NCBI GenBank assembly: GCA_001244265.2
Contig: CDLV01000010.1
Coordinates: forward strand, 1,426,001 to 1,490,000
Length of the DNA stretch: 64,000 nucleotides
Direction: 5' to 3'
DNA from: Microbotryum violaceum
Lineage: Eukaryota
The notes under the pieces are model-generated. The model searched no databases. It was not told the DNA's origin and saw only the letters and a program-made list of their open reading frames with translations. The position numbers were made by a program, and so were the translations under genes. This document shows, in pieces, positions 1 to 64,000 of the stretch (the first letter of the stretch is position 1; each line of letters begins with the position of its first letter).

Positions 1-1840
1 GATTGCATGCTTCTTCATCATGGAAGTCGCCTCGGTTAAACCTCTTGCAGGGGTTACACTTTTTCTTTCCCGGTAGCGAGCGGGGGTGCGAAGCATTTGA
101 GGAGCCGTGGTTCGCCGTAGACGACCCCTCGCTTCGAAAGAACCGGTTGCCAGTGAGCCACTTGTTGATCAAGAGCGCGTAGACGCTGTCACCGAGTTTT
201 GCGTCGAGGAGGGAATGGACCGGCTTTCCTCTATCGGCTAGATCCCGACGGTACTTGTCATCGTACAGGACTACAAAGTCGAATCCGAGATCTGGATCTT
301 GGGCCAATTCCCTCAAGAAGCGAGTGTAGTGCTGCCAGTCGCGACCTTGATGAGAGTTGAACACGACGCCTTCGAGCTTCTCGAGCTCCATCAAGGCTTC
401 CGTGTGACCTGCTTGCGTGAGCGTTCTCTTTTTTGACGCTAGCCTTGGATTGAACCATCGCTTCAATTCCGTAGAACTTGTTGTCGGAATGCTGGAACAT
501 GTAGAACAAGTCGGAAGGTGCTGGGTTATTGGCATCGACCACGCTGACGAATTGACCGGTAAGGACCTTCATGATCTCTATGACGTCCAGTTTCAACCCG
601 TGGTTCTTCTTGAGTACGGCGGCTTGTCTGTCTAGGCGGTAGACGTGCGCTCGAGGGAGTAGTAAGGCTTCTTTGTACATATCCTCTTTGTCGTGGCAAA
701 GTGTCACGTAGCCTGGGAGTTCGGAGTAAGCAGTGCTAGGGACTGCTAGAGTCTCCTTGTACATCCTCGCCGCTTTTTCTTGAGCAATGGATGTAGCGGT
801 CGGAGTCTCCTGGTCCTCATCGTCCTCATCGAGGAGTACACGACCACCTTGCGATAGCGTAGAAGGACGGTACGACACGACAGCGCGCTGGGCTGGAGGG
901 GGTGCCGGGTTCTTGGACTTCTTCTTAGTCGGTCGCTGAGCAAGGCGATCGGCCGAGCCCTCGAGCTGACGGAGTTGGGTCTCCGCCTCGAGCTGACGGA
1001 GTTGGGTCCCCGCCGGATTCTCAGTCGTTCGTCGCTTTCTTCCTCGTCAGAAGTCACCCACGGATCGGCGTTGCGAGCGGGGCGCTTGCCTTGCATCGAG
1101 ACCGCCGGCGCCGGTGGCGCGTGAGCTGCCCGCGAGGGTGCCGGAGTAGCAGCCACCGTTATGATCCAACCAAGCGGTAAGGAGCACTGCTTGTATAGCA
1201 CATCGTCCCCCTCAGGCAAGGCATCGAGGGGTACTTCACCTTCGATGAAGAGGTTGAAGCGTACGATGGGACGGCCGTCCTGATCCGAATCGAGCTCGGC
1301 GAGCGTAAAGACTGGCAAGTCACCTAGGCCGCGGATTGACGTAACGCGTCGTTCTAGATCACCATCTTGTCCGGGCCGCTCGTCGCGTCCGGTGTCACTT
1401 CGGCCGTCTTGAGCCGCCTGGGAGGATAAGGCGCCTGTCGACGTCTGACGCCGGAGGCGGTAGGATTGAAGACCCTTCGTCCAATAGCGCGCTCCGTATG
1501 CAGCGATGTAGTCGGCAGGGCGAGCGGAACCTAGAGCGTGCGAAATGACCGGATGCATTTGCGCTTCCTCGAGTGTTTCGATACTGATCGGGGTACCTCG
1601 AGGAATTTTCTCGACTTGCGGCTCCCAGAAGTTAAGGGCGGCAGGATCGAGCGCCATGCGTTCTAGCTCGGTTTTGAGGATCAATATATCGGTGTCCGTC
1701 AGGAGTCCGCCATCCGCCTCCGCCCATGCCTCCGCAACCTTAACAGGCGCCTTCTCGGTGAAGTTTCCCGAGGTAGGGATCGGATACGAGGAGTCCCAGG
1801 CGGGAGGCTCGTAAGGATCGGCAAAGGGGTCGACCGTCAT
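1..1840 (-). mobile_element. Degraded gag-like ORF of a tyrosine-recombinase (DIRS/Ngaro) retrotransposon, running off the left edge
   Basis: ORFs 746..1840 and 258..878 plus a third frame join across two frameshifts. The last frame reads ...RDWQHYTRFLRELAQDPDLGFDFVVLYDDKYRRDL...KKKCNPCKRFNRGDFHDEEACN. The W..Y...YD..R helix and C..FN.G motif resemble YR-retroelement Gag. No introns; 27-bp tandem duplication at ~959-1012. Confidence 0.6.
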
Positions 1841-2075
1841 GATTATGATGGGTCGAGGCGAAGCGCAGCGGAGGTACGACCTAATATAGACTAAGATAGA
1901 ACGACTATGCTTGTAAAGCGCGATTCTATTAGTACTCGGAATACTGAAAAGACTCTGAGGACTATGGCATACCTATGCTTGTAAAGCGTGTCGCTTGGAG
2001 ACAAGAAGACAGCAAAGGAAACAGACCTCGGACGCTGGCACGTCGAGGTTGGGTCTGTGTAGCAGGGTAGCCAAG

Positions 2076-3098
2076 TTTACACCCCACTCGCCCACTCGTA
2101 CAGATACAATCCTCACACAAAGCACTCCTTTTCTTCCTTGTTGAGTGAATAGTTCGTCCATTTCGAGCACAACAACGCCTGGATGGGGTACCTTCTAGAC
2201 GACGCCAAGCCTGTACGCTCATGTCAACAGCTTAAGCGATGAACCAACTGCAAGTCAAATACAAAGGGGACTGCTCACCCATTGCGCTGCAACAACAAAG
2301 TTTGCCAGAGCCATACCTATCGGATAATGAATCGGATTCAGATGAGGATGAGGACGATTCGAAACTCTCGGCAGCTTTGGTCGCGCTTCCCCCCAAGTCT
2401 TCGACGTCTCGCACCTCCTCAGCCTTGGGGCTTTCGAACTCTCGCAAGAACTGTTCCAGCGACTCCGAAGAGGATTCGGCAAGCCATCATACTACTGAGT
2501 CTAAGAAGACAGTTCAGACGAGGAACTACCTGGCAACATCGTCTCCGCACCACTCCTGGCTCGGAAAGACAAGAAGATTTGGACTGGCATACCTGCGAGC
2601 TCTCTCGGCGGAACGCAGACCGACGAGCTGTTGAACACGACGCGCAAAGCAATTTTCTCAAACATAATCCTCACCACTGCAGAGCACAACGAGCTCCGTC
2701 TCAGGCCGCTCGCTCCTCGTAAGCAGAAATTCGAATGGAAATTTGTAAGCAAACTTCCTGTCCTGGAGCTCCCAAGGTTCATAGCTACAGAGGTGTGTCG
2801 AAGCTGCGTGCTGCGCTGCATTTTGTTTCGTCCTGTGATCGACCTAACTCTTATTGATATCGACAGAAGCATGACTGGGCTCCACGCAAATATGAATGCT
2901 GTCTCGCTGTCGTCGAGCGACCTTACGGTAAGGCGCCCTCGTCTACTCATCATCAACAGCCGTCGGACGTGGCAGTGGGGATCTGATGACGTCCAAAACT
3001 GCCCATCACTCTTCTAGAAGCTTGGAGTCAACCCGCGAAGGTCGACCTGTTGTGGAGATTCTGCGGATGGCCGTCATTGCTCGGGGGCCTGCAAAAGA
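2076..3098 (+). repeat. Dispersed ~1.03 kb repeat R, copy 1 (direct repeat of 52107..53138)
   Basis: Near-identical from TTTACACCCCACTCGCC to GGCCTGCAAAAGA; the ORF-track translations of both copies match almost exactly. Confidence 0.97.
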
Positions 3099-3350
3099 AC
3101 TGCAAAGATCATACAAGCAAAAGTCCGCCGATGTCTCTTATTGGCGTTTGGGAGTGTCGGCCTTGGCGTTTTGGGCGCCGGACCGCTGACACCACGGGCG
3201 CGGAGCGGCCAAGCGGGGTAGAACATTGATGTAGCAACTACTGCTTCGTCCGCCTCGTCTCACCGGCCAGAAGTACTATAGACCTGTACGTACATCAAAC
3301 TGCTGTGCCCAGAATAATACATCACATATTCCAAGAGATACAGGCCTCTA

Positions 3351-3700
3351 CACTATATGGTACCAAAGTCCCCATGAAGGTGGTACAAGAATGACCTCGG
3401 ATGTGATCCCAAAGTCCGCACCGATATGATCCCAAAGTCCGCTCCGATGTGATCCCAAAGTCGCCTCCGATGTGGGTCCGCTCCGATGTGATCCCAAAGT
3501 CGCCTCCGATGAGGGACCAGAGTCGCCTCCGACGTGGGCCCAAAAGCCGACCTTTTGTGAGCCCAGAGTGACGAGCGATTAGAGCAGTTATGTCTGGGTG
3601 CGATCCCAAAGGCCGCTCCGGATCCCAAAGTCGCATCCAATGTGGGACCAGAGTCGCATCCGATGTGGGATCAGAGTTGCCATCCTCGGGACCAAAGTGC
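3351..3700 (+). mobile_element. CACTA-like transposon end with a subterminal repeat array (~23-bp units, core GATCCCAAAGTC / GGACCAGAGTC)
   Basis: Begins CACTATATGGTACCAAAGT at 3351, followed by about ten degenerate copies of TCCGATGTGATCCCAAAGTCGCC. No partner end was found. The array is certain; the CACTA assignment is inferred. Confidence 0.5.
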
Positions 3701-3921
3701 CCTGCTATTCGCGCGATTAACCTAATTCCGATAGCTGAGAGAGGCTGAGAGCTTTCCAGCGATTTTCACACGGCGGAAGGTCTTGGCCGTACTTTGGTCA
3801 TCGTCCTCTTCGCTTGCGCTTACTGGTATCTACTTGCCTCGCGCGTTTCACTCGTCGCACACACATCTTCACGACATCACTCTCGACTTTCCGCCCTCGG
3901 CGACCCTCGATCTTCCTCGAA

Positions 3922-6688
3922 ATGGCGCACAAAAGGCGCCCTCGCTCGAGTGCCTCGCCTGTTCGGGGTGGCAAGCGCCGCAACGTTCCCGACGTGAGTC
4001 GTGCCGAGCCGTGTTCCCAACCGTCCAAATGCACGACCTGCAACGTTCAGCCACCGCTGGACACGTCAAGTGACACCGCACTCGCAAGATGCATCGCTAT
4101 ACTGTGTGCTAAGTCGAAGGGGACGAACCGCTGACGACATGTTGGGTGACTGCCTGTTTGAGGTCACAGTTCCGTGAGCAGCGTACGCCCTCACCGCCGT
4201 CAACATCGTCATCAACATCAGACTCGTCGTCGAAGTCAAAGCTGTCGAAGTTCCCACAGTCGTCACAGTCGTCAAAGTCGTCATGGCTCTCATCATCACC
4301 CTCCCAGTCGATATGGCCCTCGTCGCCACCGTCAAAGTCGTCTTGGCCCTCGATACCACGGTCAACGTCGTCTCCCCTTAGGTCGACCACACGGTCTTCG
4401 GTTTCTTCAGCAGTCTCACCGATCATCGCCGCGCTACAGGACGGGGTTCTATTATTCGGCCCCGACAACGAAGCTGTGGACGAGCACTGGGTGCTCGAAA
4501 AGGGTATCATCCCGCGTGTCGTGATTCGTGCGAGCTCGGCTTTGGTGCAAGAAGTGTTTGAGGTGGAGCAAACACATTTTGTCAGTATGGCCCAGCGCGC
4601 CCAGTCATCAGCGAAAGTGATCCGGCCTGGCCAGGACAAAGCCACGCGAGACCTTTACCGAGATCGTCTGAAGGAGGAACACAAGCTTGTAATGGCGACG
4701 GGCGCTCGCAGCTGGGTGCAAGGCATGGCACGACAGGTGCGTCGAGTCCCACTAATCACGCCGAAATATTACCCCGCCTAGCTCGATCCCTGACCCATCT
4801 CGACGCGCTCAATCCGCGCACACAGGCTCAGGAGCCCGCGAGTGGAAGGCGCGGTCGTCCAAAGTTCAAGCTCGCAGTCGCCGCGGCCGAGCGCGCCCCC
4901 CGCCCGTTGTCAAATTCGACAAGTTTGGCATGTGCTTTTAAGTACTCGCACATCGAGGAGCAAGACCTGAGCTCAAAGCACTGCATGCACTTCCTGGCCT
5001 GCGACAGGACCAAATTTGACAAGAGTCAAGTTCCGTGGGAGCGTGTGTTGGTGCCGTTCTCATTCGGCCTGTCCAACCCAGCACCTCGTGGTGAACGTGA
5101 CCGCGACTACGTGAAGCGTGCGCCTCAGCTCGTCAAGTTGATTCTTGATCTGCACGACCACGTCCTTCCCCGACCGAGCCGCATATTTGCTCCCGGTTTG
5201 GCTGTGAACGAACACGATGCGCACTTGGTCGTCCTCGACCACGACGTGTGTCGGATCGCGGTCATCTCGGACTGCTGGGGCAGCGGCTATGGCGAGCTCT
5301 CGGCGATGCTGTCTATTCTCTTGGACCTGGACGTTTACTCGGCCGGCTTCGCACCCTTCCTTCGCTACAAATTCCCGCTCAGTGGGGGCGTCACCGCGGT
5401 CTCGTTGCTCAGCGCTGTGTTTCAATCGAGCTTACAACACGACAATCACGACCAGCAGCCAGTAGAGACCCCACTGCTAGGGCGCACGGTCGCATTTGAG
5501 GACGAGGTGCCAATCGAGCTCGTGTCGTGCTCGACTTCGGACAGCAACTCTGTTTTTGGGCCGTGCACGACCGTCTTTCGCTTGACTCGCCCAAGCCTCC
5601 ACGAGTCCGAGGGGGAAATTGGCAGCCGCTCATTCGTACTGCAAATGCAGCACGTCACGCCGAATTCTGTTGGAGGCGAAGCGGAGATGCTCCGATCGAT
5701 CAATCTTGCGCATGACTCGGGTGTTCTCCCGTCGGAGACCGTCAACCATCTCGCAATGCTTGAGGTTGCGACGTCTCTGCGCCCACATCGCTCTCAGGCC
5801 AACGACCACCTCTTGCCTAGAGGGAAAGCGACCGGTATACATGGCTACAATCGCGACAACATGCTCAGGATCAAAGTGATCCGGCGCACCCTCGATCTGC
5901 TCATCTTGCGCAACCCGACCCCTGTGCCCAGAATTCTCGCCAGTGGGCCCGGCATGTCTCTCGACTCACCCGTGCCGCTTGAGCACGTGCTCCAGGTTTT
6001 CGATCAACTTCTAACCGTCTTGGTGGCTCTTCACCGTGGCGGCTTTTACCATCGGAATTTGGCTCTCGACAACATTCTCCACCACGAGGGCCACCTTGTT
6101 CTGTCGGGTTGGGGCGGCGGCGTGGCGGCTCGACCCGGCGAAGTAGTCCCCGCCGCAAAAATCGACGAGGACGGCGGCCTGTGGATGACGCGCTGGACGG
6201 CACCTCTGAATGTGTTGAGGTGGAACTTGCTCGTGCCGGGTGATGACCTGCGCAACTATGATCTCTCGCACGCGCTCGAGTCGTCGGTTTATTGGTTCTT
6301 GCTTGTGCTGGGCCAGCTCATTGCGCCAGCCGGAGAAGCCATTTGGTCGGAAATGTTCTTCCAACCCGACCCGGCTAGAGACCGCGATCTCACGAGGTTT
6401 TCACTGCGCCGGGACGCTCTGTGGGCCGGAGAGCCGAATTTTGCACCCAGGTTCCGAGATCTCCGCCTCGCTTCGATCGGTCACGCACTTCCTGCACTCG
6501 CGGACTTGGTCGAATATATGACGCGACGGTGGCCCAAGCTCGATGCACGTCGGATCAGGACCGAGACGGCGATTGCAGCGATCCAACGCCAAGTCCGAAG
6601 ACTAGCGCAAGGAGCTGACCGGCGAGGAAGGCTCGGGACATTCATAGAAGCAATGAGCGACGTATACCATTCCTGGGGTCGCGCCTGA
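3922..6688 (+). CDS. FunK1 (fungal-type protein kinase)-like pseudokinase, multi-exon
   Basis: ATG 3922 (MAHKRRPRSS..., basic N-terminus); GT-AG introns at ~3994 and ~4738-4825; Ser-rich exon. C-lobe reads LHRGGFYHRNLALDNILHHEGHLVLSGWGGG...YDLSHALESSVYWFL, the FunK1 HRDIS..N / D / HDLES pattern with the catalytic Asps replaced. Confidence 0.75.
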
Positions 6689-7059
6689 ACGTTTGAAGGG
6701 GCACACGCGAGGCAAGAGACGAGGCTTTGGTTCATCGCCAATACAGCGCCAGGCAGAGACTCAAGGACTGGCTCCGGCAGAGTTCAGAGGACCGCCTCCA
6801 CTCTTAAATAAATTGTGGCCGGTTTTTCCCTCTCTTTCTGCGCTCTCGCAACGTCTTCGCTAATACACCCACTCGGTTTCTGGCCTCTGGTTATAGTCAA
6901 GATTCCGAGTCTCGAACTTTCCCATCTACCTTTGCCTCGTTTCTTCTTTCGTCACCATACTCCTCTTGAACCGTCGTCTTCAACAGAACAGAAGACTCTA
7001 TCGCGCTCCCACGTGAGCTTCTCCTGCCGGCGACCACGAGGAACAGCTCCGGGTTGATC

Positions 7060-7305
7060 AGACACGTCTATCCCGTCCCGGCGCTCGAACTGGACAATAT
7101 GTCGATAGGCGAAAAGGTCGAATACTTCCGAGAGCGAGCAAAACTGGCGCCCAAAAATTCGCAGGTGGATCACATCAACGACATGGGGCTCGACCTGCTG
7201 CCGGGTGACGCTCAAACGTTCTACATCGCGGATTCGGTCGAAAACGAATCACTGTTCTCGATCGAGTATCTTCAGAGTCTCAAGATCACCGGGATGGCGT
7301 TGCTC
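7060..7305 (+). mobile_element. Helitron PIF1-like helicase fragment
   Basis: [38 protein letters not shown]...[18 protein letters not shown] follows the Helitron helicase segment (ERAILAPxNxxVxxIN...LPG...YxSxDS...EFLNSL...GxPxH); truncated at both ends. Confidence 0.85.
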
Positions 7306-7590
7306 CACACGACGCGGGTTTCGACGACGGTCTGAGTCCATCATCGGGCCCCCAGAGAACAAAAAAGCAGTTCAGTGAGAAATGAGAGGCGCTGATGCAG
7401 CCCCGTCGATGTTTCCAGCTGGTCGAAAGGACATTCCAACATGTACGGCTCGGTTCGATTGGCAGCTCGCAAGTCAAGCTTGCGACACCCGTGAAAAGGT
7501 CCACACACTCGACACGGGTCTCGACGACGGTCTGAGCCCATCATCGGGCTCCCGGAGAACGAAAAAGTAGTTCAATGATGAAATAAAGAC
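7305..7590. repeat. Pair of ~80-bp degenerate direct repeats ~205 bp apart
   Basis: CGACGACGGTCTGAGTCCATCATCGGGCCCCCAGAGAACAAAAAAGCAGTTCA (~7323) versus CGACGACGGTCTGAGCCCATCATCGGGCTCCCGGAGAACGAAAAAGTAGTTCA (~7522). Confidence 0.9.
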
Positions 7591-7710
7591 TCTGTACATT
7601 TGATTGTCATCGCGCGCTTCTCTCCCGACTTCAACCACTACGCTTCCGTGACTCAACAGTACCGCAGCTGTTGCAGCCAAGTACATCACATTGAAGCGGG
7701 TCAACTCTTA

Positions 7711-7741
7711 CGGTGGGAGGTGGCGCGCCGCCGAACCTAGT
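7711..7741 (+). mobile_element. Probable Helitron 3' terminus (GC-rich hairpin + CTAG, then host T)
   Basis: CGGTGGGAGGTGGCGCGCCGCCG-AAC-CTAG|T, with CTAG at 7737-7740 followed by T and AT-rich sequence; ~430 bp downstream of the helicase fragment, same strand. Confidence 0.65.
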
Positions 7742-8517
7742 ACTTTATCTCAATATCCCAATATCTCACTGAGTCATTCATGAAAAATAAGGGGTCTTGA
7801 AAAAAAAAAGGGATAGAGCATTCCTCCAGTTAGAGAATACTGTCAATGCCAAGCCCCATTGCAGCAAAGACCCGAGCGACCTCGAACGCGATTTTCACAC
7901 GCTTTCGTTCGACACCAATCACCCGATCGGCATCCGGGCTGCGAGGCTCTTCCCCTGGCTCCATCTTTCGCTGGTTCGCCTCGACAGCGACCGAGAGCCA
8001 TCGTTGTTTGTGCGTAGGTCAGATTGATCATATCACTCACCTTTTACATCTCCATTCCCGTGGGTCAAAGTGTATTCGCCAGTAGTACACGCTCGTTCGT
8101 CCGAGTCGGCTTCTTCAGCAGCTCGAGGTTGCCGGCCGCTATGACGACAATTCGCCCCACCGGGCGGCGCATAGAAGCAATCTCGCGTCCTGTCAAGTGG
8201 GAAGCGAATTCACCCGAGCTGACCGAAGATTTTCTGGGTCGTCTAGGTCGAGATCTTCAATTTTTTTGCAGCAATCTTGAAACTCCCCATCAATACGCGG
8301 TACTGAGCCCTCGGACTCGGACTCGGCCATAGCAGTCGAAAGCAGCTGCACAAGCCGAGCCGCCGTTCGACCCCGCGCCGCGGTCAGCTTTCGAGTGCTC
8401 TGATTCTGGCCACGACATCTGCGTCGTCGCCCGGGTCAAGCACCTCTCTGAGCAGCCACCCTGGATACCTTGTGGACTGATCCATCGCTGCGAATCATTG
8501 CTCAATCGACCAGGGCG

Positions 8518-10507
8518 ATGCCCCCTTCCCCACCGCGAGCAATGTCCTTGGCGACGCTCTCATCTTCGTCGTCGTCCTCCGCGACCGCGATCGGAGCCAG
8601 CGGACCGGCCATCTCGTCGAGTCGACATGCCAGCTCCCTACTCTCCTCTTCCGTACCAAATACGGAGGAACCTACCCCGACGGACTTGCTGCTGGCGACA
8701 CCACCGGCAGTGCTCAAGTTCCTGACCCTGGCTGCCCCGGTCATCCATGGTCTGACCTTCATCTCGCACCTCATCAACTGGGAGGGCCATTTCTTCTCCT
8801 CACTCCTGCTCCTTCTCGCGTGGTGGGCTGTTTGCCTGTTTGGCGAATTCATACTGCGATACGGAGCCCCTGCGCTCGTGCTCGCCTACATCCTCTTCAC
8901 CTACCTCGGCTCCTTCTCGTCACGACCGGTGCCCGGGACGGCGCCGAATAAGGTCGCCTTGACGCGATCCCGATATCGACAAGTACCTTTGACACCAGCG
9001 GCGTTCCACTCGTTGCTGCATTCATCGCAAATCCTTGCCAATGATGTACAGTCCCTACGCGCTGAACTAATTCACCCGCTCTCGGTCCGATTGAGCTTCG
9101 TCCCCACCCACCCCGGTCGAGCCGCCCCGGCTTACCACACGGCGTGGATCGTCCTGACGTCTTACCCCTTCTACCTCGCCCTTACGTACTTTGTTCCTAT
9201 GCGGCTCATCTTTCTCGCTATCGGCAGTGTCGGCTTGTTGTGGAATGCGCCCTTTTTCCAAACGCTTCGAGTGACCTTGTGGAGCTCGGCGTTCGTGCGC
9301 TGGATCGCGAGGATCGCGATCGCATTGATCACGGGAGGGCGAGGATTGAGTCAAGAGCTACGACGAACACGAAACGGGGTTGGAATTCCGGGTCTATTGA
9401 GGTCCAAAAAGCAAGCCAAGCAAGTCGTCGTCGTCCAGGAGAAGCCGGTCAAAGTGAGAGGATCTGGAGTGCAGTCTGCCGTCGGTCTGACCAAGAAGGA
9501 CGTCAAGACGGGTGCAGGAGCGGTCGACCCAGTGGGTTCGGAAGAGGATGTTCAGGTTCAGTTCACCATCTTTGAGAACCAGCGGTGGTGGGTCGGACTG
9601 GACTGGACGCATGCGTTGTTGCCCGGTGAGAGGGCTAGTTGGTGAGTGTTTCCGATCTCTCGAAAAGCCGGGTCATCAGTGACTGATTGCTTGCTTTACT
9701 TTGCTCTTCATCAGGACGGACGTGGCGCTACACCCCGCTATCCCTCCTGTTTCCTTCGTGCTTCCTCCCGGATCGGTGACTTACACTTCTTCACCGACCC
9801 GATCGGACCCAACCTCACGGCTCAAGCGCACGACAGAATGGAAGTGGTTGGACACCGAGTGGCGGGTCATGCGTTCATCTTCGGCCCAAGCCAACGCGAT
9901 TAGTTCCTCTGCTGCTGCTACGAATGCTGATGGGTCGATCATCGCGAATGCTTCCTCCGCGACGAACGCCCATATGCCGAGGTCACCTTCACTTTCTACA
10001 GCTTTACAATCCTACATCTCCTCAACGACCAAGCCCGAAGCTGATCATCCTTCCACTACCGGCGAAGGAGCAACAGGGGAAGACGATACCCCTCTATTCC
10101 CTGCTCTAGTCGAGGACTATTTTTTCGAGAACAACTACCTCGTCGATAATAACGGCTGGGCCTATTCTGACAACTCGTGGGAACACGCTTCTGCCAAAGG
10201 AGGGTTGGGCAAATATACTCGAAGAAGGGCGTGGGTACGACGAGCGCATCTCGTCGAAAGGGTCGAAAGGGTCGGTGGACCGGTCGCGTCTGCTGCTGCT
10301 GCGGGTTCGGGCGCGGGCTCGAATTCGAGTGGGACGGCGTTGGGCACGAGTGGAGTGGGGTTGAGGTCCGCGCCTGTTGATGGTGGAGTTGTTGGGACGA
10401 GGGATAAGGAAGGGGGAAGTTTGAGGAGGAGGAAAAGCTCAAAGAGTTTGAGGGATGCGGCAGGGTCGGGGGCGGTGATGGGGGAGAAAGAGAATTTTGG
10501 GAACTGA
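8518..10507 (+). CDS. Pex23/Pex30-family peroxin (reticulon-like TM region + dysferlin domain)
   Basis: Hydrophobic hairpins; FTIFENQRWWVGLDWT, WKWLDTEW, GWAYSDNSW and GKYTRRRAWVRRA dysferlin motifs; intron 9642..9714. Confidence 0.88.
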
Positions 10508-10714
10508 AGTGTAAGCTTTGTAATGAACCGAAATTTTCAAGGCTGCGCCCGAGTTTTGCGAGAGCAGTGACGATCTGACGGGAGCGGGCACCAAGCAGAT
10601 TTTCGGGACGTCCGAGAGCTCGCGTACCCGTAAGGATAATGTAATGTTACAACAACATGACAAGGGACCACATCCCACCTATTAAGATACGTCAAAGCCA
10701 TCCGAATCCCTGCG

Positions 10715-11429
10715 CTACTCGGGCACCTCCTTGGGACTGACGATCCCGTGCCTAAGGACATAATAAACGATGGAACTGTCCCTCTCCGCGATGGCGAGGT
10801 AGATTGTCGGTGATTCGGTTTGGGTATCGGTCGCAGAGGAATTTTTTTCGGAGGGGAGTTTGTCGAGGGCTTCGAAGACGTTAGACAGGCTGTGGAGATG
10901 GCGGGGAAGGTTAGTTGAGCGGTATGGGGCCTCTCAAGGGTGGGAAGACTGACGATCGGAGCGAGGTCGCTGTGCTGAGATTGATGGGGAGGGCAAAAGA
11001 GGGGACGGTCTGAGGACGGAGGGGTGCTGAGCTTACTTTGCGTGATGTAGGAAGATTGTATGTGCCCTCAGAGTCGATGATTTAACTGACCTTATTCTGA
11101 GGTCTCCCCTTGATGACCACACATTCGCACGAAGGAAGGTCCACCACTTCAAGGCCTTGCCATGTTTGCGCTGTAGCGTCCGAATACAGGTTGTCAGAAC
11201 CGAGGATTTTAGAAGCCTATTTACAAAAGGGGTGCGTTGAGATGTTGGAGCTCACCCAAGTAAAGATCCTGATAGGCTTGGAAGAGCGAGGATGCTTGCG
11301 AGGGGTACTTTTGGAGGTAGGGGAGTAGAGGACCGGCCTAGTGGGTCACAGAGGATAGCATGTGGCGGTCAGCGCATGGGAAATTGTGTTTGATTGGGTT
11401 CCACTGACTAAGGGGTGGAGGTGCGACAT
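10715..11429 (-). CDS. SEN15: tRNA-splicing endonuclease subunit Sen15 (short exons, missed by the ORF track)
   Basis: Spliced by hand: MSHLHPL|AGPLLPYLQKYPSQASSLFQAYQDLYL|AQTWQGLEVVDLPSCECVVIKGRP...PTIYLAIAERDSSIVYYVLRHGIVSPKEVPE*. The LAI..DS.IVYY....GIV.P C-terminus is characteristic of Sen15. Confidence 0.85.
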
Positions 11430-11492
11430 TGTTTAGCTTGGCGAGGATGGGAAGTGGAGGAAGAGCAGCGCCTGGATGGTCTCGCAGCGACC

Positions 11493-11534
11493 AAGTCGAG
11501 CTCGCAAAGTCGAGCTCGCAAAGTCGAGCTCGCA
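11493..11534. repeat. 3 x 14-bp perfect tandem repeat AAGTCGAGCTCGCA in the SEN15/ATG3 divergent promoter
   Basis: Directly visible; each unit contains the palindrome CGAGCTCG. Confidence 0.95.
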
Positions 11535-11854
11535 AGCTCGGCGAATAGAGCCAACATACTCTTGCATTCGAAACAGTCCACGCGGTCAATTACAGAATTT
11601 CACCACAGTAATGAGCAAGTTTTTATCCCAAGAGTTTGTCTTGGCTTCGGATCATGATGACTAGGAGATTTTTTTTTGTGTCCAGCCTGATTAGATTATG
11701 ATGGTGGCCGAGCAAGGGGTCCAAGCTCAAATCCGGCAGAATCCGGCGGCGCGTGACACTATCGTCATCCCCGTGGCGCTCAACCTCTCACGCTGTACAT
11801 CGCCCACACCTCCACTTCCCGACCACCTTTCTCTCTCTCTCTCGATCGAACAAC

Positions 11855-13771
11855 ATGCTAGGCTCATTGCAGGTCAGTCATTCGCCGCGCTGTGTCCGGC
11901 AGAGTCCCGTTAGAAGCGTCGGCGATCCCGAGGCAGTTGGTTCATCCTCACCTCGCGTCGCCACGCGTCCCCTTCGCTCGCCATCCCATCCCCAGCTGTA
12001 CCTCCCATCACTGACCCCGTCCCTTCCGCTCTCCCCAGACCCAGTTCTGGGCCGTCCGCGACTACCTATCCCCCGTGCTGCGCGACTCGAAATTCAAAGA
12101 ATCCGGTCGGCTGACTCCGGACGAGTTCGTCGCCGCGGGCGATTACCTCGTTTACAAATTCCCGACCTGGTCTTGGCAAGCTGCGAAAGAGGACGGCAAA
12201 ACGAGGGATTTCTTGCCCAAGGAGAAGCAGTACTTGATGCAGAGGAATGGTGAGTCCGTCGTATTCGCATGGGGTTTTTTCTTTTCTTTTCATTTCGAGA
12301 GTTGGAACACAAATAACGTGCGCGGACTAGCCGTATGGTGGGAATAGGCGATGCATTGATGGGCTTACAAGAAGGGTGAATTGCTGAAACCTGCCTTTAT
12401 TGCTCTTGCAGTCCCATGCCTACGCCGAGTCTCGCAACTCGCTTTCGGCGGCGGAGGCGCCGACGAGGATGCCGAGACGATGATGTCCTTTGCTCAGGAT
12501 CTCGATGGCCGAGGTGCTGATGACGGAGAGGATTGGGTTGCGACGCATACGAGCTCAAAGGGTAAGCTGTTGAGCGAATGCATCGGTCGGGCAACTTTGG
12601 ATGGGGAACCGGAAAACTCGGCGGCTCCGGCTCGGAAGAAGGAAGCCCTTGGCTGACCACTCCCGACTTGGGGTATGTCGACAGATCCCATGGCCACAAA
12701 GGCCGCACCAGCGATGGGTGACATACCCGACCTCGAGGAAGCCCTCGCGTCGACTTTGTTGAGCTCTGGAGCTAAAACTGTGGATGCGGACGAGCAAGAG
12801 CCCGAGGAGATGCCGGACATGGATGATATTCCCGATATCGACGACGATGACGAGGACGGGATGGGTGGTGGCTTGGTCGAGGAAGAGGATGAATCTGCGT
12901 TGAGGGCTACGCCGTTGACAGGGGGCAAGGATGCTACGGGAATGTAAGTTGCTGTCTTTTGACTTTGAGAGGTTTTCGTGCTGTGGAGGAGAGCTGGCGC
13001 TGACCGTTGTGAGTACTGGGGTTAGCAGATCGGATAATTTGATCCAGGTCAGGACGTACGATTGCTTCATCACTTATGACAAGTACTACCAAACACCTCG
13101 ATTCTGGCTTTCGGGTTACGACGAGGTGCGTTCAAGAACTTTCGCTCTCGGGGCTCACTCACCTGCTGACCCGAATCCGTCGTGACCCAACTCTCGCCTG
13201 CAGCACAAGACATCTCTTCCCCCTTCTTCCGCTTTCGAGGACGTCTCATCTGACCACGCCCAGAAGACGGTGACGATCGAACCTTTCCCGCACGGCTCGC
13301 TATCCATGGCCTCGGTGCACCCTTGCAAGCATTCGTCCGTGATGAAGAAAGTCATTGAGCGCATGGACAAGAACGTCGTCGAACTACAACGAAGAGAGAA
13401 GAAGAAGAACCCTGCTGGAACAGCACCTGCTGCGACGACGGGCTCGAAAGGTGGCAAGTGGGCGGGGTTGGTGGGGAAAGCGACGGGGAAGAAGGAGGAG
13501 GCTGCTAAGGCGGGTGGAACGGAGGAGGAAGGTCCGGAGGGATTGAGGGTCGATCAGTATTTGGTCGTGTTCCTCAAGTTTATGAGCTCGATTGGTAAAT
13601 TTGTAAGACGGATTGCGTGTCGTGGATGAGAGCTGACAAAGCGATGTGGATTTGATTAACAGTGCCGACAATCGAGGTGGACGCTACCAATTCGATTGTC
13701 AGTACGAACTATCTTGACACTCTAGTTACAGCAACGAGCTGACGAAAGCGCTTCTCCGCCCTTTACAGTAA
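11855..13771 (+). CDS. ATG3: Autophagy E2-like conjugating enzyme Atg3
   Basis: [69 protein letters not shown]; catalytic [32 protein letters not shown]. Confidence 0.96.
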
Positions 13772-14159
13772 CTCAACCTTTGCCCTCTCCAACCTCGGTA
13801 CCTTCCCGTGTTCTCTCACTTCCCACGTCTCGTTCAATATGGACTCGTCGCAGTAGTAGTATGTCTCTCATTCTTTTCCCGCATTTTCCTTGTTCTATAT
13901 TCGAGTTTTTGACCATCGTTGCGAAAGGTGTCCTGTGCTGTCCTCCTGTGCTTTTCGTGTGGGGTGCCGAGCTGCCGAGACCGAAGCTCGAGAATAGGGG
14001 CGCTGCAGATTTGATCTGCTATGAGAGATGTCAGAGACTTCAGTTGATCGCACGCGGTCTTTTTTGATTTAGTGATTCAACAACACATTGCCTTGTAGTT
14101 CATTCATCGAGCCCATTGCGGTGCTCGCTTTCCCGGATTCCGACCATTATCACTGCACA

Positions 14160-14758
14160 CTTGGGTAAAGAACTGCGTGCTGTAGTACCAGACGAAACTG
14201 ACGCCCGTTAGTTGCTGGGACGTTCCGGCGAGGACAACGCACAGAATTCGTTTGAGCATCATTTTGCCTCGGAAGCAATTGAGGAGTGACCCTTGGTCGA
14301 TCGCTTTCTCAGCTTCGATGCCGGCGAGGACCTCCTTGTACTCAGCGGTGACGCTTTCGCTATTCTCGGGTCGAGCACGCATCATAGCGAGCGAGCGACG
14401 ACCATGGGTGAGCTTGCCCTGGTAGTTAAACAATGGACTGATCCGATGCAGAGCCAAACGGCAGGGATCGTCATTAGACACAATGAGACATGAACACGCG
14501 GGTACACACCTGATCCGATGCAAAAGCAAATATGAGGAAGATACCTAGGTTCGGGCTCGCTCGCTGGATCAGGCCTATCAAATTATGTCTTACCCACCCG
14601 AGAGATCCCCGAAGAGTGTGCTGAGGGAACTTAGAAGCGACGTGATGAGCGAACAAATCAGCATCCGTGGACGGGGCGCAGCAAGCTGGCCCTGGCAAGC
14701 TCGAGGATGAATAGGACGTACCGAAACTGACAAAAATGCAGGTGAAAGCAGCTCTCAT
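14160..14758 (-). pseudogene. MFS hexose-transporter gene relic (internally deleted and truncated)
   Basis: First-exon-like MRAAFTCIFVSFG|gtacgt and segment ...VTAEYKEVLAGIEAEK...CFRGKMMLKRILCVVLAGTSQQLTGVSFVWYYSTQFF (sugar-porter QQLTG motif); most TM helices are absent. Confidence 0.7.
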
Positions 14759-16346
14759 TCCGTGGTCTGCAATACCTAGTATTTACGTGCGCATACCACC
14801 GACTGCCGTCCCGCGCGACCTTTGTCTCAGCAGGTTAAGCGCCGTGGGGAACGGGTGAGCCCCTACGACGTCTAAGATCTGAGATCACAGGTGAGATCTG
14901 AGTCTGGCGCCGGTTTCAAACTCGAGCCGGGGCCCTGCCGGATTCATCCCTGGTCACTGCGCTACGTTTAAGCGAGTTTCATAGTCGAGTCTAATACATA
15001 GTCCACAATGTCAGTCTACAATGTCTGCACGGGGTCTGAGCTGATGTGACGGCACGACTTTGGAGGTTGCACAATTTAAATCCAGAAAGCTGCGCTTGAA
15101 GCTCGGCGATACGTGTTCTCGTCCCGGTCCACTAGACCGTCAAGGAGGAGTGTGATCAGTGCTGTGCCCTTGACACAACCCTTGATCCGCTATGATCGTC
15201 GCCGAATCGGCGGAATCAGCGCTGCGAATTCAGTGGAGAGGGGAGTTTAGCGGATGCCCGAACTCCATCTGATACAATACCGGTAAAGAAAAGGCAAAGC
15301 GTAGAAGAAACAGCAAGGTCAATCAGGTAAACAGCTAGTTTGGTTTTTTATTTCTAGCCCTGTCTCTGCCCTTTCCCTTGAGGGCAAGCGTCTTACTTTA
15401 CCTTTTCTTCCGAAGAGGGATCTGGCTCGTAGTTCAGACCTCTTTCGTACGACGTGACGCTGTAAAGTGGATAGCTGGACACCCACAAACACCAATTACT
15501 CGAAGAAAATTCACCTCTTACCAGAAGCATAATCGCATCACTTGTCCCTCGAACTGCCAGTTGCCGACTCGCGACCGAGAATCATACTATGGCCGTCAGT
15601 AAAAGCCGAAGGGCCGCATCTGGCGCCCCTATCCCGATCGCTGCTAGCCGCACCGAGTCTCGCGTTGCGTAGCGCGTTTCATCTCGACTTCAAGCCGTTT
15701 TTTTTTTTTCGGAAATCGACGCTTTCAAGTTCGGCTAGGGTCGATCTTGAAAGAATACTCTAGCTCCCATGTCTTTCCTGCGTACGCGCTTACCAATGTA
15801 ACGTCGGCTGTGGAAGCTGGAGCTGCCCGCTCAGCTGCTTTGAACGGTGGCAGTTGAACCACATCAGACCGCGAGGAATTGAGACATGCGGTTACCGGAG
15901 TACACATTATCACAGCACATCTCAATCCATCTCAATGAGTCTGAATTCGGAGTAACGGAGAACCCACATGGCGCAATCGACGACCTAAGCACCCGGCCGC
16001 TAGTCGAGTTTCGTAGCGCGATTCGAAGCTGCGAATCGACTAACGGAGGGGCCCCCGTCGACCTGTCCATTTTGGATCCCAAACTCGGAAGGGCCGAAAA
16101 AATGATCCCCGAGAAAGTGTGCGACTCGGGGGTTCTTCCTCTTCCTCTCTCTCTCTCTTTCTCTCTCTCATCTCCAACCCTAGAACTGAACGAGCCGTTC
16201 GGTCCCACATACCACTCTTCCCTCTTTCCGGCTTCACATCTAGCAACTTTCACGTGCGGTCCACTTGCCTCCGACGTCTCCTTTCCTTCCATCTGAACCC
16301 TCATTCTTCACCCGGTGTACCTTCGCCCCGCCGTTCCCTCGCAAAG

Positions 16347-18400
16347 ATGCGAGTCCCCTCGGCCTTGTTCGCGCTCCTCCCCCTGTTGGGCCACCTTACT
16401 CAAGCCCACCACGATGCAGGCCTCCGCAACCACCAGCCGCGCTCGTTCAAGCTCGACGTCAGGACTCCGCAGCTCCGTGAATTTTTCAGCGTTGATGGAC
16501 ACGTGAACGCGAAGTGAGTACTGCATCGAGCTACCATGTCTCAGTCATTTGAGATCCGAGCTTCTCCCATCCTCATATTTTGCGAAACGCCTCAAAACTC
16601 GACGAATGAGAATCACGGGGTGCCCTAAAATTGGTCTCCCCGCGTGCGCAGCGCTAGTTCGAGGCTCGAGCGCTCGATCTCCGATCACGCCGCACCCTCT
16701 GCTTTCCCGTTCCCCTCCAAGTTGATCTAGTCTAGGATATAAAGATGCAACTTACTGACGCCTCACAATATCACCTCTTCAATTTGGTGTCCATCTCCGT
16801 AGACTCGTCAAGCGCGCCCTCAAGCAACATCATCAACGTCGCCAAGCTCAAGCCGTGGCCGCCACTAGAGACCAAACTGCTCACTTGAATCTCTTGAAGC
16901 GAGCTCAAGAGATGGAGGACATGTTCCACGCCAAGAAAGCGAGGGTCGTGGGAAGGGCCTTAAAGTCGGGATCAGCGCCTGTCTTCCCTCAGGAAGACGG
17001 CGCCTGGAACGTATCGGTTGGGCTTGGTCCCGGCGGGTCGCAAAAGATCAGCAATCTCGTGCTCGACACGGATGGCCCCAAGTACGTTCCCCGATTATGC
17101 TTGTCAGATTCGGCTAATGAACCACTGAAAGCTGACTTGCGTTTCTGCATTGAATCTACGCACCAAAGATTGAGTATTTACGCCAAGGGGTCACCCACAA
17201 AGTGCAATAGTACCTACGATCCGACCAAATCGCCTCACGCTATCAAAGGGGCCTCTTACACATCTGGAGATGGTAAGGACACCCCTACACTCTGGCGACA
17301 TAGCTCCCTGGCATTCGCTAATACTAATTTTTTGCCCTCCTGACAGGCATAGCGAAGGGCGACTACTATCAAGACTCGGTCACTTTTGGTGGCTTGGAGA
17401 TCGCGAACCAATCCTTCGTATCTTTCACGACCACAACCAATGGAGAGAACCTGGAAGATCACATGGACTTGCAGATTGGGGCTTGTGGCTTTTTGGGTCT
17501 GGGAATTAACTCGAACCCTCCGACCTTGGTGCAAACCCTTATCAGCTCCAACGCGATTGCCCAGCCCTTGTTTGCCGTTTCTCTCACCGATACTGGCGGC
17601 ACGGTCGATATCGGTGCGATCGATCATAGCGCTTACAAGGGCCAAATAGCGTGGGCTCCCCTCCTGGAGGGCGTGAATTCGACCTCGTGGATGATCAAGA
17701 CCACAGCCTTCACAATAAATGGGCAGCCTGTCGCGCACGAGGACAACAAGATCGTTTATTTCCAAACCTGGTCACCGTAAGTCTCTCTCGATGCGGTGAT
17801 TTGTGCTAGAGCTGACAATGCGAACGCATAACTCGCAGCCTCACGGTCGTCCCACGCTGGCTCGGCGCTGCAATCGGCGCCTTCGTCAATAGTACAGAAA
17901 CTCCCTTTTACCAGATCGGGTGCAAAGAGATGGAGAAGATAACATTCGGCTTCAATATTGGCGGTCAGACCATGGAAATGCCCCTGTCGTTGTTCAACAT
18001 CGCATGTAAGCTTCGGTCCACGTCCCAGGCCACCTTTTGGTCTGAACTTGCTTGCGCAAATCCGGCCAGCTGACCCGTCATGAACATGCTACGTTCTTTT
18101 ATCAGACTACCCAAGCGAACCGAGGAAGTGTATTTTAGCAATCATACCAGCGGAGTACTCATTTGCTGAAATCATACTTGGATCTCTGGCAATGAGGGTT
18201 AGTACAAGCGCTTTGATCTAGTCTCTGACCCGCGATACCAAAAGCACGTCACTGACCTCACTGACCTCTCGTGCGACGTATCGTCGTCGTGGCGACCCTC
18301 TTTTCAGAGCTTTTACGTCGCGCATTCATTCGCGTACGGCAAGATAGGCCCGGCTATTGGCGTCGCCAAGGCCAAAATTGACCCCTTGCTGCTTCAATAA
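16347..18400 (+). CDS. Secreted pepsin-like (A1) aspartic protease homolog with degenerate active site
   Basis: Signal peptide MRVPSALFALLPLLGHLTQA; WNVSVGLGPGGSQKISNLVLDTDGP; GFLGLG; LFAVSLTDTGGTVDIGAIDHSAYKGQIAWAPL; IILGSLAMR|SFYVAH...IGVAK; several GT-AG introns. Confidence 0.85.
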
Positions 18401-19299
18401 GAGGTTCTTGCCTCCGTTCTGTAATTGCTTCTTTCTGCCGCTCCATCATTGCGCTCTCCTTCCCCGCATCCTTTTTATATCGGTCGTCATTCTCACACCA
18501 CCAGATTACGGGGCCCTCTTTGCTGCAATTTCCTCTTCTGTGGAAGCATCGCGTGCAGCCGTGCTCCAGAAAAAAACGATAGACAGGATCAAGTGGTAGT
18601 AACCCACGTCTAGAACCTCGGGTCAGTGACCTAACGGCAGCCAAGAGAGGTTCCAGGCGCGCGCGAGCTATCTGCAGTGAACTAAACACAATTTTCATCG
18701 CCTTCCATGGGACCTCGGGCAAAGGCTGCGGCGCCCACCTCATTTGCAGCATCACACAGCTGAGCCGTGCTCTTCTACCCTACCCCGGGCCATGGCACTG
18801 AAATTGGCTGCCCACCGACTGAGTCCATCGAGAGTTGCTCTGCTTCTCGTAGGCTCTTCCCGCGAGATAATCCCATATTCCAACAATGTTCATTACAACC
18901 ATTCCTTCCTCCCACACCGTTAGGAAGTGCTGTCATACGTCAACAAAGGTTGAGGCTTCAATGCGTCGCCATCCTCTTCACTGAAGTCCCGCAAGAGAGG
19001 GAGGTCAACTGGAGCTATTGTGGTAGGTGGGTGAGACGCTATGAAACTCGCATATAAATGACCTGAGCGACACGCCAGTCAGTCATCGTACGAGAGCGAA
19101 TGAAGACGGAGAAAAGAGGAAGTGTTGTCACTCAGGCGCAAGCTAACTAACAAGTGGCCTGCTAGTAGCACTGCAGCCTCCGTACAAGTGGCTGACGTAT
19201 GCCTTGCAGTCAGGGCAAGTTGGCAATGCCAACTGATGATCAGACACAATACTGCCTACTGCCGTTTAACCATATTGTCTGATCAAGTCCTCAGTCAAC

Positions 19300-19759
19300 T
19301 CCTAATACCCCTCTCATCACCAACCACCTATCCTCATCCTCATCCTCCGAGTCATCATCCTCCAAAGTGATCCCCTTGCTAAGCCGCCGCTTTTTGGAGG
19401 AGCTCCCCCCCCCCCGCTCTATGACTGGATTGGGTCGCATGATCCCTATGAGAAATTGTTTGCAATGAGTCAGCACCTGACACTGCAACGAAGGCCCATC
19501 AGAGGAGGACCACACCCTGTAGTATTTCTGTGGCGCGGGGCCGACACCCAATGCGGCGGCGATGGCAGATGGCAGATGGCGCGCTCCTTTCTCTCTCATG
19601 CAGTGATCAGGTGCGCGGCAGTTGGCATTTCAAACACGATGGTACCATCTAGGTACCGCCTACTTTTGGATTTTTTTCTTCCGAGGCTTGATTGATCTGA
19701 ACTTGATCTGACCCCCGTCAGATCAGATCAGATCAAATCTGATCTAATGCGAACCCTTG
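19300..19759 (-). mobile_element. Possible DNA-transposon (hAT-like) end relic with GATCA/GATCT subterminal repeats
   Basis: About eight AGATC/GATCT units in both orientations at 19690-19746, next to CAAGGGTTCGC (minus strand); the adjacent ORF contains KYYRVW...LQCQV..HCK, loosely BED-finger-like. Confidence 0.3.
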
Positions 19760-20821
19760 GCATAGTGCTGGGAGGGGCTTCTGCAGCGGTTGCGTCAAGC
19801 GCTATGGGCAAAGATGAAGAATGAGAGATGGTCAGCATATATATGCATGCTATAACAGCTTCGGATTTGGAGTCTGTCATGCCGCGCTCGAGGAAGCAGT
19901 GCAGGGGGTCGTGAGGGCTCGCAGTTCGAGCACTGCACACGAACATAGAAAACCAGTGTCAGTCGTCAACTTGGTCTCTATCCGATATTGGGAAACGTCA
20001 AACCTACCAAATCATAAGTTCGACGGAATCGACGGGCACTGCGCGCACGTCCACCTCGTCGCTCTGCTATACCTCTCCCCACCCCCGCGAGAGCCCCTGA
20101 CAAGGCACATGACGCACCACCGCCGACCAAGCCGGAGGTGGTGCCGCACTCTCGAATAAGCTGCAGGTGTCGGACCACCCCATGGTGCTATTCGTTGTAA
20201 GTGATGATGTCGAGGATCCATCCCGTTCGGAGGGGAAGGGGCATGATGTTCTCTGTTCCAAGGACCAAATTCCAAATCTCGTCGGATCTAGTAGAAAGAG
20301 GACCAGGGGGTTCAACCATCTTGGCCCACCCTATCGTTGGTACGTATGACCGTTGTGGTTCTATGGGCTGTGAGTTAGACTCTGAGCTCTATGGGCCGCG
20401 TCGTACAGGACTTTGGATTTCGAAACGGGTGTGTTGATCTGAAGGAGGATGTGGTCGGGCCGTCGGGGTATCCGCTCATAGAAGCTCGTCAGAGCTCGTC
20501 GAAGCTTGCTGACGGGCCTTGTTCGCAATCTCCGGGCTTGGCTAGGCTTGCTTCTCGCCTCCGCATTCGTCAGTCAGACCGCGCCGCCATCGATAAGCTT
20601 CGATGCTACCCACGTCCATCATCACCGTATTAGCTCATGCGTTCTACGTACAGTAAAGTTGCGCAGCTTTTCACCACCTAGTACATCGCACTTCAACACC
20701 ACGTACACACACGCTAGCTCGCTTGAGTCGATCCGGCTCAGCCGAGCTCATCCAACCCCCACCCCACCCCTGCTTGCCCGAACGACCGATTGTGAGCTCG
20801 TAGCTCCCTCTTTCCCGCAGG

Positions 20822-23800
20822 ATGCCTGTGATGGACGAGTTCAAGGAATTACAAGAAGGAGAGATGGAGGTCCTGCGGTGTAAGATATCAAATCTGCGTA
20901 TCCTGTGTCGGAGCTACGGGACACGTGAAGCTGATCAAGGCCTACAACCACGGGGTGTATGCGTAGCTATCTATGGCGATGATTTCGAGAGTGTCGAGAC
21001 TAGGACGGCTTGGAAGGTAAGGTCGCACGACTCGCGTTGGAAGAGTATGCGGTTGCTGATGTATGTGGTCACCTCATCCCCTTTCAGTCCGTCAACGCCG
21101 CGCACGAGTTCCGAGTCCGAGTTCGTCCGGTCGAAGAACCGTTGAAGGAGATCGTCAACGTCAAGATCCATTTCAAGTGCGTCGTCGGCCCAGGCTCACA
21201 GAGGTGTTTGCTGGGAAGGTCACCCTTTGTGAGGTGATTAAGGCTGACACTTTGAGGGATTTTGACGATTGCACAGACTTCCTCTCAAGTACCCGAAGCA
21301 AGCTCCGACGTTTACGCTCGATGAACCGGTCGGACTCGAGACGAATCATCTCAATGCTTTGGTCCGTGCAGCTTCATTTTACTGTATGAGAGGGACGAAA
21401 GCTCATGTGTAGAATACACACCGCCGACAGCGCACCTTGTTGCAAAGAGAATCGACGACGACTTTGCTAGGCTCGGAGATGATTTACGAACTGTGCTCGA
21501 TCGCGGCGACATTTATTACGGATCGACATACGGATATGAACAAGAACAGCTTGGAGGACCAAAGGAAGCTGCGATCTCAAGAGGAAGAGAAGGTGAGTCG
21601 GTTACAAAGTTGATGTTCCATTGGTCCCACCAACGACTCAGCATCTCGCTCTCTACTCATAGGCGAATCGGGAAGCTCTCGAACGAGCCGAGGCGCAAAA
21701 GCAGCGCGAGCAAGCCGCCGAAGCCGCCCGTATGGCCCAACTCATCTCGGGCGACGTCAAGCGCAAAGAAGAACTCCGAGCTGAGCGGGATAGGCAGGAG
21801 AAGTTGAAGGAGAGAGAAGGGATTGAGGGGGAGAGCTTACAGGTTGGGGAAGGTGGGGAGAGGAAGGTCAAGATGTTGATCAGTACGGATGGGCATGGAA
21901 CGAAGGAGGTGGTGGCTAAGCTTGGGATGCCTTCGGGTACCGGTGAGTGCGGCGTGCTGCTTATTTCTCGCCTGGGGATTGAATGCTTACTTGGGACAAG
22001 TGTGTAGATTGGATTGGACGGATGCTGCCGGTCGAGCTCATGATGGGTATGGAAGCGGCGCTCAGTGCGAATGCCTACGTCATCGATGTTCTTGGGCCCT
22101 ATTACCTCACTCCGCAAGGTATGTATGGAACCGTGAGGCTCTCGCTAGAAGCATCTCACCCCTAATTCTCTCCCTATCTCATCCTAAAGGCAAGCGGAAA
22201 CTATCTAAAGTGGACACGGATCTGACTCGAGCTCGGGCCCTACGGCATCCCAACATACTCTCTCTGTATGGCTCCGTCTTGGCTCGCTACACGCCCTCCT
22301 TCTTCCCAGATAACCCGAGCGCGCAACCACTACTTCGGACCACAGCTGGATGGTCCCTCATCGTCTTGCACGAGCAGGTGCCAACCGCGGCCCAAACGCT
22401 CGAATACCTCTTGGCAACGGTCGGCGAACTAAAGCTCGAAAAAGCCATCACGTGCCTCCAGCAGCTCGTAGCGGCCGTCGAGTACCTACATCTCTCGAAC
22501 GTGACCCATCGATCGATACGACCTAAGGCAATCTGGGTCTGCAATGAGCGATCACCTGTAGGGAACAGCACCGTTTCGATCAGATTGGGGGATGTAGCTT
22601 GGTTCCAGCGCATCATCGATTTGAACAAGGCCGAACCGTGGGTTGCTGCGCCGAGTCAGGATGATTTGCCGGAATCTTGGATGTGCCCCGAGGTCGTGGA
22701 TGATCCGTTCGCCTACGATCGGTCTCGAGATATGTGAGTGCTCGGCCTCGCATGACCAGGATCTACGTTTACCTCAGCTGGCATTGCTTGTTTCGGTTCT
22801 TCCACCAGGTGGGATGTCGGCATCGTGTTCGCCCAGATGGTCTTTGGTACCGACGTTCACCGTCGATACGCATCACCTGCGGACCTTTTACAGAGTATCC
22901 CTCGCAACTCGTCGCCAGTGCTACGCAAGGTCCTCTCGGACCTCCTCTTGACCGAGGCCAAGAAGCGACCGACGGCAGCGCGACTGTCGGCTCAGCTGCT
23001 CGAACTAAGTGTCAGTGGGGGTGCCCACGACAGCGGCGTCTCACTTACCCCGATGATCCTCTCGACAACTCCGACGAACAACGTTGCGGCGTGGCCCAAC
23101 AAGGTTCGGGGAGCTGGCACGCCCATGTTCTCGCCTGGTGTCGGCTCGAGAGAGAGCCAGATGGCCGAGTCGTCCCAAGTTGGTTTCTTCTGGCAACCTC
23201 GTCCTACCGGATCGCGGTACCGTAGCGAATTTGAGGAACTCGAATTTCTCGGCCGTGGGGGTGGGGGTCAAGTCGTCAAAGCGCGCAACCGACTGGATGG
23301 TCATCTCTACGCAGTCAAGAAGATCCGACTGCCAACGGACAAACAGGCCGAGATCAAGATTCTGCGAGAGGTGACGATCTGGTCGCGCATGAACCATCCC
23401 AACATCGTTCGATATCATACTGCTTGGACGGAGACGGAAGATGTCTCGCAGTCGAGCTATGTCATTGATGGGGAAGGGTCGACGCAACCGACTGCTGATA
23501 TCTCGGCGCCTTCGACGGAGTCGGTTTCGACGGCCAACGAAGCGACGGGTGATTCGAACTCGGACGATGATTCGGATCCTGTCGACTTTGACTCCGATGA
23601 CGACGATGCCGCCGCGACACCGGGGCATGAGCTGGACATCGATTTGGGGCTGGATGATCTTGACGATGTCGACTTTCTTTCCGCCGGTCACTCGAAGAGC
23701 GTCTCTTACCCGAGCATCCACTTCGGCAACGAAGACAATGCTTCGACAGATGGTCGGATAAGTCCTGCCGTCTCTCGGCATTCAAAGCATTCCACGAGGT

Positions 23801-26800
23801 ACAACTCGCCTGTAATACTTGCGACGCCGAAGCAAACCCGCACGCTGTACATTCAGATGGAGTACGTCGAGAAGCTCACCTTGCGGGAAGCGATTGAGGA
23901 AGGCCTTTCCGAAATTGCCTCGTGGCGATTCATGAACCAGATCTTGAGCGCCATGTTGCATTTCACCTCGCTCAACATTATTCATCGAGATCTCAAACCA
24001 TCCAACATCTTCATCGACGGCAAGGAAGATGTCAGAATCGGTGACTTTGGTTTGGCGGTCAATCAGGGTGGGGTGTTGGATCCGACAGATGGGTTGCTAA
24101 GTATGGATTCGTCGATGGACGAGTCGGACTTCACTTCGGGTGTCGGGACGTCGTTGTACATCGCGCCAGAGACGCTGTCCAGGACGCGCACGGAGCGGTC
24201 CATCAAATACTCGAACAAGATTGATAGTGAGTTCCGCGAGGATGTGAGACGACCTGTGTTGAGAGATTCATTCACTTGTTATCGCGAGCCCACAGTGTAT
24301 TCGCTTGGAGTAGTGTTCTTCGAGATGTTCCATGGACCATTCAAGACGGGCATGGAACGGATCCACGTTCTTCGCAGACTACGGGAACCAGAGATCCGGT
24401 TCCCTCCCTCATGGGATATGGTGCGACTCGCTCGACATACCAAGATCGTCCAAACCTGCTTGCAGCACGATCCCGAAAAGCGAGCATCGCCTAAAGATCT
24501 GCTCGCGTCGGATCTCCTCCCTCCTCGAGTCGGGGACGATTCAATCGAGGAAACGATCCGATTGCTCTCGCATTCGGGAACGACCCACGCCCAGACGCTC
24601 ATTACGGCCTTGTTCAACCAAACCGTCGAAGATCGGATCCGCAAGGATTTCTCGTACGATTTCTACGATGGTGAAGGTGCCAAAGTCGACAATGACCCTT
24701 ATGCTGAACTCGTGAGGGATAAGCTGAGTCGGATCTTCCGGCAAAAAGGTGCGGTCTCGATGGACAGTCCACTGTTGATGCCGCATTCTAATATCTATGG
24801 TGCGAGGGATCCTGTCCGGCTGCTCGACTCGGATGGCACGGTTGCTTGTTTGCCGTTTCATCTCAATATCCCGTTTTGTCGAATGGTTGCGAGGGATACG
24901 TCACTCACTCGACTCAAGCGGTGGACTATCGCACCTGTGTATCGACATACCAAAGCGGGAGGGGTAAGGCATGCAAGAGCAGGTAGATTCATCTTGCAGG
25001 AGGTGACTTAGCTAACTCCAACATTTGTTTCGGGCCTCACAGCAACCGCGCGCCGTCCTCAACGCCGCCTTTGACATCGTCACCGACGCCGTCACAGCCG
25101 CAACCGAAGCCGAGATCCTGATCGTCGTCGAAGAGATTCTCGCGGCGTTCCCCCTTACGGGTCAGAAAGTTCACGTGCTCAACCATTCCAAGCTCCTTGA
25201 TGCGGTCGTCGATCGAGTACCCGAGAAGCAACGCGAGGCCGTGCTGGAGGTCTTGCAGCAGCACGGACGGTTGCAGCGCTCTTGGGTTAAGACTTCGAGT
25301 GAATTGCTCAAGATTCCAGGGGTGACCAAGGCAATGTGCGATGAATTTGGGCTGTTGAACACGTCTGGTCAGTCATCGAAGATTTGGGCTTTTAGAGCGC
25401 ACATCATCTGATCTTGTCTGTCATCGCATTCTGTTCGCGCAGGCACTCTCGCCGAGATCCGATCGCTCGTCGTCGACTCGCCACGACTCAAGCACGTCGT
25501 TCAAGAAGGATTCGACGAATTGCAAGAGATTCTCAACTTTAGCCAACAGCTTGGGATCAAGAACATCAAGATCTCGCCTCTCCTCGCGACCAATTGGGAC
25601 TTTCATCGTGATGGGGTGTTGTTCGAGACGCATCACATCCGGGGCAAGATGCGAGAGGTTGTGGCAGCTGGTGGCAGGTGAGTATGGTATGCTGATCTTG
25701 GGAGCAGAAAGTCCTCGCGCTCATCTAGGCGTTTACCATATTGACAGGTTTGACGAGGTGGTTTCGCGACTTGCTGCGCCCGAAGTGCGGTACTCCGGTC
25801 GAGTGCCTCACGTGGTCGGTGTCTCCATCTCGGTCGCCAAGCTCTCCCAAGCGGCGGCGGACGCGAATGCGGCCGCGAGCAAGAGTTTGATGAACCGACG
25901 CGACGAATCGACACGATCGTACGGCCCATGGTCTGTAAGACGGTGTGACGTCTATGTAGTATCTTTCGTCGCGAACTTGATAGAGGCAAGGTGGGACGTG
26001 GTCAAGGATTTGTGGAAGGCGGGGATCAAGGCCGATCTGGTAAGCTCCGAGATACTTCCGCTACAAGATGATCCCCTCACTGACAAGGGACCCCATTTGG
26101 TAGATGTACGACGACAACTTCCTCTCGCTCACACCCGAGCAACTGCAAAGCGCTTGTCGAAGGGAAGGCGTGATGTGGATTGTCATTGTCAAACCAGGTC
26201 AAGCGGCGACCGCGCATGGGCGGCATGCCCTAGACGACGCCGAACGCACACTCAAGGTCAAGAGTGTACTACGTGGCTACGAAGAGGAAGGCGAGTCCAC
26301 CGCCGCCAAATGACGTGAGGGAAGGAAAATAGCTATCCGCTGACAATCCGTTGCATGCGTCGACGTTCTACAGTCCCTCGCTCGGAACTCACGTCCTTCC
26401 TGTCGAAGGAGATGCGCGAACAACAAATCGCCGACGAGTCGTCCAACGAGGCCTTTGACGCCGTCGGGTCTCTGGCCGAACAAGCCAAGTCTTTGCAAAA
26501 TATCTACCCCATCCTTGCGGATGACGACGTCAGGCAAAAAGGCAGGGCGAAGCAGAAGTCGATGATCGCTTCGAGGGCACAGAAATCGGTTGAACAGGCG
26601 GCTCAGGCCGCGGCGGAGGCTCCTGTTTGTGAGTTGTGCAAGGTGGAGGGAGACTTTGGGAGGACCGTCAGGCTGATGTGTGAGATGATGATGTACTCGT
26701 TTAGTTGCTGTCGACGTGGATGGGCAAGCTTATCGCAAGATGTGCGAATCGGCAGCATGGGTCGACGAGTAGGTCGCGGTCCTCGCTTGGTCACCGCCGA

Positions 26801-27085
26801 GTGCCTGTCCTGACGAAACCCTTCCCCACTCACAGCGACGAAGCGTATCGAAGCGTCATCCAACACGCTCCCAATACGAAGCGAGACTACATCGCCTCAA
26901 TCCGACAACAGATCCGCAAGCACAAGGCCGCTTCGTCAACGCCGCTACCGAGCTTTTGGCTAGTGAGTCCTACCCCTTGAAGCCCGAGGGTCCGAGCGGT
27001 CGAACTGAATGTCATCTTTATCGTGCGGTAACAGTTCTCTTTACGGGAAGATCGAAGCGTGTTGTTGACTTGTGATGGTGTGTGA
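20822..27085 (+). CDS. GCN2: eIF2-alpha kinase Gcn2 (RWD, pseudokinase, kinase and HisRS-like domains)
   Basis: ELQEGEMEVL|..IYGDDF (RWD); [115 protein letters not shown]...LWKAGIKADL. Confidence 0.96.
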
Positions 27086-27367
27086 AACCTAGTTCGGAGA
27101 TGACGTGACGTCTCGGCGCTTTTGGGGTTGTATGGCTGATGGCAGGCCAACGCAGCGTGGGCCGCAAGGTGGGCGGAGAATCTATTTGATGGTCAATGGT
27201 GTAACTTTTAGCGTATCGGTGCCTAAGTAATTGTATGACGTGAGGATTCGATGTTCTGCGAAGTCTTTCCATCGGAAGACGGGATTAAGCCGGATCGGAA
27301 ATTGATCGGCATATACATTGAGCTTGTTGGCTGCGCTGCGTCAGCCCGGAACAGTACGGGCCGGCGC

Positions 27368-28702
27368 GAGGACCCCCGAAAGCCCGACCCGAGGCGCGCA
27401 GCGCCCGACTGGACAAATTTTGGGCCTCAGATGGGCCAAAATCGCCAAGGCGCGTAGTCGGGGGTGGACAAATCATGGTGCGCCGGTGTGGGTGGGGTCC
27501 TAGGCCCGTAGGTTTCAGTGGACAAATCGGGACCCATTTCGGCCGCGTTCGGCTTGGAAAGCCAAAGTTTTCCGACCCTCAAAAGCGGCGGGAGCGCGCG
27601 CGAAACATTCTGGGCTGTACCGAATTCACAACAACGGCTCTAATTGATGGATATTTTGCACTTATGCATTCTTTTATGTAGATGTAGATAACCTCTTTGG
27701 CTAGTCGAACGAGGCGTTTGAGCGTTTGAGTGCGCGCGTCTCTGGCCTTCCCCGCCGCGTCGCGTCGACGTCGTCTGTGCCATCATCACTGCCATCATCG
27801 CCAATATCCTACATTCTCGGCACGGCTTGCTTCGGCGAAACGTAGAGACCCGGATATCGATCTGTTTGACGATGATTTTGAGCGAATGGCACCCCTCTTG
27901 GACGTGAGGGTGTCTGAGCTTTTCGCCTCCAGCTTTGACAAACCAGACACCCGGATACAGCTTTCATGGTCGACAGACGAGCCTCTCGAGTTGGAATCCT
28001 TTGCTAGGCCGCTCGATGCTTTGAGGGACGAGTTGAAGATTGTGGAGCAATCCTTGCGGCACGTAGGCAAGGCCACCAGTCTATCACTGTCGGCTGCCTT
28101 TCGACGTCGAATCTGGCGGCATATGCATCACGCTGAGCGCATGCGTTCGGTTGTTCTCAGTAGCTAAGAGTTGGTGAAGTTATCCGCGTGTCGGCATCGA
28201 AGATCAACGTCCCTTCGTTAGAGCTCTGGAAGTGATGCCGTCACTGCTCGTTGAGGAGCAATTACCCCCCTCAATGAACCTGGGGGTTTGTAGATCTCAC
28301 TGTAGCTAGCTTACTGCTTCGCAGAGTGACTGAAATCGATCTTACCTCTCGTGGTTCGTTACATGTATACTATGGCCACGTTAAATCATAGTCAAAGAGG
28401 CAGGCAGTAAGTGCAGGTGAGGAGTCCTCGGCGAAGCAGAACCGAAACGGCTGACGCGCGCGCGGGCTCCGCCGATTCGGCTCGAGCGAAAAACGTCCGG
28501 ACAGCGTTTTCGTGATTTTTGAAGATGTTTTAGAGCATTTGAAGCGAATCTAGAGCTATTTTTTGAGGCGCGTAGATGGACTGGACATTTTGGGGACTTC
28601 TTTGGGCGAAAATTCCAAAAAATGGTGGACAAATGAGGCCCAAAATCGGCGATTTTGCCGGATTTTACCTACGCGCTTCTGGCTGGGCTTTCATGGGTCC
28701 TC
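27368..28702. repeat. Degenerate inverted repeat pair (27368..27429 / 28634..28702) with recurring TGGACAAAT and AGGCGCGTAG motifs
   Basis: Left arm GAGGACCCCCGAAAGCCCGACCCGAGGCGCGCAG...ATTTTGGGCCTCA versus reverse complement of right arm GAGGACCCATGAAAGCCCAGCCAGAAGCGCGTAG...ATTTTGGGCCTCA. Confidence 0.75.
27886..28167 (+). CDS. Possible small orphan protein (93 aa) between the inverted arms
   Basis: ATG-initiated ORF MAPLLDVRVSELF...LDALRDELKIVEQSLRHV with plausible helical composition; no recognisable family. Confidence 0.25.
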   Translation: MAPLLDVRVSELFASSFDKPDTRIQLSWSTDEPLELESFARPLDALRDELKIVEQSLRHVGKATSLSLSAAFRRRIWRHMHHAERMRSVVLSS

Positions 28703-28716
28703 CGGCGCGCCACGGT

Positions 28717-28724
28717 CGAGTCAT
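28717..28724 (-). promoter_or_regulatory. GCRE/CPRE-like site (ATGACTC) upstream of the bZIP gene
   Basis: CGAGTCAT on the plus strand reads ATGACTCG on the minus strand; TGACTC is the Gcn4/CpcA core site. A single short match, so it could be chance. Confidence 0.35.
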
Positions 28725-29100
28725 TTGGATCGCGCACGACGGTGCCAGATCGACTTCGCCCTCTCACGCTGCGTTGGACTCGCACTCAACACGTCATTCA
28801 CACCTTTGAAACGAGAAACGACTTGGACGCCATCGCAGTACAGAGCCCGCTTGCTCCCAGTCCGTTCATTGCCCACCGACACACCGCCGTCTACCGCTCC
28901 CTCCGCTCCCGAGCTCGCCGCGCCGACCGCTGACGACGGCGTAACCGCGTTACACCGATCGCCTATCTCAGACGACCAACCGACCCCCCACCCGAGCCCT
29001 CCGCCTCGATCTACCGCAAAGCCCACCCCCTAGAGCATTATCCAGCGAATACAAACCGACCGACCGACCCGCCCACACGGTCACGCTGCAGTAGACTCGG

Positions 29101-30555
29101 ATGTACCCATTCTCCGCGATGCTTCACCCGGCCCACGATGAGGCGGCGGTGCACATGAGCTCGAGAGCCAGCGCAGCGCCGAGGACTTCGACGACGACGA
29201 ACACGAACATGATGCCCGACTCGATCGCTTCCGTGACCAAACTTGCCTTTGGTGGTCTCAACATGGACATGTCGCTCGACTGCTCCCACTCGAACGCGCC
29301 TACATCGGCGTCGTCGGCGTCGGGATCGTCGTCGCCCTTCTCTGCCGCGTCGCCCTACTTTGGATTTCCGATGGCCACCACCCTCGGCGAAGTTCCCACC
29401 GGTGCGTTCGCGACGCAGCAGCAACAGCAACTCGATCTGGCACCAGCCGAGCTCTTCTTCCAATTCGACTATGGAGATTCCAAAGCCGGTGACGACGTCA
29501 CTCAAACGTTCATGCAGAGTCAGTACATCATCGATTATCGAGGTTCTGCCACCTGCGCGGCCGAACCGGTCCGAATGCGCACTGAAACGTGCCTCCTGTC
29601 TTTCGCCTCCTCCCCTTCCCGCCCGCTCTCAGACTTTATGAACATGCCGATGGACAAGCCCGTCTCTGGGTTCGGATCTACTTTCACCTCCAATGCTCTC
29701 GCCGCCCCTCTACCCCCTTTTGACCCTTTCGTCCTGCCCGAAGTCCTGGCCCCCGAAGCCCGCAAATCGCCCCGCCAAACGGCGCTCTCGTTCGACCAAG
29801 GCCTCGACTCCCCCCTTGGCTTTGACAGTCCCGCCTCTGAAGCTGCTGGTGGATTATTCGATGAAGAAGATCTCGATGAACTTCCTCCTTTGGACTTTGA
29901 CTCTTTCGTACAAGAACCTGCGCACGCATCCGTCGTCCCTTCACCTTCGTCGGCGACCTCCCAACAAGCATCGATCGAAACCCCCTTTGACCTCTCGTTC
30001 CCTTCCACCTTCGCCGCCCCTTCTACAACTTCTTCGACTCTCACACCCACTTCATCATACGAGACAATTGCTCCTACACCTTCCACATCGACCAACGTTC
30101 CTCAACCCACGACAAGGACCCGTCGAACGAAAGCGACCGGCTTCCGAGGCGTGCACACCAAATTAACCGCGCTCGACGCGCCTATTCAACAAAGGACTTA
30201 TGTCGTCCCTTCCGTCACCGCAAGGAAACGCAAGACGATGGCTGTGGAGAGGGAATTGGCCAAGAGGTTGATCGTCGAAATTAAACCGCTCAAGAAAGAG
30301 GTAGAAGTGAGGTGCGAAGTTGTGTCGTCGACTTTGAAGGAGGAAACGGAATCGACCATACCGGAGGATCTTGTCGAAGCTGTGGAGAAGAAAAGGTTGC
30401 AGAATACTTTATCGGCGCGCAAGTCGAGGCAGAGGAAACAAGAGAGGTTGGCCGAGTTGGAGGAGAGGAATGTTGAATTGGAAGTGGAGAATAAGAGGTT
30501 GGAGGAGAGGGTGAAGGACTTGGAGAGGAGGTTGGCGATGGCTGGCTTGTTCTAA
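29101..30555 (+). CDS. GCN4/CPC1-like bZIP transcription factor (true start uncertain: 29101, 29119, 29155 or ~29209)
   Basis: Acidic/aromatic activation region (LFDEEDLDELPPLDFDSF); LDAPIQQRTYVVPSVTARK motif seen in basidiomycete Gcn4-like bZIPs; C-terminal VEKKRLQNTLSARKSRQRKQERLAELE plus leucine zipper; probable intron 29519..29632. Confidence 0.85.
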   Translation: MYPFSAMLHPAHDEAAVHMSSRASAAPRTSTTTNTNMMPDSIASVTKLAFGGLNMDMSLDCSHSNAPTSASSASGSSSPFSAASPYFGFPMATTLGEVPTGAFATQQQQQLDLAPAELFFQFDYGDSKAGDDVTQTFMQSQYIIDYRGSATCAAEPVRMRTETCLLSFASSPSRPLSDFMNMPMDKPVSGFGSTFTSNALAAPLPPFDPFVLPEVLAPEARKSPRQTALSFDQGLDSPLGFDSPASEAAGGLFDEEDLDELPPLDFDSFVQEPAHASVVPSPSSATSQQASIETPFDLSFPSTFAAPSTTSSTLTPTSSYETIAPTPSTSTNVPQPTTRTRRTKATGFRGVHTKLTALDAPIQQRTYVVPSVTARKRKTMAVERELAKRLIVEIKPLKKEVEVRCEVVSSTLKEETESTIPEDLVEAVEKKRLQNTLSARKSRQRKQERLAELEERNVELEVENKRLEERVKDLERRLAMAGLF

Positions 30556-30773
30556 GAGTTGAGTGTGGGGGAAAAGGTGGTTGTATCTTTTGATTCGGAT
30601 GGAGGGTTTTGTTTCTTTGTTTTCATCATTGTTTTTGTGACAATTTTAGTTGGCCTGCGAAGGGCAGAGGTTCCCTTCACTATTTGTAACACTCAGAAGA
30701 CGCTATGCTTATTGCACACAATGACACAAAGCCTTACTCATCTTTAAGAGCTTTTTTTGCGCAACATTATATT

Positions 30774-32545
30774 TCATGCAAGGATCCCAATACGCCACAA
30801 CTCCTCTTCCTCACTCTGCGCTGTATCCCCCGAGGTGTTTTGTTCGGACTCGGTTGCCGCTTTGATTTGTTCAATCGATCGACCCGTCAAAAGGGAGACG
30901 TGTCCTATCGACCGATCTTCGTATCCTTGAGTGACGAGGTCGATCATCCACTATGATTGTAGATACGGTAAGGTGAAGAAAGAGTGTCCGAGCGGATCAG
31001 GAGGAAGGTAGGAGGAGGCTGAGTTGGCGCATAGCTTACCCTTCGTTGTACTTCGAGAGGAGCACCTGGTTGGGCTCGAGGATCTGTGGGGTTCGCGCGG
31101 GCGTAGGCTTTTGGGAAACTGGAGAAGAGAGGGGAGGGGAGATGAAATATGTCTGAGGGGTTTTGGGTGGCGGACTGGTGGGAGTGAGTGAATCGAGGCG
31201 TACGTGATGTGTCTGATCAAGCAGCGCCAATGGAAATGTTAGTCATAATTTGATCGGAATGCAGTCTGCGATTGCGAGAGCGAAGGGGCTTGGGCTCACT
31301 TGATGTCTTTGGCTGTTCGATGAAACCTGATCCTAAGCCCTCGATAGCGTTTACCTCGCTGTTGAAAGCTGAGATCAGTTTCACTATTGCTCAAACCCAA
31401 GGCGTGAAAAGGTTCCTCACCAATTCCAACACGAAACCCCTATGCGACCCTTCGACATCCCGCTGCGCCGGTTTTGCGTCTTGATCGTACCTCGCTGGAG
31501 TGGGTAAGAAAGCGGCGTAGTGATACTTACGGGAGAGTTTGTCCTCTTCGAGATAATCTTCCGCTGTCGGGTCAGCAACGTCGAGGTTGGTCTGATTGAT
31601 GAGATCGTCGTCGTCGTCATCCTCGTCTTCAGAGGTGTCATGGTCTAGGTCAAAGCCTTCTTCATTGAGTTTGGTTTTGAGACGTTGTTTTTTGAATGTC
31701 GGGAGGACCTGGTTGGGAAAGACCAGGAAGTGTGAGCCGAAGTTCGAAAAGGAAGCAAACCGTTCTTTCCTCCAAAACACACCTTGTATGTCCCCAAATC
31801 CCACACGGCCGTAGTCCCTACCCTACTCCCTTCATAAAGCGTATAATCGAGGGTATGGGGATAGGTCTCTATCGCCAAGCGATGTTCGGTCCCTCTTGAA
31901 GGATCCCAATCGGATAAACCTTTCGGGATCGCCCATGAGAGAGTGCCGCCGTCGAGGTGGAGTCGAAGGTCGTAGTGCTTTGCGGTGGCGTGGTGGTTTT
32001 GGATGACGTAAAAGTTTCTTTGAGAGAGGCAGGGGTGGTGGGAGAAGTAGCTGGTGGAGGAGATGTTGGGCGAGTTGTCAGCCTGGACTCGGTTGGCGGG
32101 GCACCACCTTGCGATCGATCAATGGAGGGAAGGGGACCGACGTCTGTATGTGAGCTTCGGAGGCGTGCCAGGCGTAGTAGTCTTGAGCAGTGTATCTTCT
32201 TCTGATGCTCTTGTTTGGTGCCTCCTTTCGGGGTACCTTGGCATGTCTTGGATCATCCTCATGAGCTTGCACGTCAGCGGTTCGATCGCTGCTTGACGAT
32301 TGAGTGCGGGATGGTAGAGCTCGTTTCATTCGAGAAGCAGCTCGCCCAAATGGATCGGTCTCATTGATTCGATCCGGGTGGCTAATGGTGGCCGACCCGG
32401 CCCCTGCAGTGTTGGGAGTGCCGGCGATGACGTCGTCGTCTCCTTTGTTCGCGAGGCGACGAGTCGCAGCTTTCCGTTCTTGTTGCTGCCATTGGCTCAA
32501 ATCGGCCACGCCTGGTCGGGTGATGCGGAAGATGTCGTCGGCCAT
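30774..32545 (-). CDS. Stand-alone LigD-type DNA 3'-phosphoesterase (PE domain) protein
   Basis: Spliced by hand: NFYVIQNHHATAKHYDLRLHLDGGTLSWAIPKG...RLAIETYPHTLDYTLYEG...VWDLGTY...FVLEL|RGKRYRG...QRR|WMI...SLLTGRSIEQI, covering the LigD PE motifs (QxH, HYDxRL, SWAxPKG, H..DY..EG, WDxG.Y). Confidence 0.88.
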
Positions 32546-32800
32546 CTCCTATTCCCACGGACCCACGGCACGTTGATCCGAGGCAATGCGGACTCGGGCG
32601 GACTCGACGAGACTCGACGCGCCAACTTTGAACTGTTTGAAGACTTTGAAGCGTGCGTATAGTCCTCACTATTAGTCCTCATTAGCGTGCGTTTGGAACG
32701 GCCTGCTTGGAATTGCCCCTGGCTGTGATCTTGCCCCCAAGTTGCCCTTCGCCTCGTCCCGGCGGAGGCTACCCGTGGCCCTCGCCCCGGATCCTCCAAG

Positions 32801-33901
32801 ATGAAGCGACCCAAAGTGAAAGAACTGCGCCAAGCGGTCGCCACCACCCGGCGGTACACCTACCCGCACCGGCCCCGTACAGACTACTACGCGATCGCAC
32901 GTCGAGCCGCTCTCTTGTTCGTCGTCATCCTCATCATTTCCGCACTCCTGACGGCCCTGTATGATATAGGAGTTCAAGTACCGAAGAGTACTCATTCGAG
33001 CAAGATCAGTGATCTAGTTCTCATCTTGGGGGCTTATGTCGCTGTGGTCAGTCGACGCGCACGTGACATGCTCGACTTTTTGTGTCGGGCGGAGCTGACG
33101 GTGGTTCGGCCGGTGTGGTAGATCTTGATTGGCATCTCGATCATGATCTCGAGGAGATTCGCCCTTTCCAAAGAATACACCTCCATTCCCAAAGGCTACA
33201 TCCCTATCCAGTCCACCGATGTGCCCCAGGTTTGTTTCATCGCCCTTCTTTCGTCCCTTGCTTCCTCTCGAACGCTGACCACCTTCTGTTCGGCGTTGCT
33301 CCTCCAGCCTGCTTTCAATCTCGTCTCGAACGAATACGATCGAGCGGCCGTCATCGCTCATATCTCGCAACCTCGCCATCGCACTCAGCAAGGATGGGGC
33401 AGACCGGGTCAGTTCCTGGAGGGCATGCTCGAAAATCACAGACGCTAGGAATGCATGACTGATTGGGATGTCACTCTACTCTGAAAGGCACACCACACGA
33501 GAACGTCCATTTCCGTACCTCTATCCTCGCTACTATTCCCGCCCTAGGTGAGCACCACTGCACCATCTACTCAACCGAAAAAAGAAAAAAGAAAATCCTT
33601 CCTTACCGCCCTATTCCACTCTTAACAACGTCCCTATCCAGAATCAACTCTCTCCTCAGGCCCCCTCTCATCCTACCACTCAACCCACTCCCGGTCATCC
33701 CCCCTCTCCCCCTTAACCCCCCTCCTGAAATCCGGTGTACTGCCCCCTCCGATCGTCGCCGTAGCTCAAGCGTACGAACAAATCCTCCAACGAGCACGGT
33801 ATGGCGTCGATGAACCGACGGAAAGGGACTATGATGATATGGTCAGGTATGTGGCGGTGTTGATGGGGATGCTGGAGAGGATTGGGGCGGTAAAAAAGTA
33901 G
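32801..33901 (+). CDS. Dlt1-like (defect at low temperature 1) two-TM membrane protein
   Basis: Two TM helices, then SRR...SIPKGYIPI...DVP...VSNEYDRAAVIA...GWGRPG and a C-terminal QRARYGVDEPTERDY; divergent from the PE gene (ATGs 256 bp apart). Confidence 0.7.
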
Positions 33902-34126
33902 GTCCAGGCTCGTGAAAGGGGATCGACAAAGTGGTTGGGTGTCTGCCAATGTGTTGTATGAATGGTTGTACGTGTGTGTGTGTTGTATCAGATAGATCTC
34001 GAATTGCAAGCCCAAACAGAGTTAGTCTCTGGTATCCACTCAGTCGGCTTCCCATTGATACGGGCTCAACATGAAAATGCAATACCGTACTTCACGAGAC
34101 AGGCTACAAACATGCAAACCTCCTCT

Positions 34127-36955
34127 TCATTCCTCACTTTTGACCTTCTTCATCGGGCTCTCCCTTTCTTCCGACCGATTATCCGCACCTGGCTCTACCT
34201 TGATCGACTCCTCCTCAGCCTTAACCCCTTCGCCCTCCTCCTGCATCTTTCTCTTCTTAGCCGCATTCACCGGGTCCAAAGGTGTCGCTTCCCGACTTGA
34301 AGTTTGGTGCGCTTCCTCAGCTCGTAACCTCGCCGCGTTCGTCGCAGCTTTCGCTTCGGCGTAACATGTCGCATGGTAAATCTACCATAAATCCCAATCC
34401 CACACAATCAGCAACGCCCTTCCACCTGCCCCAAAGTCGCACACACTCCAATCGAAAGCTCCTCTCCAACCCAAAAAAAAAACTCACCGTCCCCTCAACC
34501 TTGACCCCGTTCCAATAAACCCATTCCTCCTCCTCCTCACTCCATTCACTCTTGAACTTTTCCCTACAAATCCCACACCTCCTCTCATCCCCTCCACTAG
34601 GAGCGACGACCTTACTCTTCCTCAACAATTGTAAATCCAACTTGGCATCTTGAGAAGCTTTGAAATCTTTTCGACTTTGTTCAGTTCCACCTCCTCCTCC
34701 CCTAACGATCCCACCTCCACCACCTTTTTTAAAGTCCCTCATCGAATCTTGTTCATCATCATCCAAAGAATCAACGAACCAATCCTCTTCCAAACTCAAC
34801 CAACTCCTACCCTGAGTTCTTGAAACCGCTTCCCTTATCCTTCTCTTATTAATGAAATGCCAATCCAAATGTTCGTCCAATTTATTCTTCCCTTGAATCG
34901 AATCAAAAAACCTTAAACCGCATTGTTGACATTGAAGTCGAAAACGATCGTAGATGAATTCGAAAGAGATTTGGGAAGAAGTGGAACTTTTGAGTAGGGA
35001 AGAGGTCGTAAGGGGTAAAGAGAGGGAGAGGAGTGAATGATGATATTTTTCCGCCAAGGGGTCGACGGTTAGGAGGGAAGGTTGCGTATCGAGGTGAACT
35101 TTGGTCTCGGTTGAGCTTGGAGGTGGTGGGGGGGTCGCTCGTACGGAGGCGAGAAGGGAATTGAGCGATCCGTTCGCTTGCAGCGAATTGAGTAGAGATA
35201 AATCAATCCCTCTTATTGGAGTCGTTGATGATGAACTACCCATTGAAGGTGCCGATAAACCAGGTGGTACAGCCAGAGTGGAAGGTGTAGGATCCCGACT
35301 TTGATAACCCGTTGGGATCACCGTGGATTGATGAGCAGAAGGCGGTGGAGGAGTTCCCAAAACAGGAGGGGAAAGGCTTCTTGCCAATTGTTGCAGTTGG
35401 GCCAGGGAAGATGGGGCAAGCAGAGACTGTGGCGGCTGGGAAGAGGTGTCACGTTTGTGGGGGCGAGGTTCGACGGAGGTTTCTTTGGGTGCTAATGCGG
35501 CGAGTTGGCCACGGATTCGATCGACTTGGTCTGTTGTTAATTGGGTATTGAGGACGAGGTACTCCAACTTTGATCGCCGAGAAGAGGAAAAAAAAGTTAG
35601 TCTCTCTCCCGACAATCTCAATAACGGACGGTGGTGCGCACCTTTCTCAGCGCATCAATCTGACTCTGATTGACCTCGTCCGAAGGCTTTTGCGCCGCTT
35701 GGTCCAATCGAAGTTGCAACAGCCTTCTCAAATCAAACAAGATTCCCGAACGTTCCCCGTTCGAAGCCGTCGGTGTGATTTGCTGCATCTAATACGCGCA
35801 AAACTTTTTTCCGTTCAGATCACAAACTTTTGGCCCTTTCCTGGCCCCGCAAGAGAAATGCAACTCACCCCGGATTGAAACGATTCACTCTCTTGGACCG
35901 ATCTCCCATTCGCTCCCATACCGCCCCCTCTTCCGAACGTACCAAACAAAGCGGCCTCAATCACCCTCTGCACACTATCATGTTCGCCCTGGTCATGACC
36001 GCGGAACAACTCGCCGCCATCGGCGCCTCCCGTTCTCCAGGTACCTAAAAGTTCTTCCATCTTGACGCGCGTGGCTGGGTCCGATACGTGGTATGCGTCG
36101 ACGAAACCTCGTTTAATGAAGCGCGCGAAGAGGGCTAGGTAAGGGGGTCCGATGTTCTTCGAGATCGAGTCGAGGAGATAGAGAGCTGGGAGCTTGAAGG
36201 AGGGCGGGGACTGGTGGGGACGGAGATTGGCGGGTATGAGCGGCATGTTTTGAGATAGTGGTCAGTATGTTGTCCACATCTTGCGTGCGGTACAATGTTC
36301 CTCGGCACGGCGGTGCTGTGGCTCTCCCTCTTCTTGACGCGTTCCTTGGGGGCACGATTTGGGTATTCTATCGCGTAGACAGTTTTGTTCAGTAAGGTCG
36401 AAAGAATGTACTCACCACTTTGAGATGATCCTCCAAACAGGACGCCACGACGGGTGCCATCCTCACGAGATGCTCATGCGCGAACAGTGTCAGATTCGTA
36501 ATCAACGGTTTCGAATTGAAGCTCAGCGCTGCGAGCTGGGACTTGAAATAACGTCGGAACGCATTAGGGTCGGTCGAGACGTCGTGGGGTGGGGTGGGGA
36601 GAACACCTTGGGAAGTACTGGAGGATGGGGCCGGGTGGTGATGCGGTGGGACCGGCGCGGGGGCTCCGTAATGCATTGGCGGAGGTGGGTACGAGTTGGG
36701 TGGATAATACGCCATCGGTGCTTGATGAGCATATGGGTTCGGGTTCGAAGAAAGTGGATGATGTGCTCCTCCACCTCCTAAAGTAGCTGCCATAGCTGCC
36801 GCAGCAGCAGCTGCAGCTTGAGGTCCGTAATCGAACCGATGTTGACCCGGACCTGGAGGTCCTACACCGACGGTCGAGGCTGAGGGTGGATAACCACCGT
36901 ATGCTCCATTGTGATAAGGATCTTGATTAGGTCCCGGTGGTGGGTACCACGACAT
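34127..36955 (-). CDS. PCF11: mRNA cleavage/polyadenylation factor Pcf11
   Basis: CID domain (LAALSFNSKPLITNLTLFA; KLPALYLLDSISKNIGPPY); zinc motifs QCQQCGLRF...HLDWHF and CGICREKF...EEWVYWN...IYHATC. Confidence 0.95.
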
Positions 36956-37272
36956 CTTTTCAACTTTGGCTGACTTGCAATTCGACTCGGTGTGGTGGTC
37001 GTGGTGGGAAATGGTGGAGCCAAGAACGGGCGGCGTGTCAAGTGGAGCGCCGTTGCGATTCGCAAACAATTCACACTTGTAGCCGGGGCGGCACTTTCTG
37101 GGGCCCGATTTCGCACCATTAGGAAACCAACCCTTTTCCCCCCTTGCCGGGCCAAATCTGGGCCAATTTGTTTCCCAGCGCAAAAGGCGCGGCGACGCCC
37201 AAGGCGCGAATCGACTCGAGCTCATCCTTTACACTCCCCGTCCCCTCGTCATCCCATTACAGTCGGCCGCAT

Positions 37273-38005
37273 GTAAGTACACCGAACATCATTCGACTTG
37301 GATCAGCTTCGACTCGATTTCACGACCTATTCGACCTGGCTACTACTGCATCGACTTGGAAGGGAGGCACGGAGGAGGAACGGTCTAGGATGGGCCTGGG
37401 TTGAGCTGAGCTTGAGGCCGTCGTCGTGCAAGCGCGCGGGCGTGAGCGCATGAGCGCTGGGCTGGAGAGCTTTTTTTTGCGGGCGGCGGCGGCGCGGGCG
37501 TTGCGAGGAGGGCCACAGGCGAGGGGGGGCGGTGAGCGGGCCATGAGGCCGACGACCACCACGACGAATGTACTACGACCATGATCACCCTTCGACAATC
37601 ACCAAACGACACGATGGATAGAAATGGAGACGGGAAAGAATACCACGTGTTGTGCTGCAGCAGCTGGTGTGGACGGATCGTGGACGGGTGCGATGCGATG
37701 CGTGCTGCTGGCTCGTATGGCAGTCGGCCCATGTACTACACAGCCTACACCACTCTGTTTGCAGTACTACATGGAACGTTTTGATTTGGAGTCATCGCCC
37801 ACGAAAGCGCCTCGACCATCGCCTCCCACAGCTGTTGCAACGCTCGACGCCGGTCCAGCGCTGCCTACACACACAGCCACAGCTCGCACGACTGTGGCCC
37901 AGCCAGCGCTTCAACTCCGTACTCGACCCGGGCCAAGCAGCGCGCTGATTTCCACTCGCTTTCTCTCTCCCCACTCTCTTCCTCCACCCCTTTGTCCTCG
38001 AACAG
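37273..38005 (+). other. Probable long (733 nt) 5'-UTR intron of RPL9
   Basis: Consensus GTAAGT donor at 37273; GCTGAT branch, long pyrimidine tract and AACAG acceptor ending at 38005, 6 nt before the RPL9 ATG. Confidence 0.55.
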
Positions 38006-38011
38006 ATCGAA

Positions 38012-38890
38012 ATGAAGCAAATCTACAAGGAAGAGGAGCTCGTCATCCCGTACGTTGCATCTCATCGGACTCGGCTTTGAAGCACCACCGCACTAATCTC
38101 GGCATGATCCGACCGTTCAACAGCGAGGGAGTCAAGGTCGCCATCAAGGCCCGAATCATCACCGTCACCGGCCCCCGAGGAACACTCCAAAAGGTCAGTA
38201 CCACTCGTGATCGCCGCTCGAGACTTGGGAGCTGACACATGTGTCCACCTCGTGTCATCCTCCGCTGGACCCACGCTCGCCCCCGCGTACGCCAACACAC
38301 GTCGCCTACACCAACTCGAACGGAACAGAACTTGCAACATGTTGATATGTCGATGCGAGTGACCGTCCCCTCCGAAAGGGCCGTCAAGCCCCAGCACAAG
38401 GTCAAGCTGGTCGTCTGGCACGGTGGGCGCAAGCACGTCGCTTGTCTGCGAACGGTCCGATCCGCGATCGAGAACATGATCCAGGGTGTCCGCTACGGCT
38501 TTTTGTACAAGATGCGCCTCGTGTACGCCCATTTCCCCATTAACGCCATCATCAGCGCCGACAAAACTTCGGTCGAGATCCGCAACTTCCTCGGAGAGAA
38601 GGTCGGTCTTTCCGCGAAACAAAGCTTTCACCGCGCACGGCCCAGTCACTGATTCGCTTTATCCTCCTGCACAGATTGTCCGCAACATTCCCATGCTCGA
38701 AGGTGTGACGATTGAGGAGTCGAAGAACGTCAAGGACGAGCTGCTCTTGGCCGGTAACGACATTGACAAGGTCTCGCAATCCGCCGCGGCCATCCACGGA
38801 TCGTGCCTCGTCAAGAACAAGGATATCCGGAAGTTCTTGGATGGCATTTACGTGAGCGAAAAGACGTCGGTCGTCCAACCGGAGGATTAA
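38012..38890 (+). CDS. RPL9: 60S ribosomal protein L9 (uL6)
   Basis: [34 protein letters not shown]...[14 protein letters not shown]...[13 protein letters not shown]...[17 protein letters not shown]; three introns. Confidence 0.97.
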
Positions 38891-39492
38891 ATGAAGGGAT
38901 CGAGGGAAGGGGAGGAAAGAGATCCTAGGGACGGAGATGAGGAGAGCTCATGGGAATCCTTCAGAGGCGGGGACGGATTCAAAAGTGGTAGTTGCAAATC
39001 CCTTGCTTTCTGGAGTCGCTCTATCCTCTCGATACGAGAGGTCATGGCTTGTGCTCGTAACCTTTCTACTCGAGTCTTTTTTCGCCTCTTTTTTGGTCTT
39101 TTTTTCGATTTTACTTCTCTTGTTACTTGCAACGACGTTCATTTGTTTGGTACAAACACAACAAAGCAATTCCTGACCTGTGACCGGGACTGAACGCACG
39201 AATGGATCCTGGGTAGCAGAAAGAGGCGTCGTGCTACTTACTACGCATCGACTGCCAACCTGCTGCGGTAACGAGGAGCAAGTAAAGCGCTGAGCGAGGC
39301 TGAGCGCGGCCGATAGAGCTCGCGCGGCGCACGCTCGAGTCGACGGGAACGGGATCCGACGCGCGTTTGGCCCGTCGTCACGCTCAGTCACGCTTTTCAC
39401 GGACACGGGTCGAGGCCAACAACGTCCACGTCCACATCCAACGGGGTTTGGTTTCCTTTCGCGCTTCTCGAGTACAGTTTCGACAAGACTGA

Positions 39493-42009
39493 ATGGCGTC
39501 TACACCACTGGGGTTCGATGCCCAGGATGCACAAGCATTGGAGGAAGGTACTTTTATCAGACCTTTGAGTTCAACATCAAGATCGAGCACACCAAACGCG
39601 ACGACGACGACAACGACAACGACGGTGATCGCGGATCTTGACAGTCCTAGCGCAAATAACGGTAACGAGAACGTTATTCCACCATTCTCGAACCAAATCC
39701 ACATCCATCCTACACAAACTCTACCCACTCATCTACCACCTACGTACGGTTATTTCAATGGCATCGACACGGACATCAGAGAAGGGGGTGTTCGTTCCCT
39801 ACCGCACAAGAAATCCAACAGGGCTCTATCCGCAGCATCGATCGGTGCTTCATCGACCTCAACGTCCAACGCGAGTACGGGGGCAGGGGGTATGGAATGG
39901 GAGTCTTTCAAGATGAGGGCAGGGACGGTGTTGAGGCAATGGAAGAGGGTGTGGGATAGGGATGGGTTAGCTGGGTAGGTTTCGGGTCGTGCTGGGGTGC
40001 TCTTTCGTGAGCGGTGGTCACGGGGTTTGATCCAACCTTCGCGCAGTCCGATCCCGATCTCGATCGTGTCGTGTTCCCTGGGAACCCGCGTCGCGAAGCG
40101 ACAAGGCCGGTTTGCAAAATGGTTCTCCGTACTGATGTTTTTAGTTTCCCTCTACAGCGTTCAACAAAAATGGCGGCATACAGCCCTGCCTTCCCAGCTC
40201 GCACGCGCACCACCGCATCGACGAGCTCTAGCCCTCCTCGCGCTCGTCGTCATTCTCCTATTCCTCCTCTTCCTTCGAGGCAACTCCAACTCGGTAGGCA
40301 ACGAAAAAGCCCACGCCATTCTCCGAGATTCCGGTGTGAGCGGAGCCATCATTGATCGCACAACGGGTACTCATCGAAGTGCGAACAAGGCCAAGGTCCT
40401 GGAATCCTTCACGAATCCGTATGGGTTCATGAACTTGATAGATCCGTATGCGGGAGGGGTTTTTAACCCTTCGATCTTGGTCTTGCCTGATACGGTTGGC
40501 CATGATCGAAGATTCTTGTTCGTGGCGAGGGGACCGGAGAAGTATGAGGTCATTGATGGGGACGATACGAGGTGGGAGTATGTATTAGGGTCAGTCCTTC
40601 CACATCCTTGGGTTTGTAGGGGTTCAAGACCACGCGGAACTGATGTTCCTTCTACTGTAGGTGCTTTATGATTGTCCTGAAACGGGCCCACCTCAACCTT
40701 CCTTACCTCGCGAGGGAAACCGAGTTGGAAACGCTCAAACTGCCGGCAAAGCGGAAAGTCGAATACCTGCGATGCCATGACCCCATATTTGATCAGGTGA
40801 GCGGTTTGAAGTCAATTTCAAGAAAACCGATGACCCCGCAAGAGCAAAGAAAAGTACTGACCCTGGAGCGTTCGTCCCTTTCTGCAGTTCATTGGCCCCG
40901 AAGACCCTCGACTGTTCTTCACCAACGATGGACAACCGCTCCTCATCTACTCGCAAACGGGTCGATCGCCCAACATCTGTCGAGCCATTTACCTCATTGA
41001 CGCGAGGGTCGTCGTACCGGGGTTGAGCAAGGCCTTGAAGAAAGGGGGATGGAACGCTCCAATCGTGTTTTCGGAACAGACGGATTTGATTCGTGATAAC
41101 CAGTTCAATATCGAGAAGAATTGGGCCCCGTTCTTGGGGGAAAAGGATGAGGTGGGTGAACTTCCAATTCGATAATTTGAAAAGGGGGGCTGAACCGGAG
41201 CTCTTGTCGGGTCTGATTCCACCAGCTGCATTTCCACGTCTCGCTCGTACCTCAAGAAGTGTACAAATACGTCCCCGGGATGACATTACGAGCGCTGGAC
41301 CCGAACCCGCCGAAACACAACTGCTTGACGAGCATCGTGAATGCGCAAATGAACCGCGTCAAGTTCCATCATGCGACACCGTTGTTGAGAGCGACGTTGT
41401 GTCGTCGTGGGGAGTGCAAACCGGATATTCATAATACGGTCTTGTTTGGCATGATTCATGTCAAGTACCATCCCGAGGTGGGTCGAAGTGGGCAGAGTCT
41501 CGTTTCGAAGAGTACCGTTTGCTGAACTGTCGGCTTGCAATCACTTCAAATTAGCCCTACCTCTTCTACGAACGACGCATCGTAACATGGAACGTCACAG
41601 CTCCTTACAACTACTTGAGCGTATCCAAACCACTCACGTACAGTGGGACGAACCAGGCCGATCCGATCTTTACCGTCTCGATTGCATGTCAGTCTAAACT
41701 TCGAAGTGCGATTAACTACAAGTGAACGAGAATGCTGACTGAATTTGAGAAATCTGTACAGGGGATCATCCGTCCGATCGACATGGTCTCGGGCTGAATC
41801 ATGGCTTCCTTGACGATACAATTGTCACTTCTTTTGGAGTGGTGAGTTGCATGAAAAGTGATGATCCCCACGATACTGAATCTGAAATTATTTTTATGAT
41901 GTGCTAACAGGGCGATTACGGCTCCGCCTACATCGACATCCTCGCTCGTGACCTCTTGACCGACCATGAGATTTGCGAAGGGTTTGGCCAACATTCCTTA
42001 TTCGGTTAA
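39493..42009 (+). CDS. Type II membrane protein with a five-bladed beta-propeller glycan-enzyme domain (BMT/GT91- or GH130-like)
   Basis: TM ALALLALVVILLFLLFL; motifs VFNPSILVLP, GPEDPRLFF, IEKNWAPF; multi-exon, ending ...LLTDHEICEGFGQHSLFG*. Confidence 0.6.
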
Positions 42010-42556
42010 AGGAGCTTCACCTTTTTGATCAAAACGACGATGATGTTGGCTTGGGTTCTCTTGCTAGGTATACCCCACGTGTTTTTCACTTTATGACGTC
42101 TTACGCTCCATCTCTCTTCCTTTTGAACGTTCCTTTCTCAAAAGACACTGGTCTTTCTTCTCGGCTTCGTGACCCACCCCTGACGTTACCACCACCTCGT
42201 CCTTGTACACGCCTCTCCTCGCATTCTTCCGCCCAACGTTACTTACTGATCCCGATACGACCCTTCCCTTTGTTCGTGCCTTTCACCTTCATCTTACTTT
42301 AACACCTCTTCGTTGACCCCATCCGATAGAACGTATTGTACATCTTCCGCCTTGCAAATGACCACTTCTATCACGATCGATCCGGATCCCGAGTACTTCG
42401 AAGCTTACTACTCACGGCCGCAAAGGCGTGAATTTCCTTCCTACCGAGTCTTGCCACTCCTTACAAACTCGTCTCGGATCCAAAAGACATCACAAACACC
42501 GTACTGTCACTGATAAAGGGGTATAACATAGATTCATCCCCCCAATGCACTACACA

Positions 42557-45097
42557 CTACCCGGTATAATCCTTTTGCCCACCCTTGATATGCCACCAAA
42601 ACCTCTGCTTGATCGGTTCGCCGATCCAACTGATCCCCAATTTTTCCCAATCCTCTTCCGTCGGATCACCAATTCGGTCCTGGCGTAGGATTTGGAGGGT
42701 TCCCTGAAGTGAAGAACACAATAAGGATAAGTCTCCAGTGGAGTGAATGGTTGGGGGAGGGGGAGGCGAGGCGATAAGGGGTGAGTCTTACCAAGAAGGA
42801 ACTATGCATCCCACAATGCGGATTCGCTGCCCACAGTCTCTCCGACTGACCCAAGACCAACTTATCAAAAATTCCACTCGCCGTATCCGCCAAACCTTCA
42901 ATAATGTCTCGATCGTTCGGAGAAGGTTTGATATCGTTCCACGTCATGATCGACAAATGCGCCCCCTTTAATCGATCAACGAGGTTATCGAGCGCTTCTT
43001 TAGCTTGGAGTACTTTGTCCCAATTGAAGGAAGCGGATTTCGAATTCTTGCGTTGAGTTGTTAATGGCATGTCCGAGGCGATGTAGATCGTTTTCAAACC
43101 ACGTTGACGCATGCCTTCGATGACTGATTCAGCAAAAAGATTCGAACAGTTCTTGAGGACTGAGGGGGGCATCAGTTCCATACGCCATTGGACTCCGCCG
43201 TATTGCTCGGGGAGATGGGCTTGGGCTGTACGGAACATCTGTTGGACTTGGGAAGAGTAATTCCACTAAAAGTCGGAAGGTGATCAGCGACGGTCTCTCC
43301 TTACGAAGGCCGACCTAGAATTGATTGCGCACCTGAGGCCAAGCAGCACCAACCCAGAACCCCCATTCCTTCGGCCGAACTTGCAACAAGGGATCAGGGA
43401 AAGGTTTCGCATCGGCGATCCGAATGTCCGAGTAGTGATTAAAGTGAACGAAGAGCGTTGAGAGGTTATCGGTCTCGCGCAAATGTCGGACCATGTACGA
43501 GAGCGTCGTATCTTGATTTGTCGCGACGTAAATAGGTGGGTCCGAGATGTCGAAAGGTTCAGGGTCGACGCATGCATCCTCCAGTGTTGTGGCATCATCG
43601 GTTCCAATCGTCTCGGATAGAGCCTTGTGCGTATTGCGGAAGAAGATGACGCTGATTCTAAAAGAGCGAGGAAATGAGCTGGGGCAGCTCAGTGTGACGT
43701 TCCGTCGCGTGTCGCTCAGTAGCTTTCCGGACCTCACCTTGCGTTGAACTTTCTTTCCGAGTTGCGGATGTACTTGATCCATCTGGGATAAGTGATGGAC
43801 CATAAACCAACGCTGTTGGTCGATTCGGTCTCGTAGATCATGTCGAACGAGTACGGTCGACAGTTTCTGGTTGCGCAGCGGAAGAATACATGTCAACGAG
43901 GGGTTTTAGCATAGTTTCGGTTGCACAGATATTGCCTCACGAGACGGTAGGGATCTGCAAAGATACGTAACGAACAACAGGATTCAGCTACAGGGGCTTG
44001 TGTCTCGTTCGTGGGCGCGGCGCCCGCCCTCGACACTCACTCCAAAACCCCAATTCGGCAAAACCAGCGTACGATTCAGCGCCTTGGCCAAGTGCAACAA
44101 CTGACGAACGTGCATTTGGCTCCCCGTTTCCTGTAATGAAGAATCTCGAAAGTTCTAATACCTCAACGAATTAACTCTTTCCACTCGGATTGGAAGCTCA
44201 CCTGCTCGTTGCAAGCATACGTCGGGACGAGGAACCTCTCCCTCCAAGGATTATCCGATCGACTCAGTGCTCCATACCCTTCTATCGGCGGGTACAAAGG
44301 TTCCGAATACCCTTGATCATTATTCCCTCGTCCTATATCATCTTCGTGTAACTTCCACCCGTCCTCAATCTCCTGCACGTGCTTTTGGTTCAAAACCGGC
44401 TGACCCTCCGCTCTTAACCGTTCTTCTGTTTCCTCGACGACCAACCCGGGTCTCCAGCTCGCAGTGGCGTGTTTGTTCACGGACGCGTTGACCAGGATGG
44501 GGTTGGGACATGTTGGGCAGGGTGGGGGCCGTGGGGGACAGATTCGACTGGAATCGACGAAATGGGTTGCCGAGTCTTGAAGTTTCTTCAAGCCGGCGAC
44601 GAAGGGTTGCGCCAATTTGGATCGAGGATCGGATGGATCGTGTTGCGGTCTTATCACAGTCACAATAATCACAGTGAGTGTTGCAAGGAAGGTGGCCATC
44701 TGCGCGAAAAAGGTGCGGCCGTTTAGGAATTGACGGATAAGTCACCGAGCACGGTGAGGTCAGCCCCCAGCTTGGCGAAACGACCCGCCCAACCTGGCTC
44801 GACCACGGTCCACGGGACTCCGCGACTCACGATAGCCAAGCATCTGCACCTCCCTCGTTTCCTTCGGATGGGTAATAAGCTCGTATATAAAGTCTGCTGC
44901 AACGTTGAAGGTCGACGAGCCGATCTGCGACCGGTGGAGTCGTCGTCGTCGTCGTCGTCGTCGGGATGGTCCGTGTAAGCTCCCTGCGAGCCAGCACCCA
45001 GGCCCGAGCCACCCGCACGAACTGGAAGAGGTTCCATCAACAGACGGGTCGAGGATTCCCTCCTTGCCGAAATGGAGGGACGCGCGGTCACCGGCAT
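42557..45097 (-). CDS. Type II membrane O-fucosyltransferase-like (GT-B) protein
   Basis: TM segment; EQETGSQMHVRQLLHLAKALNRTLVLPN; YGGVQWRME; TIYIASDMP; GIFDKLV...CGMHSSF, motifs of the fungal O-FucT-like family. Start may instead be 45037. Confidence 0.7.
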
Positions 45098-45573
45098 CGC
45101 TGGATCGTAGTGGCGGTCGCTAACAAGGCTGAGCGACCGAGATGTGCTGTGGAGAGGGCGAGGAGGCCAAACCTCCCGGTGGGGCTCGGACTTGGGAGAA
45201 CTTGCGGTTTCTCAGAGCGGCTTCCGTCACGCCGATCCCTTGCTAAACTTCGGGCACTGCAAGGGATTCTCGGCTGGCGTCACAGGCCACCTTCGCGGCC
45301 AATATTTTCTGTGGCCATGTAGTATTGAGATTCGACTTATGAAAATCCCCACTTTACGATCGTCGGCGATGGCCAATCAAGTTTCAAATTTGCAGTAAGA
45401 CTTGGCCGAGACAGCGTTTGATATACGTGGCAGGCTCCAAAGTCCACCTGGTGCTGCGCGTGTGCGTTCGTGCGAGTGCGACGTAAGACAGCAAAACCAT
45501 GCAGTCCCCATTGCAACCCTATGCTTCACTAACACACTAAGCAAAGAACGCACAAACATCAATCCTCCGAAAT

Positions 45574-47303
45574 TTACAATTTGGCCTGGTTCTGTTCGGC
45601 CGCCTTAAGCGCGACTTGGAATCGCTGGATCGCGACTTTGCTCGACTGCATGAGCATCACCTCCTCGGACCCTCCCGGTATCGCAATGCCCTTGACGTCC
45701 CTTCGAACCCTCTCGATCCTCTCTCCGACACCCCCTCGGGTGATGCCGATCCCACCCAAGATCTGCACGGCTTCCCTCGCAACGATTTCCAAGACGAGCG
45801 AAGCATGCGCTTTCAGCATCGCCGTCGTACCACCCAGTTGGGCGTTCGCTTCGTCATGCGGCATTGTATCGACCGCGTACACGATCGACTCGATCCAGGT
45901 CTGCATCGCATCAACCTCCCTCGCCATGTGCGCAATCTTGAGGCGAATGACCTCGGACTCAATTAAAGCCTTGCCAAAGACTTTGCGCTTAATCGCATAG
46001 TTGATCGAATCCTCGAGGCAGACGCGAGCCAAACGGTGCGAGTTGTACACGATCATCAGACGTTCGTGGTTGAAGTTTTGCATGGCGAGCTTGAAGCCTT
46101 GATCCTTGGCACCGATCAGGTTCTCGACGGGTACCTTGACGTCCTCAAAGGTCAGGTAGGTCGTACCGGCGCACCATTGACCTGACATGAGCATCTTGCG
46201 ACGTGTGACACCGGGACCGTTAGGGATGAGCAAGAAGGAGATGCCGGCTTGTTGGCCCGCCTTGCCCGAGGTTCGGACGAGGGCCGTAAAGTAGTCGCTG
46301 TAAATTCCATTTGTGATCCACTTCTTGACACCGTTGACAATGAAGCTGTAAAGAATCCGTTCATCAGCACCTTAGCTTCCGGTGATGCGAACACCCTGGT
46401 TCCAGAGTTGCCACTCACTGCTTGCCGTCCGAGCTGAGTTTGGCGGAGGTGCTCAGATTCTTAACATCACTTCCGGCCTCAGGCTCCGTGATGGCGAGAC
46501 AGATGCGCTTCTTGCCTGAAAAGACGTCGGGCAAGATGCGATCCTGAAGCTCCTGAGATCCATAGTGGAAGACGGGGGGAAGACCAACTGCGCGCGGCGA
46601 GGGGAAGATGTGGGGTCAGACGATCTTAGCGTGATGATATCAACCGAGTCGGCAAACTCACTCTGCAGCCCACCCATGAGACCTTGCACCGCACCAAGCG
46701 ATCCGCAACGAAGCATCTCGTCAATGAGGATCGCATCATGGAAGCCATCCCATTGCTCGACCTTGATGCCGCCAAAGACTGTGGTAACGATCGTCCGGGA
46801 GGAGTCCGATCAGCTTAAAGTGAGCTTTGAATCGTTCAGAGACGACGATGCCCCACCTTCTCCCTTTGCATTGGCCCACTTCTTGGGGATCTTGGTACCA
46901 AAGGCCAAGCACACGAGCAAGCCATCCTTGGCGAGTTGCTGATAAACGCTATGATCGATCTCGCGGTTCTCCTCCCATTCGAAACCGACGTCCATGAGGT
47001 GTTCCTCCGTCCATGCTCGAGCGGCGAGGCGCAGCTTCTCGTGCGACTCGTTGTAGTAGGGACTAGGAATCTGGTAAGGGAGAGGGGAAAGAGTGAATAC
47101 GTGATCGCCGCCCGTCGTTCATCCGGCGAGCTGTTGTGAGGTGGGGATGAAATGTGGAGCCGCGCGCCCCGACCGAGGCGCCGTTCGAAGTCGCGGAGGT
47201 TGGCGGCCGTAGCAACGAATGGACGTACCCCTCTGACCCATTGGTTCTCGGTGTACGGTGTTAAGGAGCCACGAGGCTGTCGAAGGATAGAAGTGGATGA
47301 CAT
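45574..47303 (-). CDS. Acyl-CoA dehydrogenase
   Basis: KKRICLAITEPEAGSDV; IVNGVKKWITNG; TTYLTFEDVKVPVENLIG; NFNHERL; RKVFGK; AVQILGGIG; IPGGSEEVM. The protein ends in -AKL, a PTS1-like signal. Confidence 0.95.
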
Positions 47304-47849
47304 GTTTGCTAGATGTCAATGTGGGTAAGGATGGACGGAGTGCAGAGAAAGACCAACGCGCCGGGGCCCGGCTATGATGATCGTTCTCGGCAAAGGACCG
47401 TGATTGCGAGTTACGCTTAGGCCGAATGAGCCGAGGCGTCTCATGAGGTTATGCCGGGGGACCGAGCCCCCGCCGGGCCGGATCATCGGATCTTCCTAAT
47501 AATAAGTCGGCGGGATCACGTCGGCGGTCGTAAAGAACTTCAAACCAAAACAGAAAAAAGTCCAACTTGCAGGCTCTGGGTAAGCACGGGAACTTGAAAC
47601 ACGAGACAACCCCAAGTGCTACTAGGTATCGTGACACGACCCGGCTCGCAGACCCGGGAAAGCGGTGCGTCTTTTCGAAACGCCTCGCCAGGCCTCGCGC
47701 GTCTTAGGCGCAAGGGTAGCGCCGTACCATGGCGATGGAAATTCCATGGGCTGCCACTCCGCTGTTACTCCGCTGTCCCGCAGCAATGTGCTCCTGTCCC
47801 AGCCTCGCCAGGCGCGCCTCTTTCTGGGCTTAGGCCTTTCCACTGCAGG

Positions 47850-48122
47850 GCACTGCTTGGACCTCCTCGCCGCCATTCTTCGCGAGTCTGCTGATCAGCG
47901 AAAAGCAACACCAGACGTCTAATTTTTGGAATTATAAGTGGCGGCATCATTTTCTAGCGAAGCACCCTCTTTACGCTGAGGCTGCGTCTTGCCGCCTGTG
48001 CATCTGTGCGCCGTCGCTGCCAGAGTCGGCATCCAACCCAGCCTTGTGGTTGCCACAATGTTCTGAAGTTGTACTTTGCATTGCACCCAGGTCATCTTGA
48101 CGTCTCCACCAGTGTCCCCCAT
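47850..48122 (-). pseudogene. Possible TATA-binding-protein-like pseudogene relic (repeat 1 only)
   Basis: VQLQNIVATTRLGWMPTLAATAHRCTGGKTQPQRKEGASLENDAATYNSKN*TSGVAFR*SADSRRMAARR is colinear with TBP TLQNIVATVNL...YNPKR...FASGK...SEDDSRLA(A/S)RK; two in-frame stops. Confidence 0.4.
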
Positions 48123-49004
48123 CGACTCTCATTACGTGGGTAGCTGCTATACGCCCATCCCGATAGAGCTCTAGTGCTGCTCTTGAGCTCCTCATTTGCT
48201 GATGCGGTACGTACGCCTGAGACGGCGTGGGCTTGCACAACGAATGCGTCTTATGGAACCCCAAGCACAACGATCAGTGAGGTCGATGCCGTCGCTCGTG
48301 TCGCGTTTGCAACGGACCGCCGAGCGATGGGAGCTCCCCTTCCTCTCGTTCTACTCCGGTGCCCTCACGGTTCTGATAATCAGTGTGCGTTCACGAGTTG
48401 ATACCTACGTGTTCCGTGTGAGACGTTCCCGAGACCTGATCTGGCGTTCCCCCCACGACTGTAGGGTGTAGCGCATCTTAGCCGCGCGTATCTCGATCTC
48501 CGAGATATGAGAGCGCAGGTCAGTTTCACGCGCTCGCTCGGGGAGACGCTGCGCGATTTCAATCGCAAGCAGCAGATTCTCTGGGAAGGAAAGCAGGAAT
48601 GAATGCGTCAATCGGCGCAGGGCAGGTAGATGAGTAGACGCATTGGGGATCACCGCGAACGGGAAAAGGAGTTGGAGGCGACGCCGGATCGCGAGTCTCG
48701 AGCATTTCAAGGGTTGTGCAATCTGGAATTCCAACTTGCAATACAGTCCAACCGAGGTTGTGCTTGTCTGAGTGCGACCGGAGGGACCAAAATGTCCAAA
48801 AATGTGGTGAGCCTCGATCCATTCCGAGCTAAAAATGTCCAAATTTGTGGGCCGCCTCTGGCTAGGCTTTCGGACTCGCTCGGCCTCGCTTGTAGGGATC
48901 GCGCAGCACAACGTGTCGAGCGCTGCGCCAAGCACCGAAGCGGAACACCGTCAAAGGGCTTCGCCGTTCTCAAGTCTCAGCAGCTCGATTCACAAGGGCC
49001 AGCC

Positions 49005-50743
49005 ATGCCATCGCCTCGGATCGCTGCGGCCACTACGCACAGTTCAGTGCGACTGTGGTCCGTGCTCGCAGGTGGAGCCGCCCTGAGGTTGGCATTGAGT
49101 ACGACCAGCCTACCCGAAATTCTACAGGACCGGAATGAACTCGTGACGCCCATCACTTCCTTCACGCGGTGTAAGCACTCTCTGCACTGGAGCACGCGTC
49201 GGTCTGACGTCTTCACAGCCCCCCACTTTCGTGTTCCTCAGCTCACGCTTGCCTGCTGCACCTCACAGTACAAGAAGGCTTCTATCTCGTCAACACACTC
49301 AAGCAGGATCCATATTTGGGAGGATCATTCCATCACCCGCCGCTGCTACTGCTGCTATCCCAACTCGTATCCCCCAAGACTCGGCCCCTGTTCGCCCATC
49401 TCGCGTGGACCGCGACCGACCTCGTCACCGCTTACTATCTCGCACGAGTTGCTCAACGAAGAAGCAAAGAAGCTGTTCTCAAGGACGATGAGCAACTGTG
49501 GTCACCGTCTTCTGTCGCGGCTTTGTACGTCATCCTCTCTCTAGCTGAACATAACGTGCCTGGCTCATTCCCCTCCTTCTTCGAGCAAAGGTACTGCCTT
49601 CATCCCTTCTCGATCGCGACCGGCCTTTCACTTTCGACACAAGTATTTTCGCATCATTTCGTCGTCTTGGCCCTCCTCTCCGCCATTCAAGGTACATCAT
49701 TCTCCACCTTGCCCTTCTTTCGTCGGTGCTGACATGAACCTCCTCACACTTGTCAAAACCGCGCAGGCAATGCATACTCTGCCGTCTTTGCCATCTCCAT
49801 CGCATCGCACTTTTCCCTATATCCCGTACTGCTACTCCCTCCACTCGTCGTACTCGCTCATCGTCAAAATCCTCGCTCGACTTCCATAGCCAGAGCTGCA
49901 ATCTTCGCCAGCGCCGCCTTTGTGTCCCATCAAGCAGTCGTGCTGGGCCTCTCGTACTACTTGGCTGGATCCTGGAACTTTTTCTCGAGTGTATATGGTG
50001 TCATGTGAGTCCCTCCCATGATCCCTTAGGCCCAGGAATAGCGCAACAACCGAACTCGCTCTTCCTTTGGTGTGCCCAGCTTGACAATCCCCGATCTCAC
50101 GCCCAACATCGGTATCAGCTGGTACTTCTTCATCGAGATGTTTGATCACTTCCGTGCCTTCTTTGTCGGCGTCTTTCAAATACATGTCCTCATCTATGTC
50201 GCTCCCCTGACATTTGCCTTCCGGTGAGTATCTCCCGCCATGAATCTACTTCGAAGCGGTGCTCATTAGACTGTTTGAGCCCTTATTTGTAGATCGGATC
50301 CGATGTTCGCTTTGGTGCTCATGGTCGGCATCATTGCCTTATTCAAATCCTATACTGCTCTCGGCGACTTTGCGCTCTGGCACGCCGTTCTGGCCCTCTA
50401 CAGCGAGCTCGCATCTCGTAAGCGCCTACGATCGGCCAACTTGTGCACTAGATACTAACGCCTTCCTTTGTGAATCATGACAGATATTACTCGACCCCTG
50501 GTCTATTTTGGTTTAACGCTTTACGCCCTCGCCTTACTCCCTTCTTTCCACCACCTATGGCTCTACTCCGGTTCAGGCAACGCCAATTTCTTCTACGCCT
50601 CGACGCTCGTCTGGGCGATCGGACAAGGTGGCTTGTTGATTGAGGTTTTGGATGCCAAGTTGAAGAGGGAGGTGGTGAATACTTTGGATGAGCAGGGGAG
50701 GGAATTGGTCAAGAAGGGGAGGTGGAGGGTATTGCAGAGGTGA
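49005..50743 (+). CDS. GAB1: GPI transamidase subunit PIG-U / Gab1 (Cdc91)
   Basis: [81 protein letters not shown]. Confidence 0.95.
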
Positions 50744-51432
50744 CATTCGTAGTACTGCGTATAGTGGTCAGGAGGTTATGTAATTGGGAACTAGAGTCAA
50801 CTTGATGCGTCCTAGTGACCAATCGACTGGTAAGGAAGATGAGATACCAAAAGGACGAAAAAGCGTGCCGCTGGGTTCGATACCAAGTAACTGTAACATG
50901 AGGTGGTACGCGGAACAACGCACGACCATCTCTTCCCTAAAGACCAACGGTCTCGAAATAATCAAGTTACCCGAAGGTAACTATGGTCACGCGGCCCTGG
51001 CCCAGGACACGGCTCAAGTAGTTGTCACAATGCTTGGGAAGATCGTGTCGATTGGTCCCTCAGCAGGGATGCCTCCCGTGTAGTAAGAAACGCGAACAGC
51101 AGAATGTTCAAGGGAGCAGCCCGTTAATATACCTTCATGATGTCAACCAACCACCCATTCAGCCTCAGAGATGCGGACATCGAACGGGTGGGCCGACCCG
51201 AACTGTTTTCCAGACAAATCGGCCTCGAACTCGCAACACCCGAAGCGGTCGTCGTGGAGGCTCTGCAACGATTACGGGAAAAATTCTCTCAAGAAATGGC
51301 TCCCGCATGCAGCATAGCTACGGATTCGAGTAAGTAACTTCATGAACTGTGCTCTTGGTGTGGGATTGTTGAGGAGCTAATGGAAAACTATCAAGAGCAC
51401 AGGTCACAGCCACTGTCGCCGTTGGAGAATTA

Positions 51433-51845
51433 CACATGCAAGCGCGAAACTTACGGCTGCCGTAGGGCACAACTTGCCAAAAAAGAAAAGTGTGTCTGCA
51501 ATGACCAAAGTAACGTTGGATCCCTTCTGATTTCAATCAGCATTGATTGAAATTAGCAGCTTTTTTTGCTGTGTGGTCCAGTGTAAGGCCAGCCCCTTCA
51601 CAACTGGACTTCACACAGAGTTCCCTTGCGCCTTAAATGGCTCGCCTCTGATTACGCATCCATTGAAATTGTTCGCTTTTTTGGCTGTGTAGTCCAGCTG
51701 TGAGGGCTAGCAAAAAACCTAACAATTTCAATCGATGCTGATTTAAATCAGAAGGGAGCCAACGTTACTTTGGTCCTTGCAGACACACTTTTCTTTTTTG
51801 GCAAGTTGTGCCCTACGGCAGCCGTAAGTTTCGCGCTTGCATGTG
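51433..51845. mobile_element. Tc1/mariner-type MITE, 413 bp, with 122-bp TIRs and TA target duplication
   Basis: TA|CACATGCAAGCGCGAAAC...GTTTCGCGCTTGCATGTG|TA; arms 51433..51554 and 51724..51845 differ at 4 positions by manual count; no coding capacity. Confidence 0.93.
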
Positions 51846-52106
51846 TATTATAGTCGGAGGACTTCGGACGAGGCAGCAAGCGTAGCATGCAACAAAAATT
51901 GTAGGGTGGAGCAAGCCCTTTTTTTCCTTATGCGCTGTCACTGTAATGTCATTGTCACTGACCATTACATTGACGCCATCACATAAACCACATGGGTGAG
52001 CTCTAGCTCCATAAGGCCTGCAACCATTGGACCCTTGTTAGAAACCGGCAAGCTCACGAATGCCGCTGAAACGAGCTCCCCCTTGAAGCTTCGTACACTC
52101 CTCGTC

Positions 52107-53138
52107 TTTACACCCCACTCGCCCACTCGTACAGATACAATCCTCACACAAAGCACTCCTTTTCTTCCTTGTTGAGTGAATAGTTCGTCCATTTCGAGCA
52201 CAACAACGCCTGGATGGGGTACCTTCTAGACGACGCCAAGCCTGTACGCTCATGTCAACAGCTTAAGCGATGAACCAACTGCAAGTCAAATACAAAGGGG
52301 ACCGCTCACCCATTGCGCTGCAACAACAAAGTTTGCCAGAGCCATACCTATCGGATAATGAATCGGATTCAGATGAGGATGAGGACGATTCGAAACTCTT
52401 GGCAGCTTTGGTCGCGCTTCCCCCAACTCTTCAACGTCTCGCACCTCCTCAGCCTTGGGGCTTTTGAACTCTCGCAAGAACTGTTCCAGCAACTCCGAAG
52501 AGGATTCGGCAAGCCATCATACTACTGAGTCTAAGAAGACAGTTCAGACGAGGAACTACCTGGCAACATCGTCTCCGCACCACTCCTGGCTCGGAAAGAC
52601 AAGAAGATTTGGACTGGCATACCTGCGAGCTCTCTCGGCGGAACGCAGACCAACGAGCTGTTGAACACGACGCGCAAAGCAATTTTCTCAAACATAATCC
52701 TCACCACTGCAGAGCACAACGAGCTCCGTCTCAGGCCGCTCGCTCCTCGTAAGCAGAAATTCGAATGGAAATTTGTAAGCAAACTTCCTGTCCTGGAGCT
52801 CCCAAGGTTCATAGCTACAGAGGTGTGTCGAAGCTGCGTGCTGCGCTGCATTTTGTTTCGTCCTGTGATCGACCTAACTCTTATTGATGAGATATATCGA
52901 CAGAAGCATGACTGGGCTCCACGCAAATATGAATGCTCTCTCGCTGTCGTCGAGCGACTCCCTTACGGTAACGCGCCTTCGTCTACTCATCATCAACATC
53001 CGTCGGACGTGGCAGTGGGGATCTGATGACGTCCAGAATCTCCCATCACTCTTCTAGAAGCTTGGAGTCAACCCGCGAAGGTCAACCTGTTGTGGAGATT
53101 CTGCGGATGGCCGTCGTTGCTCGGGGGCCTGCAAAAGA
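52107..53138 (+). repeat. Dispersed ~1.03 kb repeat R, copy 2
   Basis: Direct repeat of 2076..3098 with scattered substitutions and small indels. Confidence 0.97.
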
Positions 53139-53342
53139 GATCCCGGGCCTGCGCCGCTGAAGCGCGGAGCTTCGCACCCAGACAGCTGACGTCAAATGTT
53201 GGCCCCTGAAATACCTTGCTTTCTAGGAATTGAGCATCTGCGAAGGTTGTCGTCCTCGAGTAAGATCACTCAAGCCTTGATCGATCCCGTAGTAAGTTGT
53301 GCAACTTGTTTGCTGAGTCAGTTTGGCCGGGTTCAAATCTGA

Positions 53343-55587
53343 ATGAGGCCTGCCAACTCGTCCGCTCAACTCCTCCCAGTGGCACCGCAGCGAAGGACCA
53401 AGCCTGCTGCGCCGAGCCTGCCGCCGGTGGTGCCAGTAATATTCGTCAAGATGGCAGCACTCAACACGGCCACAAATTTGGCAACTGCGACGGACCAGAG
53501 GATCAAGGCAGAGGTACAAGGAAGGGTGGAGAGCTGGAAGGCGCTCCAAGCATACCTCGAGGAGGCCGACTCGGTTATTGACCCCCAGGTGGAGGCCATC
53601 CGTTGGCCGACGGAAGTCAAAGGAGCGCACTGGGGCACGGAGAAGGGAATGGGCACCTTTGTGAAACGAATCACCGAGCAGATCAAGGAGGAGGTATGTC
53701 GTAGACTCCTTCATTGGTGGAAACCCAAAGAATGAGTGCTCACAAGTGACCTCCTGACACCCCAGGCGGAGATCGATCGGTGCTTGGTCGTCTGTGGGAG
53801 CTCGAACGCAATCGTCCCCACCTCGGCCGGGCAAGTGCGCTCGAAAGATCACTGTGCCGACGTGGTTCTGCTCTTCCCAGGCGCGTCAACGCCAGGCAAG
53901 GTCCGGTCATGGGAGAGAGTCGACACGGTCTGGGATGCGCTTGCTCTAGCGACCGATTCCACCTTGATCGATGAGCGTAATGTCGACGACGTTCTCGTCT
54001 TTGGCGAAGTCAAGGCCAATCCCGACAAGAAGGTAGAGGTGCGGGACCAGGCCTACCGTAGGTTCTACCGAGCGACGTCCACCAAGCCGATCCGGAAATG
54101 GGTCTTTGCCTTCACGCTTTGCGGCAGCAAGCTGCGGGTTTACATCCACACACCTTCAGGCATCGTCCGTTCGGAGTCCATCGACTGTGCGAGCGAGTCT
54201 GGGCTAGCGTCGCTCAAGCGTCTGATTGTGCGCTTTCTCCGACACGATCTTGACACCCTTGGAGCGATCGCGTACGCCGCATTGTTCCCCTGCGAGTTCA
54301 ACATGGGTCGCCTCCCGCCCCAGGGGTTCCCTCCGGTCCCGCCGATCTCCCGACCGCCGAGCATCAAGCTCTTGTGCCGACAACTCGTCCATCCTGCGAT
54401 GTTTGGGGCACGCTCTTCAGTCTACCGCATCGAACTTGACGAAACAATGAGCGATCTGTGCCGAGCGACCCAACCGACGTTCGTCAGTGATCGTCAACCC
54501 ACCCCGTTGCCTCAGCACACGATGCGAATCGCTAACCCCGATCGAGACGAAATCCAGCGCACCCAGCGGCTCGACGGCCTTGTTCGACTTAGTCGCTCGA
54601 CGCGCCCCGACGACGTCAGGTCCATTGCCATTCGCAAGATTGCCTTCGTCGACATCGACAACTTCTGGACGGTATCCCCTCCGATCGGGCGCAGTGGGGA
54701 CACGAACTTTGTCCCCCGCACACTGCAGTGTGATGTCTTTGAAGACCTGTACCGCACCGTTTTGGAAATCGAATCGACCTCCGCAATGGTCGATTTCAAC
54801 ATTGGAATAGTCGAAGGTGAGTGATTGGATCGTTCGAGCTGGAGGAATGCGCGTCTTGTCCTGAATGCGGAGTCCGATGCGGGTCAACCTAGGACTACGA
54901 TTCTTGTGCGAGCACGGTCTCCTGCCTCGTCAGTTTTCCGATGGCAGTCTCATGATTAATCGAGCCGGACAAGGTGTCCTTGTGGACCTCGACGGGATGG
55001 TGAATCTGGGCAGTGCGTCTGCGGCGTCGGAACTTGCGGAAAGTGCAGTACGTATTCGACTGTCTAGCAGGGCCGGTTCAAGGTGACTGACGACTGCCCG
55101 GCTCTCTACGCAGGGCGTCTTGGCTTTCCTGGCTAAGGGAGGGTATCCGGACGAAGGAGGTCGACAGTCTATCGTAACCCATGCAGTCTGGCACCTTATC
55201 GAGGCTTTGACAAACATCAACCAGTTCGTGGTGTGCAAGCGCCCCGGGAGACCCAGCAGCTCGATGGACATGTCGGTGGAAGCTTGCGAGCTGTGGACCA
55301 AGTGGAATCAAGAAATGTCGCAGATCGCCATCTACTCGAAAAGCTCGCACTACCCTAACTTAGCCGACGCTACCTTCGAGCTCATGTATCTACCTTTCTG
55401 GGCCGATCTTCCAAGCCTTTTCGAGATTATGAGCAGGTATTGCTGCCTCCGAGGACCCGCTGGCCGTACTACATCCGTGCGCCTACGCGAGCAAGACCTT
55501 GGGATGCGGCGCCAATGGGGACCTGGCGGCAACTGCAGCCTCGACCGACTGTCTGCCGAGCTGAAACGTTTCAAGGCTCGTCTTTAG
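53343..55587 (+). CDS. FunK1-family pseudokinase, multi-exon
   Basis: ADVVLL...DVLVFGEVK...PIRKWVFAFTLCGSKLRVYIHTPSGIVRSESID (FunK1 N-region); MFGARSSVY; the catalytic loop reads LCEHGLLPRQFSDGSLMINRAGQGVLVDLDG (HRD->PRQ, N->S); WHLIEA replaces HDLES. Introns ~53694-53765, ~54817-54892, ~55049-55113. Confidence 0.8.
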
Positions 55588-56419
55588 GGTGTTTGTCGTT
55601 TTTGAAGGTTCTGAAGGCTCTGCCTTGTATGATTTGGTCCAAGGCACAGGGTAAGCTTTGTTGGCAATTCGACCTCTGGTCGCTCACTGAGCCCCACGGA
55701 CGTTGTCCAGAGGTCAGATCTTGATGAAGGATGGCTGTCAAAGGTGCTCTTCAGTCATGATGAATACTTGACGCAACGTCTTGACGGTTGATCGCAGTGA
55801 CTGATCTTCGGAACTTAATTCCACTTTCCGAAAGCACATGGGGCGAGGAGGAACGGGGCGAACAAGGTCACCAAAGGGCTTCGTCCGCTTCAGAGCCCCC
55901 GAGCAGCGCCTCTGTTGCGCGGCGCCCATACCTTCTGCCCACAGGAGCCCTCACCTTAATCCTGAACTTTCCCAGCCTGTGCGGGTCACGATGTAGAATG
56001 ACACGTAGAGGGTCTGGCAAGGATTCTATGAGCTGATTGCAACAGTCGTCTTCCACTCCACAGTAGCCGTGCGGAGTCTCACAACAACAACAAAAAGGAC
56101 TCCTCCACCAGACCAGATGTGATCGGAAAGACGGTCGGCTTTCTCCCAAGGGGCTCGAAACGCGACCGAAAAACTCGTTCTGTTCGAGGAGAGCGTGGGT
56201 AAAAGCTTACGGGTGGCCAGAGAAACGGGCATTTTCGTGTGGGTCGTCTCTCGTCTCCGAGCTTCCCGGGGCTCCCCTCTCGCAGCGCAGGGGCTCCCGC
56301 AAGGGCGCCCGCAGGAGATGAAGGGCGAGCTGCCAGCGGCTGAGGCGGCTCATGCGAATGGTCCTCGGCACACAGGTATCTCTGCCAACAAGCACTGCAA
56401 TTTCATTCCAACGCTTACA

Positions 56420-58733
56420 CTACAAAAACAGCACCCGTCCTGCTCTATCCCTGGGGACTCTAGGCGGTTCACTCTCCGGCGCGTTCCTCTGCCCGATGCT
56501 CACGAGCAACGCTAACAAGTCCGAGGCCAACTGGCCGTGCGTGAATTCGCCGCTTGCCCAACGAGGTTCGAGGATGGCGGCTTCGTCGACCTGCGCAGCC
56601 CACGGAGTGCGCGGCACACCTAGGCCGCAGTACTTGGCGACCGTCTGGACGAGCGTAGCCAGATCCTCCTTCCAGAACTCCTTGAAGGGCTCGAACAACT
56701 CTTGCGGTCCCCAAGGCGCTAGGACGAGCATCGTCTTCGAGTCGACGGCGCCCCATTTCGAATTCAACATCTGCCAGATGCCTCTGGTCTTGTCCGAAAG
56801 CTCGCTCGAGTCGTCGGGCCCATTAGGCTGTATGAATACGGTAAACATCGTCACGTAGACGAGTGATTCGATATCATGCCATGGCTGATGAAGAAACGTT
56901 GGTCGCATTTTGTACTCCTCCACCAGCTCCCGCGCGCGATATGCAAGCGTCCCCTGGCGTTGTCCGTCCCTCGGGAATCATCAGCAACGGTAGAGTACGG
57001 CGGACTTGGTAGAGGCACCCTTGATCAATCTGGGAAAGATACTCACAACATTTTTATTGCGTTCGGCTTCCCCCTCTGGCCCGTCCATGAACACCGCAGT
57101 GTCGTAGTCGACCAACACCCCGTTGCCGTCGGATGCGACCATGACGTTCGAAGCGGAAACGTCCCGATGAAGGATGCGTAGGCGGTAAAGACTGCCTAGG
57201 CCTGCAGTGGATAGATGCCACCATGATCAGCCAAGAGCGCGAGGAAAGCATATCACAGAAAGTAATTGAGCGCCCATACCTTGAACGGCCCCCAGAATAA
57301 CGCGTGCCAACGCTTCGGCCGAATCGACGACGCAGATTGGTTCGAAGCAGTGTTCATGGAACGTCACCTCCATCGCGCGCGGCTTGAGACCCCGCGCTCT
57401 GAAGGGGAGATCCGCAGGGAGGAAGTGGGGGACGACGACAAAGTCACTCTCGCGATACACGTCAACGATGTTGGTGAGCCCTTGTCGATCCTCGGGTAAC
57501 GCGTTGGTGATGGCGAGACAGATGCGATCGTGTTCGTCGCAGCGAGCTTCTTCGACGAACGAGACCGTCATCGCGTACTCGGTGTGCGCAGTCGAACTTT
57601 CGCCGCCGACGGAAACGCGATAGGCCGAGGTGTGTCGTCCAAAGATGGAATCGGACTTGGAGAGTGTTTCGAGGATTCTGATGTCTTCGAGACGAGGGGA
57701 GCCCGAGAGACGCTTCTCAAACAGCGGAACCCGAGATGGAAGCTCGCACGACGGGAACGAGAATGAGGTCGAACCGACACGGTCACGCAGTGAGGAGATG
57801 ATGCCGAGCTCGCGATCGCTCAGGCTGAGCAGTCTCGCCAGAAAGGTTGCAAGGTCACCATTCGCTTCGGTACAGTAGATTGTGGGGCTGCAAAAACGAC
57901 CACTTGGAGTATGGAGGACGATCTCGAGAAGGTTGTCACAGAGGCCGAACCCGAACGCGTGAGATCGGAGCGATTGCGAGACGAGCTCGAACAGGGATTC
58001 TCGTAGGCGCTCAGGGCCGGACACGATATCCGAGTCGGAGTCGGATGGATCGACATTCGATGTCCTGCTAATTTCGGCAACGGCAGCAACTTGTGACCAC
58101 GACCGCGTATCATCGTAGGCGTCCTCGTCGTCCGATGTCCAGGTAGCTACCAGACTTGGGTCGGCCTCGAATGCTTCGCGAGTTAGGAGGACAACGTCCG
58201 GGATAATCTAAGGATCATGAACGTCGACGCTTTTGTTGTCTTCTTGGAAGCTCAGCAAGCGACCTCGACTCTTCTGTTCACTCGGTGGTCAAACTCAGCT
58301 CGGGCACGTTCACCAGAGACCGATGGTCATCATGTGCCCTGCGCGCACTCACCAACGTTGGCTTTCCGTCTTCCCACACGATCTCTGGGACCACGGTTGT
58401 GTCAATGTCGTCGGTCAACGGCGCGAGGAAAAAGTGCGCCAATCCCGCCCATTCGATCTCGCGGTCTCCGTCATTGCTCTCGCCAGGTGAAGAGCCCAGA
58501 GACCTGAGCCTAGTCACGCGACTGACACGACGAACGGGGGGTGGCTTGGTGTCGCTTCGAGCCGAGGTCCGACGCTGCTTTGGGCGCTGACGTTGCTTCT
58601 TGGTCGGACCCATGCGACTGAAACTTGTCGTCCCGTTGCAGTGGAGGCGGGGACCAAGTGGCCGACCCGGCGGTGGATGCGCGCGGGGGCGAGTCGAACT
58701 TGAACGACGGTCGCCGGGTTGAGCGTGGGACAT
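56420..58733 (-). CDS. FunK1-family protein kinase with intact catalytic motifs, multi-exon (start uncertain, 58613-58877)
   Basis: IIPDVVLL...RSWSQVAAVAEI; RSHAFGFGLC...LHTPSG; IFGRHTSAY; LYRLRILHRDVSASNVMVASDGNGVLVDYDTA; GTLAYRARELV; LHQPWHDIESLVYV. Confidence 0.85.
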
Positions 58734-58929
58734 TATGAGTACGAGGGGAAGGCGAAGCGAACTGTTGAATGCTGTACACGGCGCAAAGAGCTCGTCAACG
58801 TTCGAAGTTCGAGACATGGCAATTGGAACTTGCCGCGACGGCGGGTGGACGTGACTCACATGAGCGTACTCTGACAAACTGGATTGGTCTACGTGAGCAG
58901 AATTAGGAGGGCTACACGCTGATCACGGA

Positions 58930-60331
58930 TGTCGGTGGTGACTATGTTGTGTGCAGCGACGAAGCGACGACTCAGGCAAGAGGCCAAGCCGCGTCAAGGC
59001 GTGCCTGTCGAGCGCTGTCGAGCGGACCGGATCGATGGTCTCCGCTGATGTCCGAGAATGCTTCTCCAACGCGAGTCAGCTTGAGCACCTCGTCACTGCG
59101 CGCGCCAGAACCTACAAGATCGTGTACAAGCTAACTCATTTCGGATATCCCAAAGCTCAACAAGAACTTACGCACGGAAACACCCTCATCTTCAGCCAGA
59201 GCACCGCTTCGTTCACCGATGTATACGTACTGCCCATGTCAGTCGAGGAACTCGCTGACAGTGTTTGCATTTTATTCTGCGGAGGGAGCCCCAACCTTGC
59301 GGAGTTGGACAAGTGTCGACCCATGATCGTGAAGCAGAGTCGTATCCAAAAGATGTTCAGGTTTTTGATCAACGAAAGCAAGAATTCGGCGTAATCTGCC
59401 GTCTCCTTTGATGGCGATTGCACAGCTCGTTCGACGCAGTTCCGGTGCGCTCAACCCGACCTCTCCAGCTTCTACTGCGGTTTCAGCTTCCACTTCGACT
59501 TCGGCTTCCGTCTGGGTTGATCCCCAAGTATCGGATCGACAAATAGCGGATGGAGACTGTCTCGTGCCCGACGTAGTTTTGGCGAATGTGGTGACCGCAG
59601 AGACAGTGGAACCAACATCATCGCTCTTTGACTTGAAGGCTACGCAACAACGCATAACGACTCTGATGAACCAGTAGTCGAACACGCCCATGTGCCGCCA
59701 CCCCCTACCGACGAACCAATTCACTCATGGCTGCTCTTTGAGAAAGCTCTTCGTTATCTCAACCGGGACAAGCCACCTATGCCATTCCGACATGCGACGC
59801 CCCGTTGTGGGAACCTTCGGACGAGCTCGTGCTCTCAAAGCTGTGGCCACACCTCGATCCATTTGGTCTCGTCGGCTTCTGTGTCGAGCGCAACCTCAAG
59901 ATTTCTCTGGACGAGCAAATCGACCATTTGCTCAATCTATACGACGGTGATTTCGATCCGACTCGTCTTTCCCATTCATCGTCTCGAACATGCTCCGCCG
60001 CGGACGAGAAGTGTTTCGCCAACTCGCTTCTCGGGTCCCCAAAGAGAAGGTGGATCGAATCGGAGCAGCACTGCTCGAAATCGACATGGATTTTGTGCCC
60101 GAAATGGTCCAAAAAACCAAGGACATGAAAAGGTACAAGGCAAAAACAGAAGCAGAGAAGCAAATCAACCGTATTCTGGCGGAATTGCAAGGTTTCGGAG
60201 ACAAACTTCACGGCACAACTGCGCAGATGCTCGACATGAGGAATGAGATTCGCGGATGCGTCAACGCGTTCGGTATGTACACCCTCTTCGTCACCGTCAA
60301 CCCGGCAGATTTACACTTACCGGTGCGATGA
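58930..60331 (+). mobile_element. Degraded Helitron Rep region (DUF6570-like + Helitron_like_N), broken by stops, frameshifts and deletions
   Basis: LEHLVTARARTYKIVYKL...GNTLIFSQ...VLPMSVEELADSVCILFCG...RPMIVKQSRIQKMFRFL; LWPHLDPFGLVGF...ISLDEQIDHLLNLYD; LHGTTAQMLDMRNEIRGCVNAFGMYTLFVTVNPADLH, the usual order in basidiomycete Helitron Rep proteins. Confidence 0.85.
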
Positions 60332-61102
60332 CGAGGTATCTCACAGCCTCGGGCGCATCAAGGACAATTCTCTCGACCAAGCAGATACCGTTTAGGCCAA
60401 CGACGAAAAGGCATCTAATCGTGGGTTGCAACGTGAGGGAGGAGGATTATCGGGGAGCTGTGAATGATCGAAGGCCCGGAGCAGCACTCGCCATCCAGCG
60501 AGAACATGGTCTCTGCTGCCCTGATGGCAAGTGAGACGAGTGATGAACCACGCCATGGTGCATGGTACAAGCCAAGGTCGCAGCACAAGAGCTCCACGCC
60601 GAGGCGCGTCGCCTCATCCGACTACTTGGAAGCTTGGAGAGGGTACATGCCCTGGACGTAGATGCATACCCGAGCTTGCAGAAATGGGATAGGCTACACT
60701 CGCGTAGGCTAAGAAGATGACGTCGAACGATGTACAGCAAGCCGAAGGGGGGAACGAGACGAGCTGCCGCGGTCGATCGGCGGGCGCGCCGAGTAGGTGG
60801 AAAGGCGAGTGCGGGGTGAATCACTCTCGAGTCGTCCCAGACGATCAAGTCGCACATCCGAAAAAGCGGGGCGAGCTGTCTTTGTTTCGGAACATCGATA
60901 ATAACAGATAGTAGATGACTGTACGGCCTATTGTGACTTACGAGAAGCCTCAAAGTGATCTTCTCTGTGCTAAATCCTCAAGTGGTGACATGATTCGAAT
61001 CAGATTACAACGCAAGAACAAAAGACGGGATTGAACGGAGCGCATGAACTTCCACCAAGATAGCATAAGATAGCAATATAAGAAAGTAGCCTTTTTGCCT
61101 CC

Positions 61103-63617
61103 TCAAATCGACCCCTCGCGACTCTGTTCGGCGCTCGAGCTCGACTCGTCCAATTTCCCCTTGGCGCTATCCGAATCAGGCGTCGTTGTGAGCTTCCCCG
61201 ACTCGATCAATACGGGTTTCTCATCAGTCTTGGTGTCGACCTTGTTGCTCGTCGTGCCGTCTCGCCCATGTAAAATTCCCTTGAAGATGGAAAGCAACGT
61301 ATGACGTCCCTCAACGAGAGGGAATAAAACGACTGCGAAAAAAGCAAAGAACCCCCACAAGAGTGCGACGACGACCCAACCGAAGAAGAACTTTTTGCTG
61401 AAGATGTAACCATTGCCGTACATTGAAAGGGGCCAGACGATGAAGAGAGCGAGGAAGAGGAAGAGCGTGATGCTGCGAGCCCAAAGCGCGGCTCGGCGAA
61501 GCTTCTCAGGGTTGTAGGAGGGGTCTTCGAAAGAGACGTCGATTTGGTCGCCGTTTTGGGTGAGAACTCGGACGGCGGCGAGGGAGGCCCAGTCGCTAAT
61601 GAGGAGAGAGAGAAGAGCACGTCAGCGCGGCTGTCCACTCCCATAGGAGTTGAGAGCGGGCCTTGAGGCTGGACTCACTAGTTTGCGGGGAACGCAAGTG
61701 AAAGTACAATGGTGACGAGCGCTGATGATCCGATACCAACAATGCAACCGTACATGCAAGGGTCCAATTTACCAACCGAACCGACCGTGACCTCGCCCGA
61801 GAACTTGTGCGCTAGTGACAACCAAGCGATGACACCAGCGGCGAAACCGACCCAGATCGAAGATCCGGCTGCGACTTTGCCCTGCCTTGAGGAGAAGAAG
61901 GTCAAGACTAGTGGGGGGAGAGCAGGCCCTGTGAAAATTCCGGTCATGTTGTAAATGAAGCCGAGATCAATCCCGGCGCCGTGGAGCATCGAGCCGAAGC
62001 CGGCCATCCAAAGTGAGAAACCGACGACGGCCCAGTGGGAAGCTTTGAGCAGGGCACGATCGTTGGCAGTGGGTCGGACGTAGGTTTTGAAGACGTCGTA
62101 GGAGATGACGGTCGAGACGCCGATCAGTTGAGCAGAGATGGCGGACGTGCACGACATGAACTGCGGATGGGGACCGAGCTGTTAGGAACGTGTCCGATAG
62201 TTCGGACAAGTGCTCAGGCGTGGATTGACCATCAGGAGCAAGACGGCAGCGGCTCCACCGGTACCCATAATGGTTTGAGCGGCACTGTGAAAAGAGGCCC
62301 GACTTTAATCAGCAACGAGATTGCAAGGATACGTGTCGTGGGTCAAACTCACTAGGGCAAGACAAGACCGGCACCAATTTCGCTAGCGTTCATGCGACGA
62401 GGGAAAGTCGGAAAGCTGGGCGTGTGCTCCAAGGCGACGGCGACCAAACCCGCGGTCGTTGCAAGGGTAAACGGCATGGCGTACCACGAAAGACCACCGA
62501 GGACGTAGCCCGGAATCGCGGCTTCAGGAGCTGCGGCGATGCCCTTCTGATGAAACGAGTTGTCGAGGAACACGACACCGGTATATTCGAGAATCGACAA
62601 GATGGCGAATTTGAGCGCACCCAGGGAGCGGACTGTGAGATAGGAGTGATCAAGCGTTGGCGCTTCGCGGTTGCGGTTTTGAGCCTCAATGAGAAGGTCG
62701 TACATGCGGTCCGGGGAGCCCACTTGACTGCTCGTCGTATAGGCGACAAACCAAAATATGAGCAGGATGATGAGGATGATCGAGGTATGGGCATAGTCGG
62801 TCAAGATTGTGGCGCGGAGGCCCCCGCGAAGAGTGTAGGCGGCGACGGAGAGCGGGAACAGCCATAGGGCGGCGTAGATTGACATTCCGGTGAGCGAGTT
62901 GACCGCAGCAGCACCTCCAAGGAGCACAGAGGAGACGACGAGCTACATGAGCATAGCAACAAAAGGGTTAGCGCATAGTCACGAGATTCGTCGTCGAGTA
63001 TTATAAGGTACCTACGGTGTTTGCGGCCAAAGAGAAGAACATGAAGGACAGGTGAACAAAGGTGCCGTACCGTACTCGCATGATTTCGAGAAAGGTGTGT
63101 GCGTTAGGAGCTTTTCGCTTCGTTTGGATGGCCAGGTTTGAGAACACCATGATTTGGGTCGAGTTGCCTGTGAGATGACGGACAATATCGGGAGGTCAGA
63201 GGCTGAAGCGTGACAATGTCGGAACAGCAGACTCACAAGCAGCATAGAAAAAGGCACCCGCGACACCATATTGATATGCGACAGTGCAACTCGAAAGCAA
63301 TGTGGTCGACCAAGTCCAACTCGAGATGACACCGGCGGCGGTCAAACCGGTGCCGATCGAGCGTTTGGCGACCGTGAATTCCTCGTTGTCATCGGTGTTA
63401 CCTCGACGGGACAGCAAGTCCGAGATGCCGACCATGCCGATGGCGAAGAGTGCACCAAGACCAACGACGAAGCCATAGCTGTGTGATAGATTGAGACAAA
63501 ACGTGCGCAGGGGTTGAAATGATCGGGATAGTTCGGTCAGCAGGAAGAATTGGTGCCCTCTAGCGCATGCCGAACTCACCCGGCGCCTTGAGAAAGAGGA
63601 GGCACGATCTCGCTCAT
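61103..63617 (-). CDS. DUR3: Urea/polyamine active transporter (sodium:solute symporter family)
   Basis: MSEIVPPLSQGAG|YGFVVGLGALFA...EEFTVAKRSIGTGLTAAGVISSWTWSTTLL...YQYGVAGAFFYAA; GGLRATILTDYAHT; GYVLGGLSWYAMPF; WPLSMYGNGYIFSKKFFFGWV. Confidence 0.96.
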
Positions 63618-64000
63618 GATAATTTTTTGGAGCCTATAGATCAGAGAGTACCAAGAGGGAGAAGTAAGTCGGTGGAGTTGCTGCTGACTGCTGTGTGGCT
63701 CCTGGTAGCAGGTGCCCACGATCGCACCACCGCGCGCAAGCGCCCAAGGCGCCGATCGAACTGGAAAATGAGCTCCTTGTTTCTGTCGACGATTGCGAAA
63801 ACGGGCGATCGCCTGCAGTGCGCGCCGCCGCTCGGCCGATCTGCCTCCTATCGAACGACTTTGAAAAGCGACGAAATATTTTGGTTGGAGTACCCGATAT
63901 CAAATCGAAGCTTTCATCTTCCTTTCCCACTGCTTAATACTACTGTTCGTACGTCTTCCCTATCTGGCATCCAAGGTTCCGTCTTCAAGCTCGTCATTCG

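What the first reader, a model, noticed from the sequence alone, without database searches (positions are those of the whole stretch)
52107..60331. Convergent FunK1 pseudokinase + active FunK1 kinase pair abutting a Helitron Rep relic: candidate transposon-borne kinase/pseudokinase module
Seen: two divergent FunK1-type genes lie tail-to-tail ~830 bp apart. One keeps HRDVSxxN/DYD/HDIES; the other has PRQFSDGS and WHLIEA. Both appear open once spliced, while the adjacent Helitron Rep is broken by stops and frameshifts. Known: FunK1 kinases are expanded in basidiomycetes, their function is unknown, and Helitrons capture genes. Inference: an active/dead pair preserved inside decayed TE DNA resembles executor/regulator (toxin-antidote, non-self recognition or drive) architectures and may be spread by Helitrons.
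Basis: partly seen in the sequence, partly recalled or inferred. Interest (0 to 1): 0.8.

Follow-up and report, generated by a model that had tools for sequence, protein, structure and literature searches.

The report
Split nuclease-kinase gene pair in smut
In an anther-smut fungus, a two-part gene (DNA-cutting part plus kinase part) seems to have split into two neighbours, one keeping only the cutter's active-site residues and the other only the kinase's, which looks like a poison and its antidote and suggests a testable job for a large fungal kinase family of unknown function.

Summary
Both genes start with a restriction-endonuclease-like (PD-(D/E)xK) domain. Gene A keeps D149/E198/K200 and has a dead kinase loop; gene B keeps HRD/N/DxD and has lost the nuclease lysine. 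Across 57 modelled proteins: A class 14/14 nuclease triad, 0/14 kinase triad; B class 0/25 and 24/25; unpaired relatives 15/18 and 18/18. A and B subtrees mirror each other over four neighbour pairs; two of them recur in Microbotryum saponariae by locus tags. This matches the separation-of-function mutants of the Spok spore killer, so the likeliest roles are reversed: A poison, B antidote (about 0.5; untested). Caveats: B lacks the beta-3 lysine, so 'active' is unproven; the window's B carries a private TAG; the window's A shows relaxed selection. The Helitron piece is the middle of a young 3.1-kb repeat without termini, present in 2 of 5 cassettes; FunK1 genes cluster at contig ends instead. 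Helitron debris is commoner near A/B loci than near unpaired genes (8/18 vs 1/16), so a role is not excluded. The scan had no earlier FunK1 note.

The parts
51867..53142 (+). Truncated copy of a dispersed repeat with long terminal inverted repeats (non-coding relic); joins the cassette 200 bp upstream of A's first ATG and replaces A's upstream exon and promoter
   Evidence: 11 other copies at 87-97%; inverted arms of 140 and 96 nt in copy L084; junction at 53142/53146; no Pfam hit for its ORFs
53146..59037 (.). A+B cassette, the part shared with copies on C4, C5 and C20
   Evidence: C5 90%, C4 95-97%, two C20 copies 87-88%; C4 and C5 share a further ~4.3 kb upstream of A
53343..55587 (+). Gene A: nuclease-motif-intact, kinase-dead FunK1-type gene. 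Exons 53343-53693, 53766-54816, 54893-55047, 55114-55587 (676 aa; 640 aa from ATG 53451)
   Evidence: Open spliced frame; public proteins P0001 (676 aa, 6 differences) and P0041 (640 aa, identical); intron 55048-55113 joined in runs X2 and X4
53625..54284 (+). PD-(D/E)xK restriction-endonuclease-like domain of A (aa ~95-290): E100 (53640), D149 (53859), E198 (54006), K200 (54012), Q212 (54048)
   Evidence: Model of aa 118-288, pLDDT 87; all 9 chains with Z>=5 are restriction-endonuclease-fold, best Z 7.2, rmsd 3.7 over 111 residues; motif counts
54925..54948 (+). Degenerate catalytic loop of A (PRQFSDGS in place of HRDxSxxN)
   Evidence: Sequence; 0 of 14 A-class rows keep the Asp/Asn/Asp triad; kinase fold of the C-terminal part
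55588..56419 (.). 832-bp spacer between the two stop codons
56420..58733 (-). Gene B: kinase-loop-intact, nuclease-dead FunK1-type gene. Exons 58733-58353, 58273-57280, 57201-57047, 56953-56420
   Evidence: Spliced models; all three introns joined in contigs of related copies; PF17667 44 and 31 bits
57146..57169 (-). Catalytic loop HRDVSASN of B
58208..58210 (-). TAG private to the window's B: premature stop at the usual acceptor, or a new in-frame acceptor
   Evidence: TCG in C4, C5, C20 and C13 copies; sense base in 4 of 4 laid runs
59038..60433 (+). Internal 1.4-kb piece of a 3.1-kb non-autonomous Helitron-derived element (DUF6570 and Helitron_like_N fragments), no termini, 305 bp upstream of B and pointing away from it
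   Evidence: 17 near-complete matches at 88-92% among 39 of 287 candidates scored; element extends ~1.2 kb left and ~0.5 kb right in other copies; family termini absent from the window

Best explanation
An ancestral FunK1-type gene encoded a PD-(D/E)xK nuclease fused to a kinase-fold domain (the unpaired D/E-type genes here and Phenoliferia P0034 still have both motifs). It duplicated and the copies lost opposite active sites: A kept the nuclease, B kept the kinase catalytic loop. The two have stayed neighbours and diversified together (shown). Most likely A is an intracellular nucleic-acid-damaging poison and B neutralises it in trans, by modifying or binding A or its target: a two-gene version of the Spok killer/resistance protein (inferred by analogy; no activity shown). 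The cassette spreads mainly by segmental, largely subtelomeric duplication with gene conversion (inferred from positions and mosaic identity). The window copy is a displaced, TE-trimmed and probably weakening copy.
For: Reciprocal motif loss: A 14/14 nuclease triad and 0/14 kinase triad, B 0/25 and 24/25, unpaired 15/18 and 18/18 (57 of 71 rows, near-identical copies included). Nuclease fold. Each class is one side of a branch (SH-aLRT 89, 100, 98) and the subtrees mirror: (A3,(A2,(A1b,A1))) and (B3,(B2,(B1b,B1))), matching physical neighbours. 8 of 8 near-full-length A-class genes have a B-class gene within 6.4 kb centre to centre; broken A relics lie next to B at C6, C10 and C13. M. saponariae: A g06562 with B g06560, A g03168 with B g03174. 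In 3 of 4 A-A comparisons the nuclease core is the best-conserved part (61, 35, 34%; tied with the C-lobe in the fourth); in the 4 deeper B-B comparisons the kinase N-lobe is. dN/dS 0.37 [0.28-0.50] for A (window vs C5) and 0.33 [0.22-0.48] for B. Spok: K240A loses killing and keeps resistance, D667A is toxic; kinase counters nuclease in cis and trans (PMC6660238, passages); REase+kinase couples with the REase as toxic part (PMC5289972, passages).
Against: No activity, toxicity or rescue is shown. In 2 of 3 distinct A1/B1 cassettes it is B that looks damaged while A is open: TAG in the window, three 1-nt deletions in G runs in C4 (the latter may be assembly errors). That needs rescue in trans or by alternative splicing. 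B has no beta-3 lysine. A of the window against C4 gives dN/dS 1.32 [0.83-2.42], and the window's A has 5 derived replacements against 0 in its orthologue P0001. The A3/B3 pair carries one stop in each gene and the A1b gene is a wreck in this genome. Physical linkage alone also gives mirrored trees, and only four pairs are independent. Best fold Z is 7.2, under the tool's mark of 8. The gene identical to A is expressed most in starved haploid cells, least in teliospore-forming tissue, which does not point to meiosis (germinating teliospores were not sampled). No sequence homology to Spok was tested.
Confidence: 0.5

Rival explanations
1. Complementary halves of one regulated enzyme with a host role: B switches A's nuclease on (or recruits it) for defence, non-self recognition or cell death, and A alone is inert.
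For: Same reciprocal motifs and pairing; A's dead kinase (dN/dS 0.31) and B's dead nuclease (0.36-0.52) are both constrained, as expected for interaction surfaces; the two C-lobes plus spacer differ as one block between C5 and C8/C4 (80-91% against 96-99% at the ends); open A beside a damaged B is tolerated in the window.
Against: In Spok and CRN8 the nuclease part kills without the kinase. The block could be simple gene-conversion geometry. Many B genes have no A beside them (7 of 19).
Confidence: 0.25
2. Passive subfunctionalisation or slow decay of a repeat-like gene family: the classes arose once, travel together only because they are linked in duplicated subtelomeric blocks, and have no toxin-antidote relation today.
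For: Many copies are broken; 25 of 43 genes lie within 50 kb of a contig end against 4.8% of the sequence; recent A comparisons are near neutral.
Against: dN/dS near 0.3 over the longer comparisons for both genes; open orthologues of all three A1 copies in M. silenes-dioicae (P0001, P0040, P0043); pairing kept across branches longer than 1 change per site and across different orientations.
Confidence: 0.15
3. One reading: B is the executing kinase, A a pseudokinase regulator or antidote, and the pair is Helitron cargo.
For: B keeps HRD/N/DxD in 24 of 25 rows; A's kinase fold is constrained; Helitron remnants lie upstream of B, pointing away from it, in three of four A/B lineages, and in 8 of 18 A/B stretches against 1 of 16 D/E stretches (Fisher p 0.019, stretches not independent).
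Against: It leaves A's invariant nuclease motif and B's loss of it unexplained. B often stands without A, never the reverse for near-full-length genes. The remnants come from at least two Helitron families and are 87-93% identical to dispersed copies, far younger than the A/B lineages. No termini bracket the cassette; C1 and C2 hold 70 of 142 listed Helitron places and no FunK1 gene.
Confidence: 0.1

Closest known systems
Spok spore killers of Podospora and Fusarium FuSpoks (PMC6660238, PMC9972908, bioRxiv 10.1101/2025.02.05.636631; passages read)
   Same: PD-(D/E)xK nuclease followed by a kinase-fold domain; HsdR of Vibrio vulnificus was SPOK3's best HHpred hit and is among the fold hits here (3h1t, Z 5.4); multicopy, TE-rich surroundings, vegetative expression. 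A resembles the kinase-dead toxic mutant, B the nuclease-dead resistant mutant.
   Different: Spok does both jobs in one protein; here two genes with opposite losses. No Spok cysteine cluster in 0 of 71 rows; Pfam family is PF17667; basidiomycete host; homology to Spok and drive in crosses untested.
Crinkler/RHS-type (CR) proteins with REase + kinase C-termini (Zhang et al. 2016, not held; seen only as summarised in PMC5289972, passages)
   Same: REase coupled to a kinase, the REase thought to be the toxic part and the kinase its regulator.
   Different: No LFLAK/ubiquitin-like header seen; the public gene identical to A is listed without signal peptide; split, reciprocally inactivated neighbours are not mentioned in the passages read.
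FunK1 / Pkinase_fungal (PF17667)
   Same: Both genes score over the Pfam cut-off; feature search puts both domains with PF17667 clusters; family expanded (47 genes listed here).
   Different: Beta-3 lysine absent in the whole Microbotryum/Phenoliferia group but present in the distant homologue P0046; three motif classes with paired reciprocal losses.
Kinase/pseudokinase pairs such as Toxoplasma ROP18/ROP5 (recalled; ROP5 structures appear among kinase hits)
   Same: A catalytically dead kinase fold kept under selection beside a related kinase.
   Different: Here the pseudokinase carries an intact nuclease motif; not secreted.

Membership tests
FunK1 / Pkinase_fungal (PF17667) | Profile match above the curated cut-off (24.1 bits) | tested here: met
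   A exon 2: 39 bits; B exons: 44.2 and 30.7 bits
FunK1 / Pkinase_fungal (PF17667) | HDLES-like motif (motif recalled) | tested here: met
   B has HDIES; A has HLIEA, degenerate
Catalytically competent protein kinase | Catalytic-loop Asp, Asn and Mg-binding Asp | tested here: met
   B only: 24 of 25 B rows; 0 of 14 A rows
Catalytically competent protein kinase | Beta-3 (VAIK) lysine | tested here: not met
   0 of 57 rows; Thr in all 25 B rows, Arg in the window's A; position set by alignment with P0046
Catalytically competent protein kinase | Phosphotransfer activity | not testable with these tools
   Needs an assay
PD-(D/E)xK nuclease superfamily | Alpha-beta-beta-beta-alpha-beta restriction-endonuclease core | tested here: met
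   Moderate: 9 of 9 chains at Z>=5 are of this fold (TT1808 and DrdV assigned from recall), best Z 7.2, first unrelated row 4.8; Foldseek gave nothing at E<=0.001
PD-(D/E)xK nuclease superfamily | Asp and Glu-x-Lys on adjacent core strands | tested here: met
   A: D149 at the start of strand 150-153, E198/K200 on strand 193-200. B: Lys lost in 25 of 25 rows
PD-(D/E)xK nuclease superfamily | Nuclease activity | not testable with these tools
   Needs an assay
Spok | Killing and resistance in one protein | tested here: not met
   Neither window gene keeps both motif sets; the unpaired D/E genes do
Spok | C-x3-C-x13-C-x5-H-x7-H cluster | tested here: not met
   0 of 71 rows
Spok | Sequence homology to SPOK proteins | not tested
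   No SPOK sequence was fetched
Spok | Killing of non-carrier spores in crosses | not testable with these tools
   Needs crosses
Helitron-captured cargo | Cargo bracketed by the element's 5' and 3' termini | tested here: not met
   Neither end of the 3.1-kb family found in window 50-62 kb or in the C4, C5, C20, C13 cassette stretches; ends of other Helitron families not searched
Helitron-captured cargo | Cargo present in sister copies of the element | tested here: not met
   0 of 8 fetched copies (of 17 listed) have FunK1 in their 10-kb stretch; 2 of 5 cassettes carry the piece

The most novel reading that the evidence does not exclude
FunK1 proteins are nuclease-plus-regulator conflict proteins, and in Microbotryum one lineage has split into a two-gene poison (nuclease, kinase-dead) and antidote (kinase-fold, nuclease-dead, lysine-less and perhaps using unusual chemistry), with co-evolving specificity types: a Spok-like killer or addiction element in a basidiomycete that could stabilise subtelomeric segments or distort segregation.
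Probability: 0.35. Interest if true: 0.9.

Novelty: new variant of a known kind. Interest (0 to 1): 0.74.

Why it matters
FunK1 kinases are a large fungal family without a known function. This locus offers a natural separation-of-function experiment: one gene with only the nuclease motif, its partner with only the kinase loop, kept together across four subfamilies and in sister species. A simple yeast toxicity and rescue matrix would test whether the family works as nuclease poison plus antidote, and might show how the kinase domain of Spok-like proteins confers resistance, which the papers read call unresolved. I found no description of such split pairs in the searches; Zhang et al. 2016, the paper most likely to mention them, could not be read.

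Tried and rejected
Complex prediction of M. saponariae A (95-708) with the B kinase part (318-684): no verdict, score 0.00, alignments not used; not evidence either way. Foldseek on the nuclease model: no match at E<=0.001; on the full model only kinases were listed. Metagenome scan with the B alignment: 188 pattern matches, none confirmed, so pairing outside Microbotryum is untested. Profile search for distant homologues returned 4 proteins among 8000 scored candidates. No run was on record as RNA; of four 'RNA?' runs laid, X1 showed no spliced joint, and contig depth was not used to rank genes. The idea that the left repeat (51867-53142) is the 5' part of the same Helitron was dropped: it is a separate element with its own inverted ends, and 1 of 8 fetched Helitron-element copies had it nearby. 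Distance test FunK1 to Helitron_like_N: 7 of 47 within 10 kb against 2.3 (same contigs, p 0.002) or 3.8 (genome, p 0.08) expected, but the 7 come from two independent junctions and the Helitron list is a lower bound (150 of 298 candidates scored). The careful tree did not finish; the quick tree (40 of 71 rows, fragments and near-duplicates dropped) is reported. Zhang et al. 2016 was not held. B genes MVLG_03933 and MVLG_04486 are not in the differential-expression table, which says nothing on their level.
Full report
SETTING. The window is G000:C8:1426001-1490000 of a 33-Mb, 20-contig fungal assembly. All close named relatives are Microbotryum (anther smut) proteins. P0041, P0042 and P0019 are letter-identical to the window, C4 and C5 copies of gene A, so they are not independent evidence; the M. 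silenes-dioicae and M. saponariae proteins are.

OBSERVATION. Gene A (+, 53343-55587, four exons) splices to an open 676-aa frame with PRQFSDGS and WHLIEA; public P0001 has the same length and 6 differences. Gene B (-, 58733-56420) has HRDVSASN, DYD and HDIES. The stops are 832 bp apart. Both match PF17667 over the cut-off; the Helitron piece matches DUF6570 and Helitron_like_N in different frames. Three corrections. First, the window's B has TAG at 58208-58210 where the C4, C5, C20 and C13 copies have TCG; spliced contigs of related copies use the upstream acceptor (58274-58352) and all four laid runs read the sense base. B is therefore truncated at codon 149 unless the TAG is used as a new acceptor, which would remove 22 codons of the dead nuclease domain and leave the kinase part whole (not shown). 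Second, the beta-3 lysine is Thr in 25 of 25 B rows and absent from all 57 rows counted, while the distant homologue P0046 has it: B has an intact catalytic loop, but activity is unproven. Third, 51867-53142 is a separate truncated repeat that removes the upstream exon present in C4, C5 and P0040/P0002.

THE MISSED DOMAIN. A model of A residues 118-288 (pLDDT 87) aligned to 48,161 solved chains gave 9 hits at Z>=5, all restriction-endonuclease-fold: TT1808 (7.2, rmsd 3.7, 111 residues), BpuSI, Cfr10I, a putative REase domain, DUF820, Bse634I, DrdV, SgrAI and HsdR. The best Z is under the tool's mark of 8 and Foldseek found nothing at E<=0.001, so the fold call is moderate; it is backed by D149 and E198-x-K200 lying on adjacent core strands. 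The C-terminal part of the full model matches protein kinases.

RECIPROCAL LOSS. I modelled 49 FunK1 copies of the genome by spliced alignment and aligned them with 22 public proteins. Fourteen of the 71 rows were fragments or outliers and were left out. Of the rest, class A has the nuclease triad in 14 of 14 and the kinase triad in 0 of 14; class B 0 of 25 and 24 of 25; the D/E types with Phenoliferia P0034 15 of 18 and 18 of 18. These counts include near-identical copies, and the classes were first recognised by their motifs; the independent check is the tree. On 40 rows (quick IQ-TREE, SH-aLRT only, long branches flagged) each class is one side of a branch (89, 100, 98), and the A and B subtrees mirror each other: (A3,(A2,(A1b,A1))) and (B3,(B2,(B1b,B1))). 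The matching tips are neighbours: A1/B1 convergent (window, C4, C5, C20 twice), A1b relic/B1b convergent (C6), A2/B2 in tandem (C13), A3/B3 in tandem (C17). All 8 near-full-length A genes have a B within 6.4 kb; 7 of 19 B genes have neither A nor an A relic seen beside them; one of 19 D/E genes lies within 6.4 kb of an A. In M. saponariae the locus tags put A g06562 by B g06560 and A g03168 near B g03174; orientation there is unknown. Conservation follows the same split: the nuclease core is the best-kept part of A in three of four comparisons and the kinase N-lobe in the four deeper B comparisons.

SELECTION AND EXPRESSION. Nei-Gojobori dN/dS: A window vs C5 0.37 [0.28-0.50], its dead C-lobe 0.31 [0.21-0.47]; B 0.31-0.36 in all six comparisons, its dead nuclease 0.36-0.52 in the three deeper ones. 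Against this, A window vs C4 gives 1.32 [0.83-2.42], the nuclease domains are too alike to judge, and the window's A has five derived replacements where its orthologue P0001 has none. All three A1 copies have open orthologues in M. silenes-dioicae. Spliced joints for A (55048-55113 in X2 and X4; 53292-53379 in X2) and for all three B introns appear in runs guessed to be RNA, from related copies. In a published table (PMC4469406, supplement file 15 row and main-text passages) MVLG_03934, identical to A, reads 27.98 in starved haploid cells, 5.68 on rich medium and 3.58 in late infection (FDR 2.7e-6), without signal peptide; cross-mapping from paralogs cannot be excluded.

HELITRON. The piece at 59038-60433 is the middle of a 3.1-kb element with 17 near-complete matches at 88-92%. 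None of 8 fetched copies has FunK1 nearby, neither terminus of the family is near any cassette, and only C8 and C4 share the junction; C5 and C20 have another repeat there. FunK1 genes sit at contig ends (25 of 43 within 50 kb, 4.8% expected) and none is on C1 or C2, which hold 70 of 142 listed Helitron places. It comes from at least two families and is 87-93% identical to dispersed copies, so it is younger than the pairs; repeated insertion into TE-rich regions explains it, occasional Helitron-aided moves are not excluded. The genome is Helitron-rich, as an earlier scan note (e1-7146065) also found. How the window copy reached its place 258 kb from the contig end, between two host genes, is unexplained.

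MECHANISM. Shown: two-domain architecture, reciprocal loss, pairing, co-divergence, past constraint, transcription. Inferred: function. In SPOK3, K240A abolishes killing and keeps resistance, D667A is toxic, and the kinase counters the nuclease in cis and trans (PMC6660238, passages); killing involves DNA damage in E. coli and yeast (PMC9972908, passages). REase+kinase couples are known among Crinkler-type proteins with the REase as toxic part (PMC5289972, passages). A and B are natural look-alikes of those two mutants, so I favour A as poison and B as antidote (0.5).

NOVELTY. The architecture is of a known kind; this is not a Spok family member by the features tested (two genes, no cysteine cluster). 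A split with opposite inactivations was not found in the searches (listings seen), nor in this scan's earlier notes. Zhang et al. 2016 and its supplements could not be read and may already note inactive REase or kinase versions. Verdict: new variant of a known kind, interest 0.74.

Noticed in passing
window 51431-51847: MITE-like element: 136-nt inverted arms, 94% complementary, 145 nt apart; the arms also match L058 and L059 at 93%.
   Followed up: partly
window 49208-50743 (+) and 61103-63633 (-): Host genes flanking the island: a PIG-U-like GPI transamidase subunit and a urea/solute transporter-like gene (read from ORFs; PIG-U also named beside the matching public gene).
   Followed up: no
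window 2076-3098: Second copy (97%) of the repeat that truncates gene A.
   Followed up: no
G000:C20 (44 kb contig), L033 and L034: Both cassettes are 98.6-99.7% identical to C5 and one has many 1-nt indels near the contig end; C20 may be redundant or low-quality assembly.
   Followed up: partly
L031 against window 54900-57300: The two kinase C-lobes and the spacer are far more diverged between C5 and C8/C4 (80-91%) than the cassette ends (96-99%): a possible specificity haplotype or conversion boundary.
   Followed up: partly
L082 1400-4700: About 4.3 kb upstream of A is co-duplicated in C4 and C5 and partly kept on C13 at 73-89%; it holds ORF pieces that may be a third, unidentified gene.
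   Followed up: no
D- and E-type genes, e.g. L047 5430-7577: Unpaired genes keep both motif sets; their Mg-binding motif reads DYN or DYH, and most lie within 50 kb of contig ends. They are the closest single-gene Spok analogues here.
   Followed up: partly
P0011 (M. saponariae): Gene model fusing a B2 start, a PIF1 fragment and an A2 start; probably a mis-joined B2, Helitron relic and A2 neighbourhood like C13 here.
   Followed up: partly
upstream of B copies (window 59017-59040): Homology among B copies ends about 300 bp upstream of the start, and different repeats abut that point in different copies (Helitron piece in C8/C4, another 1.1-kb repeat in C5/C20).
   Followed up: partly
run X2, contig 9 laid on window 54891-56769: A spliced contig runs from A's last exons through the spacer, skips 395 bp and ends inside B's last exon: a deletion allele or overlapping convergent transcripts in a related organism.
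   Followed up: no
L040, L046, L036, L053: Several FunK1 copies form inverted duplications (B2-B2, E-E, and A-like fragments), suggesting fold-back events.
   Followed up: no
P0037 and L065: Relatives outside the B clade that have also lost part of the nuclease motif while keeping the kinase loop, without a known A neighbour; left out of the counts as fragments.
   Followed up: no
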